Source of the DNA: Corallococcus caeni
GTDB taxonomy: Bacteria > Myxococcota > Myxococcia > Myxococcales > Myxococcaceae
NCBI RefSeq assembly: GCF_036245885.1
Contig: NZ_BTTX01000008.1
DNA length: 64,000 bases
Direction: 5' to 3' (one strand)
Below are positions 1 through 64,000 of this stretch, in pieces. The stretch's first letter is position 1, and the number at the start of each line of letters is the position of its first letter. The notes beneath the pieces are model-generated. The model worked only from the letters and a program-made list of their open reading frames with translations, did not search any database and was not told where the DNA came from. The translations under genes and the position numbers were made by a program.

Positions 1-524
1 TGTGGAGCGAGTTCCGCTACCGCAAGTTCGGCATCCTCTACCGCCAGGGCCTGCGCTTCTTCAGCGAGCACAACCTGGTGCTGCGCGGCGAGCTGGCCGT
101 GGGCAAGGACCTGCCCTTCCACCAGGAGCTGGTGATGGGCGGCACCACGCTGCGCGGCTTCCAGTACCGGCAGTTCCGCGGCGACACCCGGCTCACCTTC
201 ACCGCCGAGTACCACTTCCCCCTCTTCAAGGTGAAGTCGCTGGCCTTCCGCGGCGTGGGCTTCTCCGACACGGGCGCCATCGCGTGGCGGGACCTGCCCT
301 CCGACGGGATCCTCTTCGACGCCAGGGGACGCAACATCCGCGGCTACCTGCCGGAGTCGTATTCGCCAGAACAGCCGGCCGTCACCGTGGCCCAGGGCGT
401 GGGCGCGGGCCTGCGGCTGTACCTCAACAACGTCGTGCTGCCCCTGCTGGGCGTGGACGTCGCATACGGCGTCAACTCCGGCCAGCTGCGCTTCTACCTC
501 GTGGCCGGAGTCACGCCCTCCTGA
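1..524 (+). CDS. Outer-membrane protein, Omp85/BamA-family C-terminal beta-barrel; 5' end lies outside the window
   Basis: Frame 3 is open from position 3 to the stop at 522-524 (includes ORF 78..524). The translation ...FRYRKFGILYRQGLRFFSEHNLVLRGELAVGKDLPF...NSGQLRFYLVAGV ends in an aromatic-rich C-terminal beta-strand typical of the surface antigen (D15) barrel. The overlapping frame-2 ORF 2..553 is Arg/Pro-rich junk. Confidence 0.55.
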   Translation, partial: WSEFRYRKFGILYRQGLRFFSEHNLVLRGELAVGKDLPFHQELVMGGTTLRGFQYRQFRGDTRLTFTAEYHFPLFKVKSLAFRGVGFSDTGAIAWRDLPSDGILFDARGRNIRGYLPESYSPEQPAVTVAQGVGAGLRLYLNNVVLPLLGVDVAYGVNSGQLRFYLVAGVTPS

Positions 525-533
525 GGCGGCCCG

Positions 534-1490
534 CTAGCTGGCGCGGGCGTTGACGGCCACGTCCGCGTCCGGCGCGGGCGGCACCACGCCGGGCCACGCC
601 TCCGGCGGCAGGTCCAGGCTGAAGGGCGGCGCCTCGCCGCGCACCGTCCGCCATAGCGCCTTGTCCGCGCACAGCGCCTGGGCAATGCGGCCGGACGTCG
701 TGCGCACGCGCTCCACGACGGCCTGGTACTCCTCGGGCGTCTGCGCCTCCAGCATCGCGACGACGTTCTCCCAGACGCGCTGCCGCCAGACGATGAGCAT
801 CTGCATCACGGCCCGCTCCACCACGGGGCGGCTGAAGGGCACCTTCAGCAGCAGCTTCGTGGACATGCAGTGATAGCGCTCGGCGAGCAGGTCCAGGCAC
901 TCCGGGATGCACGAGCGGAGGATCTCGTTCACGTGGAAGTAGTCGTGCCGGTAGCGCGCCATGCGACGCGCATCCGCCGGCGGCGACTGGTGCGCGATGT
1001 TGTCGTAGACGACCATCCCCAGGTCGTGGTTGATGTGGGCGCTCACGCCCAAGAGCGCGTCCTGATACGGCTGCGTGAGCCCCTGCGCCGGGTAGTGCGT
1101 CGCGAAGCGCCACGCCGCGGTGGGCAGCGGCAGGTTCTTCAGCGAGTCGCGCACCGCGATGAGCGCCTCCTCCGCGAAGCGGCCCGTCAGGTGGGACAGC
1201 CACTCGGGCTCCAGGAAGCCCCCCGCGTCCGGCCGGCTCAGCAGGTGGACGACCTTCCGGGTCACGATGGCGTAGATGTCCAGGAAGATGGCGCGTGAGT
1301 CGTTGCGCGCGTTCAGCCGGCCGAGGATCTTCTCCAGCCCCTCCAGCGCCTCCTCGGCGTCGACGGGGTTCCAGAGCACGTCATCCAACTGGATGGGTCC
1401 CTGCGCGTCCGACGCCTTCGTCTCATGGAGGTGGACGGGCTTCGAACGCTGCTTGCGGTGGGACGAGGGGGAGGCCGGTGAAACAGTCAT
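534..1490 (-). CDS. Conserved hypothetical protein (ORF open to 1619; likely start is the internal Met at 1490)
   Basis: ORF 534..1619 has protein-like composition (HINHDLGMVVYDNIAHQSPPADARRMARYRHDYFHVNEIL...). The internal ATG at 1490 (MTVSPASP...) is preceded by GGAG at about -8. No family is recognised with confidence. Confidence 0.5.
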   Translation of the reverse strand: MTVSPASPSSHRKQRSKPVHLHETKASDAQGPIQLDDVLWNPVDAEEALEGLEKILGRLNARNDSRAIFLDIYAIVTRKVVHLLSRPDAGGFLEPEWLSHLTGRFAEEALIAVRDSLKNLPLPTAAWRFATHYPAQGLTQPYQDALLGVSAHINHDLGMVVYDNIAHQSPPADARRMARYRHDYFHVNEILRSCIPECLDLLAERYHCMSTKLLLKVPFSRPVVERAVMQMLIVWRQRVWENVVAMLEAQTPEEYQAVVERVRTTSGRIAQALCADKALWRTVRGEAPPFSLDLPPEAWPGVVPPAPDADVAVNARAS

Positions 1491-1649
1491 GGAATGACGC
1501 TCCGCGGGGTGGGGGAACGACTTCGCATGAAAGCTTATATCAACCTGCACATCCTGTGACAGCGGCCCACCCCGGAAGTGGGGAACTGTTTCAACGGGCC
1601 CCCGCGTGTCGAGACTCACGCGGGGGCTTTTGTCACAACGTCGTCAAAC

Positions 1650-2939
1650 TCAGGGGGCGGTGCCTTCGCTGACGCTGCTGCCCGTCTTGCCCAGGACGTA
1701 CTTCGCGAGCGCCAGGGCGTTGTTCTCGTCGACGAGGGTCTCGTAGGTGGGCATCTGCGTGCCGGGCTTGAAGGACTCGGGGTTGCGGATCCACTTCGCC
1801 ACTTCCTCGGGGGCCTTGCCCTTGGCGCCCTGGAGCTTGGCCTCGTAGGCCTTGCCGGGGGCGTGGCAGGTGGCGCAGCCCAGGGAGCTGAACATCTTCT
1901 CCGGGTCGGCGGAGGGCTCCGCCTTGGGGCGGCCACCGGTGGGGGGCGGCACGACCTTGTCGTTGGGCTTCATGGAGCGCAGGAAGGTGTAGAGGGCCGC
2001 GAGCTCCACGTCGTCCGCGTAGCGGTACTTGGGCATGGGCGGGCGCAGGATGTAGCCGCCCGGCGTCACGCCGGTGACCATGGCGTGCTTGAACTCATCC
2101 AGCGTCCACTTGCCGATGCCGGCCGTCTCGCTGACGGTGATGTTGGGCGACAGCAGCTTGCCTTCGCCACCCAGCGGCGTGAGGTCGAACTCGAAGCCGC
2201 CGCTCAGCACGGTGTCCGGGTGCTGCAGCTTCACCGCGCTGCCGTCGAAGCCCGGCGAGTGGCAGAAGACGCAGTCGTAGACGCTGCCCGCCAGGTAGCG
2301 GCCGTACTCCACGGAGTCCGCGGACTTCGCGGGCACGGGCACGGCTTCCGTGCGGCTCTTGTCGTTGATGCCCATGGCGAACGCGAACACCATCCGGCCC
2401 GGGGGCGTCAATTCGGAGCGCGGCGGCTGGGCCTTCTCCGGCGCGAAGTCCGGGTGCCCGGAGCGCATGAAGCCGATGACCGCCGCGATGTCCTTGTCAC
2501 CCATGTTGGGGAACGGGGGCATGGGGCGGAAGTGGTGGCTCTTGTCGATGCCGTTGATCACCATGCGGGCGATCTCCTGGTCCGTCCAGGCGCCCACGCC
2601 CTTCTCCATGTCGGAGGTGATGTTCGCTGAGTAGAAGGTGCCCAGGTCTGGCGGGAAGTCGTGCATCCGGCCGCCGACAGGCTTGGTGTTGCCACCGCCC
2701 GCGTGACACTCGCCACACACGGCGCGGAACACCTGCTCACCGCGGGCAATGCCCTCCGGCGAGCTGTCGCGCGTGATGTTGGGCAGCGCCACATAGTCAT
2801 ACGTCTTGTTGATCTTGTGGGTGGCCACGCCCATGGCGGTACCCGCGCCAATCAAGACCAGGGCGACCAACACTCCAATGGCCAGCAGGATCTTCTTCAT
2901 CATGGGGAACGTTGCTCCGGACGAACGGGGACGAAACAC
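1650..2939 (-). CDS. Tri-heme c-type cytochrome (secreted or periplasmic)
   Basis: Three CxxCH motifs (CGECH, CVFCH, CATCH). N-terminal signal/TM segment MMKKILLAIGVLVALVLIGAG. The GTG at 2939 has GGGAGG and GGAG upstream. The alternative ATG at 2903 starts MMKK. Confidence 0.8.
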   Translation of the reverse strand: MFRPRSSGATFPMMKKILLAIGVLVALVLIGAGTAMGVATHKINKTYDYVALPNITRDSSPEGIARGEQVFRAVCGECHAGGGNTKPVGGRMHDFPPDLGTFYSANITSDMEKGVGAWTDQEIARMVINGIDKSHHFRPMPPFPNMGDKDIAAVIGFMRSGHPDFAPEKAQPPRSELTPPGRMVFAFAMGINDKSRTEAVPVPAKSADSVEYGRYLAGSVYDCVFCHSPGFDGSAVKLQHPDTVLSGGFEFDLTPLGGEGKLLSPNITVSETAGIGKWTLDEFKHAMVTGVTPGGYILRPPMPKYRYADDVELAALYTFLRSMKPNDKVVPPPTGGRPKAEPSADPEKMFSSLGCATCHAPGKAYEAKLQGAKGKAPEEVAKWIRNPESFKPGTQMPTYETLVDENNALALAKYVLGKTGSSVSEGTAP

Positions 2940-3003
2940 GGACGCTCCGGCCTCCCCACGGGGAGGGGTGGACGGAGCGCAGGCGTTGAGACGGGTGCGG
3001 CGG

Positions 3004-4134
3004 CTACTGCCCAGGCAGGCAGGTGCTGGGCGGGGGAATCGAGGGCGTCTTGGACGGGACCGCGGGCGACATCTGCAGGCCCGCGAACGTGACCAGGCCG
3101 GGGATCTGCGGGAGCGCGAGCGGCATCAGCGACCAGGGGCGGTTCTCCGGCACGCTCGTCGTGGCGTCCTTCGCCGTGTACGTCACGTTGCCCGGCGGCC
3201 CCATCAGCGGCGGGTGGACGATGGCCACCAGGCCCAGGCTGCTGTTGGGCGCCGGCGGACCGGGCGGGATGAAGAAGCCACGCGTGGACTGGAAGGGCAC
3301 GAGCGGCGGCGGCAGCGCGCCGACGGGCGCCCACTCGATGTTGAGCACGCGGCCGGACGAGGCCTCCACGGTGGTGTTGGACGCGGGCACGCGGAACACC
3401 GGGAAGCCCGGGCGGTACAGCCAGAAGACCGTGATGCCGCCGAAGCGGGCCGGGTTGAGCAGGTCCGCCACCGTCACGGACGTGCCATCGGTGAGGGTCA
3501 GGTACTTCGCCACCGCCTCCATGATGCCCTTGTCGCTCACCTGGAGCGCTTCCAGGCCCACGCACGCGCTGTGCGCCGGCACCACCGGGCGGATGGTCAG
3601 CGTGGGCAGGTAGTTGCCCTCCGGCACGGGCGGCAGCGGGAACGGCGCCGGGACGTCGTTGGCCAGCTTGACCTGCGCGGACGGCCCGCCCGGGGACAGG
3701 ACGAAGAACGGCGGACCCCGGCGCGTGGGCACCTTGTCCAGGGTCCACAGGCCGGCGGCGCTGGACAGCGTGGGCGGTGCCGGGTCGGGCGGCCGGCCCG
3801 TGGCCGGATCCGGCACCGTGTCCTGCAGGGTGATGGGCGCGTTGCGCACCACCGCGCGCTGGAGCAGCGGGCTGAACTCCGCGTACAGCGGCGGCAGCGC
3901 GCACTGCGCGGGCGGCGGCGCGCAGTTGGCCAGGTTGATGAAGTAGGCCTCCGGGTCCACCGTGAAGCCGGTCAGCCGGGAGGTGAGGCCCTCCGGCTCG
4001 CGGTTGTCATAGGTGGGGCGCGGCGTGAAGGTGGACGACGCGGGCGAGTTGGAGGACTCGGTGCAGCCGGCGTTCAGCAGGGCCGCGCCGAGCAGCGTTC
4101 CGACAAAGAGGGCTTTTTGCATGGCGGGTCGCAT
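3004..4134 (-). CDS. Putative lipoprotein, function unknown, Pro-rich
   Basis: Signal peptide with lipobox LLNAGC near the N-terminus (MQKALFVGTLLGAALLNAGC). Lies 3 bp downstream of the upstream cytochrome gene, consistent with one operon. Confidence 0.6.
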   Translation of the reverse strand: MRPAMQKALFVGTLLGAALLNAGCTESSNSPASSTFTPRPTYDNREPEGLTSRLTGFTVDPEAYFINLANCAPPPAQCALPPLYAEFSPLLQRAVVRNAPITLQDTVPDPATGRPPDPAPPTLSSAAGLWTLDKVPTRRGPPFFVLSPGGPSAQVKLANDVPAPFPLPPVPEGNYLPTLTIRPVVPAHSACVGLEALQVSDKGIMEAVAKYLTLTDGTSVTVADLLNPARFGGITVFWLYRPGFPVFRVPASNTTVEASSGRVLNIEWAPVGALPPPLVPFQSTRGFFIPPGPPAPNSSLGLVAIVHPPLMGPPGNVTYTAKDATTSVPENRPWSLMPLALPQIPGLVTFAGLQMSPAVPSKTPSIPPPSTCLPGQ

Positions 4135-4137
4135 CCC

Positions 4138-6048
4138 CTACTTCGCGGGGAGGATGTGTCTGGAGGGGAGCTGATCGCCGCCGTGGCACGTCTGCGCGCA
4201 GTTGCCGAACTTGCTGGGCGTGCCGCGCTGGTTGAAGGCGATCTGGAAGAACTCGTCACCGTGCTGGGAGATGTGGCACGAGCCGCACAGCGCCAGGCTG
4301 GGCCGCTCCGTGCTCTTGCGCGTCAGGTGGCACACGGTGCAGTCCGCGCGGTTCGCCGGGTAGCTGGGCGAGTTCATGTGGATGCGGTGCACCATCTCCT
4401 GCGTGCGGCCCACCGTGTCCGTGTCGTAGTGATGGCAGACCTTGCAGCTCTCGATGTGGTCCACCGACAGGCCGTGGCGCAGGTTGTCCAGCGACAGCAC
4501 GCCGCGGTGGCAGATCTGGCAGTTGCCCACGTTGCCCGGGTACGTCGTGGGCTCGTCCTGGCCCACCTGGAAGAAGAACGGGTTCAACTTCGCGACGCGC
4601 TCGCCCATGGACGCGCGGTTGAACTTCACCAGCGCCACGTAGGTGCCCGGCTTCGCGTTCGCCGGCAGCGTGAACGACTGGCGCGTGGGCCACTGGAAGT
4701 CGATGAGGCCCGGCGTCAGGCCCGTGAGCGTGGCGTCATCGTAGAGGGCGAACGGGAACGGCTTGGCGAAGAACTGGGGCTCGTCGCTGGGGTTGCCCAG
4801 CACCTGCAGGTCCTGCAGCGGGCCGGCGATGGCCACGTTGGAGATGGAGTCGTTCTCCATGACGGACGCGATGACGCCGGGGACGAACGTCTGGATGCCG
4901 TTGGACTGGCCGGTGATGATCTGCCGCGCGCTGGGCAGCAGGTCCTTGGAGTGCAGGTGCGCGCCCGCGCTGTCGCGCAGGTCCACGTAGATGCTCACGT
5001 CCTCGCCGGGCTTGTAGAAGCTGCCCTCCTTCGGCGGGGAGAACACCAGCCGCGAGTCCAGGCCCGGGCTGCACTGCACCGGGTTGCCGGCGTCGTCGGT
5101 GCACGTGGACGGGCGGTCATCCGGGATGACGTAGGTCACCGGGAAGTAGAACGGCTTGTCCGGCAGCTGGCTCCAGGTGGCCTTGAGCGCGCCGGGACCC
5201 GACAGGCGCGGGATGCGCAGCACCTTGAAGGGGTTGGTGCTGCCCACCATGTCCACGCGCGCGACGGTGCGGGTGGTGGGGCTCTGGTCCAGGCCGCCCG
5301 GGAAGCCCGTCACGGTGCCGGGGTCCTTGTCGCCGGGGAAGCGCGGCGGCTTCAGGTTCTCCGACCGCCAGGCGAAGCGGCTGTGGCCGGCGTAGGGCGA
5401 GGACGCCAGCAGCTCCGAGCGCAGGTACGTCTGGCTCGCGCGCGGGGTGCCCGTCTCGTCCAGCACCTCCACGGTGATGGTGTCGTCCTTCACCTTCTGC
5501 CAGTTCGCGTTGCCGAACAGCACCTCGCGGGTCCAGCAGTCCTCCACGGCGCCCGCGAGGCTGTAGAAGCTCCACTCGTCCGGGCCCTGGTTGACGTTGG
5601 TCCAGTCCAGGCCGGCGAACACGGTCTGGGTCTTGATCCACGACAGCGCGGCCGTCAGGTCGTTGGGGTTGTTGTGCTGGTTGACCACGGTCTCCGACAC
5701 GGAGAACTGGTTCAGGAAGTACTGGTTGTCCGACAGGATCTGCAGCGTCCCGGTGGGAGGCGACAGCGTCAGCGGGTTCGGCGCGAGCGGCGTGACGCAC
5801 ACGTCCGGGTACGGGACGGGCACGCTGTTCTTCGCCACCATCTGCCCGTTGGGCAGGAAGGCGCAGCCGTTGATGTACTGGAGGCTGAGCCGGATCGCGC
5901 CGGAGTTGAGCCCCTGGTAGGGGTCGAACCGCTTAGCGCCACGACCCGTGGTGGACCCCTCGTCGTCAGTGACCTTGAGGAGGTTGCAGGACAGCAGGGG
6001 CACCAGCAGGGCGCACCACGCGCTCTTCAACAGGATTGAGCGATTCAT
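4138..6048 (-). CDS. Large multiheme c-type cytochrome (N-terminal ~440-aa non-heme domain plus C-terminal penta-heme module)
   Basis: C-terminal motifs CQICH, CKVCH, CTVCH, CGSCH and an atypical CAQTCH (CX3CH). The start is taken at the internal ATG at 6048 (MNRSILLKSAWCALLVPLLSC, signal peptide). The ORF is open to 6216. Confidence 0.8.
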   Translation of the reverse strand: MNRSILLKSAWCALLVPLLSCNLLKVTDDEGSTTGRGAKRFDPYQGLNSGAIRLSLQYINGCAFLPNGQMVAKNSVPVPYPDVCVTPLAPNPLTLSPPTGTLQILSDNQYFLNQFSVSETVVNQHNNPNDLTAALSWIKTQTVFAGLDWTNVNQGPDEWSFYSLAGAVEDCWTREVLFGNANWQKVKDDTITVEVLDETGTPRASQTYLRSELLASSPYAGHSRFAWRSENLKPPRFPGDKDPGTVTGFPGGLDQSPTTRTVARVDMVGSTNPFKVLRIPRLSGPGALKATWSQLPDKPFYFPVTYVIPDDRPSTCTDDAGNPVQCSPGLDSRLVFSPPKEGSFYKPGEDVSIYVDLRDSAGAHLHSKDLLPSARQIITGQSNGIQTFVPGVIASVMENDSISNVAIAGPLQDLQVLGNPSDEPQFFAKPFPFALYDDATLTGLTPGLIDFQWPTRQSFTLPANAKPGTYVALVKFNRASMGERVAKLNPFFFQVGQDEPTTYPGNVGNCQICHRGVLSLDNLRHGLSVDHIESCKVCHHYDTDTVGRTQEMVHRIHMNSPSYPANRADCTVCHLTRKSTERPSLALCGSCHISQHGDEFFQIAFNQRGTPSKFGNCAQTCHGGDQLPSRHILPAK

Positions 6049-6222
6049 GGAAGACGAGGCCGGAGGCAGACGGGGGGAGGAAAGGGAGCAGGTGTCCTCA
6101 CGCGCGGGCCCACGCGTCCCACCCTTCCCGACGCCGCCAACGCTCCGCCACGCGGAGACGGTGAGGTCCAGGAAGGGTTGGGAGGAGAACACCTCATCGC
6201 ATCGAACTGACCACATTATGAG

Positions 6223-6243
6223 AGTCCGCGCAATTCGCGGACT
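6223..6243 (-). terminator. Intercistronic hairpin between menA and the cytochrome operon (AGTCCGCG-CAATT-CGCGGACT)
   Basis: 8-bp perfect stem with a 5-nt loop about 40 bp downstream of the menA stop on the minus strand. No T-tract follows, so this is a possible attenuator or RNA-processing site. Confidence 0.3.
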
Positions 6244-6283
6244 TCAGATCGCGCAGGGGGCTGGGGCGCCCGCCGCGCCTGAC

Positions 6284-7228
6284 TCAGGGCGTCGTCTGGG
6301 GCCAGAGGCTGAGGCCCGCGGACAGGAGCAGCGCGAAGACGAGCCCCAGCGCCGCGGTCTTGCCCAGGTGCGGGTTGAGCGCCCCGCCGTCCTCGCGCCA
6401 GATGGCGCGGATCTGCTTCACCGCGAGCGGCAGGGCCGCCAGCGTGAAGAGCCAGCCCCCCGCATGCTCCGGCAGCGCCAGCCAGGCGAGCACCGGGAGC
6501 ACGAACGCGCCGCCCACCGCCAGCGTGTACTCCCACTGCCCGAAGCGCTGGCCGAAGCGCACCACGAGCGTGCGCTTGCCGGCGACGACGTCCGTCTTGC
6601 GGTCGCGCAGGTTGTTCACCGCGAGGATGCCCGCGGAGAACAGGCCCATGGACAGCCCCGCCAGCAGCACGGCCGGCGTGACGTGGTGGGTGAGCACGAC
6701 GTAGCTGCCGCTCACTCCCAGAAGCCCGAAGATGATCAGCACCAGCACGTCCCCCAGCCCCAGGTAGCCTAGGGGGATGGGGCCCGCGGAGTAGAAGACC
6801 GCGCCCGCCAGGCAGAAGGCGCCGCCCGCGAACACCGTCCACCCTTCCGCCTGCGTCAGCAGCAGCAGCGCGAGCGAGGAGCCGGTGAACGCCAGCGCCG
6901 CGGCCGTCGCCACCTCGCGCGCGGACAGCCAGCCCTTCTGCGTGACGCGCGCCGGCCCCAGGCGCGCCTCGGTGTCCGCGCCGCGCTCGAAGTCCGCGTA
7001 GTCGTTCACCAGGTTGCTGACGATCTGCATGAGCACGAAGCCCACCAGGAACGTGAGCGCGGGCACTGGCCGCCAGGAGCCCTCCGCGTGGGCGAAGGCC
7101 CAGCCCAGCACCGTGGGCGCGATGGAGGCGGTCAGCGTCTTGGGCCGCAGCGCGAGCCACCAGACGCGGGCCAGAGGGGGTCTTGCTTCAAGCGCGACAC
7201 TCGACGACGGGAGACTCGGAGTGGCCAT
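6284..7228 (-). CDS. menA: 1,4-dihydroxy-2-naphthoate polyprenyltransferase (UbiA-family prenyltransferase, menaquinone biosynthesis)
   Basis: Polytopic membrane protein with the first Asp-rich motif NDYADFERGAD and MenA-like overall layout (8-9 TM segments, ~314 aa). Confidence 0.7.
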   Translation of the reverse strand: MATPSLPSSSVALEARPPLARVWWLALRPKTLTASIAPTVLGWAFAHAEGSWRPVPALTFLVGFVLMQIVSNLVNDYADFERGADTEARLGPARVTQKGWLSAREVATAAALAFTGSSLALLLLTQAEGWTVFAGGAFCLAGAVFYSAGPIPLGYLGLGDVLVLIIFGLLGVSGSYVVLTHHVTPAVLLAGLSMGLFSAGILAVNNLRDRKTDVVAGKRTLVVRFGQRFGQWEYTLAVGGAFVLPVLAWLALPEHAGGWLFTLAALPLAVKQIRAIWREDGGALNPHLGKTAALGLVFALLLSAGLSLWPQTTP

Positions 7229-7561
7229 GGATGTCCGGGGGAGGGCAGCAGGCGCACGGTAAAGCTACAAGCACGCCAGCTGCAAGAGGACGCAATGCCT
7301 CACATTCCATCCCCTCATGTATCACGTGTAACAGGCCCTCACGCTCTGTCGCAGACGCACCTTGTCAACGTTCCGTCCATCCGGCGCGGGCAGCAAAGGC
7401 AGACGCCAGCCGCGGTCAACGACGGCACCTGGGCGGTGCAGGGGTTCGTCCACGTTTCCGCCGGGTTCGACGTGGCCGGGCTCCTGGCCGCTCGACAGCA
7501 GGCAGGCGCCCCTGGGTATGTAGCACCCCAGATACCAGTCGAGCGGCCGCCGGGCCGTTGC

Positions 7562-7609
7562 CTTTCGTGCACCGCACCGGATGTGTGCCTGGGGCGGGAT
7601 GCACGAAAG
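7562..7609. promoter_or_regulatory. 10-bp perfect inverted repeat (CTTTCGTGCA...TGCACGAAAG, 28-nt spacer) in the 475-bp divergent intergenic region
   Basis: Seen directly in the sequence at 7562..7571 and 7600..7609, between divergent menA (start 7228) and the transglycosylase (start 7705). Confidence 0.3.
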
Positions 7610-7704
7610 CCAACGCGCGCCTGGCGAGCAGTCAGCCGGACAGGTCCCAAGCGCACCGGCAGTGCCAATCCATCCGGGTCCCTGGCGGACGAACGAGGGC
7701 TGGC

Positions 7705-10155
7705 ATGGACGGACTTCGAGGAACAGCTGCGGTCTTGCTTGCTTGCGCGGGCCTGTGGGCTCCGGGCGCCGCGTGGGCGCAGGCGCCAGGTGAGGACGAC
7801 TCCGGCGACGTGATGTCGGAAGAGAAGCTGGAGGCCCTGCTCGACACGCCGACGGCGCAGCCCTCCCAGGACGAGGTGACGGCGGAGGCCTTCGGGCCGG
7901 AGCGGCTGGCGCCCTACTTCACCGACGGCCTGCTGGCGAAGGCGAAGGCGGAGTTCGACCGGGGCCGGTACAAGTCCGCGCGGGCGCTGCTCGCCACGGA
8001 GTCCCCCCCTTCCCTCCCCGGCCGCTTCCTCCAGGCCCAGAGCGCGTTCCTCGCGCGCGACTTCACCACCGCCGCCGCGGAGTTCACCGCGCTCGCGGAG
8101 GACTACGTCCCCTTGCGCGACCACTGCCTGATGCGGGCCGCGCAGTCGCATGAGCGGCTGCACAAGCCGCTGCGCGCGGCGGAGCAGTACGGCGCGGTGA
8201 GCCCGGGCTCCCCGCTCTACCCGGAGGCCCGCTTCACCATGGCGCGCGTGCTCAAGAAGCAGCTGCGCATCCCGGAGGCGCTGACCGCGCTCCAGGAGTT
8301 CATCGACAGCCGGCAGGCCCGCGGCCCGGACGCCCTCAGGATGAAGGCGCTGCTCGCGTACTGCGACCTGGCGCGCGCGGCGGGGCAGTACAACGCGGAG
8401 CACCGCGCGCTGCTGGAGGTCTGGGCCACCGCGCCGCTGTCCAGGGAGGCGGACCGCGCGCGCGCCATGCTGCGCGACCTGCCCCTGCCCATGAAGTGGC
8501 GCGTGCGCCGCGCGGAGGCGCTGGTGGAGCTGCACCAGAACGTCGCGGCCATGAACATGCTGGCCCGCTCAGGCCCCCGCACGGAGCTCCCGGATGAAAT
8601 GGCCTGCCGCGCCCAGCTCACCCTGGGCCGCGCCCTGCGCAAGGAGCGCCAGCACCGCCGCGCCATCCAGGTGCTGGAGCCCGTGGCGCACGAGTGCCAG
8701 TCGCCCGAGCAGCGGCCGCAGGCGCTCTACCTGCTCGCCTATTCGCAGTCGGTGGTGCAGCCGGAGGCCGCGGTGGACACCTACGCCACGCTGGCGCGCG
8801 ACTACCCGGAGCACGGCTACGCGGACGACGCGCTGTTCTTCGAGGCGTGGACGCAGCAGCGCCTGGGCCGCACGGACGAAGCGCTGCGCAACTACGAGGC
8901 GCTGGCGAAGCGCTACGCCGCCGGCAACTTCGCCGCCGAGGCCCTCTTCCGCGCCTTCTGGCTGCACCTGCGCCAGGGCGAGACGCAGCCGGGCCTGGCG
9001 TCGCTGATGGCGGTGGAGCAGCTGCCGGAGGCCGCGCGCACCGACGAGGCCCTGTGGCGCGCGCGCTACTGGCAGGCCCGGGTCCAGGAGAACGGCGGCG
9101 CGCTGGACGCGGCGCTCGCGCGCTACGAGCTCATCGCCACCGAGCGGCCCACGGCCTGGTACGGGCTGCTCTCCCGCACGCGGCTGGCGCGGCACGCGCC
9201 GGAGCGGCTGGCCCGGCTGACGGAGGCCGCCGCGCAGGCCGTCCCCGCGAAGACGCTGAACACCGCCGCGCCGGCCAACGACGAGGTCTGGCCCCTGCCC
9301 CCGGGCGCGCTCCAGAAGGATCCGCGCTTCGCGGCGGGCGTGGAGCTGTTGCGCCTGGGACAGCCGGGCGTGGTGGAGGAGCTGCTCGCGGTGGACACGC
9401 GCGGCCTGGCGGAGGCGCCCGCGCGGCTGCTCTACCAGACCATGCGCCGCACCGGCCGGGGCCGGGCCACGCGGCAGGTGGCCCGCGTGACGCTGCGCCA
9501 GGAGGCCGCGGGTCCCTTGAGCGCCGCGTCCCGCCCGGTGTGGGAGGCGACGTGGCCGCTCGCGTTCCGGCCGCTCATCCAGAGCTACTCGAAGGCCGCG
9601 CGCGTGGATCCGGACCTCTTGCAGGGCCTCATCCGCGAGGAGAGCCGGTTCAACCCGACCGCGCGCTCCTCCACCGGGGCGCTGGGGCTCGCGCAGCTCA
9701 TGCCCCAGACGGCGCAGCAGGTGGCGGACTCGCTCAAGCTGGCCTCGTTCGAGGTGTCGTCCCTGCTCCAGCCCGCGCAGAACATCCGGCTGGGCGCGGC
9801 GTACCTGGGCTCGCTGCTCAAGCACTTCGACGGCAACCCCGCCTACGCGGTGGCGGCCTACAACGCGGGCCCCGCGGCGGTGGAGCGCTGGCGCAAGGCC
9901 CTGCCCCAGGCGGAGCTGGACGAGTGGGTGGAGCACATCGCCTTCGACGAGACCCGCGACTACGTGAAGCGCGTGCTCAGCAGCTACAGCGCCTACAAGC
10001 TGCTCTACGCGAACGAAGTCCCGGCCTCCTTCGCGCCGGCGCGCAAGGCCCCGCTGGAGGCCACGCGCACGCCCACGGTGAGCCCCGCCACCGGCGTGGG
10101 CGGCAGCGGCCGCAACGTGGCGACGCCCACGTCCTCCGTCTCCGGAGGACGCTAG
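7705..10155 (+). CDS. Soluble lytic murein transglycosylase-like protein (Slt-domain C-terminus, superhelical TPR-like N-terminus)
   Basis: C-terminal lytic transglycosylase motifs LIREESRFNPTARSSTGALGLAQLMPQTA and AYNAGP. Signal peptide after the ATG at 7705 (MDGLRGTAAVLLACAGLWAPGAAWA). The ORF is open from 7183, but the upstream part is junk. Confidence 0.85.
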   Translation: MDGLRGTAAVLLACAGLWAPGAAWAQAPGEDDSGDVMSEEKLEALLDTPTAQPSQDEVTAEAFGPERLAPYFTDGLLAKAKAEFDRGRYKSARALLATESPPSLPGRFLQAQSAFLARDFTTAAAEFTALAEDYVPLRDHCLMRAAQSHERLHKPLRAAEQYGAVSPGSPLYPEARFTMARVLKKQLRIPEALTALQEFIDSRQARGPDALRMKALLAYCDLARAAGQYNAEHRALLEVWATAPLSREADRARAMLRDLPLPMKWRVRRAEALVELHQNVAAMNMLARSGPRTELPDEMACRAQLTLGRALRKERQHRRAIQVLEPVAHECQSPEQRPQALYLLAYSQSVVQPEAAVDTYATLARDYPEHGYADDALFFEAWTQQRLGRTDEALRNYEALAKRYAAGNFAAEALFRAFWLHLRQGETQPGLASLMAVEQLPEAARTDEALWRARYWQARVQENGGALDAALARYELIATERPTAWYGLLSRTRLARHAPERLARLTEAAAQAVPAKTLNTAAPANDEVWPLPPGALQKDPRFAAGVELLRLGQPGVVEELLAVDTRGLAEAPARLLYQTMRRTGRGRATRQVARVTLRQEAAGPLSAASRPVWEATWPLAFRPLIQSYSKAARVDPDLLQGLIREESRFNPTARSSTGALGLAQLMPQTAQQVADSLKLASFEVSSLLQPAQNIRLGAAYLGSLLKHFDGNPAYAVAAYNAGPAAVERWRKALPQAELDEWVEHIAFDETRDYVKRVLSSYSAYKLLYANEVPASFAPARKAPLEATRTPTVSPATGVGGSGRNVATPTSSVSGGR

Positions 10156-10208
10156 CGGCACGACGCCGGACGGGATGCACGAGCCCCCCGTCCGGCACGT
10201 CTTCCCTG

Positions 10209-11021
10209 CTACTTCACGCCCGTGGGCTGCGTGATGGACTCCGACCGGATGGTGTACTGGCCGGCGATGGCGTTCGTGTCGATGCCCGTGAAGTGACGGT
10301 ACGGGTACGCGCCATCCGCGATGACCTCGATGAACTCCACCGAGTCACCCGTGATGGACTTGCCGTTGAGGTCCACGGTGAAGGTGTTCTTCTCCGCGTC
10401 CAGGCGCCACACGCACGCGCCCACGTTCGTCTCCGCGGAGCCGGTGGACAGCCCGTCGATGTCGAAGTCGTTCAGGAAGAAGTGGTGCATCTCCGCCCAG
10501 CGGAGGAAGTCCCTGAAGTTGTGGAAGACGATCATCATCCCGGCCGGCTGCTGGGTGGAGCCCTGGAGCACGCCGCCCCGGTAGATGTTCATCCGGTACG
10601 CGGAGCCGCCCGGCGAGCCCGTGAACGTGGGCAGCATGTTGACGGAGTTCGCCTCACGGCCCGGGGTGACCCTCAGCGTGCTGACGACCTGATCCCCATC
10701 GCGCGCGGCCAGCTGGTAGCCGCCCTGCGCGCCCAGGCTCATCGCCACGCGCTGCTCCCACTTCACGGCCTGCGCGAAGCTGCTGGAGACGCCGTCCTTC
10801 TGCGTCAGCAGCCCCGACACCGCCAGCCCGTCCGCGACGGAGTCGACCTTCGCCTGGCCCAGCGCACACGTCGTGATGCCGTCGAACTTCTTCACACACT
10901 GGGACGCCGCGGACTCCTGCGCGCTCAGCGAACCGGCGGCCTGGCTGTCGTCGCCGCCCGCGCAACCCGTCATGCTCAACAGCAGGGATGCCAGCAGGGA
11001 ACCCGTCATCTTCAGGTGCAT
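10209..11021 (-). CDS. Putative lipoprotein, function unknown
   Basis: N-terminal signal peptide with lipobox LLSMTGC. Globular, protein-like composition. Confidence 0.55.
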   Translation of the reverse strand: MHLKMTGSLLASLLLSMTGCAGGDDSQAAGSLSAQESAASQCVKKFDGITTCALGQAKVDSVADGLAVSGLLTQKDGVSSSFAQAVKWEQRVAMSLGAQGGYQLAARDGDQVVSTLRVTPGREANSVNMLPTFTGSPGGSAYRMNIYRGGVLQGSTQQPAGMMIVFHNFRDFLRWAEMHHFFLNDFDIDGLSTGSAETNVGACVWRLDAEKNTFTVDLNGKSITGDSVEFIEVIADGAYPYRHFTGIDTNAIAGQYTIRSESITQPTGVK

Positions 11022-11139
11022 GCACTACCTCTTGGTGTGGGGGTGGACTGCCCGCGGCCCCACTGCACCCCGCGCGCCAACACCTGAAGTCCGTCTGTTT
11101 TCACTCTTGCAATTCATTGCATGAGAAAACAAGAGTAGC

Positions 11140-11158
11140 GTTTCATGTTACATGAAAC
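11140..11158. promoter_or_regulatory. Perfect 19-bp palindrome GTTTCATGT-T-ACATGAAAC in an AT-rich island (candidate operator)
   Basis: Seen directly. Lies in the divergent intergenic region between the lipoprotein gene (start 11021, minus) and the M28 peptidase gene (start 11343, plus). Local GC drops sharply around 11100-11170. Confidence 0.4.
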
Positions 11159-11342
11159 ATGCGCCGTGTGACGGTCCCGGTCTCACGCGGAGCGGCAGGG
11201 CGTCTCACGCGCGGGCGTGCTCGTGAAACCTGGATTCAGGGAATGAGCCGCGCGCGGGCGGAACTTTGCCGTGGCGCACAACTCCTGACCGGGGCGGTCG
11301 GATAATCTGGGGAGCGCGGTTCCTCCCCCGGACTCCCCCACC

Positions 11343-12749
11343 ATGGCCTCGAAGATCAACGACAGCTCGCGTCCCCTCACCTCCGTCTCGCGGCTGTCGT
11401 CGCAGGACGCCCGGAGCGCGGAGGCGAAGACGCGCAACCGCCCCATCGCGTGGAAGGACGGCTTCGAGTCCTCCGGCGCGCGCCCCGGCTCCAAGCTGCC
11501 GCAGCTGCCGGCGCCGCCGCCGGTGCTGTCGCTGCCGCCGCCCGCCACCACGACGCCGGTGCCGCCGGAGGCCCCCACCGAGCCGCCCGTGTCCGACGAC
11601 TCGGATCCGATGAAGCACATCGAGTACCTGGCGTCGGACGCGCTGCAGGGGCGTGACAGCCCCTCCGCGGGCCTGGACGCGGCTTCCGCCTACGTGCAGG
11701 CGCACGCGGAGAAGTACGGGCTCGTGGGGCCGAACTCCAACAACCCGGAGAACCCCTTCCAGCAGAAGTTCAACGTCTACTCCTGGCTGGGCGCGGACAA
11801 GGCCGGCGAGGCGGCGGGCGCGGCCCATGCCGGACATGCCGAGCACAAGCAGTTCGGCCACGAGACGTTCCAGGAGGGCTTCTACCTGGACGAGAAGATG
11901 CCCAAGGACACGCTGAAGCTGCTCAACCAGCAGTACGAGCAGACGATGAAGGCGGCGGGCCAGAGCGCCGTCCCGGCGCGCTCCGGCAAGCAGCGCGGCG
12001 TGGAGGAACTCAAGCAGGTGGCCACCGCCACGGGCCAGGCCGTGAACACGATGGCCATGCTGCCCGGCACCGGCCCGCACAAGGACGAGGTGATTGTCGT
12101 GATGGCACACCTGGACCACGTGGGCGTGGACCGCAAGGGCAACGCCTACAACGGCGCGGACGACAACGCGTCCGGCAGCGCGGTGCTGATGGCGGCGGTG
12201 CCGGAGCTGGCGGAGGCCGCGAAGAACGGCAAGCTGGACCGCTCCGTGCTGTTCGTCTGGACGGGCGCGGAGGAGAAGGGGCTGGTGGGTTCGCAGTACT
12301 TCGTGGACCACCCCATCCCCGGCGTGGAGCTGAAGAACATCGCCGGCGTCATCAACACGGACATGGTGGGCCGCTGGGATGATCAGCGCCTGTCCGTGGT
12401 GGACACCAACACCAAGGGCCAGCCCAACTACTTCCGCGACGTGGTGGACCAGGCGAACCAGCAGCTGGCGGATCCGTTCGACCGCATCAACCGCGACATC
12501 AACGTCTACCGCGACCGCCAGGACGGCGCGTCCTTCGGGCGCAAGGGCGAGGACGTCCTCTTTCTCTTCGAGGGCCTGTCCAACCCCGAGGGCGGCGGCG
12601 ACCTCATCCCCGAGTACCACCGGCAGGATGACGACATCGAGAAGATCATCGAGGACAACGGCGGCAACAAGCCCCGCCGCGTGAAGGACCTGCTGCTCAA
12701 CGTCATCAACATCGCGGCGAACCGCACGACGGAGCCGCAGCCGAAGTAG
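11343..12749 (+). CDS. M28-family zinc metallopeptidase (aminopeptidase)
   Basis: Zn-ligand motifs HLDHVG and GADDNASG, and TDMVG. The N-terminal ~110 aa are low-complexity and Pro-rich. Confidence 0.85.
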   Translation: MASKINDSSRPLTSVSRLSSQDARSAEAKTRNRPIAWKDGFESSGARPGSKLPQLPAPPPVLSLPPPATTTPVPPEAPTEPPVSDDSDPMKHIEYLASDALQGRDSPSAGLDAASAYVQAHAEKYGLVGPNSNNPENPFQQKFNVYSWLGADKAGEAAGAAHAGHAEHKQFGHETFQEGFYLDEKMPKDTLKLLNQQYEQTMKAAGQSAVPARSGKQRGVEELKQVATATGQAVNTMAMLPGTGPHKDEVIVVMAHLDHVGVDRKGNAYNGADDNASGSAVLMAAVPELAEAAKNGKLDRSVLFVWTGAEEKGLVGSQYFVDHPIPGVELKNIAGVINTDMVGRWDDQRLSVVDTNTKGQPNYFRDVVDQANQQLADPFDRINRDINVYRDRQDGASFGRKGEDVLFLFEGLSNPEGGGDLIPEYHRQDDDIEKIIEDNGGNKPRRVKDLLLNVINIAANRTTEPQPK

Positions 12750-12760
12750 CGCGGCGCACT

Positions 12761-12785
12761 CGGCCGGAAGCCCTGCTTCCGGCCG
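12761..12785. terminator. Bidirectional hairpin between convergent genes (CGGCCGGAAG-CCCTG-CTTCCGGCCG)
   Basis: 10-bp perfect stem with a 5-nt loop, 12 bp after the M28 stop and about 25 bp after the desaturase stop. Confidence 0.5.
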
Positions 12786-12810
12786 AAGCGTTCCCGGGAA
12801 CGCCGGACCG

Positions 12811-13695
12811 CTAGGCGGCCAGCTTCTCCCCGCCGTCGGCCACGGGCCCGCCGGCGAGCGTTTCGACCTCGTGCTCGCTCAGCACGAGCTTCTCCTCGGA
12901 GCCGCGCCAGACGAACGGGATGCCCGGCTGACGGTAGAGGTTCGCGGGGATGTCCCGCGCCAGCTGCGCGTGCAGCTCCGGCAGCTTCGACCAGTGCAGC
13001 CCGTGCCGCGTGTGGTGCGCGGTGTGGTAGCCCAGGTTGCCCGTCATCAGGTTGTAGCCCCTGTGGAGGATGTTGTACGAGGCCTCCGAGTGGTTGGCGG
13101 TGTCCAGGCCCACGTGGTGGAAGTAGGTGGCCCAGACCGTCACGTAGAGCGACGCCGCCATGGGCAAGAGGAACACGAACAGCGCGTTGTAGGGGTTCAC
13201 CCAGAACAGGCCCGCCAGCAGCACCAGCTGGAGCGCGGCCATCCACACGAACACGCGCAGCGCCTTGGGGTGCTGCTTCCTGCCCACCTGGAACGCGCGC
13301 GGGTACGCCGTCAGCGCCGTGCTCAGCGAGTACTCCAGCTCCGCCATCGTCGAGCCGTCGTCCCGCTTCCAGCGCGACTCGTCCTGCGTCTGGTCCAGGT
13401 AGTTCTTGTGGTGGCCCAGCACGTGGTGGAGGAACCACGCCTGCGACGTCACGCCCGTCTGGAAGCCGAAGACGATCTCCAACAGGCGGTTGGGCAGCGC
13501 GTGCTTGAAGAAGGACAGGTGCTGGTGGTGGTGGTTCCACGAGCAGATCCACCCCTTGGGGATGATGCCCAGCCCGAACCACAGCACCGGCACCCACCAG
13601 CTTCGCGCCGTGAGGAACACCGTCATGTCGAGCGCGAACAGACTCAGGAACATCAGGACCGGGATGCGATCTTCGGGGTGCCGGAACAGGGTCAT
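12811..13695 (-). CDS. Membrane fatty-acid desaturase (di-iron, three His-box)
   Basis: His boxes HHHQH, HHVLGHH and HTAHHTRH plus TM segments. The start is taken at the ATG at 13695 (MTLFRHPEDRIP), which has GGAAGG upstream. The ORF is open to 13794. Confidence 0.85.
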   Translation of the reverse strand: MTLFRHPEDRIPVLMFLSLFALDMTVFLTARSWWVPVLWFGLGIIPKGWICSWNHHHQHLSFFKHALPNRLLEIVFGFQTGVTSQAWFLHHVLGHHKNYLDQTQDESRWKRDDGSTMAELEYSLSTALTAYPRAFQVGRKQHPKALRVFVWMAALQLVLLAGLFWVNPYNALFVFLLPMAASLYVTVWATYFHHVGLDTANHSEASYNILHRGYNLMTGNLGYHTAHHTRHGLHWSKLPELHAQLARDIPANLYRQPGIPFVWRGSEEKLVLSEHEVETLAGGPVADGGEKLAA

Positions 13696-13918
13696 GCGCC
13701 TTCCACGACAAGAGGAATCAGGGGAGAAATGCCGATTTTCGGACTGTAGGACGGCACCCCCCACCCCGAACAGCCCACCCACGCCTGCCTGCACGTTCCA
13801 TACTGACGGTAAACAACGTAGTCTCGTTGAACTTGTCTTTCTTTTATTCCAAGAATCTCAGCACTGCCTTGTGATAAACGCCGACCCAGCCCTTTTGGAC
13901 CTCAACCTGGAGGCGGCA

Positions 13919-14581
13919 ATGCGGAACCAGACCATCGAGGCGGCGCTCGCGAAGAACCCCCACCGTGAGCAGCTCATCAAGCATCGTTTCTTCGAGGTGG
14001 TGGACGAGAAGGCCTTCAGCCACGATCAGGCGGAGATGGTGCTGGGTCAGTGGTGGCACCCCCTGCACTACTTCCCCAACTTCCTGAGCAAGCTCATCGC
14101 CGTCTGTCCGCAGATGGAGATGAAGACGGCGGTGACCCACATCCTGAACCAGGAGGTGGGCGAGGGAGACCCGGCGCGCGCGCACGAGCGCTTCTTCATC
14201 CAGACGATGACGGACGCGGGCTTCACGAAGGCGGGCGTGTCGGAGGCGGACATGACGCCCGCCACGCGCCGGCTCATCGACGGCTACCAGCGCTCCACGG
14301 AGAGCCACCTCACCGGCCTGGGCTTCCTCTACGGCACGGAGGTGGCGGACCTCACCATGGTGGCCAAGCTGGGCAAGCTGGTGCGCCGCACCACGGGCCT
14401 CAAGTCCCTGCCCTGGGTGGACATCCACGTGAAGCAGGAGCCGGACCACGTGGAGACGGCCGGCCACACGGTGGGGCTCCAGTACACCGACGAGGAGCTG
14501 GCCACCATCACCCGCGGCGCCGAGGAGATGTGGCAGCTGTGGGTGGGGTTCTTCGAGGAGCTGCGCAACCGCGTCGTCTGA
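13919..14581 (+). CDS. Heme-oxygenase-like 'iron-containing redox enzyme' family protein (PqqC/TenA/CADD/UndA-like di-metal oxidase fold)
   Basis: The pattern FFEVVDEKAFSHDQAEMVLGQWWHPLHYFPNFLSKLIAVCP...ILNQEVGEG...AHERFF matches the Haem_oxygenas_2-type family, with E...H metal ligands. The ATG at 13919 has GGAGG at -7. The ORF is open from 13406, overlapping the desaturase gene in another frame. Confidence 0.6.
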   Translation: MRNQTIEAALAKNPHREQLIKHRFFEVVDEKAFSHDQAEMVLGQWWHPLHYFPNFLSKLIAVCPQMEMKTAVTHILNQEVGEGDPARAHERFFIQTMTDAGFTKAGVSEADMTPATRRLIDGYQRSTESHLTGLGFLYGTEVADLTMVAKLGKLVRRTTGLKSLPWVDIHVKQEPDHVETAGHTVGLQYTDEELATITRGAEEMWQLWVGFFEELRNRVV

Positions 14582-14755
14582 GCGGCCCCTTGCGTCAAGC
14601 GCAACCCCCTGGAATCCGTACGTTTTTGCACGGAAGACTGGCGAATCTCTCCAGGTAGGGTAGTCACTCCCCGCGTCACGGGAGCGTCACACCCAAGCGC
14701 CACCGACCTCCCGCGGCGGACCGCGCCTGTCCCTCCAGGCGCCGAGGGAGATCCC

Positions 14756-15382
14756 ATGCTCGAAAAGCTGATGCCGAAGTCGGACGAGTTCTTCGACGAC
14801 TTCGACGCGCAATGCGCGAGGACCGTCGAGGGAGCGAAGCTCCTGCACGAGCTCCTGGCGGACTACCGGGACGTGCCCACGCGCGTCCAGGCGCTCAAGG
14901 ACGTGGAGCACCGGGGCGACGAGGTCACCCACGCGGCCTTCAACCGCCTCCACCAGCAGTTCATCACCCCGTTCGACCGGGCGCAGATCCACACGCTCCT
15001 GTCGCGCATCGACGACGTGCTGGACCTGACCAACGCGGCGGCGGCGCGCCTGCTGTATTACGAGATTGAATCCAGCCGGCCGGACGCCACGGAGCTGGCG
15101 CGACTGCTGGTGCTCTCCACGCAGAAGGTGCAGGAGGTCGTCGCGGCGCTGCGGCTCATCAAGAAGCCGGAGCAGATCCTCGCGGGCTGCAAGGAGATCA
15201 AGCACCTGGAGTCCCAGGCGGATGAGGTCCTGCGCGCGGGCATGGGCCGGCTGTTCAAGAGCGGCGTGGATACCCTGACCATCATCAAGTGGAAGGAGAT
15301 CCTCGACCTCATCGAGACGGCCACCGACAAGTGCCAGGGCGTGGCCAACGTCATCGAAGGCGTCGTGCTGGAGCACTCCTGA
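14756..15382 (+). CDS. DUF47-family protein (PhoU-like accessory protein of PiT phosphate transporters)
   Basis: ~208-aa helical protein. Its stop lies 1 bp before the PiT transporter start, the conserved DUF47-PitA gene pairing. Confidence 0.75.
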   Translation: MLEKLMPKSDEFFDDFDAQCARTVEGAKLLHELLADYRDVPTRVQALKDVEHRGDEVTHAAFNRLHQQFITPFDRAQIHTLLSRIDDVLDLTNAAAARLLYYEIESSRPDATELARLLVLSTQKVQEVVAALRLIKKPEQILAGCKEIKHLESQADEVLRAGMGRLFKSGVDTLTIIKWKEILDLIETATDKCQGVANVIEGVVLEHS

Positions 15383-15383
15383 G

Positions 15384-16409
15384 ATGCTGCTCGCCGCGGT
15401 CGTCCTCATCGTCATCGTCGCGCTCGTCTTCGACTTCATCAACGGCTTCCACGACGCGGCGAACTCCATCGCCACCGTGGTGTCCACGCGCGTGCTGTCG
15501 CCGAACCTGGCGGTGGCGTGGGCCGCGTTCTTCAACTTCGTGGCGGCCTTCGCGGGCGGCGTGCACGTGGCCAACACCATGGGCAAGGGCATCATCAACT
15601 TCGAGATGCTCCGCGCGGCCGGCCCCACCGCGGTGCTGATGGTCATCTTCTCCGCGCTCATCGGTGCCATCGCGTGGAACCTGCTCACGTGGTGGTGGGG
15701 GCTTCCCTCGTCGTCGTCGCACGCGCTGGCCGGTGGGATGATTGGCGCCACGCTGCCGGTGCTGGGATTCCAGGGGCTGGTGGGCAGCGGCATCGCGCGC
15801 ATCGCGGCCTTCATCGTGCTGTCGCCGCTCATCGGCATGACGCTGGGCATCGCGATGATGGTGGCCAGCACCTGGGCGGTGCATCGTCAGACGCCGCTGC
15901 GCGTGGACACCTGGTTCCGCCGGCTGCAGCTGGTGTCGTCCGCCATCTTCTCCTTCAGCCACGGCACCAACGACGCGCAGAAGGTCATGGGCATCATCGC
16001 GGTGGTGCTCTTCGGCACCATCTGGCGCGACCGCCCGTTCCACATCGACTGGTGGATGATCATCTCCTGCCACGCGGCCATCGCCATGGGCACGTTCTTC
16101 GGCGGCTGGCGCATCATCCGCACCATGGGCCACAGCCTCACGAAGCTGGCGCCCATTGGCGGCTTCAGCGCGGAGACGGGCGGCGGCGTCACCATCATCG
16201 CGCTGGCGGAGCTGGGCATCCCCGTCTCCACCACGCACACCATCACCGGCGCCATCGTCGGCGTGGGGTCCACGCGCGGCTGGCGCGCCGTGAAGTGGGG
16301 CACCGCGGGCCGCATCATCTGGGCGTGGGTGTTCACCATCCCCGCCGCCGCGCTGGTGTCCGTCATCGTCTACGGACTCACGCTGGTGGTGGTGCGGCTG
16401 GTGGGCTGA
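15384..16409 (+). CDS. pitA: Inorganic phosphate transporter, PiT family
   Basis: Two PiT signature repeats (GFHDAANSIATVVSTRVL and HGTNDAQKVMGII) in a polytopic membrane protein of 341 aa. Confidence 0.9.
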   Translation: MLLAAVVLIVIVALVFDFINGFHDAANSIATVVSTRVLSPNLAVAWAAFFNFVAAFAGGVHVANTMGKGIINFEMLRAAGPTAVLMVIFSALIGAIAWNLLTWWWGLPSSSSHALAGGMIGATLPVLGFQGLVGSGIARIAAFIVLSPLIGMTLGIAMMVASTWAVHRQTPLRVDTWFRRLQLVSSAIFSFSHGTNDAQKVMGIIAVVLFGTIWRDRPFHIDWWMIISCHAAIAMGTFFGGWRIIRTMGHSLTKLAPIGGFSAETGGGVTIIALAELGIPVSTTHTITGAIVGVGSTRGWRAVKWGTAGRIIWAWVFTIPAAALVSVIVYGLTLVVVRLVG

Positions 16410-16420
16410 GACACGCCCGG

Positions 16421-16442
16421 GCGCGGGGGAGGCCCCCCGCGC
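16421..16442. terminator. GC-rich hairpin (GCGCGGGGG-AGGC-CCCCCGCGC) between convergent pitA and a membrane-protein gene
   Basis: 9-bp stem about 12 bp after the pitA stop. No T-tract. Confidence 0.4.
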
Positions 16443-16454
16443 CACGGCCCTCCC

Positions 16455-18233
16455 CTACCGGACGTTGAGGGCCGACGGCGGCCCGCCCACCGCCGGCGGG
16501 ACGAAGGGCACCACCTTCTTGTTGTGCCACTGGACCAGCTTCAGCGACGGGTCCTCCAGCGGCACGTCGAAGGTGTAGGAGATGCGCGTGGGGAACTGCC
16601 CGTCCATCTCCTCGATCCGCACCGTCAGGCCCTTCATGTCGAACTCCTGCCCCTGGGCCACCGGGTGGCGCGCCGCGCGGTGGATGCGCTCCTCCACGGA
16701 GTCCAGGAAGTGGCCGCCCTTGGGCAGCGACAGCTCCAGGGAGTTGGGCCCGGTGCGCGTCACCTTCTGCTCGTTGAGCGAATAGGACAGCACCCACCAG
16801 GCCTTCGGCAGGGGCATGCCCGTGGACCACCAGCGCACGGAGCCGTAGATGCCGATGATGCCGTTGGGGGCGTTGAGCACCACCAGCCGCTGCTCCGGTA
16901 GCTTCGTCTCGTCCAGGGCCTCCTGGTAGCGCAGCTGCACGCGCCCCATGAGGGCGTCCGCCTGCGCGTAGGCCTCCGTGGTCTGCCACCAGATGTAGGG
17001 CGCGCCCACGACGTGCACCAGCGCCAGCAGCGCGGCGCCGGCCAGCACCGCGCCCGCGCGGAACGTGCGCGCCCGTCCCTGCCACGCGTGGCGCAGCACC
17101 ACGGCCAGGCCCACCGCCATGCCCAGGCTGGGCACGATGAGCGTGCGCGAGCCGGCGAACGCGGAGTTGGCCAGCCACGTGGACACGAACGCGCCCGTCA
17201 GCATCCAGCCCACCGTGCGTCGCTCCGCGGCCTCCAGCCGGGGCCACACGCCCCACACGAGCAGCGCGAACAGCGTCAGCCCCACGGCGCCCAGCACCGT
17301 GAACAGGGGCACCATGGACGCGTCGAAGATGAAGTCCGGGGGCGCGTTCAGCGTCAGGCCCGCGATGGCGGCCGGGACGCGGGTGAGCATGGCCTTGAAC
17401 CACTCCACGGGCGTCCCCACGGCGTCCAGGTACATGTCCGAGCCCCCCGCGCCGTAGCCCAGCGCGCGGTACAGCGCGAAGTAGCCCGCCATCAGCACGC
17501 CGAAGGGGATGAGCCCCTTGAGCTTGTCCTTCGCCTGCCCCGGGCCGGAGAAGGCCTCGTAGGCCAGCACGTACGGGCTGAGGATGACCATGGTCTCACC
17601 GCTCAGGAGCGCCAGCGCGAAGGACACCAGCGCGCCCACCAGGGAGCCCGTGCGCTTCTCCTCGCGCCACTTCACGTGGAAGTAGATGCCCAGGACGCCG
17701 AAGAGCAGCGACATCACCACGCTGCGGTAGGACAGCCAGCCCAGCACCGCGGAGTGCGAGCCCCAGATGGCGAAGAGGAACATCGCCACGCCCGCCACCG
17801 CCGTGGGCAGCACGCGCTTGAGCAGCACGCCCGCCAGCACCACTATGCCCACGTACCAGAGCACCGAGTGGACCTGATAGGCCACGGCGACGCGGTTGTA
17901 GAGCAGGTGATCCAGTCCGTAGAACAGGCTGCCCAGGGGCCGGAAGAACGCCACGCGCACGGTGGGCTCCACCCACCACGGGAAGACGCCCACCTGCGCC
18001 AGCCGCAGCGTGTGCTCCGGGATGCCGGTGGCGGTGCGGTACACGTCCAGGGGCGTGTTGCCCAGCGGAGCGGGCGGCGGCACGTGGTCCCAGACGCCCA
18101 GCCAGATGAAGTCATCCGGCATGAAGCCCACGCGCAGCACCAGCGCGCCCAGCACCGCCGCGAACGCGACGGAAATCCAGAAGTAACGTTTAAACGGCCA
18201 ACCCGGGGCGGCTGGCGGGGGAGAAGTATCCAT
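16455..18233 (-). CDS. Polytopic membrane protein with C-terminal soluble domain (possibly GT39/PMT-like glycosyltransferase-like); function unknown
   Basis: About 10 predicted TM helices in the N-terminal 420 aa, followed by a ~170-aa soluble C-terminal domain. Convergent with pitA. Confidence 0.55.
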   Translation of the reverse strand: MDTSPPPAAPGWPFKRYFWISVAFAAVLGALVLRVGFMPDDFIWLGVWDHVPPPAPLGNTPLDVYRTATGIPEHTLRLAQVGVFPWWVEPTVRVAFFRPLGSLFYGLDHLLYNRVAVAYQVHSVLWYVGIVVLAGVLLKRVLPTAVAGVAMFLFAIWGSHSAVLGWLSYRSVVMSLLFGVLGIYFHVKWREEKRTGSLVGALVSFALALLSGETMVILSPYVLAYEAFSGPGQAKDKLKGLIPFGVLMAGYFALYRALGYGAGGSDMYLDAVGTPVEWFKAMLTRVPAAIAGLTLNAPPDFIFDASMVPLFTVLGAVGLTLFALLVWGVWPRLEAAERRTVGWMLTGAFVSTWLANSAFAGSRTLIVPSLGMAVGLAVVLRHAWQGRARTFRAGAVLAGAALLALVHVVGAPYIWWQTTEAYAQADALMGRVQLRYQEALDETKLPEQRLVVLNAPNGIIGIYGSVRWWSTGMPLPKAWWVLSYSLNEQKVTRTGPNSLELSLPKGGHFLDSVEERIHRAARHPVAQGQEFDMKGLTVRIEEMDGQFPTRISYTFDVPLEDPSLKLVQWHNKKVVPFVPPAVGGPPSALNVR

Positions 18234-18453
18234 GTTTCAAATATCTATCAGCACGCCCCCCAAGCGAGATAGGTCCTCCTGGGTCGTCCGCTGCCACCGG
18301 AAACACGCGGAGTGCGGCGCGCGCGACGGAGATCCTTTGCCACTGCCCGGACTCCGGGTGATCCTCCGCTGACGAAGGGGGACGCAGTCCGGCAGGTGCA
18401 TTCACGAACGGGCGCGGCCCGTTTCCTTCCGCGCCGTCGCCGGGCCCGCACGC

Positions 18454-19926
18454 ATGCGCATCGCCATCATCGCCACGTACACCCATCCGACCCGCCTGCG
18501 AATCAAGGAACCCTCCATCATGCAGTCCTCCGTGCCGGAGCTCATCGCGGGCCTGTGCCCGGAGCACGCGCAGGTGGAGATCTTCAACGAGAAGGAGGCG
18601 GACCTGCCGTTGGATCGGCACTGGGACCTGGTCTTCTTCTCGTACCTGCACTCGTACTACGAGCACACGAAGGTCCTCTCCACCCTCTTCCGCCAGCGCG
18701 GCATGACGACGGTGGCGGGCGGCCGGCACGCGGGCCACTTCCCCGACGACGCGGCGAAGTACTTCGACGCGGTCATCACCGGGGAGCCGGAGTCCAACGT
18801 GCCCGCGCTCATCGCGGACTTCGAGAAGGGCGAGCTGAAGCCGCGCTACAGCCTGCCCTCGCACGGCGCCGCAGCCATCCGGCCGTACCGCTACGAGCTC
18901 ATCGACTTCACGCACAACAAGGTGCGCCTGCCCGGCATCGAGGCGTCGCGCGGCTGCCCCTTCACCTGCAACTTCTGCGTGCTCACGGGCCACGAGCGCT
19001 ACCGCTTCCGGCCCATCCCGGAGGTCATCGACGAGATCCAGACGCGCATGCGCTGGAACCCGAACTTCCTGGGGCTGATGGGGGACGCGTTCGTCTTCCT
19101 CGACAACAACCTGGGCGGCTCCCCAAAGTACCTGCGCGCGCTGTGCGAAGCGCTCATCCCCCTGAAGAAGACCTGGGGCTGCGCCCTCACCTTCAACGTG
19201 CTCAAGGACGAGTCGCTGGTGAAGCTGATGGCGAAGGCGGGCTGCCGCTACGTCTACACCGGCCTGGAGTCGCTCAACCCGGACTCCATCAAGGCGATGA
19301 ACAAGGGCCAGAACAAGCTGTCGGAGGTGGACGCCGTCATCCGCCGCGTCTTCTCCGCCGGCATCCTCCTGTCCTTCGGGCTCATCGTCGGCTCGGACGG
19401 CGACACCAACGAGTACCTGCACCGGCTGCCGGAGTACCTGGCGGACCTGAAGTACTTCTCCGTCACGTTCCTGGGCATCGTGTGCCCCTACCCGGAGACG
19501 CCCTTCTTCCGCGAGCTCCAGGCGCAAGACAGGCTCCTGCCCGGCACCATCAGCCGCGACTACGACGGCTACACGCTGTGCCACCGGCCCAAGCAGTTGC
19601 ACGCGTCGGAGGTGGTGGAGCACTTCCAGCGGCTGTGCCGCACGCTGGGGAGCCTGCCCAACATCGCGCGGCACTACGCGTCCAAGCTGATGCTGAGCGA
19701 CCTGCCCCGCTACAAGCAGACCATCCTCTTCTCCGGCCCGGAGATCGTCAGCATCCGCAACCCGCTGAAGAACAAGGAGCGCCGCTACATCGCGGGCCTG
19801 GACGCCATCGAGTCCTGGGACGCGGAGCAGATGGCCACGCTGGGCCTCACGCCGCAGGTCTTGACTGGACCCGGGACGGCAGCCGCACGTCCCACGCCAG
19901 TCCCAGGGCTCGCAGCAGGCGGATGA
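18454..19926 (+). CDS. B12-binding-domain radical SAM protein
   Basis: N-terminal cobalamin-binding-like domain (DLVFFS...VAGGRHAGHFPDD) followed by the radical-SAM cluster motif CPFTCNFC. 490 aa. Confidence 0.85.
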   Translation: MRIAIIATYTHPTRLRIKEPSIMQSSVPELIAGLCPEHAQVEIFNEKEADLPLDRHWDLVFFSYLHSYYEHTKVLSTLFRQRGMTTVAGGRHAGHFPDDAAKYFDAVITGEPESNVPALIADFEKGELKPRYSLPSHGAAAIRPYRYELIDFTHNKVRLPGIEASRGCPFTCNFCVLTGHERYRFRPIPEVIDEIQTRMRWNPNFLGLMGDAFVFLDNNLGGSPKYLRALCEALIPLKKTWGCALTFNVLKDESLVKLMAKAGCRYVYTGLESLNPDSIKAMNKGQNKLSEVDAVIRRVFSAGILLSFGLIVGSDGDTNEYLHRLPEYLADLKYFSVTFLGIVCPYPETPFFRELQAQDRLLPGTISRDYDGYTLCHRPKQLHASEVVEHFQRLCRTLGSLPNIARHYASKLMLSDLPRYKQTILFSGPEIVSIRNPLKNKERRYIAGLDAIESWDAEQMATLGLTPQVLTGPGTAAARPTPVPGLAAGG

Positions 19927-20677
19927 AGAGCCAGCCCGGGTCCCACTGCCACCACACCCAGCCGTGCCGCGCGGACGCGGGGAAGGCGTGGTGGTTGTTG
20001 TGCCAGCCCTCGCCCAGCGCCAGCACGCTCACCCACCACACGTTGCGGCTGTGGTCGCGCGTGTCGTGGGCGCGGTGGCCGAACGCCGCGTGGCACACGG
20101 AGTTCACCGCGTAGGTGCTCTGCATCCAGCACACCACGGGCAGGAAGAAGTACGCGGGCACCGCGCGCCAGCCGAACGTCAGCCCCACGAAGAGCACCCC
20201 CAGCACCTGCGGCGCGATGCGGTAGCGCAGCAGCCAGTGGTAGTACCCGTCGTTCGCCAGGTCGCGGCACCAGGTGCGCCAGCCGTCCTCTTCTGTGGAG
20301 GCCTCGTTGAGGATCCACCCCATGTGCGCGTACCAGAAGCCCCGCGCCGGCGAGTGCACGTCCCCTTCCGCGTCCGCCTTCGCGTGGTGCAGCCGGTGGT
20401 TGGCGGCCCACAGCAGCGGGCTGCCCTGCGCGGTGAGCATGGCCACCGTCACCAGCGCGTACTCCACCCAGCGGGGGCACGCGAAGGCGCGGTGGCACAG
20501 GAGGCGGTGCAACCCCACCGTCGTGCCCAGGCCAATGGACACGTACACGGCCAGCGCCACCGGCAGCGCGTACGGCGGCCAGGGCAGGAAGAACGCCAGC
20601 GCGGCCAGCGCGTGCACCACGACCATGTAACCGACGATGACGGGACTGAGCTGGAAGCGGAGCGGTGCGGTGGTCAT
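19847..20677 (-). CDS. Acyl-CoA (stearoyl-CoA Δ9-type) fatty-acid desaturase
   Basis: His boxes HRLLCH, HRLHH and HNNHH in a polytopic membrane protein. The start is taken at the ATG at 20677 (MTTAPLRFQL). The ORF is open to a GTG at 20758. Confidence 0.8.
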   Translation of the reverse strand: MTTAPLRFQLSPVIVGYMVVVHALAALAFFLPWPPYALPVALAVYVSIGLGTTVGLHRLLCHRAFACPRWVEYALVTVAMLTAQGSPLLWAANHRLHHAKADAEGDVHSPARGFWYAHMGWILNEASTEEDGWRTWCRDLANDGYYHWLLRYRIAPQVLGVLFVGLTFGWRAVPAYFFLPVVCWMQSTYAVNSVCHAAFGHRAHDTRDHSRNVWWVSVLALGEGWHNNHHAFPASARHGWVWWQWDPGWLFIRLLRALGLAWDVRLPSRVQSRPAA

Positions 20678-20754
20678 GGCCCGGTGCGGAGTCGAGGAAG
20701 GAGCACGCAGTCTAGGGGCCCCACCTGACGGGACAAGGAATGCGTCCCCCGGTG

Positions 20755-23700
20755 TCACATCACGCGGACGTCACGGGCGCCTGACGCCTGGGGCACAGGC
20801 AGCGCCTCCGCGGGCGGGAGCCGGGTCGCGGCCTGGAAGCGGTCCATGCGGCGCAGCTCCGCGCGGGCCTCCACCTCCGTGAAGATTTCACGCGCGCGGG
20901 CGAGGAAGGCCTCGCGCCGGTGCGGCAGGGCCACCGCCGCGTCGAAGTAGGCCACGCCCGTCTCCCACCGGTTGGGGCTCTTCTCCAGGACGGCGATGGC
21001 CTCCAGGAACACCGGCTCCGCGGCCCTGGGGCCCTTGCGCAGGGCCAGCGAGCGCGCCGTCACGCGCAGCGCCGGGCCCTTCAGGTACGGGTAGAGCCGG
21101 GCGATGAAGCGCGCCTTGATGCAGGACAGCCGCACGATTCGCAGCAGCTTCCTGCGCGGCACCACCGTGGCGCCCTCCTCCAGCGCGAAGAGGGCCGCCT
21201 CCGCCGCGTCCACCAGCCCCACCTGGAGGAAGGGCACCAGCACCTGGTAGCTCCAGATGCTCTGGAAGCAGCGCACCGCGACGAGCGCCGCCTCCTCCAC
21301 CTGGTGCTCGCGCACCGTGACGTTGGCCAGGTGGTTGAGGCTGGCGCACTGGTTGGCCAGGTCCGCAACCTCCACGCTGATGCGCAGGCCCTGCTCCAGC
21401 TCCGCGCACAGCTCGCCCACGTCGCCTTCGCCCAGCAGGTAGCGGCACATGGGCGCCCACGAGTGCGCCCAGCCCTGGTGCATCAGCGCGTTGAGCTCCA
21501 CGCCAATGGTCTTCATCTGCTCGTAGAGCGCCTCCGCCGTGCGGAAGCGCGAGTGGAGGAACTCGCCCGTGGCCTGCATCATCAGGGACGTCTGGCGCTC
21601 CCAGCGCTCGCCCACCTGGCGCAGCGTGGAGACGGCCTCCTCCTGGAACTCCCGCGCGCGCTGCAGCTCGTTGGCGAAGAAGGCCTGGATGCCCAGGCGG
21701 CTGAGCGCGAGCCCCTCCGCCACCGGGTCCTTGGAGCGCCGCGCGTACTCCAGCGCCTTCTCGCAGTGGTAGCGCGCGCGCTTGAGCAGCCCCGCGCCGA
21801 ACAGCAGCGTGCCGTAGTAGCCGCGCGCCAGGCTCATGGCGTAGTCGCTGCGCGAGCGCTCCGCCATGTTCGTGGACACCAGCGTCGCCCACGTGAGCTT
21901 CATGATGTCCGCGAAGTAGTAGATGCGGATGAGCGAGTTGAGCGTGGACAGCTGCTGGAGGTAGTTGCCCTGCCGGGACGCCGGCAGCGGCCGCAGGATG
22001 AACGGCAGGAGCGAGGCCAGCCCCCGCAGCAGCAGGTTGGCCAGCGTGCGCAGGCCCAGCGCGGGCAGGCTCCCCGGCAGGCTGCGGCCCCGGAGCACCA
22101 GGGACTTCTCCAGGTGCTGCGTGGCGAGCGCGGACTCGCCCTTCTCCTGGTGCGCGCGGCCCAGGCCCAGGTGCAGCTCCGCCTGGCGCTGGGGGTCCTC
22201 TTCGTCCACCAGGCACTGCTCGAACATCAGGATGGCGTTGGCGTAGTGGCCCGCCTGGAGCAGCGTCTCCGCCAGCTCCTGCATCACCCGGCGCATCTTG
22301 ACGAGCATCGCATCCGGGTCCACGGGGGCGACGGTGCCCAAAAGCTCCACGCCGCGGTTGTAGTGGTAGAGCGCGTCGTCGTTCGCGTACTGCGCCCGCG
22401 CGCTGCGGGCCGCCATCAGCGTGTACTCCAGGCCCTTGTCCTCCACGTTGCCCGCGAGGAAGTGGAACGCGAGCAGACCCGCGGAGGCCGCGAGGTTGTC
22501 GTTCGCGCGGACCTCCAGGTAGCGCGCGAGCCGGCGGTGCAGGTCCTCGCGCGCCGACACCAGGAGCGTGTTGTAGGCCACGTCCCGGATGACGATGTGC
22601 TTGAAGAGGCAGGTGTACGGCTCCTCCTGCTCCAGCAGGATGAGGCCCAGGCGCTGGAGCGTGTCCATGGCCTCGCGCAGGCGCTGCGCGCCCAGGGTGG
22701 GCACCAGCGCCGCCACCGCGTCCAGCGTGAAGATGCGCCCGATGACGGACGCCACCTTCACCACCAGCTTCTCCGTCTCGCTGAGCAGGTCGATGCGCGA
22801 CAGCACCACGTCCTGGATGGAGTCCGGCAGCAGCAGGTCCTGCAGGCCGCGCTTGAGCTCCATCCGCGTGGAGCCGGGCTCCGCCAGGCCCAGGTAGCCC
22901 TGCTCCGCCAGGCCCTCCACGATGGATTCGATGAAGAACGGGTTGCCCTGCACCTTCGCGAGCAGCCGGTCCTCCAACGCGACGTCCGGCGGCGACAGGC
23001 GCAGGTGCACGCGCAACAGCGCCCGCGTGTCCTCGTCGTCCAGGCTCACCAGGTCCACGGGGAGGAACTCGGGCAGCTCGCGCAGGCCCTTGACCTGGTC
23101 GCCCGGGCGCATCGTCGCCAGCACCATGATGCGGTGCGAACCCACGCGCACCGCGAGGTGCTGGAGCAGGTCCAACGAGATGTAGTCCGCCCAGTGCAGG
23201 TCCTCGAAGAAGAGCAGCAGCGGCTGCGAGCGGCTGAGCTTCTCCAGCAACAGGAAGACGATCTGGAACACCTTCTGCTGCTTGCGCCGCGCGTCCATCC
23301 CCGCCGTGGCGGACGTCTCCTCCAGCGACATGCCGAGGATGCCCGCCACCACCGGGATCCACTCCGGCCCCACGTCCTCCAGCCCCTCCAGGCCCTGGCG
23401 CAGGCGCGTGAGCTGCGCCTCGGTGTCGTCCGAGTCGTGCAGCCCGAAGGCCTGGAGCAGCACCTCCTTCCAGGGGAAGAAGGGGGTGAAGGCCTCGTAG
23501 GAGTAGCAGACGCCGTACAGCGCCCGCGCGCCGCCCTCCTCCGCGTCCTCCAGCACGCGCGCGCCCAGCCGCGACTTGCCGATGCCCGCCTCGCCGGACA
23601 CCACGCACACGCGGCCCTGGCCGGCGAACGAGGCGTTGAGCGCTTCGTGCAGCACGTTGAGCTCGCGGCTGCGGCCGATGATGTCGCCCCGGCCCTTGAT

Positions 23701-25056
23701 GAAGAGGCCGCGGCGCGTCTCCCCCAGGAGCCGGTACACCGGCACCGGGCGCGAGACGCCCTTGAGCTTCGCGTCCTCCACGAACTCGGTGGCGAAGCCG
23801 CCCTGCTGCGAGCGCGCCTGGGTGTTGGCGCACAGGTGCACGCCGTCCTGGCGTCCGCCGTGCGTCATCAGGCGCGCGGCCATGTTCACGACCTCGCCCA
23901 GCGCCGAGTAGCCCTTGCGCGTGGGCGAGCCCATGTCACCGCAGTACGCGTGGCCGGTGGCGATGCCCATCTGCAGCTCCCCCAGGAAGGGGAACTGCTC
24001 GCGCGCCTTGAGCAGCTTGCAGGCCAGCCGGCACGCCAGGACCTCCTTGTTCTGCTGCGCGGTGGGCGCGCCGAACAGGACGTAGAGCACGTTGCCCTTG
24101 TCCGTGAAGTCCGTCATCAGCAGCACGCCGCCGTGGTGGGCGCTCTCGCGCTGGACGAACTCGTAGTAGGCGTTGAGGTCCCGGGTGAAGGCGTCCGGAT
24201 CCGCGTCCGACGACGCGTGGGTGAAGCGCACGAAGAAGCAGGTGACGTCGCGGAAGTCGCCCGCGAACTCCTGGTGCGCGGTGGTGATCTTCGTGAAGAG
24301 CACCGGGTGCAAGAGCAGCGCGCACCGGCCCACCAGCTCCGCCCCGCCCGTGGGCGCGGGCAGCGGGCGCTTCACGGCCTCCACCGGCGCGTCGAGCGCC
24401 AGCCGGTGGTTGCCACCCTCGCGCGGCTCGCCCCTGCGCGCGGCCTCCGGCAGCGCGGCCCAGGCGCGGGGGCTCAGGACGACCTCCGACACCGTGGCCT
24501 GCTTCTCCGCGCCCACCGCCTGCGCCAGCGGCTCGCCCACGAGCGCCGGGTGCATCCACAGGCCGGTGGCGCCCATCACGATGCGGGTCGCCTCCCCGAA
24601 GCCGATGCCGATGCGCGACGACACGCCGAAGCGCTGGCCCATCAGCTCCAGCCGGGCGAAGCGCGCCAGCCTGCGCTGCACGCTCAGCGCGCACACCGCC
24701 GCGCGCTGCACGACGTCGCCGTCCGCCTCGCCGGGCGCGGCCTCGAAGCACGCGAGGATGGAGTCACCGGCGAACTGGTAGATGTCCCCACCGTGGTCCC
24801 GGACCACGTCGATCATCTCCGTGTAGTAGTTCGTCAGCAGGCGCTGGAGCGCGTCGATGCCGCGCGGGCCCGCGCCGCTCAGCCCCACCACGATGGGCGT
24901 GAAGCCCGCGATGTCGAGGAGCAGGATGGCGCCCCGCACCCCTTCCGCGCGGGGCAGCGCGTCCGCCTCCTGGCTCCCGAGCCGCGCGAGGATGGCCGCC
25001 GGCATGTAGGGCGCCAGCGTCGCGACGACGGGATCGATGGGCTGCGTGGAGGGCAT
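20755..25056 (-). CDS. Large signalling protein with two tandem class-III adenylate/guanylate cyclase domains, a P-loop NTPase (AAA_16/STAND-like) domain and a TPR region
   Basis: First cyclase domain: ILLLDIAGFT...GDIYQFAGDSILACF...RIGIGFGEA. Second cyclase domain: CFFVRFTHAS...LYVLFGAP...GIATGHAYCGDMGS. Walker A: VSGEAGIGKS. The C-terminal ~700 aa are helical and TPR-like. 1433 aa. Confidence 0.85.
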   Translation of the reverse strand: MPSTQPIDPVVATLAPYMPAAILARLGSQEADALPRAEGVRGAILLLDIAGFTPIVVGLSGAGPRGIDALQRLLTNYYTEMIDVVRDHGGDIYQFAGDSILACFEAAPGEADGDVVQRAAVCALSVQRRLARFARLELMGQRFGVSSRIGIGFGEATRIVMGATGLWMHPALVGEPLAQAVGAEKQATVSEVVLSPRAWAALPEAARRGEPREGGNHRLALDAPVEAVKRPLPAPTGGAELVGRCALLLHPVLFTKITTAHQEFAGDFRDVTCFFVRFTHASSDADPDAFTRDLNAYYEFVQRESAHHGGVLLMTDFTDKGNVLYVLFGAPTAQQNKEVLACRLACKLLKAREQFPFLGELQMGIATGHAYCGDMGSPTRKGYSALGEVVNMAARLMTHGGRQDGVHLCANTQARSQQGGFATEFVEDAKLKGVSRPVPVYRLLGETRRGLFIKGRGDIIGRSRELNVLHEALNASFAGQGRVCVVSGEAGIGKSRLGARVLEDAEEGGARALYGVCYSYEAFTPFFPWKEVLLQAFGLHDSDDTEAQLTRLRQGLEGLEDVGPEWIPVVAGILGMSLEETSATAGMDARRKQQKVFQIVFLLLEKLSRSQPLLLFFEDLHWADYISLDLLQHLAVRVGSHRIMVLATMRPGDQVKGLRELPEFLPVDLVSLDDEDTRALLRVHLRLSPPDVALEDRLLAKVQGNPFFIESIVEGLAEQGYLGLAEPGSTRMELKRGLQDLLLPDSIQDVVLSRIDLLSETEKLVVKVASVIGRIFTLDAVAALVPTLGAQRLREAMDTLQRLGLILLEQEEPYTCLFKHIVIRDVAYNTLLVSAREDLHRRLARYLEVRANDNLAASAGLLAFHFLAGNVEDKGLEYTLMAARSARAQYANDDALYHYNRGVELLGTVAPVDPDAMLVKMRRVMQELAETLLQAGHYANAILMFEQCLVDEEDPQRQAELHLGLGRAHQEKGESALATQHLEKSLVLRGRSLPGSLPALGLRTLANLLLRGLASLLPFILRPLPASRQGNYLQQLSTLNSLIRIYYFADIMKLTWATLVSTNMAERSRSDYAMSLARGYYGTLLFGAGLLKRARYHCEKALEYARRSKDPVAEGLALSRLGIQAFFANELQRAREFQEEAVSTLRQVGERWERQTSLMMQATGEFLHSRFRTAEALYEQMKTIGVELNALMHQGWAHSWAPMCRYLLGEGDVGELCAELEQGLRISVEVADLANQCASLNHLANVTVREHQVEEAALVAVRCFQSIWSYQVLVPFLQVGLVDAAEAALFALEEGATVVPRRKLLRIVRLSCIKARFIARLYPYLKGPALRVTARSLALRKGPRAAEPVFLEAIAVLEKSPNRWETGVAYFDAAVALPHRREAFLARAREIFTEVEARAELRRMDRFQAATRLPPAEALPVPQASGARDVRVM

Positions 25057-25072
25057 CCCCGGGGCTTTCCGC

Positions 25073-25474
25073 TCAGGACAACGTGGCGTAGCGCAGGTAG
25101 AGGGCGCCCAGACACACGGCGCCGTAGAGAGGAATCTCCGCCGTCTCCGTCCAGGGCTGCTGCTTCATGACCGCGCCCCAGACATGCACCGCGGTCATGA
25201 TGCCGCCAATGAGGCCGATGAGCTCGAAGATGACCAGGTGGCTCTTGGGGTCCGGGATGAACTGCACCACCGCGATGATGACGGACAGCGCCAGGCCGCC
25301 CAGGCAGCGCGCGAAGTAGACCGTCAAATCGTTGTTGCCCGTGGGCAGCTCCCAGCCGAACCATCGCGCCCAGCGCAGCGGCACGAACAGCAACGGCAGC
25401 GCGTAGACGACCGCGAAGACCGAGGTGGAGACCGCGAGGAACCAGCTGGCCAGCGGATAGTCGGGGTTGATCAT
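25073..25474 (-). CDS. Small integral membrane protein (4 predicted TM helices), function unknown
   Basis: Hydrophobic ORF whose stop is 16 bp upstream of the cyclase gene start. The start is taken at the Met MINPDYPLASW (25474). The ORF is open to 25540. Confidence 0.45.
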   Translation of the reverse strand: MINPDYPLASWFLAVSTSVFAVVYALPLLFVPLRWARWFGWELPTGNNDLTVYFARCLGGLALSVIIAVVQFIPDPKSHLVIFELIGLIGGIMTAVHVWGAVMKQQPWTETAEIPLYGAVCLGALYLRYATLS

Positions 25475-25607
25475 GATGGCGGGCGAGGCAAGGGCTCCGG
25501 GCGTCCTGCTGCCGGGCGCACCCTGCCCCACGCCGTCCATCCTAGAATCTTTTCCCTCCCCGTGGGGCGCCTTCCCCCCGCCCGGCCCCCGTCAGCCCGG
25601 CTGCCGC

Positions 25608-26138
25608 CTAGCGGGTGGCGGCCAGGAGGAACTCGGCCACCCGCTCCAGGGAGAGGGTCCGCTCGGCTTCCGCCGGGAAGCGCCGGAAGGCCTCCGGTGG
25701 CCCGTGCAGGATGAGCGGCTTGCCATAGCGCAGCGCCAGGACGGCCTCCGCCGCGGTGCCCGCCCCTCCGGGCAGCGCGACCAGGGCATGCGGCGTCAGC
25801 ACGTTGATGTGGTTGCGGCTCATGGGGTCCGTGCCCTGCTCCCCGCTGAGCGGCAGGTGCGTGTAGATGGGGATTTCGATGTCCGTGTTCGGGTAGCCGG
25901 GCCGGGGCTGGTAGCGGCCATCCGCCCCGACGGTGCCGGGGATGATGCCGATGGCCGCCCCCCGCCGCCCCTCCACCTGGACGAATGCCGCGGTGGCCAC
26001 GCTCATGACGCCGCCCCCCGCGCCGGTCAGCAGGTCGAAGCCCGCCTCCGCAATCCACCGCGCCAGGGGGATGACCCACTCCTCGTGGGTCTCCGTGCCG
26101 GAGCCGAAGACTCCGATGATGCGGCGGTGTCTGCGCAT
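25608..26138 (-). CDS. LOG-family / TIGR00725-like Rossmann-fold nucleotide-binding protein
   Basis: LOG motifs GAGGGVM and PGGAGTAAE. ~176 aa. GGAGG lies 9 nt upstream of the ATG at 26138. Confidence 0.7.
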   Translation of the reverse strand: MRRHRRIIGVFGSGTETHEEWVIPLARWIAEAGFDLLTGAGGGVMSVATAAFVQVEGRRGAAIGIIPGTVGADGRYQPRPGYPNTDIEIPIYTHLPLSGEQGTDPMSRNHINVLTPHALVALPGGAGTAAEAVLALRYGKPLILHGPPEAFRRFPAEAERTLSLERVAEFLLAATR

Positions 26139-26381
26139 GACTGCGTCCTCCCCGAAAAGCCGGAACTACGTGAGCCCCTGTTCCATGCGAATCCCCGGCC
26201 AACGCCGCAAGGGCTCACGGACCGGCGTGCGGCCTTCATCCCGTCCACCCGTGGAAGGTGCGCGCCGCGAGCGTCGCCTGTCCGTCGCTTCCCTCCTCCC
26301 GGAGCGCGAGGCGTGCCCGCACGACCCGTGATGTCGGACCCCTGCTCTACCTTCGTTCGCGAGTGAGCAAGGAGGCCGCCC

Positions 26382-26687
26382 ATGTTCGACGCCTGTGGAG
26401 GTTGTGAGCGCCGTGGCACCGCCGGAGAGGTGTTCGACTGGTGCGCGCACTGCGAGCTGTCCCTGTGTCCCGGCTGCCTCCAGCGCGGCTGCTGCGGCAG
26501 CGTGCCCGCGGACTCCGGGCGGGGCGCGCCGAAGGAGCTCCCCGAGCCGCCCCCCGCCGAGCGCGAGCCCCTGCCGGAGGACTTCGGCGGCCGCTGCTGC
26601 ACCCACGCCCGCGCGGTGGCGTGCTCGTGCGCCTTCCACTGGGTCTGCGTGCGCCACGGTGACCTGCACGTGGGGACCCACGACTGA
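26382..26687 (+). CDS. Small cysteine-rich protein (15 Cys in 101 aa; putative zinc-ribbon/B-box-like)
   Basis: Strong RBS AAGGAGG 8 nt upstream of the ATG. CxxC pairs (CGGC, CAHC, CPGC, CSC). Confidence 0.5.
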   Translation: MFDACGGCERRGTAGEVFDWCAHCELSLCPGCLQRGCCGSVPADSGRGAPKELPEPPPAEREPLPEDFGGRCCTHARAVACSCAFHWVCVRHGDLHVGTHD

Positions 26688-26796
26688 TGACGTGAAGCAT
26701 CACCCCTGTGTGGGCGTTGACACACGGGCGGCCCGTCCACGACGGTTCCGGTTCTTTCGGGCATTGCCGCCCGGACACCGCACGGAGCACGACACC

Positions 26797-27189
26797 ATGG
26801 GACTCGCCGAACGGAAGGAAATGGCCGCCTTCAAGAAGGACTACCTCGCGCCGAAGGTGGCGGAGCTGAAGGAGGCCGCGGGGGGCGCGGACATCCAGGT
26901 GACCCTCGACGAGGCGAGCTTCACCAGCGTGGCCGCCATCCAGATGATCTCCAACGGCTTCTTCGACCGGCTCATCGACGACATGAAGTACATCTGCAAC
27001 GACGACGTCGGGAAGGAGGCCGTCCGGGACGGCGTCAAGGTGGTGCAGGTCTCCCACAAGGAGGACCCGGGCTACACGCTGGACCTGTCGGGAGGCACGC
27101 TCACCCTGCGCGCGAAGCTGGACGGCTCCATCGGCGAGGACCTGCCCGGCTACGGGGCCTACAAGGACCTGATGCTGAAGAAGCTGTAG
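26797..27189 (+). CDS. Hypothetical protein (130 aa)
   Basis: Protein-like composition (MGLAERKEMAAFKKDYLAPKVAELKEAAGG...). The ATG at 26797 has GGAG at about -10. The ORF is open from 26395. Confidence 0.45.
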   Translation: MGLAERKEMAAFKKDYLAPKVAELKEAAGGADIQVTLDEASFTSVAAIQMISNGFFDRLIDDMKYICNDDVGKEAVRDGVKVVQVSHKEDPGYTLDLSGGTLTLRAKLDGSIGEDLPGYGAYKDLMLKKL

Positions 27190-27258
27190 GCCGGCACCGC
27201 TCGCGGACCGGGAGGACGCCTGTCGTGGCGGCCCCCGGCCCGTGTCATGGCGTCCGGC

Positions 27259-30200
27259 TCAGGGCACGTCCAGCGCGACGCCCTGTCCCGGCACGGCCAT
27301 CACCCAGCGGACGACGTCCGGCTTGCCGCCGCAGGTGACGCGCACCTCGAACTCACGCCCCGCGGGCATGGCGCTGGCGAGCGGCGTCTGGCCCTGGAGC
27401 ACCTGCGAGCCCAGCGCCACGCGGCAGCCCTGGGCGCCGGTGATGCTGAGCGTGCCCTGGGCCTCCGCCTGGGGCGCGGCGTCCGCGAGCGTGCGCAGGT
27501 CGATGTGCTCCGACCTGGGCACCTTGCCGAAGCGGTGCAGCTTGCCCTCCACGGCCGTGGAGACGAGCCAGCCGGAGGGGTCCTCCGGCAGGGCGTTGCT
27601 GCCTTCCAGCAGCACGCCGGACACGTAGACGCGCTCGCCCTCCTGGGCGTTGCGCACCTCCACGCCGCCCTTGGGCAGCAGGAACACCAGCGCGAGCCCC
27701 GCGAACACCAGGCCCACGCCGCCCACGACGAGCCCCTTGCGCTGGCCGGGCGTCAGCCCCTTCCCCGCCGCTTCGGCGGCGGGCACCGGGGCCGCGGGGG
27801 CCACGGCGTGGACGGGCGCTGGCGGCGGGGCCACCGGAGCCGCCGGAGGCCGCGCGGGCGTGGCCACCTGCGGCGGCGGCGGAGCGGCCACGGGCGGTGG
27901 CGGCGGCGCGGGGTGGTTCCCGCCATGGGCCGCGTGCGTGCCCGACTGCGGCGGGTAGGCACCTGCCTGCGGCGCGGGCGCGACCCCGTATTGCGCGTGG
28001 GTGCCCCCGTGCTGCGGGTGGGCGGCGACGGGGCTGGGCGGCAGGGCGGCCACGGGCGGTGGCGGCGGGGCCGCGGTCAGGGGCGCCACGGAGGGCACCG
28101 ACACCGACGGACGCTGCGGCGGGGGCCCCACGCGCGTGGGCACGTTGGCGGAGGCCGCCGGGCGCACCGCGGTGGGCGGCGGCAGCGGCGACACGGGCGG
28201 AGGCGCGGCCGGGCGCGACGGACGGGGCGCGGGCGCGGCGGCGACGGGCGGGGCGACCGGGGGACGCGACGGATCCGAGGTGACGGAGACGACCTCCGTG
28301 CCGCGCTCGGCGGGCTCCGGCGGGGACGCCACCGGGGGCGGCTCCATCCGGGGCATGCTGCCGGAGCCGCCGCGCACGGGCGGACGGGACAGGTCCGACG
28401 GGGCGCGCATGTCGCTGCCGGAGCCCGTGCCCGGGACGCGCGAGTGCGAGCCCGTCCCCGGCATCAGCGCCCGGGGGTTGGAGCCCGTGCCCGAGCCGGC
28501 GATGGACGACGGCGCGTACTCGGAGAGCCGGTCGCCCAGCGCCTCCTTGAAGAACTGCGCCACCGACGCGGGCGACGAGGACAGCCGGTGGTGCGTGATG
28601 ACGGCCTCGATCTCCTCGCGCATCGCCGCCGCGGTGGGCGTGCGGCGCGCGGGGTCCTTCACCAGCGCGCGCAGGATGAGGTCCGACACGTCCTGCGGGA
28701 TGTGGGGCCGCAGCTGCGAGGGCACCGGCGCGGGCTCGCGCACGATGGCCGCCAGCGTGGCCGCGTCGTGGTCGCGGCGGAACGGCAGCTGTCCGGTGAG
28801 CAGCTCGAAGAGCACCACGCCCAGCGCGAACACGTCGTTGCGCCAGTCCAGCGGACGGCCGCTGGCGGCCTCCGGGGAGAGGTAGGAAATCTTCCCCTTG
28901 ATGACGCCCGCCTGCGTCTGCTCCTCGCCCTGCACCTTGGCGATGCCGAAGTCCGACAGCTTGATGGCGCCGTCCAGCGACACCAGCACGTTGTGGGGGC
29001 TGACGTCGCGGTGCACCACCGGGTGCGCGGTGCCGGACGGGTCCACGTAGCTGTGCGCGTAGTGCAGACCCGCGGCCACCTCCGCCACGATGCGCAGCGC
29101 GTGCTCCAGGGGCAGCGCCATGCCCTTGCGGCGCAGCTCCGTGAGCAGGCGCTTCAGGTCCGGGCCGCGCACGTACTCCATCAGGATGTACGCCACGCCG
29201 TCCGTCACGCCCACGTCGAAGGTCTGGACGATGTTGGGGTGCGTGAGGCGCGCGTTGGCGCGGGCCTCCGCGAAGAGCATGTCGACGAACTCAGGATTCT
29301 CAGCGAACTGCGCGAGAATCTTCTTCATCACGACGAACTTCTCGAAGCCCTTCACGCCCTGCTGCTTGGCGAGGAAGACCTCCGCCATGCCGCCCTGCCC
29401 CAGCCGGCGGATGATCTGCAGCCGGGCGCCGCTGTTGTGCGTGTCCGTGGCGGACGTGCCCTTGGCGCCGGGGTCCTGGTTGGTGGAGCCGAAGAGGTAC
29501 TGGCTGAGCGCGCGCTGCTCCAACGCCTCGATGTCGTCCAGCGGCTTGTCGGTGAGCGGCGTACGCGCGAGCAGCCCCTGGAACTGCGCGAGCGCCGGGG
29601 CCCGGGCGTTGCCGCCGCACACGGGGCACACGCGGTCCAGGGTGCCCTTGGCGCGCAGGACCTCCAGGTACTCGGAGGTCTGGATGCGCTGGTGGGTGAC
29701 CTGGCCGCAGTTGCGGCAGTCGCACGGCAGCCACAGCGTGGCCAGCTTCGCCGGCAGCGCCTTGGTGGACTTCGCCAGCACGCCCAGCAGCGGCGGCGGC
29801 ACGCGGCAGAGCACCACCTGGGCGCCCTGCGACGCCACCTCCAGCACCTGTTCGATGCGCGGCAGCGCCTCCGGCTCCACCGTGCTCACGTGGCAGCAGT
29901 CGAACGCGACGCGCCCCTCCAGGCCGGACGCCAGCCGGCGCACGTTGAGGTCGCCCTTGAGCGTGCTGGCCAGGGTGATGAAGGTGATGTCGTCCTGGAC
30001 GATCTTCAGGTGCGAGGAGAGCTCGGACGGCTCGTTGGGGAGGCCCGCGCGCAGGTAGCGCAGCACGGCGGGGTCCACCGCGGAGAACTGCTGGCGGCGC
30101 GCGAAGTCGAAGAACTCCGTGGGCTCGTCCGCGAACTCCAGCGGCTGGGCGCACACGGGGCAGTGGTGCGGCGGGGCGCCGCCCGCCTCCACGACCTTGC

Positions 30201-30642
30201 TCTCCTCCACCAGACGGACCAGCCGCAGCCGGTCCTCCTTGCAGAAGCGGCAGGAGTACGGCGCGAGCAGCGACAGCACGCGCGCGACGCCCGCGAAGCC
30301 CTCCACCATGTTGAGCTGATCCACCACCACCGGAGGGGCGTTGACGACGTACAGCCCCGACACGCCCTGCGGCGGGTGGCCGGCGAATTCAATCCACCGG
30401 CGCACACCGAAGGAGCTGATGCGCTCCACCAGCCCCAGGTCCACCACCACCAGGCCCTGGAGGCCCTTGGACGCCGGCGAGAGGGGGAAGGTTTCGTCGA
30501 TCACCCCGGCCACGCGCACGTGGGTCAGACTGCCCACGCGCAGGGAGGTGATGCTGGCATTGGAAGTTTGGCTCTCCACCCGCCTACCCTCGTTCCAGAC
30601 AGAACAGCAGCGACTTGGGCTGCGCGGCCCGGCGGCGCGCAT
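27259..30642 (-). CDS. Membrane-anchored Hanks-type Ser/Thr protein kinase with N-terminal STAS (anti-sigma-antagonist-like) domain and Zn-ribbon Cys pairs
   Basis: N-terminal STAS-like segment VAGVIDETF...LVVVDLGLVERISSFGVRRWIEF. Cys pairs CRFC, CPVC, CDCRNC and CPVCGG. Kinase subdomains GQGGMAEVF, VMKK, HRDVSPHNVLV, DFGIA and SPE. Pro/Ala-rich linker, a TM segment LVVGGVGLVFAGLALVFLL and an extracytoplasmic C-terminal domain. An alternative GTG start lies near 30579. Confidence 0.9.
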   Translation of the reverse strand: MRAAGPRSPSRCCSVWNEGRRVESQTSNASITSLRVGSLTHVRVAGVIDETFPLSPASKGLQGLVVVDLGLVERISSFGVRRWIEFAGHPPQGVSGLYVVNAPPVVVDQLNMVEGFAGVARVLSLLAPYSCRFCKEDRLRLVRLVEESKVVEAGGAPPHHCPVCAQPLEFADEPTEFFDFARRQQFSAVDPAVLRYLRAGLPNEPSELSSHLKIVQDDITFITLASTLKGDLNVRRLASGLEGRVAFDCCHVSTVEPEALPRIEQVLEVASQGAQVVLCRVPPPLLGVLAKSTKALPAKLATLWLPCDCRNCGQVTHQRIQTSEYLEVLRAKGTLDRVCPVCGGNARAPALAQFQGLLARTPLTDKPLDDIEALEQRALSQYLFGSTNQDPGAKGTSATDTHNSGARLQIIRRLGQGGMAEVFLAKQQGVKGFEKFVVMKKILAQFAENPEFVDMLFAEARANARLTHPNIVQTFDVGVTDGVAYILMEYVRGPDLKRLLTELRRKGMALPLEHALRIVAEVAAGLHYAHSYVDPSGTAHPVVHRDVSPHNVLVSLDGAIKLSDFGIAKVQGEEQTQAGVIKGKISYLSPEAASGRPLDWRNDVFALGVVLFELLTGQLPFRRDHDAATLAAIVREPAPVPSQLRPHIPQDVSDLILRALVKDPARRTPTAAAMREEIEAVITHHRLSSSPASVAQFFKEALGDRLSEYAPSSIAGSGTGSNPRALMPGTGSHSRVPGTGSGSDMRAPSDLSRPPVRGGSGSMPRMEPPPVASPPEPAERGTEVVSVTSDPSRPPVAPPVAAAPAPRPSRPAAPPPVSPLPPPTAVRPAASANVPTRVGPPPQRPSVSVPSVAPLTAAPPPPPVAALPPSPVAAHPQHGGTHAQYGVAPAPQAGAYPPQSGTHAAHGGNHPAPPPPPVAAPPPPQVATPARPPAAPVAPPPAPVHAVAPAAPVPAAEAAGKGLTPGQRKGLVVGGVGLVFAGLALVFLLPKGGVEVRNAQEGERVYVSGVLLEGSNALPEDPSGWLVSTAVEGKLHRFGKVPRSEHIDLRTLADAAPQAEAQGTLSITGAQGCRVALGSQVLQGQTPLASAMPAGREFEVRVTCGGKPDVVRWVMAVPGQGVALDVP

Positions 30643-31429
30643 CCCCCAGGTCCACCGCGCAGGCGAACTGGGTCCGCTTCCCCGGAGTCACCCGCACCGC
30701 GACCGCGTCGCTGTGCTCCAGGATGCGCCGCAGACCCAGGCCCGCGCCACCACCCGAAGCATCCACCTGCGCCTTCTCACCCCACGCCTTCACCACCCGC
30801 ACCAGCGGTGACACCGACAGGCGGCCGAAGCGATCCGTCGCCTCCAGCCAGGCCCGGCCGTCCGCCACCGCCCAGGACAGCAGGCAGCGATCCTCCTCCG
30901 CCACCGACTGCACCTGCCCGCGCCGGTGGGCGTACTTCGGCTCGCCGCCCGCGTCCACCGGCGCGTCGAGCAGGGCATTCGCGGCAATCTCATGGACGAC
31001 ATCCGCCACCCGGCTGGAGGCCGCCCGCGAGCCGCCGGCCTGGAGGACGGCCTCGGCCGCGCGCTCCCCCGCGGCCGTCACCTCCGCCACGCTGCCCAGC
31101 CACGCCACGGACGTGGCGGCTTCCCGGGGAATCATGGGCTCGCCGCGCAGGAGCGCGCCGAGCAGCCGCGCCTCCCAGGCGGACGGCTGGCCGCCCTCAC
31201 CGCGCGTGGCCAGCAGCAGCGCCGGGGGACGCCGCTCCAGGAGCGCCGCGTGGGCGGGAGTGAACCGCCCGTCGAACAGCACCAGGTGCGGCGCCGCGTC
31301 GTCACCGCGCCCCAACAGGACGCCGTCCCGGGCCAGCACCCCGGAGGCCTTCTCCAGCGCCTCCGGCGTGAGCGTCGTGTCCGGCGTCAACTTCAGGGGG
31401 GCATCCTTCACGGCGGCGACGGTATCCAA
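30584..31429 (-). CDS. Putative GHKL-type ATP-binding protein (RsbW/SpoIIAB-like anti-sigma-factor/Ser-kinase C-terminal domain)
   Basis: N-box-like VHEIAANALLDAP and G2-box GGGAGLGL followed by VAVRVTPGKRTQFACAVDLG, typical of RsbW-family C-termini. The stop is 9 bp after the TonB receptor gene stop and overlaps or abuts the kinase start. The antisense ORF 30615..31463 is junk. Confidence 0.5.
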   Translation of the reverse strand: MDTVAAVKDAPLKLTPDTTLTPEALEKASGVLARDGVLLGRGDDAAPHLVLFDGRFTPAHAALLERRPPALLLATRGEGGQPSAWEARLLGALLRGEPMIPREAATSVAWLGSVAEVTAAGERAAEAVLQAGGSRAASSRVADVVHEIAANALLDAPVDAGGEPKYAHRRGQVQSVAEEDRCLLSWAVADGRAWLEATDRFGRLSVSPLVRVVKAWGEKAQVDASGGGAGLGLRRILEHSDAVAVRVTPGKRTQFACAVDLGDARRRAAQPKSLLFCLERG

Positions 31430-31437
31430 ACAGCGCC

Positions 31438-34062
31438 CTAATAATGGAGTCGAACTTCTGTGAAGACGCCCAGCGGCGGAGCGGGGAAGCCGTGGGACTC
31501 CTCATACTTCGCATTGAAGAGGTTCGTGCCAAGCAGCGACACGGCCACGCGCTCGTGGACGTTGAAGCCCACACGCGCGGTCGCGGTGATGTAGCTGGGC
31601 AGCTTCACGCGGGTGGTGGTGCCCGCGTTCTCGTCCACCACGAAGCCCGGGTCGAAGCGCGGGCCCACGAACAGGCCGTAGAGCTCCACGAAGGCGAACT
31701 TGCCGATGTTGGTGCGGCCGCGCAGGTAGACGCGGTGGCTGGGGGCGTAGTCCAGCGGGTAGCTGGCCCCGCCGCCCACGGGCAGCGCCTGGGCGTCCAG
31801 GAACTGGTAGGCCACGTCGAACGAGGAGTTGAGGGACGGCACCTGCGCCGCGGCCTCCGCCTCGAAGCCCGCCACGCGCGCGTCGCCCAGGTTCTTGAAC
31901 TGGGACGTGGAGCCGAAGAGGAGCTCCTGGTTGATGAAGTTGCGGGCGCGGTTGTAGAAGCCCGTGCCCGTCAGGCGCACCTTGCGGTCGAACGGCCAGA
32001 AGTCCACCGCCGCCTCCACCGTGTCCAGCGTCTCCGCGCGCAGGGCCGGGTTGCCCAGCAGCGTCGCGGCGTACATCTGCTGGTTGATGGCCAGCTCCGC
32101 CAGCGTGGGCGCGCGGAAGGCGCGGCCGTAGTTGGTGCGCAGCGTGAGCAGCTCCGGGATGGCGTGGAACACGACGCTGGCGCGCGGGGACAGCTGGTCC
32201 GTCTTCGCCTCCCAGACCTTGGAGGGGATCTGGTAGCTGTCGTAGCGGGCGCCCGCGCCCACGACCACGCGGTCCGTGATGCGGTACTCGGCGTCCACGA
32301 AGCCGCCCAGGATGGTCTGCTTCGTGTCGTCCAGGGTCAGGCCGGGCAGCACGTTCTGGTTGTTCACCTGGTCGGCCTTCACGTCGCCGCCCACGGTGAC
32401 GGACAGCTTGTCCAGGGAGAACAGCGCGCGCGCCTCACCGCCCAGGCGGCTGCGCTTGCCCAGCGTGTCCTCCAGCGCGCCGGTGATCTCGTTCTCCAGC
32501 GTCACGTTGCGGCGCTTGAAGAACGTGTAGGCCTGCGCGAACACGCGCACGTTGTCCGTCACCTGCTGATCCAGCTGCAGGGCGGCGTTCAGGTTCTGGA
32601 CGTGCTCGTTGTCCTGCGCGGTGTAGTGGCAGCGGCCGCAGTTGCCCACGGTGGAGATGTTCTGGCCACCGGGCCGGCCGATGTTGCCGTCGGTGAAGTC
32701 CGCGTCCAGCGCGAGCGGCCCCACGCGGACCTTGCCGTTCACCTGGTGCACCAGCGAGTCCTCGTTGGTGTCCGTCTGGCCCAGCTGCTGGTTGTTGAAG
32801 AGCTGCGGGCCGTCCGAGCCGAAGCCGTAGTAGCCGAGCAGCGCCTCCACCGGGCCGCCGCGGCCGGCGACGTTGGTCTGCAGGCGCCACGTCTTGTCCT
32901 GGCCCGCGAGGATGCGCGCGTCGGCGCCCACGTTCTGGCCCTTGGCGATGAGGTCCGCGGGCTGGCGCTCGATGATGTTGATGACGCCGCTGAAGGCGTT
33001 GGAGCCGTAGAGCGACGAACCCGGGCCGCGGATGACCTCCACCTGCTTGAGGTTGGTCATCGGCGTCGTCTCATCCGCGTAGAACTGGCCCGTCCAGGGG
33101 TCCGTCAGCGGACGGCCGTCCTTGAGGAGCAGCAGGCGGTTGGACAGGTAGTTGGAGCCCAGGCCGCGCGCGCTCACCGCCGCCTTGCGCATGGAGCCCC
33201 GGCGGCACTCCATGCCGGGGAAGTACTGGATGGCCTCGCAGAGCGAGAACTGGCCGGTGCCCTCCAGCTCCTCCGCCGGGATCCACGACACCGTGAGGGG
33301 CACGTCGGAGATGCGCTGGCTGCGCTTGGACGCCGTGGTGACGACGGCCTCGCTCAGCGCCAGGTTGATGTTCTTCTCCAGGTCGTCGCCGCCGCCCAGG
33401 TCCGGGCCGTCCAGGCCGGAGAGGCTGGAGGGCGGGGGCAGCGCGCGGTCCGACGTGGGCTGCGTGAAGGGCGCGCGGTCCGGGACGTTGTCGGCCGTCC
33501 GGGGCTGCGACGCCGGCAGCATCGCGCCGGCACCCAGCGCGGGCGCGGGCTGCGGGTTGGACGGGATGTCGGAGGTCAACGGCCCGTCATAGGGCGACGT
33601 CGAGGCGGGGGTCCCGGGCGAGGCCACGGGCATCGGATCCGCCACGGACGGGCCGACGGCAGGGCCGGCCAGGGGAGCGGGCTGCGCGGGCGGCGGCTCG
33701 GTGGCGAGCACCGGCTCCTGCGCGGCGGGTTCCTCTCCGGGAATGGGCTCCGGCTCCACCGGCGGAGGCGGCGGCTTCGCGCCCCGGCGCGTCTTCGCCG
33801 TGCGCGGAGGCTTCGTCCCCGGAGCCGCGGACTTCGCGCCCGGGGTGGCGGCCTTCGTGCCCGGCGTGGTGGCCGCGCGCTTGCGCGAGGCCTTCGTCCG
33901 GGTCTTGGGAGCCGGGTCCTGGGCCTCCTGGGCCCGGGCCGTCTCCACCACGAACAGCGACAGCGCGCAGACAACCAGCGTGAGGCATGCGCGCGCGTTC
34001 AGCCGGCCGGCAAACCCCTTCACCGCGTTGGTGCGCGGCCCACCGTACTCAGTCGAGTCCAT
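31438..34062 (-). CDS. TonB-dependent outer-membrane receptor with a ~220-aa Lys/Pro/Ala-rich N-terminal extension
   Basis: Plug and barrel motifs (TASKRSQRISDVPLTVSWI, RGPGSSLYGSNAFSGVINII) and a C-terminal aromatic beta-strand FTEVRLHY. The start is taken at 34062 (MDSTEYGG..., signal peptide). The ORF is open to 34146. Confidence 0.9.
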   Translation of the reverse strand: MDSTEYGGPRTNAVKGFAGRLNARACLTLVVCALSLFVVETARAQEAQDPAPKTRTKASRKRAATTPGTKAATPGAKSAAPGTKPPRTAKTRRGAKPPPPPVEPEPIPGEEPAAQEPVLATEPPPAQPAPLAGPAVGPSVADPMPVASPGTPASTSPYDGPLTSDIPSNPQPAPALGAGAMLPASQPRTADNVPDRAPFTQPTSDRALPPPSSLSGLDGPDLGGGDDLEKNINLALSEAVVTTASKRSQRISDVPLTVSWIPAEELEGTGQFSLCEAIQYFPGMECRRGSMRKAAVSARGLGSNYLSNRLLLLKDGRPLTDPWTGQFYADETTPMTNLKQVEVIRGPGSSLYGSNAFSGVINIIERQPADLIAKGQNVGADARILAGQDKTWRLQTNVAGRGGPVEALLGYYGFGSDGPQLFNNQQLGQTDTNEDSLVHQVNGKVRVGPLALDADFTDGNIGRPGGQNISTVGNCGRCHYTAQDNEHVQNLNAALQLDQQVTDNVRVFAQAYTFFKRRNVTLENEITGALEDTLGKRSRLGGEARALFSLDKLSVTVGGDVKADQVNNQNVLPGLTLDDTKQTILGGFVDAEYRITDRVVVGAGARYDSYQIPSKVWEAKTDQLSPRASVVFHAIPELLTLRTNYGRAFRAPTLAELAINQQMYAATLLGNPALRAETLDTVEAAVDFWPFDRKVRLTGTGFYNRARNFINQELLFGSTSQFKNLGDARVAGFEAEAAAQVPSLNSSFDVAYQFLDAQALPVGGGASYPLDYAPSHRVYLRGRTNIGKFAFVELYGLFVGPRFDPGFVVDENAGTTTRVKLPSYITATARVGFNVHERVAVSLLGTNLFNAKYEESHGFPAPPLGVFTEVRLHY

Positions 34063-34296
34063 CGTTCTCAATTCCACGAGGGGAAGCAGGGATGTCCGCG
34101 GTCCGTGCGCCAGGATCCAGAGCCGGTGCGACTGGCAATCGTCCACAGGGGCGAGTTTCCACCCCTGAACGGTGGCGGTCCGCTCGACTTCTTAAATTAC
34201 CGCAATAACTCGCCTAAGGCCAAGTCGTGGCTGTCGATCCGGGCAAATCACGCGAACGGCGACGGGAGCGCCGTGCGCGGATCAGCCACGGCGCAA

Positions 34297-35214
34297 TCAG
34301 TCATCCGGCTGTTCAGCGGACACGGCCAGGTCGTCCGCGAAGGGCGGCAGCGCGGGACCCAGCGACTCCGACTGCACGAGCACGGGCGTCTCCACCCGCA
34401 GGTCGGGTGCGTCCGCGAGGACGGGCTGGCGGCGCGGGGGGCCCTGGGTGACGAGCTTGCGGAAGTCCTCGAACTCGCGGCCCTGGATGCGGGCGAAGGC
34501 GTCGAACGGGGCGACCACCCCCACGGCGGACAGGGCCTGGGACAGCGCGTCCCCCCCGCCCTTCAGGTCCACCAGCACGGCGCCCGGCACCCGGGCGCTC
34601 TTGAAGAGCACGCGCATGTCCCTGGGCACGTGCGCCACCGGCACGAGCGCGGCCTCCGCGCCCTTGGCCTCCAGCATCTTCACCGCCGACTCCACGTTGG
34701 GCACCGGCACCAGCTTGAAGTGCTTCTGGGCATCCAGGTCGCCGCCCAGCACGACGTGGGAGACGAACTTGGGGTCCGCGGGGCCCGCGCCCTTGACCAG
34801 CGCCATGCGCTTGCCGGCGAGGTCCTTCACGCTGCCCTTCTGGGTGGAGATGATGGCCCAGCGCTGCTGCGTCTCACCGGCGCGCGGCGCGTACGCCACG
34901 GCCTGCGCCTTGGCGCCCAGCTGCACCGCGGCCCAGCCGTCCACCACGGCGAAGTCGATCTGCCCCTCCCCCACCGCCTTGGAGAAGTCCTCGTAGCGGC
35001 CGAAGCTCTTGGCGGCGACGGGGCGGCCCAGGCTGGCCTCCAGTTTCTGGGCCAGGGCCTCCGCGTACTGGAAGCGCTCCTGGCCGTCCGACAGCGTGGT
35101 GGCGAGGAACACGCCCAGCGTGGCCTTCTTCGGCGCGGCGGACGCGGGGATGGCGACGAACAACACGGCGGCGAGCAGGAGGCTCCACCGCGCGACAAGG
35201 GATGGCGTCTTCAC
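34297..35214 (-). CDS. Periplasmic substrate-binding protein, PhnD/SsuA-like (phosphonate/phosphate-type SBP fold)
   Basis: Signal peptide MKTPSLVARWSLLLAAVLFVAIPASA. Type-2 SBP-like sequence. Its start overlaps the TPR gene stop by 4 bp (translational coupling). Confidence 0.6.
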   Translation of the reverse strand: MKTPSLVARWSLLLAAVLFVAIPASAAPKKATLGVFLATTLSDGQERFQYAEALAQKLEASLGRPVAAKSFGRYEDFSKAVGEGQIDFAVVDGWAAVQLGAKAQAVAYAPRAGETQQRWAIISTQKGSVKDLAGKRMALVKGAGPADPKFVSHVVLGGDLDAQKHFKLVPVPNVESAVKMLEAKGAEAALVPVAHVPRDMRVLFKSARVPGAVLVDLKGGGDALSQALSAVGVVAPFDAFARIQGREFEDFRKLVTQGPPRRQPVLADAPDLRVETPVLVQSESLGPALPPFADDLAVSAEQPDD

Positions 35215-37724
35215 GGCGTCTCCTCCGCGACCCCGGTGGCCGGCGTGGCGCCCTGCGCGTCACCCAGTCCATAGAGGCCCTGCAAGCGGTCCTTCCATTC
35301 ACGCACCTGGGCGGCGCGGGAGCCCGCGCCAGAGGCCAGGTAGCGGCGCCAGGCGTCCACGGCCTCGGCGGGTTCGTGCCGGCGCTCCTGCGCGTCGATG
35401 CCCAGGTTGAGCGAGGCGACGGGCACGGCGGTCTCCAGGCGCTTCCACGTCGCGAGCGCGGAGGCCGCGTCGCCCTGGCGCCAGTCCACGCACGCCAGGT
35501 TGTGCTGCACCAGCACGTCGTCGGGCGTCGCGGCGAGCGCGGCCTTCAGCGCCTTCTCCGACGCCTTCATGTTGCCGGAGGCGTAGGCGAGCGCGGCCTC
35601 GCGGCGCAGCAGCGCGCCGGTGAGGTTGCCCATCCACTTCGGCTGTCCGGGCATGGGCTTCTTCTGCGCGGCGGTGAGCAGCTTGCGCGAGGGCGCGACC
35701 TTGCCCTGGCGGTAGAGCACCCACGCGTCCGCGAGCGCGCGCGTGTTGGGCCACGCCCACTCCGGCGCCGGGGTGAGCGAGCGCTTGAGGCCCGCGGACG
35801 CCTCCGCGAACCGGCCCTCTTCCGCGCGCGTGAGCGCCCGGGCGAAGGTGGCCAGCTTCGCCAGGTCCGCGCGCCTGCCGGTGCCCAGGCGGTCCACCGC
35901 GTCCAGGTCCCGGTTCGCCGCGGCCGCGTCTCCGGACTCCAGCTTCGCCAGGGCCCGGCGCACCAGCACGCGCGGCAGGTTCGCCTCCGCCACCTTCGAG
36001 GCCGTCTTGGAGGGCCCCGCGTCCGTCAGCCGCTGCACGGCGGCGTCCACCTGGCCCAGCTCCACTTCCGCGAGCGCGGCGCCCGCGGACGCCTCCGCGC
36101 GCTGATCCGGCTCCTGCGTGGACTCACCGGACTGGGTGAACGCGGCGAGCGCGGCCTGCGCGTCGCCGCTGCCCAGCCGCGAGTAGCCCAGGAGCAGGTG
36201 CTCGCGCCAGGTCGCGCCCGGCAGCGTCACCGCGCCCTCCATCACCTTGCGGGCCTCCGCGTACTGGTGGCTGTCCAGCAGCGCCGCGCCCAGGCGGCGG
36301 GCCATGGCCACGGAGCGGTCCAGGTCGTACGCCCGGCGCAGGTCGCGCACGGCGTCGTCCAGGCGCTGCGTGCCGGCGCGGTCACGTGCGCGGTGCGCCA
36401 GTGCCCGGGCCAGCCACTGCTTGGCGCCGGGGTGGCCGGGTTCGACCTGGAGCGCGCTGCCGTAGTCCTCGATGGCCTGGTCCCACTGGCCGGTGGCGAA
36501 GTGATCCGCGCCCAGCAGCATCCAGCCCAGCGCCTGGCGCGGGGCCATCTCCACCACGCGCCGGTGCACCTCCACCGCGCGCTGGTAGCGGCCGGCGCGG
36601 CGGTTGACGGAGCCCAGCGTCGCCCACAGCTCCAGGCTGCCGCCGCCCGACTTCACGGCGGACTCCAGGAACTGGATGGCCTCCTCGTGGCGCGCCTGCG
36701 CCTGGAGCGCCTTGCCCACGGCGATCTGCCCCATGAGCAGGCCCGGCTGCAGCTCCAGCACCTTGCGGAACTCCGCCTCCGCCTGCGCGGGCTGCTTCTG
36801 CGCGAGCCGCACGTCACCGAGCAACAGGTGCGCGGCGGGCGTGGAGCCCAGCTTCATCAGCGCGGTGGCCTGGATGTCCGCGCGCGGTACGTCGCCCGCG
36901 GCGAGGTACTGGCGCGCGAGGCGCTCCTTCGGCTCCGCCACCTGCGGGTACTTCGTCACCAGCCGCTCCAGCAGCGCGCGGGCCTCCGGCACGCGGCCCT
37001 CAAGCTCCAGCACGGCGGCGAGGCCGATCTGCGCGGTCGCGGACTCGGCGCGGCCAGCCTGCGCCTTCTCGAACGAGGCGCGCGCGGCCACGGCGTCGCG
37101 GCGGATGAGGTGCGCCTTGCCCAGCAGCTCGTGGATCTGGAAGTCGTTGCCCGCGAGCTTCTCCGGGCGCAGCGCCAGGTAGCGCTGCAGCCGCGTCACG
37201 GCGCGGTTCCCGTCCTGGACGTACAGGTAGTAGCTGGCCAGGTAGTAGTGGACGATGAGGTGGTCGGGTTGATCCGCGGCGGCCACCTGCTCCAGCACCG
37301 GCACGGCCTCCGCGAAGCGGCGCAGCTTGAAGTACGCGGTGCCCAGCGGGTACGCGAGCGACAGCTCCGACGGGTTCTGAGCGAACACCGGCGCAACGCG
37401 CGCCACCGTGCGCTGGAAGTCCTGGAGCGCGTTTGCGGCGCTGCCCAGGCCCGCGGCGGCGTACACGGACTGCGGCTCCTGCGTGAGCGCCTGCTCGAAG
37501 AGCTGGAGCGCCTTCTTGAACTTCTCCTCCGCCTCCTTCTTGTCGCCCTTGGCGAGGGCGGCGTTGGCGGACACGAGCGACTGCTCTCCCTGCTCCGTCA
37601 TGCGCTGCGCCTCGGTGGCGGGCGGCGGGCGGAACTGGGCGAGCGCCGTGGGCGGGCCGGCCAGGGTGGCCAGCAGGGCGAGCGCGGTGGAGACGCGGCG
37701 CGGGGAGCGGAGGAATGGGCGCAT
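35211..37724 (-). CDS. Secreted tetratricopeptide-repeat (TPR) protein
   Basis: Signal peptide after the ATG at 37724 (MRPFLRSPRRVSTALALLATLAGPPTALA), followed by many TPR-like helical repeats. The ORF is open to 38375, but the upstream part is junk. Confidence 0.7.
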   Translation of the reverse strand: MRPFLRSPRRVSTALALLATLAGPPTALAQFRPPPATEAQRMTEQGEQSLVSANAALAKGDKKEAEEKFKKALQLFEQALTQEPQSVYAAAGLGSAANALQDFQRTVARVAPVFAQNPSELSLAYPLGTAYFKLRRFAEAVPVLEQVAAADQPDHLIVHYYLASYYLYVQDGNRAVTRLQRYLALRPEKLAGNDFQIHELLGKAHLIRRDAVAARASFEKAQAGRAESATAQIGLAAVLELEGRVPEARALLERLVTKYPQVAEPKERLARQYLAAGDVPRADIQATALMKLGSTPAAHLLLGDVRLAQKQPAQAEAEFRKVLELQPGLLMGQIAVGKALQAQARHEEAIQFLESAVKSGGGSLELWATLGSVNRRAGRYQRAVEVHRRVVEMAPRQALGWMLLGADHFATGQWDQAIEDYGSALQVEPGHPGAKQWLARALAHRARDRAGTQRLDDAVRDLRRAYDLDRSVAMARRLGAALLDSHQYAEARKVMEGAVTLPGATWREHLLLGYSRLGSGDAQAALAAFTQSGESTQEPDQRAEASAGAALAEVELGQVDAAVQRLTDAGPSKTASKVAEANLPRVLVRRALAKLESGDAAAANRDLDAVDRLGTGRRADLAKLATFARALTRAEEGRFAEASAGLKRSLTPAPEWAWPNTRALADAWVLYRQGKVAPSRKLLTAAQKKPMPGQPKWMGNLTGALLRREAALAYASGNMKASEKALKAALAATPDDVLVQHNLACVDWRQGDAASALATWKRLETAVPVASLNLGIDAQERRHEPAEAVDAWRRYLASGAGSRAAQVREWKDRLQGLYGLGDAQGATPATGVAEETP

Positions 37725-37732
37725 GCGGTTCG

Positions 37733-39604
37733 TCACGGCGTGGGGGCGGGGCTGAATTCGGCGACGATGACGGTGATGTCGTCGCGCTGGGGCTGGCCGG
37801 CGCTGTACGCGCGCACGTCCGCGAGGAGCGCGTCGCGAAGGGCGTCGGCGGGGAGGTGGGCGTGGGTCTGGAGCGCGGCGGCCAGGCGCTGCGTGCCGTA
37901 GAGGCGGTTGGCGCCGTCGCGCGCCTCGGTGAGGCCGTCCGTGTACCAGACGATGATGTCGCCGGGGCTCAGCTGCGCCTGGCGCGACGTGAACTGCGAG
38001 GCGACGTTCGCGCCCAGCAGCGGGCCACGCGCCGGCAGGGACGCCATCTGCCGCGTGTTGCGGTTGTAGATGGCCGCGGCCGGGTGGGCGCCCGCCGCGT
38101 AGTCGATGCTGCCGCTGTACACGTCGATGACCGCGAGCGCGCTGGACATCTGGTGCTCGCCGCGGCCCACGTTGGCCAGCGTCACGTTGAGCGCGGTGAT
38201 GAGCATCTGCGCGTGCACCTGCGACGGCTCGCGCAGCGTCATCGCGGAGGCGAAGCCGCTGGTGGCGCTGGTGGCGACCAGCGACGTGGACAGGCCGTGG
38301 CCCGTCACGTCCCCGATGCCGATGACCACGCGCCGGTCGTCCAGCGCGGCGCGGAACCACCAGTCGCCGCCGCACGCGTCCGCGGGCACCACCAGTCCGG
38401 CCAGCCGCAGCGGGCCCACCGTCACGGCCTCGCGGCCCGGCAGGAGCGTCTCCTGCACGGTGCGCGCGAGCGACACCTCTCGCTCCAGCTGCGCCTTGGC
38501 GCGCACGTCCTCCAGCAGGACCTTGATGCGCTCCGCCATGTGGTTGAACACCACGCCCAGCGTCGTCACCTCGCGGCCCGCGCCCGGCGCCGTGCCCGCG
38601 CGCGCGCCCAGGTCACCGGCGGCCAGTTGCATCACGCGGTGGGTGAGCACGCCCAGCGGCTTGGTGATGCGGCGGCTCTGGAAGGCGGCCAGCACGCCGG
38701 CCAGCACCACGAAGCCCACGCCCAATCCCACGATGCGCAGCGTGTTGGCGCGCACCGCGGCGCGGTTGGTCTCCTCCAGCTCGTGCAACTGCTTCTGCAG
38801 GTCCTCCAGCGAGTAGCTGATGACGACCACGCCCTTGCCGCCCTGCGAGCCGTAGTCGAGCGGCTCCTGGAACTCGAAGACGGGCTGGCCCTGGAAGAAG
38901 GCGCTGGCCCAGCGGCGCTCCGCGGTGCGGCCCCCGGAGGACTCGCCCAGCTTCGCGGCCGGGTCGCTGTCCGCGACGAGCTGCCCGTCCGCGTCGAACA
39001 TCTGCACGCGCAGGATGTTGCGGTTGTCCGCGATGATGGAGCGCGCGACCTCCGTGAGGAACGCGTAGTTGTTGTCGCGCAGGCTGGTGGCGGAGGTGAG
39101 CGCCAGCGTGTGGCTCACCGTCTGACCCAGCTCGCGCGCCTGGGACTGGAGCCGCTGCGTGAAGCGATCCGACGTCGCGGTGAGCTGCGCCTCCGTCGTC
39201 TTCGCCGACAGCGCGGCCAGCAGGCCCACGATGACGATGACCAGCGCGCCCGTGGTGAGCAGCAACAGCTGATCCAGGCGGAGGCCGCGGATGGCCGCCA
39301 CGTTGGGCAGCTCGCCGGCCTCCATGGGCGCGATGACCGTGCTCGTGGGCTCCGCGGCCGGCAGACCCAGCGCCCCCGTCAACCGGGTGGCCGTGTTCTC
39401 CCCGCGCAGGGCGGTGAGGTCCCGGGAGTGCGTGCCCGTGTACTCCGGCGGAGGGGGCGGGGTGCCGGGCCCTGCGTCGTGGGAATCACCCGACGCGTCG
39501 GAGGAATCAGGTACGGGATCGAGGCGCGTATTCGTACGGGACAAAGGCAGACCTGGGGGAGCCCGCGTGGGGACGCGGTCGGGGCGAGGCGGACTGTATC
39601 TCAC
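37733..39604 (-). CDS. Membrane sensor PP2C-type Ser/Thr phosphatase (two TM helices, HAMP, then a SpoIIE/RsbU-family phosphatase domain)
   Basis: TM1 LLLLTTGALVIVIVGLLAALSA, TM2 LRIVGLGVGFVVLAGVLAAF, HAMP RRITKPLGVLTHRVMQLAAGDL, and PP2C metal-binding motifs GDWWF, GDVTGHG and YTDGLTEA. The start is uncertain: a GTG at 39604 has AGGAA adjacent, and an internal ATG lies at 39325. Confidence 0.8.
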   Translation of the reverse strand: MRYSPPRPDRVPTRAPPGLPLSRTNTRLDPVPDSSDASGDSHDAGPGTPPPPPEYTGTHSRDLTALRGENTATRLTGALGLPAAEPTSTVIAPMEAGELPNVAAIRGLRLDQLLLLTTGALVIVIVGLLAALSAKTTEAQLTATSDRFTQRLQSQARELGQTVSHTLALTSATSLRDNNYAFLTEVARSIIADNRNILRVQMFDADGQLVADSDPAAKLGESSGGRTAERRWASAFFQGQPVFEFQEPLDYGSQGGKGVVVISYSLEDLQKQLHELEETNRAAVRANTLRIVGLGVGFVVLAGVLAAFQSRRITKPLGVLTHRVMQLAAGDLGARAGTAPGAGREVTTLGVVFNHMAERIKVLLEDVRAKAQLEREVSLARTVQETLLPGREAVTVGPLRLAGLVVPADACGGDWWFRAALDDRRVVIGIGDVTGHGLSTSLVATSATSGFASAMTLREPSQVHAQMLITALNVTLANVGRGEHQMSSALAVIDVYSGSIDYAAGAHPAAAIYNRNTRQMASLPARGPLLGANVASQFTSRQAQLSPGDIIVWYTDGLTEARDGANRLYGTQRLAAALQTHAHLPADALRDALLADVRAYSAGQPQRDDITVIVAEFSPAPTP

Positions 39605-39884
39605 TTCCTGATTGACGCGAGGAGTCCACCTATCGACGTATTCCCGGGGGCCGCCCCTCCTCCCGGCCCCCCACCGGCCGTGCGATCAGGCGTCACGGAC
39701 GTGTTCCCCCCTTCTGGGAAGCAGCACGTCACGCGGCATGGATGAGTTCCGCTCATTGCCGCGTCGCGCCACCCGGGGGCCCAAACGGTGGCGGCGAACA
39801 CCCGTGACATCAGGGTCCTTGAGTCGGGAGGCCGCGTTCGGAGTATAGGGGCGTCCCTTCCTTTCCCTTCGAGGTCCTCCGCCC

Positions 39885-40892
39885 GTGTCACGGCCCCGGT
39901 TGATCAAAGAAAACTCCGCGCCGCTTTCGCTCGCCCGAGAGCAGCTCATCCGCATCCATGACCTGATGGTGAAGGCGCGCGTCCTGGAGGAGCGCCTGAT
40001 CCAGATGTACAAGCAGGGCCACGGCTACTTCTGGATTGGCGGCCCCGGTGAGGAGGCGTTCAACGTCCCCCTGGGCATGCTCATGAAGGTGGGCGAGGGC
40101 CCGGCCTACGACTACCTGCACGCGCACTACCGCCAGTCCGCGACGCTGCTGGCCATGGGCGAGGAGCCCATCGGGGCGCTGCGGCAGATGAAGAACACGG
40201 CCACGGACCCCTACTCCGGCGGCCGCAACTTCGCGGGCCACTTCAGCCGGCGCTCGAAGAACATCGCGCCGGTCACCTCCCCCATCGAGGTGCAGTACGC
40301 CATCGCGCCGGGCACGGCCATGGCCCAGAAGCGCCACGGCGGCGACGCCATCACCATCGTCACCGGCGGCGACGCGGGCACGGCCGAGGGCGACTTCGCC
40401 AGCTGCCTCATCTGGAGCAGCCGCCCGGCCAACCCGCTGCCCATCCTGATCATCGTCACCAACAACAAGTGGGGCATCTCCACCACTTCGGACGGCCAGC
40501 ACGGCGAGACGAACATCAGCGACCGCGCGCGCGCCTTCAACATCCAGGCGAAGACCATCAACGGCAATGATCCGGTGGAGTCCTACCAGGAGCTCCAGGC
40601 CGCGATGGAGTACGTGCGCAAGGAGCGCAAGCCCTTCTTCATTGAAGCGCGCGTGTCGCGCCTGTACGGGCACTCGTCCGCGTCCGGCGCCAACTTCGTG
40701 AACGAGGAGCAGGACTGCCTGCGCCTGTTCGAGGCGCGGCTGGAGCAGGAGGGCGTGCTCGACCGCAAGCAGATGGACGACGTGCGCAACCGCTACACGG
40801 AGGAGCTGGCCGCCGCGGCGCGCACCGTGCGTGACGAGCCGCAGCCCTCGGGCGACTCCATCTGGGAACACATCTACGCGGAGAAGAAATAA
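39885..40892 (+). CDS. Alpha-ketoacid dehydrogenase E1 component, alpha subunit (TPP-dependent; pyruvate, acetoin or BCKA-type)
   Basis: TPP-binding region GGDAGTAEGDF...NNKWGIST. Apparent GTG start. Confidence 0.85.
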   Translation: MSRPRLIKENSAPLSLAREQLIRIHDLMVKARVLEERLIQMYKQGHGYFWIGGPGEEAFNVPLGMLMKVGEGPAYDYLHAHYRQSATLLAMGEEPIGALRQMKNTATDPYSGGRNFAGHFSRRSKNIAPVTSPIEVQYAIAPGTAMAQKRHGGDAITIVTGGDAGTAEGDFASCLIWSSRPANPLPILIIVTNNKWGISTTSDGQHGETNISDRARAFNIQAKTINGNDPVESYQELQAAMEYVRKERKPFFIEARVSRLYGHSSASGANFVNEEQDCLRLFEARLEQEGVLDRKQMDDVRNRYTEELAAAARTVRDEPQPSGDSIWEHIYAEKK

Positions 40893-40894
40893 CC

Positions 40895-41950
40895 ATGGCG
40901 AACATGGCACAGGCCATCCGCATGGCCCTGCACTACGCGGAAGAGAACCTGGGCGTCACCGACATCTTCGGCGAGGACGTGGGCGCCCCGCTGGGCGGCG
41001 TCTTCACCTGCACGCAGGGCCTGAAGACGGCGTGGAACAGCCCCCTGGACGAGCGCGGCATCATCGGCACGGCCATGGGCCTGGCGATGGCGGGCAACCG
41101 CCCCGTCGCGGAGATCCAGTTCTGCGACTACATCTACAACACCATCGACCTGCTCAAGCTCGCGGGCAACACGCACTGGGCGACGAACGGTGACTGGGCC
41201 ATGCCCATGGTGGTGCGCACGCCCGTGGGCAGCGGCATCCGCGGGTCGCTGTACCACTCGCATTCGTTCGACGCGACGATGACGCACATCCCGGGCTGGA
41301 AGATCGTCATGCCCTCCACGCCGCTCGACGCGTACGGCCTGCTCATCTCCGCCTGCCAGGACCCCAACCCCGTCATGTTCCTGGAGCCCAAGGCGCTCTT
41401 GCGCGTGAAGGGCGAGGAGCGCATCCCGGGCGAGCCCGAGGACGACCGCGCGCTGTCGAAGATGATCGACGCGCCGCTGGGTGACCGCTCGCAGTGGAAG
41501 CCCCAGTGGCCCACGCTGGAGGCGTTCGCGGTCCCCATCGGCAAGGGCAAGGTGGTGCGCGAGGGCACCCAGGCCACCGTCATCAGCTACGGCCGCACGA
41601 TGCCCCTGTGCATCAAGGCCGCGGCGCAGCTGGCGGAGGAAGGCCTGAGCGTGGAGGTCATCGACCTGCGCTCGCTCTGGCCTTACGACTGGGAGCTCAT
41701 CAAGGCCTCCGTCCAGAAGACGGGCCGCGTGCTCTACGTCAACGAGGACACCGAGGTGACGAACTTCGGCGAGCACCTGGTCCGGCGCACTGTGGAGGAG
41801 CTGTTCTACTCGCTGCTCGCGCCTCCCCGGCTGGTCGCCGGCAAGTTCATCCCGGGCATCGGCCTGGCGGACGCGCTGGAGATGGCGTCGGTGCCGCAGC
41901 AGAACGACATCACCACCGCCCTGCGCAACCTCTGCCGCGAGCAGCCGTAA
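40895..41950 (+). CDS. Alpha-ketoacid dehydrogenase E1 component, beta subunit
   Basis: Transketolase-like pyrimidine-binding and C-terminal domains (IQFCDYIYNTIDLL, HSHSFDATMTHIPGWKIVMPSTP). The start lies 3 bp after the alpha subunit stop. Confidence 0.9.
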   Translation: MANMAQAIRMALHYAEENLGVTDIFGEDVGAPLGGVFTCTQGLKTAWNSPLDERGIIGTAMGLAMAGNRPVAEIQFCDYIYNTIDLLKLAGNTHWATNGDWAMPMVVRTPVGSGIRGSLYHSHSFDATMTHIPGWKIVMPSTPLDAYGLLISACQDPNPVMFLEPKALLRVKGEERIPGEPEDDRALSKMIDAPLGDRSQWKPQWPTLEAFAVPIGKGKVVREGTQATVISYGRTMPLCIKAAAQLAEEGLSVEVIDLRSLWPYDWELIKASVQKTGRVLYVNEDTEVTNFGEHLVRRTVEELFYSLLAPPRLVAGKFIPGIGLADALEMASVPQQNDITTALRNLCREQP

Positions 41951-41985
41951 GCCGCCCTCGTTCCACCGAGCGCGGAAAGTCACAC

Positions 41986-42018
41986 GGGCCGCCGTTCCTC
42001 TTTGGAGGCCGGCGGCCC
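41986..42018 (+). terminator. Hairpin GGGCCGCCG-(15 nt)-CGGCGGCCC after the E1 beta gene
   Basis: 9-bp perfect stem about 35 bp after the stop. A weak T-tract (TGTCGTT) follows. Confidence 0.35.
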
Positions 42019-42064
42019 TGTCGTTAGAATCCCAACTTCCGTGTCCCAGCCCATCGTCCGCACC

Positions 42065-42535
42065 ATGACCCCCGCCCCAGACGCCAACGCCTTCCGTATC
42101 CGCCGCGCGCGCCGTGGCGACGCAGAGGTCATGGCCCAGCTGCTGCGCGAGCTGGGCTACCCCCAGGGCACCGATCAGCAGACGGTGCACTGGGTCATCA
42201 GCCATCCGGAGATTGAGATCTTCGTCGCGGGAGATCCGCAGGACCGCGCGGTGGGCATGGTGTCCTTCTCCCACCGGCCGCAGCTGCGGCTGCGCGGGCG
42301 CGTGGCCACCGTGGACGAGCTCGTCGTGTCCGAGGGCTGGCGCCGCCGGGGCGTGGGCCGCGCGCTGCTCGCGCAGGTGGCCCAGCGCGGCAAGGTGCTG
42401 AGCGTGAAGCAGCTCCAGCTCATCGCCCCCATCAACGTCACCGACGAGACGCGCGCCTTCTACCGCGCGTGCGGCTACGTGGAGGGTGACTCCGGGGTGT
42501 TCCGCCACGCGGAGTACGAGCAGCCCCAGAAGTAG
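42065..42535 (+). CDS. GNAT-family N-acetyltransferase
   Basis: Motif A RRRGVGRALL with acetyl-CoA-binding context, ~157 aa. The start is taken at the Met MTPAPDANAF. The ORF is open from 42002. Confidence 0.75.
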   Translation: MTPAPDANAFRIRRARRGDAEVMAQLLRELGYPQGTDQQTVHWVISHPEIEIFVAGDPQDRAVGMVSFSHRPQLRLRGRVATVDELVVSEGWRRRGVGRALLAQVAQRGKVLSVKQLQLIAPINVTDETRAFYRACGYVEGDSGVFRHAEYEQPQK

Positions 42536-42595
42536 CGGCGGGGGTGCCGCGAGGGCCCGGTGCTCACGCCCGGGCCGCTTCGCGGTGGAAGCGGT

Positions 42596-42952
42596 TCAGC
42601 GCTTGAAGCTCGCGATGACGCGGCGCAGGCGCTCGTGGTCCTCTTCGCTCACGTCGATGAAGCGCACGCCGATGGCCTCCGCCTCGTCGCGCACCCAGGC
42701 GACGATGCCGGTGAGGTGGAACTCCTCGCCGTCCACCACCATGGCCAGCCGCACCTGCGAGCCCACGTCGTAGGACTTGCGCGTGCGCAGGCACAGCCCA
42801 CCGGCGGACAGGTTCAGCGAGTAGGCTCGCAGCGCACGCGCCGCGTCCTCCGCCTGCTCGAAGCGCACCTCGAACCGCGCCGCCACGCGCTCCTCGGCGC
42901 GGCGGTTCATGTACGGGTCTGGCTCTACCGGCCCATCCAACTTCGTGTTCAT
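42596..42952 (-). CDS. PilZ-domain protein (c-di-GMP-binding-type)
   Basis: RxxxR motif (NRRAEERVAARF) and NLSAGG (D/NxSxGG) motif. ~118 aa from the Met MNTKLDG. The ORF is open to 43015. Confidence 0.7.
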   Translation of the reverse strand: MNTKLDGPVEPDPYMNRRAEERVAARFEVRFEQAEDAARALRAYSLNLSAGGLCLRTRKSYDVGSQVRLAMVVDGEEFHLTGIVAWVRDEAEAIGVRFIDVSEEDHERLRRVIASFKR

Positions 42953-43079
42953 GCGCACCCTGACCCCCTCGGTTCTCGGACCGGAAGTGTCGGCTGGTTT
43001 CCAGGCCCGGTTCAAGGGCCCCCGGACGACGGAACGCCTCGTGTAAGTCCCAGGCTACTTCGACGCCAGGAGTTTCCGG

Positions 43080-43970
43080 ATGCGTGCACGTCTCGTGTTG
43101 TTGGGTGGAGCCCTGATGCTGGGGCTGTGGGTGGCGGGCTGCGACGACGAACCAACTGTCCGGCCGCCAACGGATGCGGGCACCACCCTGGATTCCGGGA
43201 CGGACGCCGGTGATTCCGGGGTTGTCGATGCCGGTGACGGCGGGGGCGGCGGAAGCTCCGACTTCGCCTGCAACGTGGGGAAGCAGGAGGGCTGCGCCGC
43301 GGGCCAGGGCTGTCTGTACACGGACCTCGCGGATGGCGGCACGGGCAGCCAGTGCTTCGCGGGCGCGTGCGACGTGGTCCGCCAGGACTGTCCGTCCGGG
43401 CAGCGGTGCACCTACGTGGGGCAGGACGGCGGGGCCACGCAGCGCCAGTGCGTCGCGGCGGGCACCGCCCTGGAGGGCGCGCCGTGCACGCTGGCCGAGT
43501 CACCCCCGGGACAGACGTACGACACGTGCGCGGCGGGCCTCTACTGCAAGGACGAGGCGCAGGGCGACGGCGGCACCGGGTTCTTCTGCCGCAAGCTGTG
43601 CCACACGACGTCCGACTGCGGCTCCGGCGAGTGCAACACCGTGCTGCGCCTGACCGGCACGCGGGAGCTGCCGCTGGTGTGCGGCCCGGCCTCCGCGTCG
43701 TGCGATGCGTTCGCGCAGGACTGCGAGAGCCCGCTGGGCTGCTACCCGGCCTCCAACGGCCCGGTGTGCGCGGGACAGGGGTCGCGGGGCGAAGGCGCCG
43801 CGTGCGACTTCAGCAACCAGTGTTCACGGGGAAGCACCTGCGTGATGGCCGACGGCAGCGGCACGTGCCGGACGCTGTGCCGCACGCCCGCCGGTTCTCC
43901 GGGGTGCGCGAACGGCGTGGCCTGCCGGCCCATCAACAACAACGGCGACGTGGGAGCCTGCGTCCCGTAG
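43080..43970 (+). CDS. Cysteine-rich lipoprotein with a Gly/Asp-rich linker; function unknown
   Basis: Lipobox LWVAGC. About 30 Cys in repeated C...GQ.C...C patterns. Confidence 0.6.
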   Translation: MRARLVLLGGALMLGLWVAGCDDEPTVRPPTDAGTTLDSGTDAGDSGVVDAGDGGGGGSSDFACNVGKQEGCAAGQGCLYTDLADGGTGSQCFAGACDVVRQDCPSGQRCTYVGQDGGATQRQCVAAGTALEGAPCTLAESPPGQTYDTCAAGLYCKDEAQGDGGTGFFCRKLCHTTSDCGSGECNTVLRLTGTRELPLVCGPASASCDAFAQDCESPLGCYPASNGPVCAGQGSRGEGAACDFSNQCSRGSTCVMADGSGTCRTLCRTPAGSPGCANGVACRPINNNGDVGACVP

Positions 43971-44185
43971 GCAAGGGATTGCCCACGGAAGGAAGCCGCC
44001 GGCCCGGGGTGGCGAGCGCGCGGGTCCCCCAGGGCCCCGGCCGGCCACCTCATGGGGCAGGCCCTGCGCCGTCCGTTCCCGGCGCGGGGATGTTCACGGC
44101 CTCCCGGGATTGGCGCGCGCCATGAATCCCCGGGTCGCCGCGAAGGCACATCGTGCACATTGTCTTGCGCCGGGAGGTCGTGGGC

Positions 44186-45451
44186 ATGGGTCTGACAAAG
44201 GCGCTGCGCTGGGGGTGTTTCGGGGTCCTGGGCCTGCTGGCGGGGTGTGGCGGCATGGACGACGGCGGCGCCCCGGAGGAGGCCTCTGGCCCGGGCCACA
44301 CGGACGCCCAGGTCACCGCGCCCGCGGAGGCCGTGGAGGCCGCGCCCGCGCTGACGCTGCATGACGGGCACCGGGTGCAGGCCACGCCGCCCGTGGCGCC
44401 CCTCCCCTCCCAGTTCCAGCCCGGCTTCCACCAGGCGCTGCGCCTGTCCGGCGGCGTGGGCAGCATCACCACCTACCGGTTGAAGATTCCGGTGGGGCGC
44501 GCGGGCAGCCGGGTGCGCGTCACCTTCCGCTCGGGGGATGGCGGCATGACGCTGCAGCGGGCCACGGTGGCGAAGGCGGGCGCCAACGGCGCGCTGGCGT
44601 CCGCGCCGGTGACGCTCACGTTCAACGGCAACGCCGGCTTCACCGCGAACGCACGCACGCTGGTGACGTCGGATCCGGTCGCGTTCCCGGTGGGGTTCCG
44701 CGACGAGCTGGCCCTCTCCTTCGAGGTGAAGGGAGAGGTGGCCCAGAGCATGATCGACGCGTTCCCGGACAGCTGGATGAAGACCGGCGCCTTCGCGACC
44801 ACGCAAGGGGCGCTGGGCGGCCAGCAGTGGCAGCGGTCCCTTGCCGTGGCCACGGTGGACGTGGAGGGCGCGCCGGGACGCGCGTTCGTGGCCATTGGCG
44901 ACAGCATCACCGAGGGCTACATGGACACGTTCAACGACACGCGCAATGCGTGGCCGGCCCTGGTGGAGAAGCAGCTGGGCGTGCCGGTGGTGAACTCGGG
45001 CGTGTCCGGGCAGGGGTTCTGGGACGCGAACCTCCAGCTACCGCAGGAGGTGCTCGCGCTCCAGGGCGTCACGGACTGCATCGTGCTGCTGGGCACCAAT
45101 GACCTGGGCGCCGCCGACATGACGGTGGAGAAGCTGGAGCAGCGGATGACCCAGATCCTGGATCAGCTCCAGCCCAGGTGCCGGCTGTGGGTGAGCACGC
45201 TGCTGCCCAAGGAGAAGACGAACGAGGGCAGCTACGACGTGGTGAAGGTCCAGCGCCGCGCGTTCAATGAGTGGGTCCGCAAGCTGACGCGCGCGGAGGT
45301 CATCGACCTGGAAGCGGTGATGCGCCAGCCGGGCAACGCGGACCTCTTCATTGATGGACTGGAGGTGGATGGCATCCATCCCTCCGCGGAGGGCCACCGC
45401 GTCATGGCGGCCGAGGTGGCGCGGGTCCTCAAGGAGAAGGGCGGCCTGTAG
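44186..45451 (+). CDS. SGNH/GDSL-family hydrolase lipoprotein
   Basis: Lipobox LLAGC. GDSITEG block I, GTNDLG block III and DGIHPS block V. The start is taken at MGLTKALRW. The ORF is open from 44153. Confidence 0.75.
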   Translation: MGLTKALRWGCFGVLGLLAGCGGMDDGGAPEEASGPGHTDAQVTAPAEAVEAAPALTLHDGHRVQATPPVAPLPSQFQPGFHQALRLSGGVGSITTYRLKIPVGRAGSRVRVTFRSGDGGMTLQRATVAKAGANGALASAPVTLTFNGNAGFTANARTLVTSDPVAFPVGFRDELALSFEVKGEVAQSMIDAFPDSWMKTGAFATTQGALGGQQWQRSLAVATVDVEGAPGRAFVAIGDSITEGYMDTFNDTRNAWPALVEKQLGVPVVNSGVSGQGFWDANLQLPQEVLALQGVTDCIVLLGTNDLGAADMTVEKLEQRMTQILDQLQPRCRLWVSTLLPKEKTNEGSYDVVKVQRRAFNEWVRKLTRAEVIDLEAVMRQPGNADLFIDGLEVDGIHPSAEGHRVMAAEVARVLKEKGGL

Positions 45452-45547
45452 CCCCTGTCCGGCTGCAAAGCGTACGAGGGGTTTGAATAGGTTGGGGAGC
45501 ACTGCGTCCTTGCGGTGTTCCCGTCTCCCATCTTCTCCGGAGCCCCC

Positions 45548-45889
45548 GTGCGTGCCCACCCCGCCGCCCTCGTCATCGCCTGCCTCGCCCTGCCCTCCCT
45601 CGCGTACGCGTCCGCGCTCCGGTGCGACAACAAGATCGTCTCTGAAGGCGCCTCCAAGACGGACGCGCTGGCCAAGTGCGGCGAACCGGTTTCGCGGGAG
45701 AGCCGCACGGAGTACGTGACCCGGAAGGTCAAGTCCAAGACGCCCTCCGAGGAGGACTCCACGGAGGTGACGTCCTCCACCACCGTGGACGAGTGGACCT
45801 ACAACTTCGGGCCCCACCGGCTCCTCCAGGTGGCCATCTTCCGCGACGGCCGCCTCGTGGACGTGCGCAGCGGCTCCTACGGCTACTGA
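45548..45889 (+). CDS. Small secreted protein, DUF2845-like
   Basis: Signal peptide, then RCDNKIVSEGASKTDALAKCGEP. The GTG at 45548 has GGAGCC at -5. The ORF is open from a GTG at 45515. Confidence 0.5.
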   Translation: MRAHPAALVIACLALPSLAYASALRCDNKIVSEGASKTDALAKCGEPVSRESRTEYVTRKVKSKTPSEEDSTEVTSSTTVDEWTYNFGPHRLLQVAIFRDGRLVDVRSGSYGY

Positions 45890-47823
45890 GGCGGTTGCCC
45901 CGGGGCCGCGTGCGCCAGCGGCCCCAAGTGCTGCTCCAGCAGCTGGCGCATGAACGCCGGACGCTGAACCAGCGTCTCCCGCAGGTACTGGACGTGCCCG
46001 TTCCACGCCTCCACGGAGGCGGGCTGGCTCCAGCGCGCCACGTGGTCGGGCATCTCCGGCGTGAGCGCCTCCGCCACCGCGTCCAGGGCCGCCGTCACCC
46101 GCTCCGCGGCGAAGGTGTGCTCGAGGTGCCAGAGGAAGCGCTCGATGAAGCGGGCCTTGAACTCCGGCGACTGGAGCAACCCCTTCAGCAGCAACGTCGA
46201 CCAGGCCGCCACCGGCGACGGTTCGTCCAGCACGCGCCCCAGGCTGTCGAAGTCCGGGCCGAAGCGCAGGGCGAAGTCCAGGTCATACACGAGCCAGCGC
46301 CAGCGGCCGTCGTGTCCGTAGGGCGCGTCCGGTTCGAGCTTCTTCGTGCGCAGCCGCCAGAACTTCACGTTGTTCTCCGGCCAGTCCACGTTGGCCAGGT
46401 AGAGCTGGGCGACCTGGAAGTCGATGAAGTCCTCCACGTCGATCTGCGTGCGCACCCAGGCGAGGTGCTCCGGCACCGCCAGGTCGTGCGTCGCCACGAA
46501 GTCGATGATGGCCTGGTAGGGCTGCTCATCTCCCGCCTCCCCCACGTCCAGCATCCCGAACCGCTCCAGGATGACGGCCTTCTTGCGGTCCACGCCGTAG
46601 TGCGACGCCAGGTAGTACTCATCCAGGCGCTCGCGCATTTCGTGCAGGCCCCAGTACTCACCGTCGATGAACACGAGCGTGGGCCGGCAGGCCTGGAGCG
46701 CGAGCCGCGTCTGGGCCAGCAGCCCCTGCAGCACGCAGTCGCGCAGCTTCGTGATGCCCTGATCCTGTCCCGACGTGCGCACCACCAGCCGCGTGAACTC
46801 CGTCACCGCCGAGCCGGGGAACACCGCGCCCGCGAACGTCTTCGGGCCGTAGTCCTCCTTCGCGTACAGCCGCAGGCTCTTCTGCGGCAGCACCGCGCTG
46901 CCCGAGCCGTGGATGCGCACGCCCGCGTCCTGGGCGAACACGCGGTCGCCGGAGGACTCGAACCACTCCACGTGGACGGGGCGCTCCCACTCCTTGCCGT
47001 CCTGCGTGTAGTTGGCCGCCTCCGGGTTGTCGGGCTGCGCCTGGGAGAGGAGGCCGGGGACGTAGATGCCCGTCGCCGGGTCGAAGAAGTTCGCCGCGTC
47101 GCTGACGAGCGACAGCACCGGCAGCGTGTACGGCGTCCGGCCGATGACGAACGTGCGGGTGCGCACCGGGCCCACCGGCTCCGTGCCCGCGTACTGCCGG
47201 TAGCGCACCACCGCGGCCTGGGGCGGCTCCTCCAGCGGCGTCACCCACCGCGAGCCTTCAACGGCGCTGGGCGCCGTCGTGGGGACGAAGGCCCACCGCA
47301 CCGGCGGCGTGGAGCGCCTCAGCAGCGCGATGGGGCCGGTGTAGCGCGACGACGCGGGCGTGGGCGTGGAGCCGTCCCGCGTGAAGTACGTCCGCAGGCC
47401 CGGGGCCGTGGGCAACACCAGCAGCGTCTCCGGCTGGTAGAGCCCGGGCCGCGCGTCGAACGCCAGGTGCTGGAAGTCGACGCGGGCCCGCGCCTCGGCG
47501 CCTTGCCTGTCGCGCGCCACCACCTCCAGCGCCAGCGCGCGGCGCCCCGGCCACCAGGGCAGGCTCCAGCGGCCGCCGCCCACGTCGGCATGCCCCAGGA
47601 AGCGCCCGTCCTCGAAGACCTCCACCCGCACCCCGCCCGCGTCGCTCGCCACCGTGCCGAACAGCCGGTGCGTGTCCGGCTCATGCCCGTCGAGGGTGAC
47701 GCGCGGCTGCAAGGGCGCCGGAAGCTCGGCCTCGCTCAGCCGCCGTTCGGGTTCAGGCCCACAGGCGGAGGCGGAAAGGACGAGGAGGCCAATGAGGAGG
47801 GAGACAAGCGGACGAAGAACCAT
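45883..47823 (-). CDS. CotH kinase-family lipoprotein
   Basis: Lipobox LSASAC. The C-terminal ~400 aa have CotH-like composition and motifs (DFDSLGRV, WPENNVKFW). 646 aa. Confidence 0.65.
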   Translation of the reverse strand: MVLRPLVSLLIGLLVLSASACGPEPERRLSEAELPAPLQPRVTLDGHEPDTHRLFGTVASDAGGVRVEVFEDGRFLGHADVGGGRWSLPWWPGRRALALEVVARDRQGAEARARVDFQHLAFDARPGLYQPETLLVLPTAPGLRTYFTRDGSTPTPASSRYTGPIALLRRSTPPVRWAFVPTTAPSAVEGSRWVTPLEEPPQAAVVRYRQYAGTEPVGPVRTRTFVIGRTPYTLPVLSLVSDAANFFDPATGIYVPGLLSQAQPDNPEAANYTQDGKEWERPVHVEWFESSGDRVFAQDAGVRIHGSGSAVLPQKSLRLYAKEDYGPKTFAGAVFPGSAVTEFTRLVVRTSGQDQGITKLRDCVLQGLLAQTRLALQACRPTLVFIDGEYWGLHEMRERLDEYYLASHYGVDRKKAVILERFGMLDVGEAGDEQPYQAIIDFVATHDLAVPEHLAWVRTQIDVEDFIDFQVAQLYLANVDWPENNVKFWRLRTKKLEPDAPYGHDGRWRWLVYDLDFALRFGPDFDSLGRVLDEPSPVAAWSTLLLKGLLQSPEFKARFIERFLWHLEHTFAAERVTAALDAVAEALTPEMPDHVARWSQPASVEAWNGHVQYLRETLVQRPAFMRQLLEQHLGPLAHAAPGQPPQ

Positions 47824-47901
47824 GGCGGTCCTCGTCCTGTACCAGACAACGCTTTGACCTCACACCACCCGCTGACACAGCGCGGCGGAGGCCCTTGTCC
47901 G

Positions 47902-48624
47902 TCACCCGGGGAGCGCGGCGGACTCCAGCAGGCCGTGCTTCTGGAGCAGCGCGGCCAGCGCGGGCGGCGCGAGCATCCAGTCCTCGCGCGTGGGCACCCA
48001 GCGCACGGGGGCCCCGGCGGCGGCGAGCCGCGCGTTCACCTCCGCGATCATCGGCGCGAAGGTGGGCTGCGGCACGTCCCAGCTCCCCACGCCCGCCTGG
48101 ACCTCCACGGCGCCGGGCTCCACGCGCACCGCGGGCTGGCCCTGCACCGGTTGGATGGCGAAGCCCGGCAGGTACGGCTGCATGGCGGCGGAGAGCCGAT
48201 CCAGCAGCGTCGGGTCCTCGAAGGGGTGGGCGCCCTCCAGGTCGAAGAAGGTGGGCAACTGCGCCTGGAGCTCGTCGCGCAGCGGGTCCTCCTTGCTGTC
48301 GCGCCAGGCGTGCTCGGCCAGGACGCGGGCCTCGTGGGGGATGCGGATCTCCCAGCGCTCCAGGAGCGCGAGCAGCTCCGCCACGCGCTCCACCTCCTCC
48401 CACGGCGGCTCCACGCGCGTGAGCCAGGCCACCTCCGCCACCGTCTGCCCCCGGCGAAGGCCCGTCACCCGGTCCCCCTTGCGCAGCTGGAAGGGCGGCG
48501 CCTGGGTGAACTCCGGATCCGGATAGAGGGCGGTGTGCAGCAACCCCGTCCCCGCTTCCGGGCGCACGCGCGCGAAGCCGTGCTTGGGGTTGATCTCCTC
48601 CACGACGAACGTCTCCTGGGCCAT
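47902..48624 (-). CDS. Hypothetical protein (240 aa)
   Basis: AG-rich RBS region upstream. Lies 10 bp downstream of the ppc stop. Protein-like composition. No family recognised. Confidence 0.45.
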   Translation of the reverse strand: MAQETFVVEEINPKHGFARVRPEAGTGLLHTALYPDPEFTQAPPFQLRKGDRVTGLRRGQTVAEVAWLTRVEPPWEEVERVAELLALLERWEIRIPHEARVLAEHAWRDSKEDPLRDELQAQLPTFFDLEGAHPFEDPTLLDRLSAAMQPYLPGFAIQPVQGQPAVRVEPGAVEVQAGVGSWDVPQPTFAPMIAEVNARLAAAGAPVRWVPTREDWMLAPPALAALLQKHGLLESAALPG

Positions 48625-48634
48625 GGTCTCTTCT

Positions 48635-51304
48635 CTAACCGGTGTTCCGCATGCCCGCAGCGATGCCGTTGAGCGCCAGCAGCAGCGGCCGGTCGCACTC
48701 TGTGTCCCCGTCGCGCTTGCGCTTGAGCAGCTCCACCTGGAGGAAGGACATGGGGTCCACGTAGGGGTTTCTCAGCGCGATGCTCCGCTGCAGCTGCGGG
48801 TTGTTGTCCAGGAGCTTCGCCTCCCCGGTGAGCGACTTCACCGCGCGGCGCGTGCGCGAGTGCTCCTGCTGGATGCGCAGCCACAGGGGCCGCGTGGACG
48901 CGGGGGCCAGCTTCGCGTACCGCGCCGCGATGGCCATGTCCGTCTTGGCCAGCACCATGGTCACGTTGTCGATGACCGTGTGGAAGAAGGGCCACTCCTT
49001 GTACATGCGCTGCAGGAGCGCCGCGCCCTCCGGCGTGGCCGCGTACGCCTCCAGCGCGCTGCCCACGCCGTACCAGGCCGGGAGGATGGCGCGCGTCTGC
49101 GTCCAGGCGAAGCTCCAGGGGATGGCGCGCAGCGTGTCCAGCCCACCCGCCTTGCGCTTGCTGGGGCGCGAGCCGATGGGCAGCGCGGCGATCTCCTCCA
49201 CCGGCGTGCCCGTCATGAAGAACTCCACGAAGCGCGGGTCCTCCCAGACGAGCCCGCGGTACGCCTTGCGCCCCTCCTCCGCCAGCACGTCGAAGGCGGC
49301 GCGGAAGGCGGACTCGTCCTCCGGGGACGGGCGCGGCTGCGCGTCCAGCGTGTGCAGGAGCACGCCGCCCACCACCAGCTCCAGCGTGCGCTGGGTGAGC
49401 TCCGGGCGCGCGTACTTGTGGTCCATCGCCTCGCCCTGTTCGGTGGCCTTGTAGGCCCCGGCCACCGTGCCCGGCGGCAGCGCGAGGATGGCCGTCTGGG
49501 CGGGGCCGCCGCCGCGCGCCACCGTCTCACCGCGGCCGTGGAACAGGCGCAGGGGCACGTCGTGCTCGTCCGCCACGTGGGTGAGCGCCACCTGGGCGCG
49601 GTACAGCGCGGCGGCCGCGGCCAGCAGGCCCACCTCCTTGCCGGAGTCGCTGTAGCCCACCATCACCTCCTGCACGCCCCGGCCCTTCAGGTGCTGGCGG
49701 TACTCCGGGTGCGCGAAGAGCTGGCGCAGCACCTCCGGCCCGCCGTCCAGCGCGCCCAGCTGCTCGAAGAGGGGCGCCACGTCCACGGTGGCGCACTGCC
49801 GCGCGTTGTCCCAGAGGCCCGCCTGCTTCAGGCACCGGAAGGCCGCCAGCACGTCGTCCGCCGTGGAGGCCATGGAGAGGATGAGCGTGCGGCAGACGGA
49901 CTCGCCGCCCTCGTCCTGGCCCTCGCGCAGCCGGGCCAGCACCTCCAGGAGCCGCTTGCCGCCCTCGGTGGGGGGCGGTCCGCCGTCGAAGGACGCCGCC
50001 GCGCTCACCGCGTCCTCCGCGGGCGCCCGCACCTCCAGCTCGCCCAGGCCCAGGCCCAGCGCGCGGACGCGCTCGGACATGCGGCGCACCTCGCGCAGCC
50101 CCGCGTTCTCCGCGCGCGCCGCGAAGAGCGACCGCTCCAGCACCGCGAGGTCCTCCCCCAGCGCCTCCGGGGAGCGGTAGGCCCCGGGCGGCAGCGTGGA
50201 GTCCTGCCCCTGCCGCCGCGCCAGCACGTGCGCCAGCGCCAGCGACAGGCGCTCCTCCATGAAGCGCAGCTTGCGGCGCCACGGCTCGCCCAGCGTGCGC
50301 GGCCCCTGCTGCTTCGCCACGTCCGGCAGCGCCTTCGCGTCCTCCTCCAGCGAGCGCTCCAGCTCCTGGGTGGGGCGCGCGTGCCGCTCCGACTGCGACA
50401 GCATGCCGCCCAGCTGCTCCACGTCGCGCAGGAGCAGCCTCAGCCCCCGGGCGCGGTGCGCGCGCAGCGTGTCCGCGAACACCTCCGGCGTCACCAGCGG
50501 GTTGCCGTCCATGTCGCCGCCCACCCACGAGTGCACGCGCACGGGCGTGTCCAGCACGCCCAGGGGCTCGCCGTAGGCCCGCTCGAAGGCCCAGTCCAGC
50601 GCCTCCGGCAGCCGGGCCACCGGCTCCGACAGCATCTCCTCCACGTACCAGTGGACGTTCTTCACCTCGTCGCCCACGGTGGGGCGCTCGCGGCGCAGCT
50701 CGTCCGTCTGCCAGAGCGCGGTGATCTCCTCGCGCATCGCCGTGAGGTTCGCGGCGGACTCGCGCGGGGTGAGCGCGCACCGGTCGCGCTCCTCCAGCAG
50801 CCGCGCCAGCCGGTAGAGCTTCTCCAGCAGCGTCCGGCGCACCGCCTGGGTCGGGTGCGCGGTGAACGTCAGCGTCACCTTCAGCGTCCCCAGCGTCTCA
50901 CGCACCTTGTCGGCGCTCACGCCCGCGGCCTTCAGCGTCAGCAGCGTCGCCTCCAGCGACCCCTTCTGGGGACGGGTGGCGGTGGGGCTCGCGTGGGCCC
51001 GGGCGCGGCGGATGCGGTGGTGCTGCTCCGCCAGGTTCACCAGCTGGAAGTAGACGGAGAAGGCGCGCAGCACCGGCTCCACCTGCTCCGACGGCAGCCG
51101 CCGCAGCACCGCCGCCAGCTCCGCCGCCGCAGCGCGTCGTCCGGCCACCGGACCCCGCCGGCGCTGGATGGCCAGGAGGCGGACCTCCTCCTCCTTGTCG
51201 AACAGGGCCTGTCCCTCCTGTTCCACCAACACCTCACCCAACAGCCGGCCCAAGAGCCGGACATCCCGCCGCAGCGGGGGATCCACGGGACGTGAACGCG
51301 CCAT
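48635..51304 (-). CDS. ppc: Phosphoenolpyruvate carboxylase
   Basis: PEPC signature VGYSDSGKEVG and the C-terminal ...GIAAGMRNTG. 889 aa. Confidence 0.95.
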   Translation of the reverse strand: MARSRPVDPPLRRDVRLLGRLLGEVLVEQEGQALFDKEEEVRLLAIQRRRGPVAGRRAAAAELAAVLRRLPSEQVEPVLRAFSVYFQLVNLAEQHHRIRRARAHASPTATRPQKGSLEATLLTLKAAGVSADKVRETLGTLKVTLTFTAHPTQAVRRTLLEKLYRLARLLEERDRCALTPRESAANLTAMREEITALWQTDELRRERPTVGDEVKNVHWYVEEMLSEPVARLPEALDWAFERAYGEPLGVLDTPVRVHSWVGGDMDGNPLVTPEVFADTLRAHRARGLRLLLRDVEQLGGMLSQSERHARPTQELERSLEEDAKALPDVAKQQGPRTLGEPWRRKLRFMEERLSLALAHVLARRQGQDSTLPPGAYRSPEALGEDLAVLERSLFAARAENAGLREVRRMSERVRALGLGLGELEVRAPAEDAVSAAASFDGGPPPTEGGKRLLEVLARLREGQDEGGESVCRTLILSMASTADDVLAAFRCLKQAGLWDNARQCATVDVAPLFEQLGALDGGPEVLRQLFAHPEYRQHLKGRGVQEVMVGYSDSGKEVGLLAAAAALYRAQVALTHVADEHDVPLRLFHGRGETVARGGGPAQTAILALPPGTVAGAYKATEQGEAMDHKYARPELTQRTLELVVGGVLLHTLDAQPRPSPEDESAFRAAFDVLAEEGRKAYRGLVWEDPRFVEFFMTGTPVEEIAALPIGSRPSKRKAGGLDTLRAIPWSFAWTQTRAILPAWYGVGSALEAYAATPEGAALLQRMYKEWPFFHTVIDNVTMVLAKTDMAIAARYAKLAPASTRPLWLRIQQEHSRTRRAVKSLTGEAKLLDNNPQLQRSIALRNPYVDPMSFLQVELLKRKRDGDTECDRPLLLALNGIAAGMRNTG

Positions 51305-51505
51305 AACGGACCGGAACCGTAGTCCTTCGCCCCCCGCCCTCCCCTACCCAATCTCGAATTTTCGACCAACGTCGAACGGAAGACTCTCTCCGTCCTTGCA
51401 GGAAAAATTTAGCCTCCCGGTCTTCCCTTGAGGACATGGCTTCCATTAGAAAGTGAGCGCTCCCGGACCCGCCGGGATGTCTGACCTGACCCTGAAGGAG
51501 TGGCA

Positions 51506-53857
51506 ATGCGGAAGAATCCGTCTTGGCTGGCCCTGGGCCTGCTCGCGCTCGCGGCGCCGTCCGCGTACGCGGAGCGGGCTTGGTACGAGAAGCCGCAATC
51601 CGACGTCGCCGCGCCGGCCGCGTCGCTGCGCAAGTCCGTTGTGCAGGACGTCACGGACGACCTGCCGCACCGGCTGGGTGAGCAGCAGAAGGAGCTGAAG
51701 GCGCAGGCCCTGCGGGAGCGCCTGGAAGGCCGTGGTCAGCCCGGCAAGGTGCAGAAGCTGGCGAACGGGAAGTTCGTGGAGCTGGAGCTGGAGCGCACGG
51801 ACCGCATCTTCGTGATCCTCGTGGAGTACGGCACGCAGATCCACCCGGTGTACGGCAACCCCGCCACCAACCCGGGCGGCAACATCCCGGGCCCGCTGCA
51901 CAACGAAATTCCGGCCCCTGACCGGGCGGTGGACAACACCACCATCTGGCAGCCGAACTACGACCGCGCGCACTTCGAGAAGCTCTACTTCGACACGACG
52001 CCGGGCGCGGACTCGGTGGCGAACTACTACAAGGCCGCGTCGTCGGGCCGCTACACCGTGTCCGGCACGGTGTCCGAGTGGGTGAAGGTGCCGTACAACG
52101 CCGCCCGCTACGGCAACAACCTGTGCGGCAGCTCCAGCTGCTCCAACTCCGTGTGGCCGCTGATCAGCGATGCCATCAAGGCGTGGACCAACGCCCAGCT
52201 GGCCGCCGGCAAGACGCCCGCGGAGATCAAGGCGTACCTGGACACGTTCGACACGTGGGACCGGTACGACTACGACGGCGACGGCAACTTCGACGAGCCG
52301 GACGGCTACATCGACCACTTCCAGATCGTCCACGCCGGCATGGGCGAGGAAGTCGGCGGCGGCGCGCAGGGCACCAACGCCGTGTGGAGCCACCGCTGGT
52401 TCGCGTACAGCACGGGCGGGAGCGCGGACGGCACCGGCCCCGCGTACAACCCGAACGGCGGCACGCGCTTCAACGCGAACGTGGACAAGTGGGTGGGCGA
52501 CTACACCATCCAGCCGGAGAACGGCGGACTGGGCGTGTTCGCGCACGAGTTCGGCCACGACCTGGGCCTGCCGGACCACTACGACACGACGAACGCGGCG
52601 GACAACGGGACGGGCTTCTGGACCATCATGTCGTCCGGCTCGTACCTGAACGACGGCACCACGGACATCGGCAGCCGTCCGGGTGACTTCTTCGCCTGGG
52701 ACAAGCTGCAGCTGGGCTGGCTGGACTACGCCACCACGTCGGCGGGCCTGTACTCGTACCACCGGCTGGGCCCCGCGGAGTTCACGTCGCAGAACGCGAA
52801 GCAGGCGCTGCTGGTGAAGCTGCCCGGCAAGCCCATCGTGCAGCCCACGACCGCGCCGTTCGAGGGTCAGGGCATGTGGCAGGGCGGCCAGGGCAACAAC
52901 CTGGACCGCGTGCTGGAGAAGACGGTCAAGCTGCCGAACAAGACGCCCATCACCTTCTCCTTCCAGACGTGGTTCGACATCGAGGAGGACTGGGACTACG
53001 CCTACGTCGCGCTGTCCGTGGAGGGTGGCCCGTTCGTCAACCTGCCCAGCCCGGTGAGCCGCGACACGAACCCGTGGGGCAACAACCTGGGCAACGGCAT
53101 CACCGGCACGTCCAACGGCTGGGTGCCGCTGTCGTTCGACCTGTCGGCCTACGCGGGCAAGAAGGTCACGCTGAAGATCCGCTACAAGACGGACGGGGCG
53201 GAGTTCGGCAAGGGCTTCCTGGTGGACTTCGTGCAGCTGTTCGCGAAGAACACCTACGTCTTCGGTGACGACGGCGAGTGGGGCCACAAGTGGTGGGACA
53301 AGTCCACGTTCTTCGTGACGGACGGCACCAACACCCTCTACGACCACTACTACCTGGCCGAGTGGCGCCAGTTCCGCGGCTGCGACGAGACGCTGGCCAC
53401 GGGCCCGTACAACTACGGCTTCAGCGCGGACGGCCTGTACGACTGGGCGGAGCGCTACCCGTACAACCCCGGCCTGCTCGTCACGTACTGGGACACCTCC
53501 CAGTCGAACAACAACGTGTCCCAGCACCCCGGTGCGGGCCGCATCCTGCCCATCGACTCGCGCCCGCAGCCCCTGCAGCGCAGCGACGGCCGCTACTGGT
53601 CCGGCCGCGTGCAGACGCACGACGCGACGTTCGGCCTGGAGCCCAGCTTCCCGCTGTCCATCAAGCCCAACGGCTTCCCGCGCAACGAGTACCCCTCGCA
53701 GCCCGCGGTGCCGGTGTTCAACGACACGAACGAGTTCTGGTACTCCACGCAGCCGTACGGCGGCGTGAAGGTCCCGAAGACGGGCACCATCATCGAGGTG
53801 CTGTCGACGAACAAGAACGACACCGTGATGCAGGTCCAGGTGCGTCCGGTCGAGTGA
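51506..53857 (+). CDS. Secreted M6-family (immune inhibitor A-like) zinc metalloprotease
   Basis: Signal peptide. Zinc site HEFGHDLGLPDHYD. AAGGAG RBS upstream of the ATG at 51506. 784 aa. Confidence 0.85.
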   Translation: MRKNPSWLALGLLALAAPSAYAERAWYEKPQSDVAAPAASLRKSVVQDVTDDLPHRLGEQQKELKAQALRERLEGRGQPGKVQKLANGKFVELELERTDRIFVILVEYGTQIHPVYGNPATNPGGNIPGPLHNEIPAPDRAVDNTTIWQPNYDRAHFEKLYFDTTPGADSVANYYKAASSGRYTVSGTVSEWVKVPYNAARYGNNLCGSSSCSNSVWPLISDAIKAWTNAQLAAGKTPAEIKAYLDTFDTWDRYDYDGDGNFDEPDGYIDHFQIVHAGMGEEVGGGAQGTNAVWSHRWFAYSTGGSADGTGPAYNPNGGTRFNANVDKWVGDYTIQPENGGLGVFAHEFGHDLGLPDHYDTTNAADNGTGFWTIMSSGSYLNDGTTDIGSRPGDFFAWDKLQLGWLDYATTSAGLYSYHRLGPAEFTSQNAKQALLVKLPGKPIVQPTTAPFEGQGMWQGGQGNNLDRVLEKTVKLPNKTPITFSFQTWFDIEEDWDYAYVALSVEGGPFVNLPSPVSRDTNPWGNNLGNGITGTSNGWVPLSFDLSAYAGKKVTLKIRYKTDGAEFGKGFLVDFVQLFAKNTYVFGDDGEWGHKWWDKSTFFVTDGTNTLYDHYYLAEWRQFRGCDETLATGPYNYGFSADGLYDWAERYPYNPGLLVTYWDTSQSNNNVSQHPGAGRILPIDSRPQPLQRSDGRYWSGRVQTHDATFGLEPSFPLSIKPNGFPRNEYPSQPAVPVFNDTNEFWYSTQPYGGVKVPKTGTIIEVLSTNKNDTVMQVQVRPVE

Positions 53858-53901
53858 GCGCTTGAGCCTCACCTGAGCTTCAACGCTGAGTCGTGAAGGA
53901 A

Positions 53902-53938
53902 GGCCGGTCCCGCTTCGACGCGGGGCCGGCCTTTTTCT
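53902..53938 (+). terminator. Rho-independent terminator after the M6 protease gene
   Basis: Stem GGCCGGTCCCG / CGGGGCCGGCC with an 8-nt loop, followed by TTTTTCT, about 45 bp after the stop. Confidence 0.7.
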
Positions 53939-53970
53939 GTCCGGGGGACAGGGGCCAGCGGGCCTGTAGG

Positions 53971-56319
53971 ATGGGGCCGCTCGTGAATGCTCCGTCCGCG
54001 CCGTCCCTCGTGTCCCGCCCCTGGTTCGTTCCGGGGATGCTCGGGCTCCTGTGCCTGCTTCACGTCGCCCTGGGGCTGACCCTGCTGCCGGCGTGGATGT
54101 TCGGGAAGTATCCGGACAGCGCCCGCATGCTGACCCTGGGGACGCTGTCCCCGGAGCAGGGCGCGGACTTCAGCCCGCTCTACCTGCTGCTCAACGGGGT
54201 GCTCGCGCCCGGGCCCCTGCGCGTCCTCCAGAGCCTCGCGGGCGCGGTGGGGCTGTGGGCCGTGTACATGCTGGGCTCCCGGATGCTGTCGCGCGCGGCG
54301 GGGCTGCTGGCGGCGGGGCTGCTGGCGGTGACGGTGCCGGTGCTGCTGTACGAAGCCACGCTGGAGCCCGACCTGCTGGTGATGGTGTTCAACCTGGCGG
54401 CGCTGGCGCTGCTGGCCGCCGCGAGCCCGGGCTTCCGGACGCCTTCCGTGGTGGGCGCGGGCGTGCTGCTGGGGCTGTCGGGGGCGACGCGGCCCACGGG
54501 GTTGTTCATCCTGGGGCTCGCGGCGCTGTGGATGGTGCGCGAGGCCTGGGGGCACCCCGGGCGGCGCTGGCTGGCGCCGGGGCTCCTGCTGGTTGTGGGG
54601 TTCGGGGCCTCCGCGCTGCCGACGCTCGTGGTGCGCGCGCGGGTGGGCTCGCAGGTGGGAGCGACAATGAGCGCGGGCGCGGTGCTGCACATGGGCAACC
54701 GGCCGGAGGGCACGGGCCTGGGCGCGCAGCCGCCCACGCTCGTGAAGCAATACGAGGCGCAGCTTCGCTCCGCAGAGCGTCCGGACTACGCCCACCACCT
54801 CTACCGGGAGTTCGCGCGCGCGGACACCGGCCATGCGCTGTCCCCGGCGGACGCGGAGCTGTTCTGGGTGAAGAAGACGCTGGCCTTCGCGGCGTGGGAG
54901 CCCGGCACGTTCCTGGGGCTCATCGGCCGCAAGCTCGCCTTCTTCCTGTTCGGACCGGACGGGCACGACCTGGTGGAGGTGCGTCGCGCGGAGGCGCGGC
55001 TGGCGGCGTGGCCGCTGGTGAGCGCGCAGGCGTTGGGGCTGATGGGACTGGCGGGCCTGCTCATCGCGCTGCTCCGCCGGGTGCGCGTGGGCTGGGGCGT
55101 GCTGTACCTGTTCGCCAGCTCCGTGCTCGCGCTGGGGTTCTACGTGGTGAGCCGCTATCGCGTCGCCGCGCTGCCGGCGTGGGCCCTGTTCGCGGGGGTG
55201 GGCGTGGCGGCGCTGTTCCAGGCGCGACGGCAGCCGCGGGCGCTGGCGGTGTATGGCGGGCTGACGGCGGCGGTCTTCGCGCTGCCGGTGTTGTTTCCCT
55301 TCGTGCGGGACGTGCAGCGGCAGTTCGAGCGCGGTGAGACGAACGCGGCGGAGGCGTCCGCGATGGCCTCCGCGCTGGCGGCGGGGCGCTACGACGAGGC
55401 CACACGCGCGTTCGAGCGGCTTCAGGCGGCGCAGCCCTTCACGGCGCTGCTGCGCCCGCTTCGCGGCGTTCCGTTCGAGTCTCCCGAGGTGGCGGCGCGC
55501 TCCGCGGCGCTGTCGCTCCAGCGGTTTGGCGCGGACACGCCCATGGACCTCTTCTTCATGGCGGAGCTGGCGCGGCGCGCGGGGCACTGCGAGCAGGCGC
55601 TGCCCGCTGCGGAGGCCGCGGCGGAGGCGGGGTTCCGGAGCGTGCTCTACGACACCTCGCTGGATCCCCTGCTGGTGTCCGCGCGGTGCCGGCTGGCCGG
55701 CGGTGAGCGGGAGCAGGCCCTTGCGGATGCGGCGGAGTCGCTGAAGCGGCGCGGCGGCACGCTGGACGCGCTGGCGTTCGCGGTCGCGGGGGCGGAGGCG
55801 TTGGGGGATCCTCGCCGCGACGCGTGGAGCGAGGAGCTGTTCGCGCTGCACGACTCGCTGGATGCCCGGCATGCGCGGGCCTCCGAGCGGCTGGCCTGGG
55901 GCAACGCGGCGGGAGCGCTGGTGGACGCCTCGGAGGTGCTCGCCCTCTTCCCGGACCTGGCGCCCACGGAGTACCTCCGGGCCCGGGCCCTGGCCGCGCT
56001 GGGGCGGAACGCGGAGGCGCTTCGGGCCTATACCGCCGCGCTCCAGCGCACGCCGACCGCCGCGTTCCCCACCGCGCCCATGGAGGGGGCGGTGGCGGCA
56101 GGGCTCGCGGAGGCGCCGGAGGATTGGCGGGTGGTGGCCATCGCCGCGGAGCACCACCTGCGCGCGGGACGACTGGAGCTGGCGCGTGAGCTGTACGCAC
56201 GGGCCTCCGCGCTCTCCCCGAAGGACGCGGGGCTCGCGCGAGCCGCCCGGGACCTGACGGCGGCGACCCCCTCGGGCATCGCGGTGCCACCGCCGCCCAG
56301 CGTCACGCCCCCGCCCTGA
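53971..56319 (+). CDS. Membrane protein with GT39/PMT-like polytopic N-terminal domain fused to a C-terminal TPR domain
   Basis: About 11 TM helices in the first 450 aa, then TPR-like helical repeats. The start is taken at the ATG at 53971 (MGPLVNAPS...). The ORF is open from 53893, inside the terminator. Confidence 0.6.
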   Translation: MGPLVNAPSAPSLVSRPWFVPGMLGLLCLLHVALGLTLLPAWMFGKYPDSARMLTLGTLSPEQGADFSPLYLLLNGVLAPGPLRVLQSLAGAVGLWAVYMLGSRMLSRAAGLLAAGLLAVTVPVLLYEATLEPDLLVMVFNLAALALLAAASPGFRTPSVVGAGVLLGLSGATRPTGLFILGLAALWMVREAWGHPGRRWLAPGLLLVVGFGASALPTLVVRARVGSQVGATMSAGAVLHMGNRPEGTGLGAQPPTLVKQYEAQLRSAERPDYAHHLYREFARADTGHALSPADAELFWVKKTLAFAAWEPGTFLGLIGRKLAFFLFGPDGHDLVEVRRAEARLAAWPLVSAQALGLMGLAGLLIALLRRVRVGWGVLYLFASSVLALGFYVVSRYRVAALPAWALFAGVGVAALFQARRQPRALAVYGGLTAAVFALPVLFPFVRDVQRQFERGETNAAEASAMASALAAGRYDEATRAFERLQAAQPFTALLRPLRGVPFESPEVAARSAALSLQRFGADTPMDLFFMAELARRAGHCEQALPAAEAAAEAGFRSVLYDTSLDPLLVSARCRLAGGEREQALADAAESLKRRGGTLDALAFAVAGAEALGDPRRDAWSEELFALHDSLDARHARASERLAWGNAAGALVDASEVLALFPDLAPTEYLRARALAALGRNAEALRAYTAALQRTPTAAFPTAPMEGAVAAGLAEAPEDWRVVAIAAEHHLRAGRLELARELYARASALSPKDAGLARAARDLTAATPSGIAVPPPPSVTPPP

Positions 56320-56502
56320 CCCCGGCAGCCCCGCTGGCCCACGCAGGCTTCCAAACCTGTCCGACAGTCGGACCGGTTCGTGAGGTGCGCCCCCCACGGG
56401 GTCCACACCTGAGGCCTGTGTGCACGAACCGCCCGTGCGGGTTGCAGGAATCCGGACACCCGGCCCGAGCCCGCGGCTGACGGACGCGCGGAGGGCGCTA
56501 CG

Positions 56503-57480
56503 GTGCCGCCCATGGCCGAGTGCCCCGTGGGCGGTCCCGCCTCCCCTTCCCCTCCTCCCGAACCGCCCTCCGAGGTCGCGCGCACCGTGGCGCTGGAGCG
56601 CGCGGATCCGCTCTCCGTGCTCAACCAGGCCTTCCGCGACGCGTACGCCGCGCGCCGTGAGGCGGTGCTGTCCCGCATGGGCCCCGTCATCGCGCAGATC
56701 GACGACGTGCTCATCCTGCGCAAGGGCGGCCAGCGCTTCGAGGCCCCCGCGCGCACGCGCCGCTACCACGAATACAAGGCCGTCACGCACGTCCCCCTCG
56801 CGCTCCACGTCCTGCTCGCCAGCCAGCAGGACGCGCTCGACGACGACACCCGCACGCGCCTCACCACGCTGCGCGGCCTCATCACCGCGTCAGCCACGAG
56901 CCTGGACACCCGAGGCCTCCCGGCCGAAGCGCTGTCGCGGCAGCACCGGATGCTCGGTGCGTCGCTCGCGCTCGTGGACTCCGTGCTGGCCGCGAACAGC
57001 GTCACGCGGACCCAGCTCTCCACGTTCATCCACGCCCAGGTGCCGGACCTCCTGAAGAACGCGGAGGACTCGGCGAGGGATCAAATCGACACGATGCACG
57101 CGTCGGTCGAAGCCTGGAAGCGGCAGATGACCGCCGAGGAGCGCGGCCAGCTTCGCGCGGTGGTGGCCGCCTCGCACATGTCGCGGCCCGGCAACGTGGC
57201 GGCGCAGTACTTCTCCATCACCCTGGGCGACACCTGGGAGGGGCGCTTCCACGAGGAGGATCCGCAGCCCGGCAAGCGCGTCCTCTCCTCGGAGGCGACG
57301 TTCGACGAGCCCGCGGCGTTCTCGCTGCTCGCCACGCACGTGCTGGACGCGCGCACGTCGCGCGGCATCTTCGGCGAGGAGACGCGCATGGCCCGGGACC
57401 TGCTCGCGGACGCGGCCGAGCGAATCCTCGCGGACATGTTCCACACGTCGCCCCAGCCGCCCGGCACGAGCACGCCGTAG
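56503..57480 (+). CDS. Hypothetical protein (325 aa)
   Basis: GGAGGG lies 6 nt upstream of the GTG at 56503 (alternative ATG at 56512). Protein-like helical composition. No family recognised. Confidence 0.45.
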   Translation: MPPMAECPVGGPASPSPPPEPPSEVARTVALERADPLSVLNQAFRDAYAARREAVLSRMGPVIAQIDDVLILRKGGQRFEAPARTRRYHEYKAVTHVPLALHVLLASQQDALDDDTRTRLTTLRGLITASATSLDTRGLPAEALSRQHRMLGASLALVDSVLAANSVTRTQLSTFIHAQVPDLLKNAEDSARDQIDTMHASVEAWKRQMTAEERGQLRAVVAASHMSRPGNVAAQYFSITLGDTWEGRFHEEDPQPGKRVLSSEATFDEPAAFSLLATHVLDARTSRGIFGEETRMARDLLADAAERILADMFHTSPQPPGTSTP

Positions 57481-57484
57481 TGGC

Positions 57485-59176
57485 TCAGGGCCGCGTGAGC
57501 GGAAGCTCCACCTCGAACGTCGCGCCCTCGCCCAGGCGGCTGTCCACGGACACGCTGCCGCCCTCGGCCTCCACGATGGTGCGGGTGAGGTAGAGCCCCA
57601 GCCCCAGGCCGCCGTAGTGGCGCTCGGACACCGCGCGGCCGTAGCGCTCGAAGAGGCGGGGCCGCTGCTCCTTCGAGATGCCGATGCCGCCGTCGCGCAC
57701 CGTGATCCGGACCCTGGACCCATCCACCACGAGCCCCAAGGACACCGGCGTGCCGGCGCCGTACTTGAGGGCGTTGTCCAGCAGGTGATCCAACACCTGC
57801 GCCAGGCGTGAGCGGTCGAAGCTGCCGTGCACCGGCTCCGGGGCCTCCACGCGGAAGTCGCAGTGCTCCACGGCGAACCTGGGCGCGAACCGCGCGGCCG
57901 CCTCGCGCACCACCTCCGCGACGTCCACGTCCTCGCGCTGCAGACGGAAGGTGCCGGCGCTGATGCGCGACACGTCCAGCAGGTCGTTCATCAACTCCGT
58001 GAGCCGGCGGACCTGGCGGTGCCCCGTCTCCACGTGCGCCTCGATGACGGGCGCGAGCGGCGAGTCCGGGTGCGCCTTCACCGCGCGCGAGAGCGCCTGG
58101 AGCTTCAGGCTCAGCGGCGTCAGCGGCGTCTTCAGTTCATGGCTCGCGACGGACAGGAACTCGTCGCGCAGGCGGATGGCGTCGCGCGCGCCCTGGAGCA
58201 GCCGCGCGTTGTCCACCGCGAGCGCGGCCAGGTTCGCCAGCTCCTGGGCGAACTGGAGATCCTCGTCGCCATAGCGGCGCCCGGAGGTGGTGACCAGGAA
58301 GGTCAGCGCCCCCAGGATGTGGCCCCGGGCCAGCAGCGGCACCGTGAGCAGCGACCGCATGCCCAACGTGCGCATGGCCACCAGATGGTTCACGTCCTGC
58401 GCCACGGCCTCCATCAGCGCGTCGGTGACCTCCGGCACGACGGTGGACCGGCCGGTGGCCAGCGCCACCGCGGGAGGATAGACGGGCCGCTCGCGGGGCA
58501 CCGGCGGCAGCTGTTGCACCGCCGCCGCGAGCGAAGTCAGCGCCGGATCCTCCGTCACCACCTGGACGCGCTCGAAGTGCCCGTCCGGATGCAGCACGTC
58601 CACGATGCACCAGTCCGCGAGCTTCCCCACCGACAGGTTCGCCAGCGACGCGAGCGTGGCGCCAGCGTCCAGCGACGACGAGAACAGCTCGCTGGCCCGC
58701 GCCAGGAACGCGGCACGCTCCTCGCCCAGGGCCTGCGCCTGGATGTCGATGCAGGTGCCCACCCACTCGCGCACGGCGCCATCCGGCCCCAGCACCGGCA
58801 TGCCCCGGGCGAGCATCCACACGTAGGTGCCGTCCGCGCGGCGCAGCCGGTAGCGCGTGGAGAACAGCTGCTTCGCGGCCGTGGCCTGCTCCCACGCCGC
58901 CAGCGCCCCTTCCCGGTCGTCCGGATGCACGGCCTGGAGCCAGCCCCGGTTGCGCAGCTGTTCCGTGGGCTGTCCGGTGAAGGCCGTCCACGAGGGCGAG
59001 AGGGGCGACCGCGCGTCGTCCAGGCGGTCCGTCCAGGTCACGGTCGCCGCGGTCTCCAGCAGCCGGCGGAGCCGTTCGGCCTCCTGGCGCAGCAGCGCCA
59101 CCTCCTCGCGCAATGCCGCCTCCGCGCTGGTGGCGGGAGCGAAGGGACCGTCTGGCTTGACGAGGGGGGACGTCAT
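57485..59176 (-). CDS. Cytoplasmic sensor histidine kinase (PAS, GAF, HisKA and HATPase_c domains)
   Basis: PAS (WLQAVHPDDRE...YVWMLARGMPV), a GAF-like region, H-box SVASHELKTPL, N-box LDNALKYG, G1 DGGIGI and G2 GGLGLGL. Confidence 0.9.
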   Translation of the reverse strand: MTSPLVKPDGPFAPATSAEAALREEVALLRQEAERLRRLLETAATVTWTDRLDDARSPLSPSWTAFTGQPTEQLRNRGWLQAVHPDDREGALAAWEQATAAKQLFSTRYRLRRADGTYVWMLARGMPVLGPDGAVREWVGTCIDIQAQALGEERAAFLARASELFSSSLDAGATLASLANLSVGKLADWCIVDVLHPDGHFERVQVVTEDPALTSLAAAVQQLPPVPRERPVYPPAVALATGRSTVVPEVTDALMEAVAQDVNHLVAMRTLGMRSLLTVPLLARGHILGALTFLVTTSGRRYGDEDLQFAQELANLAALAVDNARLLQGARDAIRLRDEFLSVASHELKTPLTPLSLKLQALSRAVKAHPDSPLAPVIEAHVETGHRQVRRLTELMNDLLDVSRISAGTFRLQREDVDVAEVVREAAARFAPRFAVEHCDFRVEAPEPVHGSFDRSRLAQVLDHLLDNALKYGAGTPVSLGLVVDGSRVRITVRDGGIGISKEQRPRLFERYGRAVSERHYGGLGLGLYLTRTIVEAEGGSVSVDSRLGEGATFEVELPLTRP

Positions 59177-59185
59177 CGGCGGGCC

Positions 59186-60202
59186 TCAGTACACGTTGTA
59201 CTTGGCCCGCAGTGCTTCGTGTTCCTGCGCGTTGCGGGACGGGTGCAGGACCTTCTGCGCGTCGTGCAGGTAGTACCAGAAGTCGCTCTTCACCGGCCGC
59301 AGCGCGGCGAGCAGCGAGTCCACCGTGGGCGCGCCAATGGGGCCCGGCGGCAGGCCCGCGCGGGTGCGCGAGTTCCACGGATCCGAGTTGTCCCGCAGCC
59401 GCTTGAGGAACGCCTTGCGGTCGTTCCACTCCGCGAGCTCGTAGCGGCTCGTCGCGTCCACGCCCAGCGGGAAGCCCTTGTCCACGCGCTTCCAGAGGAT
59501 GCCCGCCACGAGCGCGCGCTGGGACGGCACCGGCTCCTCGCGCTCCAGCATGGAGGCCATCACGACGATGTCGTGCAGCGACCGGCCGCTCTTGGCGATC
59601 TCCTCCTGGTGCGCGTCGTAGAAGCGGGCGCGGAAGGTGTCGATCTGCCGCTGGATGAACGCCTCCACCTTGAAGTTCTCCGCGACGATGCCGTACGTCT
59701 CCGGGTACAGGTAGCCCTCCAGGCTGCGCGTGGGCAGCGGGAACGGCGCGGCGAAGCGGTCCGGGCGGCTGGCCGCGGCGATGTACTCGCCCGGCTTGAT
59801 GAGGCCCTGGGCGGCGAGCACCTGGTCGGTGTCGCGCAGGCGCCAGCCTTCAATCATGGCGAAGGGCACGTCCTCCGGCAGCGGCGGGCCTTCCAGCGCG
59901 GTGGCCAGCTCCGCCACGGACGCGGTGGGGCTCAGCATGAAGCGGCCGGCCTTCACGTTGAGGCTGCCCCGGCGCCACAGGTGGAAGCGCCACACGGTGG
60001 GGTCGTCCAGGAAGCCCTGGGCCTGGAGCTGCTGGCCCAGCGAGCGCGCGGACGCGCCCTTCTTCACGATGAACTCCTTGGGCGCCGGGTCCGCCGCGGC
60101 GTGCGGCGCGGTGGTGGAGTTCTGGAAGTGCATGAACGCTCCGCCCACACCCGCGACCGCCAGGACGATGAGCACGAGGAGCGCGACCAGGATCTTCTTC
60201 AT
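59186..60202 (-). CDS. mltG: Endolytic murein transglycosylase MltG (YceG-like)
   Basis: N-terminal TM (MKKILVALLVLIVLAVAGVGGA). YceG-like motifs LEGYLYPETY and WNSRTRAGLPPGPIGAP. The ORF is open to 60502, but the upstream part is junk. Confidence 0.85.
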   Translation of the reverse strand: MKKILVALLVLIVLAVAGVGGAFMHFQNSTTAPHAAADPAPKEFIVKKGASARSLGQQLQAQGFLDDPTVWRFHLWRRGSLNVKAGRFMLSPTASVAELATALEGPPLPEDVPFAMIEGWRLRDTDQVLAAQGLIKPGEYIAAASRPDRFAAPFPLPTRSLEGYLYPETYGIVAENFKVEAFIQRQIDTFRARFYDAHQEEIAKSGRSLHDIVVMASMLEREEPVPSQRALVAGILWKRVDKGFPLGVDATSRYELAEWNDRKAFLKRLRDNSDPWNSRTRAGLPPGPIGAPTVDSLLAALRPVKSDFWYYLHDAQKVLHPSRNAQEHEALRAKYNVY

Positions 60203-60335
60203 GGGGCGGCAACCTATCAAAGGCCCTGACGCTTCCAATGAGAACCACCTGCCGCGCGGCCGGGCAGGCGGACGCAAGCGCCCCCTTCTCAACACCCACC
60301 GATGAGGGGGCCCCTTCCTCCAGGCGTCGTCTAGG

Positions 60336-61250
60336 ATGGCGGCCTTGTTCGTCGATCCCCGCCGGCTCGAAACCTTCCGTGTCGTCGCGACGACCGGGCA
60401 GATCTCCGCCGCCTCGCGCCTGCTCCACCTGTCGCAGCCCGCCGTGACGGCGCAGATCCGCCAGCTGGAAGCGGACTGCGGCCAGCCGCTCCTCGTGCGC
60501 ACCGCCAGGGGCGTGCGCTTGAACGCGGCGGGGCGCGTGCTCCTCGATTACGCCCAGCGCATCCACGGCCTGCTGGACGAGGCGGCGCTCGCCATCGCCG
60601 CGGAGGAGACGCTCCAGGGCGAGCTGGCGCTGGCGGCCAGCACCACCATCGCCGGCGCCATCGTGCCCGGCCTCCTGGCGTCGTTCCTGCGCACCCACCG
60701 GGATCTCCAGGTCCGTCTGGAAGTGGGCAATACGCGCGAGGTGCTGGCGTGGCTCGCGGAGGGCCGGGTGCCGCTCGGGCTCGTGGAGGGGCACGCGCGG
60801 GCGCCGCGCATCCGGCTGGAGCGCTACCTGGACGACGAACTGGTGCCGGTCGTCGCGTCACAGGGGCCGCCGGAGTGGCTGCGCATCCGCACGCTCGACG
60901 CCCTGAAGCGAGTGCCGCTGCTCTGGAGGGAGCAGGGCTCCGGCACCCGCGCGGTGCTGGACCGGGCCCTGCGCAAGGCGGGCGTGCGCAAGGGCCCCCA
61001 GCCGGGAGACCTCCAGCTGGGGAGCACCGAGGCCATCAAGAAGGCCCTGGCGCTGGGCCTGGGCGTGGCGCTGCTGTCGCGCTGGAGCATCCACGGCGAG
61101 CTGTCCCTGGGGCGCTTCCAGGTGCTGCCCGTGCCGGGGCTGCGCATCGCGCGCGCGTTCTCCTGGGCCCTGCCCGTGGACGAACCGTCGGGCGTCGCGG
61201 GCCGCTTCCTGCGCCACGCGCGCGCCGCGCCTCCCGTGCTGTTGCCCTGA
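60336..61250 (+). CDS. LysR-family transcriptional regulator
   Basis: N-terminal HTH (LETFRVVATTGQISAASRLLHLSQPAVTAQIRQLE) plus a substrate-binding domain. 304 aa. Confidence 0.9.
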   Translation: MAALFVDPRRLETFRVVATTGQISAASRLLHLSQPAVTAQIRQLEADCGQPLLVRTARGVRLNAAGRVLLDYAQRIHGLLDEAALAIAAEETLQGELALAASTTIAGAIVPGLLASFLRTHRDLQVRLEVGNTREVLAWLAEGRVPLGLVEGHARAPRIRLERYLDDELVPVVASQGPPEWLRIRTLDALKRVPLLWREQGSGTRAVLDRALRKAGVRKGPQPGDLQLGSTEAIKKALALGLGVALLSRWSIHGELSLGRFQVLPVPGLRIARAFSWALPVDEPSGVAGRFLRHARAAPPVLLP

Positions 61251-61307
61251 AGCCCTCGCGGTGCGACCGGCCGTGGCCCCGGCGCCACCGGGCCTGGCCG
61301 CACGGGC

Positions 61308-62300
61308 TCAGCCGACCCAGCCCAGGTGCAGCGCCCCCAGGCACAGGCCCGCCATGAGCAGCCACAGCGCCACCGCCTGCGCGAGCGGCCGGAGCCCCAC
61401 GGCGCGCAGCGTGTCGCGCGTCAGCCCCGCGCCCAGCAGGAACAGCGTCACGACGAGCACCTGCCGCGCGACGGCGGCCACGCCCTGCCCCACCGGCTTG
61501 AGCGCCGGGAACACCGTCACCACCGCGGCCGCGCCCAGGAACCCGGCGATGAACCACGGCCGGCGCACCTTGCCCGTCACAGCATCGCCTTCACGCCGCT
61601 TCCATGCCGCCAGGCCCACCGTCAGCGGGAGGATCCACAGGGCGCGTGCCAGCTTCACGGGGGTGGCCACCGCGAGGGCCTCGGGGCCGTAGCGCAGCGC
61701 CGCGCCCACCACGGAGCTGGTGTCGTGGATGGCCATCGCGCACCACAGCCCGAACTGGTGCGGCGTCAGCCCCACCGCGTGTCCCACGACGGGGAAGACG
61801 AACAGCGCCACCGCGTTGAGCAGGAACACCGTGCCCAGCGCCACGGACGTCTCGTACTCCTGGGGCCGCAGCACCGGGACCACCGCCGCGATGGCGCTCC
61901 CGCCGCAGATGGCCGTGCCCACGCTGATGAGCAGCCCCGTCACCCGGGGGACGCCCAGCAGCCGGGCGAGCCCCACCCCCAGCGTGAGGCACAGCGCGAT
62001 GCCCACCACCGTGTAGCCCAGCCCCTCGCGCCCCGCGGAGAGGACGGCGCCCAGGTCCATGCCCGCGCCCAGCCCCACCACCGCCAGGGACAACAGCCGG
62101 GGCGTCAGCTTGCGCGTCGTCGCGACGAACGGATTGCCCACCGTCATGGCGACGCCCAGCCCCGCGAGCAGCGCCAGGCCCGTGGAGACAACGGGGAGCA
62201 GGCACACCGCCGCGCCCAGCGGCAGGAGGACGTGCCCGGGCGTCCACGACCGGGACCGGGCGACAGGGGCCAGCGGAGGCGTTTCCATGCGCCAGGACAT
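61308..62300 (-). CDS. YeiH/UPF0324-family putative sulfate exporter-type membrane transporter
   Basis: Polytopic membrane protein with YeiH-like conserved segments (AIAAVVPVL, HDTSSVVGAA). ~330 aa. Confidence 0.7.
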   Translation of the reverse strand: MSWRMETPPLAPVARSRSWTPGHVLLPLGAAVCLLPVVSTGLALLAGLGVAMTVGNPFVATTRKLTPRLLSLAVVGLGAGMDLGAVLSAGREGLGYTVVGIALCLTLGVGLARLLGVPRVTGLLISVGTAICGGSAIAAVVPVLRPQEYETSVALGTVFLLNAVALFVFPVVGHAVGLTPHQFGLWCAMAIHDTSSVVGAALRYGPEALAVATPVKLARALWILPLTVGLAAWKRREGDAVTGKVRRPWFIAGFLGAAAVVTVFPALKPVGQGVAAVARQVLVVTLFLLGAGLTRDTLRAVGLRPLAQAVALWLLMAGLCLGALHLGWVG

Positions 62301-62345
62301 GCCCCTGGCGGCCTCCGGACACCAGATGGCAGAAGCGATGGGCTA

Positions 62346-63146
62346 TCAGCTTTCTGGATGGCTCCCGGAGATGTGCAGGGACAGCTCGCTCGGAGTGAGG
62401 ACTTCGCAGCCGTCGCGGGTGACGAGCACGGTGTGTTCGAACTGGGCGGACAGGCTGCCGTCCGCGGTCACGACGGTCCACCCGTCCGGCATCATCCGGA
62501 TCTCCGGGCGGCCCAGGTTCACCATGGGCTCGATGGTGATGACCATCCCCGACTTCAGCGTGATGCCCGTGCCCGCCTTCGCCACGTGCGGCACGTGCGG
62601 CTCCCCGTGCATCTGCCGGCCGATGCCGTGGCCGCCGAACTCCTCCACGATGCTGCACCCCTCCGCCTTCGCCAGCGCCATCACCGCCGCGCCAATGTCC
62701 CCCAGCCGCGCGCCGTGCCGCACCACCGACACGCCCACGTCCCGGCACCGCCGCGCCACGTCCACGACGTGCCGGGCATCGGCGGACACCTCGCCAATCA
62801 TGAACGTGGCGGACGTGTCGCCGTGGAAGCCGTCCAGGTGCGTCGTCACGTCCACGTTGAGGATGTCCCCGGGCTTCAGGACTTCATCCGTGCGCGGGAT
62901 GCCATGGCACACCACCTGGTTGCGGCTGGTGCACACCGTGGAGGGGAAGCCCTTGTATCCCAGCTGGCTCGGCGTGCCGCCGCGCCGCGCCGTGTCCTCG
63001 CGAACCCACGCGTCGATGTCCGCCGTCGTCACGCCCGGCCGGAGCCGGGAGGCCACGTGCGCCAACGTGCCCGCCGCCGCGCGGCCCGCGAGCCGCAACC
63101 GCTCCACTTCACTGCCCTTGAAGAGGGGAATGCCCATGCCGGGCAA
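62346..63146 (-). CDS. map: Type I methionine aminopeptidase
   Basis: Metal-binding residues in context: D in NVDVT, DGFHGD, HGIGRQMHE and ITIEPM. 266 aa. Confidence 0.95.
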   Translation of the reverse strand: MPGMGIPLFKGSEVERLRLAGRAAAGTLAHVASRLRPGVTTADIDAWVREDTARRGGTPSQLGYKGFPSTVCTSRNQVVCHGIPRTDEVLKPGDILNVDVTTHLDGFHGDTSATFMIGEVSADARHVVDVARRCRDVGVSVVRHGARLGDIGAAVMALAKAEGCSIVEEFGGHGIGRQMHGEPHVPHVAKAGTGITLKSGMVITIEPMVNLGRPEIRMMPDGWTVVTADGSLSAQFEHTVLVTRDGCEVLTPSELSLHISGSHPES

Positions 63147-63237
63147 GGTGGCACCCGCCCTTCCGGAACGTCCAATGCTGTTCTGGCATCACGCGGGCGC
63201 GTGCACGGCGCGCTCGTCTCGCGCTAGCCTCGCGCGC

Positions 63238-63531
63238 GTGAGCATCACGCACCTCCAGTCCTTCGTCGCGGTGGCGGAAGAGGGCCACGTGGGCCGGGCC
63301 GCGCGCCGGCTGCACATCACCCAGCCGCCGCTCAGCCGTCACATCCTCGCGCTGGAGGACGAGCTGGGCACGCCCCTCTTCGAGCGCGTCCCCAAGGGCA
63401 TGCGCCTGCTGCCCACCGGCGAGGCCCTGCTCCAGCACGCGCGCCGCATCCTCGAAGAGGTGGAGGTCGCGGCCCGCACCGTGCGCGAGGCGGCCCAAGG
63501 CTCCGGAGCCTCCAAGCCGCCTCCCACCTGA
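63238..63531 (+). pseudogene. LysR-family HTH-only fragment (98 codons; truncated regulator or remnant)
   Basis: GTG-initiated VSITHLQSFVAVAEEGHVGRAARRLHITQPPLSRHILALEDELGTPLFERVPKGMRLLPTGEALL is a canonical LysR N-terminal HTH. The frame stops after about 98 aa, and the next gene is convergent only 7 bp away, so there is no room for a co-inducer-binding domain. Confidence 0.45.
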
Positions 63532-63537
63532 CCCGCG

Positions 63538-64000
63538 CTACGACCAGGCGGCCATGCCGCCAATGCGGCGCAGCATCAGGATGGGGCCGTCGTCCATGCG
63601 CCGGCCGCGCAGGTCGATCTCGCAGTCGATGACCCAGTCCCCATGGCCCTCGGGGTCCATGATGCGCTGCTGGGCCTCCCACTGACGCGTGCCCGCCTCC
63701 TTGAGCTGTGTGTTCGCCGGCTTGCGCGCCTGGGGCGTGAGCACCACCAGCTTGTGCTCCTCGAAGTACGGTGCCATGGCCTGCTCCAGCTTCGGCGCGG
63801 TCCATTCCCCCAGCGCGTTGTCCAGCATGCCCAGCGCGTCCAGATAGCGGCGCTGGCCCAGCGCGCGCAGCAGCCGGTGCAGCTCCTCGCGCACGCGCGC
63901 GGCGAAGGCCTTGGGGTCCTCCGTGAGTTCCTTGGGCTTGAGGTCCACCACCGGCTTCACTTCGACCGGGGCCTCCGGGTTGCGCATCCGCTCCCACTCG
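63538..64000 (-). CDS. C-terminal end of a DUF3516-domain protein (helicase-associated C-terminal domain); gene continues beyond the window
   Basis: ORF 63538..63987 is open to the window edge. The C-terminal sequence ...WVIDCEIDLRGRRMDDGPILMLRRIGGMAAWS resembles DUF3516 tails of large DEAD/DEAH-box helicases. Confidence 0.45.
   Translation of the reverse strand, partial: EWERMRNPEAPVEVKPVVDLKPKELTEDPKAFAARVREELHRLLRALGQRRYLDALGMLDNALGEWTAPKLEQAMAPYFEEHKLVVLTPQARKPANTQLKEAGTRQWEAQQRIMDPEGHGDWVIDCEIDLRGRRMDDGPILMLRRIGGMAAWS

Follow-up and report, generated by a model that had tools for sequence, protein, structure and literature searches.

We propose that the two divergent genes at 12811..14581 of the window (the whole stretch of 64,000 nucleotides of Corallococcus caeni DNA analysed here) do not form a pair, and that the second of them, encoding a heme-oxygenase-like di-metal oxidase (HDO), is probably an amino-acid- or peptide-tailoring enzyme of a clade linked to nonribosomal peptide synthetases (NRPSs), which in this organism has become detached from its cluster. 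We hold this view with moderate confidence. The first gene would then encode a membrane di-iron lipid oxidase that stands alone and has been inherited vertically among myxobacteria, with neighbours that vary from genus to genus. The first-pass annotation had joined the two genes into a small lipid- or olefin-tailoring module transcribed from a shared promoter. If true, such a module would have pointed to a new route to alkenes; the comparative data described below do not support it.

The plus-strand gene (13919..14581, 220 amino acids) indeed encodes a protein of the heme-oxygenase-like fold family, as had been assumed from the sequence alone. With the PF14518 (Haem_oxygenas_2) profile it scores 97.4 bits (cut-off 28.9), the match covering residues 41-208. 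The expected pattern of glutamate and histidine ligands of a di-metal site could be recognised as well: residues E79, H89, E141, H170, E174 and H177 are invariant in an alignment of 25 sequences sharing 50-96% identity, and their positions align with the ligand motifs of BesC. A set of three histidines and three carboxylates is the defining feature of heme-oxygenase-like di-metal oxidases (PMC13108848). Also invariant in the 25-sequence alignment is an N-terminal motif, GQWWHPLHYFPNFL. The AlphaFold2 model built from an alignment of 25 relatives is confident (pLDDT 91.3, pTM 0.89) and all-helical, and Foldseek compared it most favourably with CADD (TM 0.78-0.81), then with BesC (0.78), UndA (0.72) and PolF/HrmI (0.62-0.78). 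The matches to CADD and BesC reached a probability of 1.00; all the fold matches lie at 11-20% identity and none stands out. A single-sequence phmmer search of the PDB sequences gave only noise, and the family profile detected BesC (E 3.4e-9, 39.7 bits), NePabS (E 1.8e-7) and CADD (E 2.5e-4). The clade is small: of 1.84 billion, 41 cluster representatives are reached with a limit of E<=1e-30, and 149 with one of E<=1e-3. The HDO of C. carmarthensis is 99% identical to ours. It is thus well supported that the protein is a member of a small, uncharacterised clade within the known HDO superfamily, about a dozen members of which have known reactions (PMC13108848).

The conserved genomic partner of this clade is an NRPS. 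We clustered the ORFs flanking the HDO genes and searched for NRPSs by tblastn with adenylation (A) and condensation (C) domains. With Corallococcus and Citreicoccus left out, A or C domains were found within 10 kb of the HDO gene in 65 of 70 loci, and within 5 kb in 64, although these counts are not independent, since many of the loci are related Acidobacteriota MAGs. The distance between the two genes is often only 100-500 nt, and Pfam confirmed the linkage on representative loci. Four of the five loci in which no such domain was found (L020, L037, L066 and L070) are short contigs, and the fifth (L035) could be inspected over the full 10 kb in either direction. NRPS-linked loci occur in Acidobacteriota, Eisenbacteria, Dyella, Paraburkholderia and Kofleriaceae, and at least four distinct architectures can be told apart, distributed over several phyla. 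In Thermoanaerobaculia the NRPS is divergent and an alpha/beta-hydrolase gene lies 3' of the HDO gene; in the one locus annotated with Pfam, a DIP2-like AMP-binding domain stands at the start of the NRPS. In Dyella, Rudaea, Paraburkholderia, Kofleriaceae, Eisenbacteria and Polarisedimenticolia, the HDO gene is directly followed by an NRPS starting with a condensation domain. In Terriglobia the accompanying genes encode MFS_3, a Zn-dependent dehydrogenase and a CmlA-like beta-hydroxylase, and in Pyrinomonadaceae a same-strand NRPS is located upstream of the HDO gene. We infer that a linkage which recurs over several phyla and architectures far exceeds what chance would produce. HDOs appear to be specialised for pathways with amino-acid substrates (PMC13185094), and this, together with the recurrent NRPS linkage, makes oxidative tailoring of an amino acid or of a peptidyl intermediate the most likely role of the clade. 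By analogy with the characterised HDOs, the enzyme would modify such a substrate for the NRPS product by means of an O2-activating di-iron (or Fe/Mn) site.

Two groups of characterised HDOs resemble this proposed role. BesC, the 4-chloro-allylglycine synthase of Streptomyces cattleya (PDB 7TWA), is the protein of solved structure that the sequence profile matches best. It is similar in size (about 220 residues can be aligned in structure), its E...H, E and H-x3-E-x2-H positions align with those of the HDO, and its substrate is an amino acid, which it modifies in the course of a natural-product pathway. However, the identity is only about 19-20%, the motif GQWWHPLHYFPNFL is absent from BesC, and BesC is not known to be encoded next to an NRPS. 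The other group is PolF/HrmI (PDB 9PRR, 9J3V, 9N1X), enzymes of the same fold which act on free amino acids (Ile, Lys) for peptide-type natural products, and this fits the NRPS context of the clade; they are, however, larger proteins, and their sequence similarity to the HDO is marginal (E 0.23-0.45).

In Corallococcus itself, the NRPS is not found beside the HDO gene. Annotation of the window, which covered about 7-38 kb, turned up no NRPS gene, and nowhere in the 64 kb is there an ORF long enough for one, so any link to an NRPS in this genus would have to act in trans. A candidate partner can be pointed out in Corallococcus sp. EGB (CP079946.1). In this genome the HDO gene, with surroundings like those in the window, lies at 5.632 Mb, and an MFS_3 gene followed directly by a gene for a three-module NRPS of 3431 amino acids is located at 6.965 Mb, i.e. 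1.33 Mb away. Compared along its whole length, the MFS_3 protein shares 69% identity with the one encoded between the HDO and NRPS genes of Pyxidicoccus; the Pyxidicoccus contig also carries a paralogous NRPS gene, and no MFS_3 gene accompanies it. The Corallococcus HDO would therefore seem to be separated from the MFS_3 exporter and the three-module NRPS that follow it in Pyxidicoccus, and the simplest history would be a split of the HDO-MFS_3-NRPS cluster in the Corallococcus/Citreicoccus lineage.

Judging from within-genus identities, the detached gene is not decaying and is strongly conserved. Its product shows a mean identity of 96.6% across 8 Corallococcus species, which equals that of PHO4, compared with 90.9% for the desaturase, 89.8% for the M28 peptidase and 76-90% for other neighbours. 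The GC3 of the HDO gene (0.964) is like that of its neighbours, and for this reason we rejected the idea that it was acquired horizontally in recent times. This strong conservation, combined with a conserved upstream region of its own (see below), suggests that the HDO may still serve the NRPS in trans, which is a speculative idea. Stachelhaus-type codes of adenylation domains, extracted with a GrsA reference sequence, revealed the same Pro-like / Ile-like / Pro-like series in NRPSs of Archangium and Vitiosangium, and our survey of HDO relatives found no HDO of the clade in these two genera. The myxobacterial NRPS thus does not strictly need the HDO, and for the same reason we can only hypothesize a partnership in trans in Corallococcus. 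The recurrent Pro-like code DVQFIAQLA was also considered as a marker of an unusual substrate shared by HDO-linked NRPSs; as the NRPSs of these two genera contain it too, it is not diagnostic.

One might go a step further and suppose that this clade, residing in lipopeptide-type NRPS clusters of Acidobacteriota, Eisenbacteria, Xanthomonadales, Burkholderiales and Myxococcota, catalyses a yet undescribed HDO reaction on an amino acid or a carrier-bound intermediate, and that the Corallococcus copy feeds the MFS_3-linked Pro-like / Ile-like / Pro-like NRPS 1.3 Mb off. We regard this more specific scenario as tentative, and would sooner expect it to need revision than to hold in full.

It could also be assumed that the Corallococcus HDO is a stand-alone enzyme which is independent of any NRPS and makes a free small metabolite or cofactor, either by CADD/PabS-like self-sacrifice or from a free amino acid. 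The strong conservation of the gene, its own promoter region, the lack of a visible NRPS nearby in the window and the occurrence of related NRPSs in genera without the HDO would all agree with this idea. Moreover, CADD is the best Foldseek match, and CADD and NePabS (TIGR04305; PDB 1RCW, 8VA9, 9PJ4) share with our protein the seven-helix fold, a similar length and the site of three histidines and three carboxylates. However, the full-length alignment to the TIGR04305 model scores only 46.7 bits, against a cut-off of 200. In the self-sacrificing enzymes, a tyrosine is sacrificed (Tyr27 of CADD, Tyr25 of NePabS) and a lysine acts as the amine donor (Lys152 and Lys159, respectively; PMC11965152). 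The tyrosine, found in the HPFY sequence of NePabS (9pj4), aligns with an invariant phenylalanine (F25) of the HDO clade, and the column of the donor lysine is occupied by A, G or I. On these grounds we rejected a CADD-type, self-sacrificing synthase of pABA. CADD and NePabS are, furthermore, linked to folate, whereas the HDO clade is linked to NRPSs, and this overwhelming context argues for a role in a pathway. Independence from an NRPS therefore seems unlikely, though it is the most credible of the alternatives to a detached, NRPS-related enzyme.

The proposed lipid or olefin module was approached by asking where else the two genes meet. We surveyed 80 species-representative loci encoding relatives of the HDO, using the proteins of the window as queries. 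The desaturase gene flanks the HDO gene only in Corallococcus, in 8 of 8 loci with an upstream flank, so that the conservation of the pair as neighbours elsewhere, on which the module as first proposed depended, was not found. In Corallococcus the entire block 10209..20758, from a 270-amino-acid ORF to a second desaturase gene, is syntenic, and therefore the adjacency of the two genes within the genus reflects shared descent only. In Citreicoccus, whose HDO is 85% identical, the HDO gene has no desaturase neighbour; a flavin monooxygenase-like gene and an amidohydrolase gene lie 5', and the order HDO-PhoU_div-PHO4 is kept. The pairing is absent from Pyxidicoccus too (HDO 81% identical), where DUF5916 is found upstream and MFS_3 and the NRPS downstream. 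For the remaining 69 loci, neither phmmer searches with four diverse desaturase queries nor screening for His boxes turned up a desaturase-like ORF within 10 kb. The C. caeni genome is rich in PF00487 genes, with two of them within 8 kb, which makes a chance adjacency of a desaturase and an HDO gene unremarkable. As the desaturase is widespread without the HDO and the HDO without the desaturase, the two genes differ in their phyletic patterns and conserved contexts. Their adjacency is best read as a genus-specific accident of synteny and not as a sign of a functional pair.

A different PF00487 desaturase gene, accompanied by a gene for a free-standing ACP, was observed 5-6 kb upstream of the HDO gene in Pyxidicoccus. 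A loose link to lipids in myxobacteria is therefore conceivable.

The minus-strand gene (12811..13695, 294 amino acids) does encode a three-His-box membrane desaturase, as the first-pass annotation had stated, and the coordinates that it gave for both genes proved correct. The protein matches PF00487 (FA_desaturase) with 102.2 bits (cut-off 29.7), and its boxes HHHQH (residue 55), HHVLGHH (90) and HTAHH (224) are invariant in 22 homologues. The longest ORF extends to a GTG at 13794; since the homologues begin with MTLFRHPEDR, the ATG at 13695 is the correct start. A Kyte-Doolittle scan gave hydrophobic segments at residues 10-31 and 143-192, the latter of which could span two helices, and the region of about 33-53, where a second N-terminal helix is expected, stays below the threshold. 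GC3 of the gene is 0.98. Orthologues with 72-80% identity occur in Myxococcus, Cystobacter, Archangium, Pyxidicoccus and Hyalangium. In M. xanthus and P. parkwayensis, the orthologue closes an operon of lipoxygenase, lipoxygenase-PLAT, P450 and desaturase genes, and in Cystobacter, Archangium, a Pseudomonadota MAG and a metagenome contig it is surrounded by unrelated genes. None of the contexts looked at (Myxococcus, Pyxidicoccus, Cystobacter, Archangium, the Pseudomonadota MAG and the metagenome contig) contains the HDO gene. The Myxococcus operon hints at a role of the desaturase in the metabolism of unsaturated lipids or oxylipins. NCBIfam gave no assignment for this protein, its family profile found no match among PDB sequences and single-sequence phmmer gave only noise there, and a literature search yielded nothing relevant on a characterised Myxococcus orthologue.

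Neither of the two proteins could be placed beside the alkene-forming enzyme with which it had been compared. UndB shares with the desaturase its membership in PF00487, the three His boxes and the class of integral-membrane di-iron enzymes (PMC12746148), but its boxes read HELEHDLIH, HLHLNHH and HAIHH, as opposed to NHHHQH, HHVLGHH and HTAHH. For a direct comparison, the sequence of Pme-UndB (Pseudomonas mendocina) was taken from the supplementary information of PMC12746148. When the 22-sequence family profile of the desaturase was compared with this UndB sequence, which is machine-read and contains some OCR noise, hhalign gave a probability of 0.07% (E 0.67), i.e. no detectable similarity. 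UndA, the 1-undecene synthase of Pseudomonas (PDB 4WWJ, 6P5Q), has the HDO fold and an O2-activating di-iron site, but it shares only about 11-12% identity with our protein in structural alignment, the HDO clade has no fatty-acid context, and a search of all PDB sequences with the HDO family profile did not list UndA at E<=10. At the first helix pair, the ligand spacing is E-x9-H in the HDO clade and a short E-x2-H in UndA. The similarity to UndA is thus one of fold only.

What can be said in favour of a joint lipid function, with the two proteins as analogues of UndB and UndA using fatty acids as substrates, is that all Corallococcus species looked at have the two genes side by side and divergent, with a low-GC spacer between them, that UndA shares the fold of the HDO, that the Pyxidicoccus HDO gene has the other desaturase and the ACP in its vicinity, and that both enzyme classes are capable of acting on fatty acids (PMC13108848; PMC12746148). 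Against this, the pair is restricted to a single genus, the two proteins show no specific similarity to UndB and UndA, and the HDO clade is tied to NRPSs in the great majority of its loci. Taken together, these results make the module very improbable, and the upstream region of the HDO gene, described next, argues against it as well.

The spacer between the two genes (13696..13918, 223 nt) had been described as an AT-rich island containing a shared promoter. It has the lowest GC content of the 12 intergenic regions longer than 80 nt, but with 55.2%, against 71.1% for the window, it is AT-rich only in a relative sense. A promoter scan of 12600..14900 found no sigma-70 consensus, Rfam gave no match within 12500..15000 at E<=1, and a repeat search detected no internal repeats in the spacer. 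Alignment of the upstream regions of Corallococcus, Pyxidicoccus and Citreicoccus delimited a conserved HDO-proximal block on the plus strand (about 13795..13918), which includes a GGAGG ribosome-binding site at 13909..13913. This half is near-invariant in 9 Corallococcus sequences and partly recognisable 5' of the HDO gene in Pyxidicoccus and Citreicoccus, in both of which the desaturase neighbour is missing. In two Corallococcus species (L015 and L017), an insertion of about 120 nt divides the HDO-proximal from the desaturase-proximal half. Because the HDO-proximal half is kept without the desaturase and the halves can be parted by an insertion, the low-GC island has the appearance of two promoter regions that can be separated, not of a single shared one. 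A 9-mer, CTGCACGTT, is common to the upstream regions of the HDO gene and of the MFS_3-NRPS genes; as chance alone would give about 0.17 matches of this kind, we attach no weight to it.

It is highly improbable that the HDO gene forms one operon with the phosphate-uptake genes PhoU_div (DUF47) and PHO4 (14756..16409, plus strand; PF01865 and PF01384) lying 3' of it: the genes are on the same strand, separated by a 174-nt gap, their order is kept in Corallococcus and Citreicoccus and the terminator scan of 12600..14900 gave one terminator-like site (chance level) and none after the HDO gene, but this order is absent from Pyxidicoccus and all 69 other loci, no chemical rationale connects an HDO with phosphate uptake, and PhoU_div-PHO4 is an ordinary self-contained pair.

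The case also calls for caution, as divergent adjacency within one genus is weak functional evidence in genomes that are dense in desaturase genes. For natural-product enzymologists, the HDO clade, well defined by its invariant GQWWHPLHYFPNFL motif, six ligands and near-universal linkage to NRPSs, would make a clean target for finding a function.

Outside Corallococcus, only the locus of Pyxidicoccus caerfyrddinensis (L004) bears any desaturase close to HDO. In this locus, a 332-aa PF00487 desaturase, a free-standing ACP and an acyl-CoA dehydrogenase (L004 1518..5238) are located 5-6 kb upstream of HDO. This desaturase is a different one from that divergent from HDO in the window; a phmmer search with the latter matches it with an E-value of 3.6e-9.

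A compact HDO operon was found in Dyella tabacisoli (L077 4554..17727). It starts with a DegT-type aminotransferase gene, which is followed by an ORF matching Phage_capsid (HK97-like; E 4.5e-10), and then by genes for a sulfotransferase, an SDR, a methyltransferase, HDO and an NRPS of the C-A-T-C-A-T-TE architecture. This capsid-like ORF may be spurious, as well as overlapping that of the aminotransferase.

In Corallococcus sp. EGB (CP079946.1, 6.965 Mb), an MFS_3 exporter and a 3431-aa NRPS with three C-A-T modules and a terminal TE are encoded at L092 6750..18296, and 1.33 Mb separates this pair from HDO. The adenylation-pocket codes of this NRPS are, in order, DVQFNAHAA, DALFMGVTY and DVQFMAHAV, which read as Pro-like, Ile/Val-like and Pro-like. 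The same three-module NRPS type is also present in Archangium and Vitiosangium. One 9-mer, CTGCACGTT, occurs both upstream of HDO (window 13789..13797) and upstream of the MFS_3-NRPS pair (L092 6665..6673). It could be a site for a regulator common to both, but chance alone would give about 0.17 matches of this kind, so the evidence is weak.

The window contains a second PF00487 desaturase (19847..20758, minus strand), found within a block conserved in Corallococcus (16455..20758). The block also encodes a 592-aa PMT_2-like membrane protein (minus strand) and a B12-binding radical SAM enzyme (18454..19926, plus strand), whose gene overlaps that of the second desaturase by 80 nt at their 3' ends. 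The top NCBIfam matches of the radical SAM enzyme were BchE, HpnJ and 'lipid biosynthesis B12 rSAM', every one of them far under cut-off. The block could constitute a lipid-modifying set of its own. Directly downstream of the second desaturase lies a 1433-aa protein with an adenylate/guanylate cyclase domain, AAA_16 and TPR repeats (20755..25056, minus strand).

As for the desaturase divergent from HDO, its orthologues (72-74% identity) are the final genes of lipoxygenase/PLAT-lipoxygenase/P450/desaturase clusters in M. xanthus (L006 247..6846) and Pyxidicoccus parkwayensis (L008 379..6867). In both clusters, the P450 stop and the desaturase start overlap by 4 nt, and this gene arrangement may represent a bacterial oxylipin operon.

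Follow-up and report, generated by a model that had tools for sequence, protein, structure and literature searches.

Cyclases that combine two cyclase homology domains (CHDs) with a long C-terminus like that of the soluble adenylyl cyclase (sAC, ADCY10) were reportedly described from Chloroflexus aurantiacus by Kobayashi, Buck and Levin in 2004 (cited in PMC11006738), and the Chloroflexus enzyme is said to be bicarbonate-stimulated. Another bacterial arrangement is found in the Rv0386-type cyclases of M. tuberculosis, in which one class III CHD, needing homodimerisation, is fused to an AAA_16 STAND NTPase (CHD, AAA ATPase and TPR/HTH), with a LuxR-type HTH at the C-terminus. A third group was described by Lehmann et al. 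in 2013 and comprises the orthologues LA_4008, MXAN_4545, COCOR_04748 and STAUR_4866 from Leptospira, Myxococcus, Corallococcus and Stigmatella, which share an architecture of two CHDs, AAA and TPR (PMC3789758). Within Leptospira, LA_4008 occurs only in pathogenic species and was proposed as a virulence factor; an antibody against LA_4008 removed from culture supernatant the activity that elevates cAMP in macrophages (PMC3789758).

Here we analysed a window of 64,000 nucleotides from Corallococcus caeni, whose minus strand carries four co-oriented ORFs. They encode a SLOG cluster-4 protein of 176 aa (positions 25608–26138), a small membrane protein of 133 aa (25073–25474), a sAC-like cyclase of 1433 aa (20755–25056) and a membrane fatty-acid desaturase of 276 aa (19847–20677). 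As read from the sequence, 133 nt separate the SLOG stop from the membrane-protein ATG at 25474, 16 nt the membrane-protein stop from the cyclase ATG, and 77 nt the cyclase stop from the desaturase ATG. This run is flanked by a convergent B12-binding radical-SAM gene (18454–19926, plus strand; identified by Pfam and NCBIfam) and, at its other boundary, by a divergent gene of 264 aa (26395–27189, plus strand). The GC3 of the four ORFs was 0.92–0.98 (0.93 for the membrane-protein gene) versus 0.42–0.76 in overlapping alternative frames; both the ORFs and the GC3 bear out the genes, order and coordinates of a preliminary description of this DNA.

Domain architecture and relatives of the cyclase

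The cyclase starts with a C1 CHD (residues ~10–215) and a C2 CHD (~258–448), followed by a STAND P-loop NTPase of the AAA_16 type (~460–645; Walker A GEAGIGKS, Walker B LLLFFED) and by TPR/helical repeats up to the protein end. This domain content, as given in the preliminary description, agreed with Pfam, phmmer against the PDB, the family profile and the structure model. Above or near threshold, Pfam reported AAA_16 (E 8e-24), TPR and a single Guanylate_cyc match at residues 270–437 (E 2e-12), and the N-terminal CHD reached 13 bits. Both of the complete cyclase domains claimed earlier are real by phmmer, profile and AlphaFold (AF2), but only the second one passes in Pfam. The PDB phmmer search matched the CHDs to C1 and C2 of human sAC, in that order (E 1e-21), and the family profile scored 119 and 125 bits for the two CHDs against sAC. 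The AF2 model of 455 residues was of high confidence (pLDDT 92.9, pTM 0.92), and Foldseek aligned it with human sAC (4usu/4clf) at a TM of 0.82 across all 455 residues; its best 24 PDB matches were all human sAC (TM ~0.78–0.83). The model predicts that the two CHDs pair within the one chain to form a pseudo-heterodimer that has one catalytic site, and the likeness to mammalian cyclases drawn earlier holds specifically for soluble AC.

Furthermore, the family HMM aligned continuously with residues 17–869 of human ADCY10 (405 bits), a stretch that includes the P-loop as well as Walker B and the GNPFF/GIPFY segment; the CHD parts of the ADCY10 sequence used were checked against the PDB output. 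Judged from these alignments, the protein is homologous to eukaryotic sAC from the first CHD through the NTPase module, which follows the CHDs in both proteins; beyond it, the similarity in the C-terminal helical repeats is weak. The identity to ADCY10 is ~19%, and the Corallococcus protein is shorter (1433 vs 1610 aa).

The cyclase is 97% identical to its C. exercitus counterpart and, over its full length, 33% identical to the L. interrogans protein bearing the LA_4008 peptide, whose domains are arranged in the same way (two CHDs, then the AAA ATPase and TPR). By sequence, it is a Corallococcus orthologue of the LA_4008/MXAN_4545/COCOR_04748 family, which is large and already described. The architecture had been called uncommon, which turned out to be wrong: tandem CHDs are present in 114 of the 120 top homologues, the tandem-CHD region is matched by 1,239 50%-identity cluster representatives at E ≤ 1e-30, and the group was published together with a Corallococcus orthologue (PMC3789758). 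Nearly all of the top 150 matches form one unbroken stretch across both CHDs. The same architecture occurs in Anaerolineae, Oscillochloridaceae, Actinomycetota and many metagenomic clusters, and Chloroflexi-type homologues are among the matches (25–32% identity). With the Rv0386-type cyclases the protein shares the fusion of a class III CHD to an AAA_16 STAND NTPase as well as non-canonical substrate-selecting residues, whereas it holds two CHDs instead of one, and Pfam revealed no DNA-binding domain in it.

Lehmann et al. suggested for LA_4008, with mention of "predatory Myxococcales", a secreted toxin that raises cAMP in prey or hosts. For the Corallococcus protein we consider this role very unlikely, even though myxobacteria are predators and the antibody depletion described above is in its favour: the N-terminus of the cyclase enters the C1 fold directly, with no signal-peptide-like segment, the architecture is common among lineages that are neither pathogenic nor predatory, such as those named above, and the prey of myxobacteria are mainly bacteria. 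Moreover, the Corallococcus gene lies within a conserved core-genome block with housekeeping-type genes around it; the Leptospira gene differs in being confined to pathogens.

Active site and predicted product

As in ADCY10, the catalytic set is split between the two halves, with the metal-binding Asp pair D48/D98 in C1 and the transition-state residues N391/R395 in C2. A census of catalytic residues in the close clade showed that D48, D98 and R395 are invariant and that N391 is kept in 50 of 52 sequences. In C2, Arg277 stands where the first metal Asp would be, which renders the second symmetric site degenerate; a degenerate half-site had been anticipated in the preliminary description. The conservation of the metal and transition-state residues argues, as far as sequence can tell, for catalysis.

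The purine-selecting Lys of sAC (K334) is Met314 in this cyclase; within the close clade the position holds M, Q or H, and the LA_4008 orthologue has L. The equivalent of T405, where a Ser/Thr is a feature shared with ADCY10, varies between S, W and T. Because Met replaces the adenine-binding Lys and its partner is variable, ATP specificity is not assured, which weighs against cAMP as the product. These substitutions, together with the weak scores that C1 and C2 obtained against Pycsar cyclase models, would fit an enzyme that makes another nucleotide or that is mainly a nucleotide-binding sensor, and Rv0386, which reportedly uses Gln/Asn and has a side GC activity (reference 27 of PMC3789758), would be a precedent. 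However, we regard such a role as unlikely: the Pycsar matches reflect generic CHD similarity, a Pycsar-type effector is absent nearby, the catalytic residues are conserved, and cAMP is what the sole functional data for the clade indicate (PMC3789758). By homology and the indirect LA_4008 data, cAMP is most likely the product. No gene for a cNMP receptor or phosphodiesterase was found within ~15 kb of the cyclase.

The bicarbonate residues of sAC, K95 and R176, correspond to Gln94 and Val181, so that activation by bicarbonate in the manner of sAC appears unlikely from these positions. LA_4008 likewise has Q at K95 and a hydrophobic residue at K334 and retains the D/D/N/R set. Among the distant homologues, about one in three retains Lys at the K95 and K334 positions, whereas the myxobacterial clade has it at neither, which sets this clade apart from the Chloroflexus cyclases with their reported bicarbonate stimulation.

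Neighbouring genes and their conservation

The product of the first gene in the run had been described as LOG/TIGR00725-like. It matched PF18306 (SLOG cluster 4) with 84 bits (cutoff 26.3), but scored below the cutoffs of the LOG model PF03641 (18.4 vs 27) and TIGR00725 (41.7 vs 106.9), so the earlier name is correct at the level of the SLOG superfamily only, and not for the LOG family. It shares with LOG phosphoribohydrolases the PGGxGTxxE motif (PGGAGTAAE) and the preceding Arg, and further carries the motifs GAGGGVM, THLPLSG and SRNH. Its sequence matched the Moco carrier protein (MCP) 2iz5 (E 4e-9), and the top folds for its AF2 model (pLDDT 95.7) were the MCPs 2iz5 (Chlamydomonas) and 6y01 (Rippkaea), which have the SLOG Rossmann-like fold in common with it (TM 0.72–0.74, 28–31% identity); LOG proteins showed 16–22% identity to the model. 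A GYPN...THLPLSG insert specific to the subfamily distinguishes it from both MCP and LOG proteins, many polar residues are invariant in the family alignment, and neighbourhood annotation revealed no Moco-related genes near it. It is an MCP-like ligand-binding protein that more probably forms a unit separate from the cyclase.

Of the 34 Myxococcaceae/Archangiaceae loci, 31 keep the order of SLOG, membrane-protein and cyclase genes, with cyclase identities as low as ~59%; no locus outside these two families showed this order. Among the Myxococcia loci with enough upstream flank, the membrane-protein gene adjoins the cyclase gene in 32 of 34, being lost in L020 and L032, and the SLOG gene is absent in L027. 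The convergent radical-SAM gene, which served as synteny control, is adjacent in 35 of the 39 Myxococcia loci with downstream flank (79–98% identical); as it is kept about as often, adjacency cannot separate function from inherited order. In Leptospira, Treponema and further lineages, ~36 orthologous loci had neither a SLOG nor a membrane-protein gene beside them, and the Leptospira gene has a GMC oxidoreductase upstream. Remote homologues of both proteins, as well as a SLOG protein of Archangium violaceum (71% identity), reside in unrelated gene contexts. Overall, the neighbours of the cyclase look like inherited gene order and not like a proven signalling module.

By hydropathy, the 133-aa membrane protein contains four hydrophobic segments, of which the fourth is weaker than the three strong ones (three to four helices), and its start, ATGATCAAC, is conserved; it matched no Pfam family, and its relatives carry the UniRef label DUF4345. 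The spacer between the SLOG and membrane-protein genes (25475–25607, minus strand) contains TAGGAT at ~25545–25540 in the window, ~60–70 nt upstream of the membrane-protein start. Relatives have TAGAAT, TATGCT or TATGAT there, and an alignment of nine genera or species showed TAnnnT kept in 9/9 while the flanks diverge. A consensus promoter scan of this spacer gave no sigma-70 site; from the TAnnnT hexamer alone, we infer a putative promoter at this −10-like element, and read-through from the SLOG gene could also contribute. The 16-nt spacer, the 32/34 retention, which includes L027 without SLOG, and the −10-like element upstream support a pairing of membrane protein and cyclase, whose genes are probably co-transcribed from this spacer.

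The same element bears on whether the SLOG protein, the 4TM protein and the cyclase act jointly as a signalling cassette, for example with SLOG binding or processing a cyclic nucleotide or nucleotide-derived ligand and the membrane protein serving as effector or anchor. Co-orientation and adjacency in 31/34 loci, the nature of SLOG domains as nucleotide- or ligand-binding folds and the invariant polar residues are in line with this; however, the gene order is restricted to one clade, the radical-SAM gene is kept about as often, single genes are lost at some loci, homologues have unrelated surroundings, the conserved −10-like element lies between the SLOG gene and the other two, and PADLOC gave no match for SLOG or the membrane protein. 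The earlier proposal of such a module is thus not upheld, and we hold joint action of the three to be doubtful.

The desaturase matched FA_desaturase (PF00487, 64.5 bits) and has the His boxes HRLLCH, HRLHH and HNNHH, and its position is lineage-specific. Only in Corallococcus, Citreicoccus and one MAG (L001–L012, L016 and L031) is it the gene after the cyclase; in Hyalangium versicolor it is located past the radical-SAM gene and on the opposite strand, and the cyclase locus of Myxococcus and Pyxidicoccus lacks it. The 77-nt spacer before it holds a −10-like TAGACT. It is an unrelated neighbour outside the conserved block, and the suggested link to membrane lipid desaturation fails. The preliminary description had joined all four genes into a second-messenger system with a LOG-type N-glycosidase and an output coupled to lipid desaturation. 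The common strand, the short spacers and the recurrence of FA_hydroxylase, lipase_3, α/β-hydrolase and YhhN beside distant orthologues fit this view, but synteny largely refutes it, the upstream protein is below the LOG thresholds and nearest to MCP, and the lipid-related neighbours belong to families that differ by lineage (each in ≤3 of 63 proteins). A system of this kind is highly improbable.

Proposed organisation of the cyclase unit

Taken as a whole, the best explanation, to which we assign a probability of about three in four, is a sAC-homologue cyclase whose gene is co-transcribed with the membrane-protein gene, with the SLOG protein separate and the desaturase unrelated. A single transcript starting in the spacer behind the SLOG gene would carry both genes. 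In the cyclase, C1 would give the metal aspartates D48 and D98 and C2 the transition-state residues N391/R395, with R277 spoiling the second site. The MalT-type STAND P-loop NTPase that follows the CHDs, with intact Walker A and B, and the long TPR/helical-repeat region after it would, by analogy with other STAND proteins and with the proposed autoinhibition of full-length sAC, gate the cyclase output through ligand- and nucleotide-dependent conformational switching or oligomerisation. More speculatively, the membrane protein may tether or modulate the cyclase.

The sAC-like cyclase and its gene run

The preliminary description placed four minus-strand genes between 19847 and 26138, and all four ORFs were found exactly there: a 176-aa SLOG protein (25608-26138), a 133-aa membrane protein (TM, 25073-25474), a 1433-aa cyclase (20755-25056), and a desaturase (19847-20677). 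In this window of about 70% GC, the GC3 of the four ORFs (0.92-0.98) is far above that of the overlapping alternative frames (0.42-0.76), indicating that they are real genes. The spacers measure 133 nt between SLOG and TM, 16 nt between TM and cyclase, and 77 nt between cyclase and desaturase. The run is bordered downstream by a convergent radical-SAM (rSAM) gene (18454-19926, plus strand) and upstream by a divergent gene encoding 264 aa (26395-27189, plus strand). The closest genome is that of Corallococcus exercitus, whose cyclase is 97% identical to that of the window. An Rfam scan of the whole window detected no RNA element, and no riboswitch was found in the spacers.

Some features of the surroundings were also recorded. 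The 264-aa gene and a 592-aa ORF (16455-18233, minus strand) are well-supported coding sequences (GC3 0.85 and 0.97, respectively), and neither gave a Pfam or NCBIfam match; the former is kept at 49-90% identity in Corallococcus, Myxococcus, and related loci, mostly as partial tblastn matches. A Ser/Thr protein kinase gene (27259-30642, minus strand; 1127 aa) contains an unusually GC-rich stretch at 28000-28499 (GC 0.83, GC skew +0.18), which lies downstream of the kinase domain.

The central claim for the cyclase was that a single chain carries two cyclase homology domains (CHDs), C1 and C2, as a pseudo-heterodimer of the mammalian kind. Pfam assigned AAA_16 (E-value 8e-24), TPR_12, TPR_2, and TPR_1 to the 1433-aa protein, and only one Guanylate_cyc domain, which spans residues 270-437; when the first 264 residues were run separately, they reached only 13 bits for Guanylate_cyc, leaving C2 as the only CHD above threshold. 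Because the preliminary description had itself named a lone above-threshold domain as refuting its tandem claim, this result could be read as a refutation. We rejected that reading, since a phmmer search against the PDB, a family profile, and the predicted structure all show a bona fide C1. The best PDB match was human soluble adenylyl cyclase (sAC, ADCY10; E-value 1e-21), with residues 14-201 aligned to its C1 and residues 262-448 to its C2. When sAC was scored with a profile built from 110 homologues, its C1 and C2 received 119 and 125 bits, respectively. The AF2 model of residues 1-455 (pLDDT 92.9, pTM 0.92) matched human sAC in all of its top 24 PDB matches, with TM scores of about 0.78-0.83 across the full 455 residues; the C1-C2 pairs of membrane AC9 came next, followed by single-domain bacterial cyclases. 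The tandem claim therefore stands, with sAC as the specific relative.

The resemblance extends beyond the CHDs. C-terminal to them lie a P-loop STAND NTPase, with Walker A (GEAGIGKS) and Walker B (LLLFFED) motifs, and then TPR/helical repeats, as in sAC. A full-length family profile aligned without interruption to residues 17-869 of human ADCY10, in a provisional copy of that sequence that is consistent with the PDB alignments in both of its CHDs; the score (405 bits) is too large for chance. This alignment spans the P-loop, Walker B, and the GNPFF/GIPFY segment, and the C-terminal repeats are weakly similar. A PDB search with the STAND/TPR half alone drew matches from designed TPRs and LGN only; in the copy used, it yielded neither a solved structure of this half nor one of full-length sAC. 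Two homologous proteins from Hyalangium gracile and a metagenome (P0058 and P0059; 42-43% identity to the cyclase over 79% of the query) have a Ser/Thr protein-kinase domain in place of both CHDs on the same STAND-TPR chassis; the output domain appears to have been swapped in these paralogues.

Distribution of the family and its active-site residues

The tandem architecture had been called uncommon, a view that the census and the literature overturned. When 1.84 billion cluster representatives were searched exhaustively with HMMER, 1,239 matched the tandem region at E≤1e-30. In nearly all of the best 150, a single continuous match spanned both CHDs, and most of these proteins were 1,300-1,450 aa long; C1 and C2 occurred in the same order in 114 of the best 120 homologues. 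The named sources include Myxococcota, Leptospira, Treponema, Anaerolineae, Oscillochloridaceae, and Actinomycetota. A Chloroflexus sAC-like enzyme with two CHDs and an sAC-like C-terminus was reportedly described by Kobayashi and co-workers in 2004.

LA_4008 of L. interrogans has been described as two tandem class III CHDs with an AAA ATPase and TPRs, and MXAN_4545, COCOR_04748 (Corallococcus coralloides), and STAUR_4866 were named as its orthologues (Lehmann et al. 2013, PMC3789758). In the same study, a cAMP-elevating activity in culture supernatant was depleted by an anti-LA_4008 antibody (PMC3789758), and we found the exact immunogen peptide in the L. interrogans homologue of the cyclase. 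A bicarbonate response has been shown for a Chloroflexus sAC-like enzyme (review, PMC11006738). For MXAN_4545 and its neighbours, the literature search returned only the Lehmann paper and a boundary in an antiSMASH table. Neither rarity nor novelty can therefore be claimed for this architecture, and the central protein belongs to a family that has been described before. Public annotation labels these genes only as "AAA family ATPase"; because of this label, and because Pfam misses the first CHD, many bacterial sAC homologues are under-recognised.

The catalytic residues were then compared with those of sAC. All 52 close homologues have the metal-binding aspartates of C1 (D48 and D98), and in C2 the transition-state residues R395 and N391 are kept in 52/52 and 50/52, respectively; all four are nearly invariant in distant homologues. 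At the position of the first metal Asp, C2 has Arg277, so that the protein, like sAC, combines a single active site with a degenerate pseudo-site; the question whether one half-site is degenerate is thereby answered in the affirmative. The residues that select the ligands are different. The adenine-contacting K334 of sAC corresponds to Met314 in the window (close clade: M 42, Q 9, H 1; Leu in the LA_4008 orthologue), and its partner T405 to Ser384 (W 22, S 21, T 9), so that the adenine-selecting Lys/Thr pair is missing from C2. The bicarbonate-binding pair is likewise absent, with K95 replaced by Gln94 (Q in 52/52) and R176 by Val181 (V 46, I 6). Among the Chloroflexi-type homologues, which are more distant, about one third have retained Lys at the sites equivalent to K95 and K334.

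Overall, the Myxococcia/Leptospira branch of sAC-like enzymes has lost the adenine-selecting Lys (replaced by Met, Leu, or Gln) and the bicarbonate-site Lys and Arg (replaced by invariant Gln and by Val or Ile), and has kept the D/D/N/R catalytic set. From this residue pattern, catalysis is likely, specificity for ATP is unproven, and sAC-type activation by bicarbonate is unlikely. Because the selecting and bicarbonate-site residues are lost and the catalytic set is kept, a different product or a different pseudo-site ligand is conceivable. The fuller proposal, in which this branch would make another cyclic nucleotide or bind another pseudo-site ligand and, in myxobacteria, would work with the SLOG and four-TM proteins as a sensor/effector pair, strikes us as distinctly improbable.

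The neighbouring genes and their conservation

The first gene had been described as encoding a LOG-family protein, an assignment that holds at the superfamily level and fails against the curated LOG thresholds. The SLOG protein matches PF18306 (SLOG cluster 4) over residues 6-146 with 84.2 bits (cutoff 26.3), and PF18306 is carried by all SLOG homologues among the matches listed (at least 120). It scored 18.4 bits against PF03641 (cutoff 27), 21.4 against TIGR00730 (96.35), and 41.7 against TIGR00725 (106.9). A LOG-type motif is present (PGGAGTAAE, with Arg R108 in SRNH invariant across 40 homologues), but this PGGxGTxxE-plus-Arg motif does not discriminate, because molybdenum-cofactor (Moco) carrier proteins have most of it. 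The protein also carries a subfamily-specific block, GYPN...THLPLSG...SRNH. The nearest folds to its AF2 model (pLDDT 95.7) were 2iz5 and 6y01 (28-31% identity, TM score 0.72-0.74), and LOG enzymes ranked below Moco carrier/binding proteins, at 16-22% identity. By both sequence and fold, the nearest relatives are thus Moco carrier/binding proteins. The chain of the Rippkaea Moco-binding structure 6y01 was named "p450 cytochrome, putative" by its depositors.

The membrane protein shows four hydrophobic segments, three of them strong and the other weaker. Neither it nor its relatives matched Pfam at E≤5, and the UniRef label "DUF4345" was not reproduced. The ATG at 25474 (133 aa), and not that at 25540, is the start codon that the different genera have in common; the public 155-aa annotation (e.g. 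in Corallococcus caeni), which also takes in 25475-25540, begins with an ATG overlapping the 3' end of a conserved −10-like motif, TCTAGGATG. When the SLOG-TM spacers of nine taxa were aligned, a TAnnnT hexamer (TAGGAT, TAGAAT, TATGCT, or TATGAT) about 60-70 nt upstream of the TM start was seen to be kept amid diverged surrounding sequence; we read this hexamer as a candidate −10 element driving TM-cyclase. The link between TM and cyclase, which are 16 nt apart, is the only one that we consider probable. A scan for consensus promoters and terminators gave no sigma-70 site, and its two terminator-like hits lay within genes and were at chance level; such a scan is uninformative at 70% GC.

The desaturase matches PF00487 (FA_desaturase) with 64.5 bits (cutoff 29.7) and contains three His boxes (HRLLCH at 57, HRLHH at 94, and HNNHH at 226; HX4H, HX2HH, and HX2HH), and it is below the NCBIfam DesA cutoff (92.8 vs 400). 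Its boxes are those of the putative class, the Δ9-type membrane desaturases. In the 77-nt spacer, a −10-like TAGACT (20708-20713, minus strand) precedes the desaturase ATG by about 30 nt and may be a separate desaturase promoter; RNA folding of this spacer gave z = 0.63 and no terminator-like fold. The 3' ends of the desaturase and the rSAM gene overlap by 80 bp (19847-19926); judging by the tblastn coordinates, several further Corallococcus loci (e.g. L001) may share such an overlap.

Six window proteins were located by tblastn in 76 loci encoding cyclase relatives. In the Myxococcaceae/Archangiaceae set, in which the cyclase is 56-97% identical, SLOG, TM, and cyclase were adjacent and co-oriented in 31/34 loci with enough upstream flank, an arrangement also seen in Stigmatella. 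Two Myxococcus species (L020 and L032) lack TM, and in a Polyangia MAG (L027) rsfS takes the place of SLOG with TM-cyclase retained. As a control we used the convergent rSAM gene, which cannot share a transcript with the cyclase and was retained beside it in 35/39 loci. Because this control is kept about equally often, the SLOG-TM-cyclase adjacency is, at this evolutionary depth, no more than expected from inherited gene order, and the four genes show no conserved order beyond such synteny. This class-B (B12-binding) rSAM gene is better conserved than the cyclase (79-98% identity across Myxococcaceae/Archangiaceae) and was below the cutoff of every NCBIfam model; in a distant Myxococcota MAG, a 30%-identical, co-directional B12-rSAM gene (L040:11298-12605) lies 38 bp after the cyclase orthologue.

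At about 36 loci outside the clade (Leptospira, Treponema, Leptospirales, and other MAGs; cyclase 24-41% identical), tblastn found neither SLOG nor TM. Among 63 flanking proteins taken from 20 such loci, Pfam detected no PF18306 and no recurrent partner, the commonest families being FA_hydroxylase and Radical_SAM with three each. Flanks of cyclase orthologues outside the clade (L038, L040, L042, L043, L045, L054, L056, and L060) are varied and often lipid-related, with FA_hydroxylase (divergent, in three related Leptospirales loci), lipase_3, α/β-hydrolase, YhhN, PEBP, and GMC oxidoreductase, none of which recurs widely. Remote TM and SLOG homologues have unrelated neighbourhoods, as does a 71%-identical SLOG of Archangium violaceum (L083:6435-8549), which adjoins a divergent cytochrome P450 gene and lacks TM and cyclase. 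A 177-aa ORF upstream of one remote TM homologue (L081) was considered as a SLOG and rejected.

Only 14 loci, from Corallococcus, Citreicoccus, and one MAG, have the desaturase after the cyclase; in Hyalangium versicolor it lies beyond the rSAM gene on the opposite strand, and at the remaining loci it is absent. The suggested coupling to lipid desaturation thus finds no backing in this narrow adjacency, nor is the broader proposal of a four-gene second-messenger module supported, the SLOG-TM-cyclase order being confined to one clade.

Implications for sAC-type enzymes

A Pycsar/CBASS-type defence role was considered for the cyclase and rejected. PADLOC gave weak partial PycC matches only (best E-value 2e-10), reflecting generic CHD similarity, and none for SLOG or TM. 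No cNMP-binding, CRP-type, or phosphodiesterase gene was found within about 15 kb, and the cyclase block belongs to the conserved core genome rather than to a defence island. Nothing here demonstrates a new type of system, and a module around the cyclase is not supported.

In the structural model, C1 and C2 pair intramolecularly and make up one complete catalytic site; an NTPase whose Walker motifs are intact comes next in the chain, and then helical repeats. In the mechanism we propose, by analogy with other STAND proteins and with autoinhibited full-length sAC, the STAND/TPR half would gate the cyclase output via ligand- and nucleotide-dependent switching. The product would probably be cAMP, to judge from homology and from the indirect LA_4008 data (PMC3789758). 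The TM protein would be co-expressed with the cyclase and might affect its location or activity.

Mammalian sAC owes its ATP specificity and its bicarbonate sensing to residues that are absent from the myxobacterial/leptospiral clade, and the non-canonical substrate-site and bicarbonate-site residues of this clade are the one point that might repay work. The clade would be a useful natural contrast for how the STAND/TPR half controls catalysis in sAC-type enzymes.
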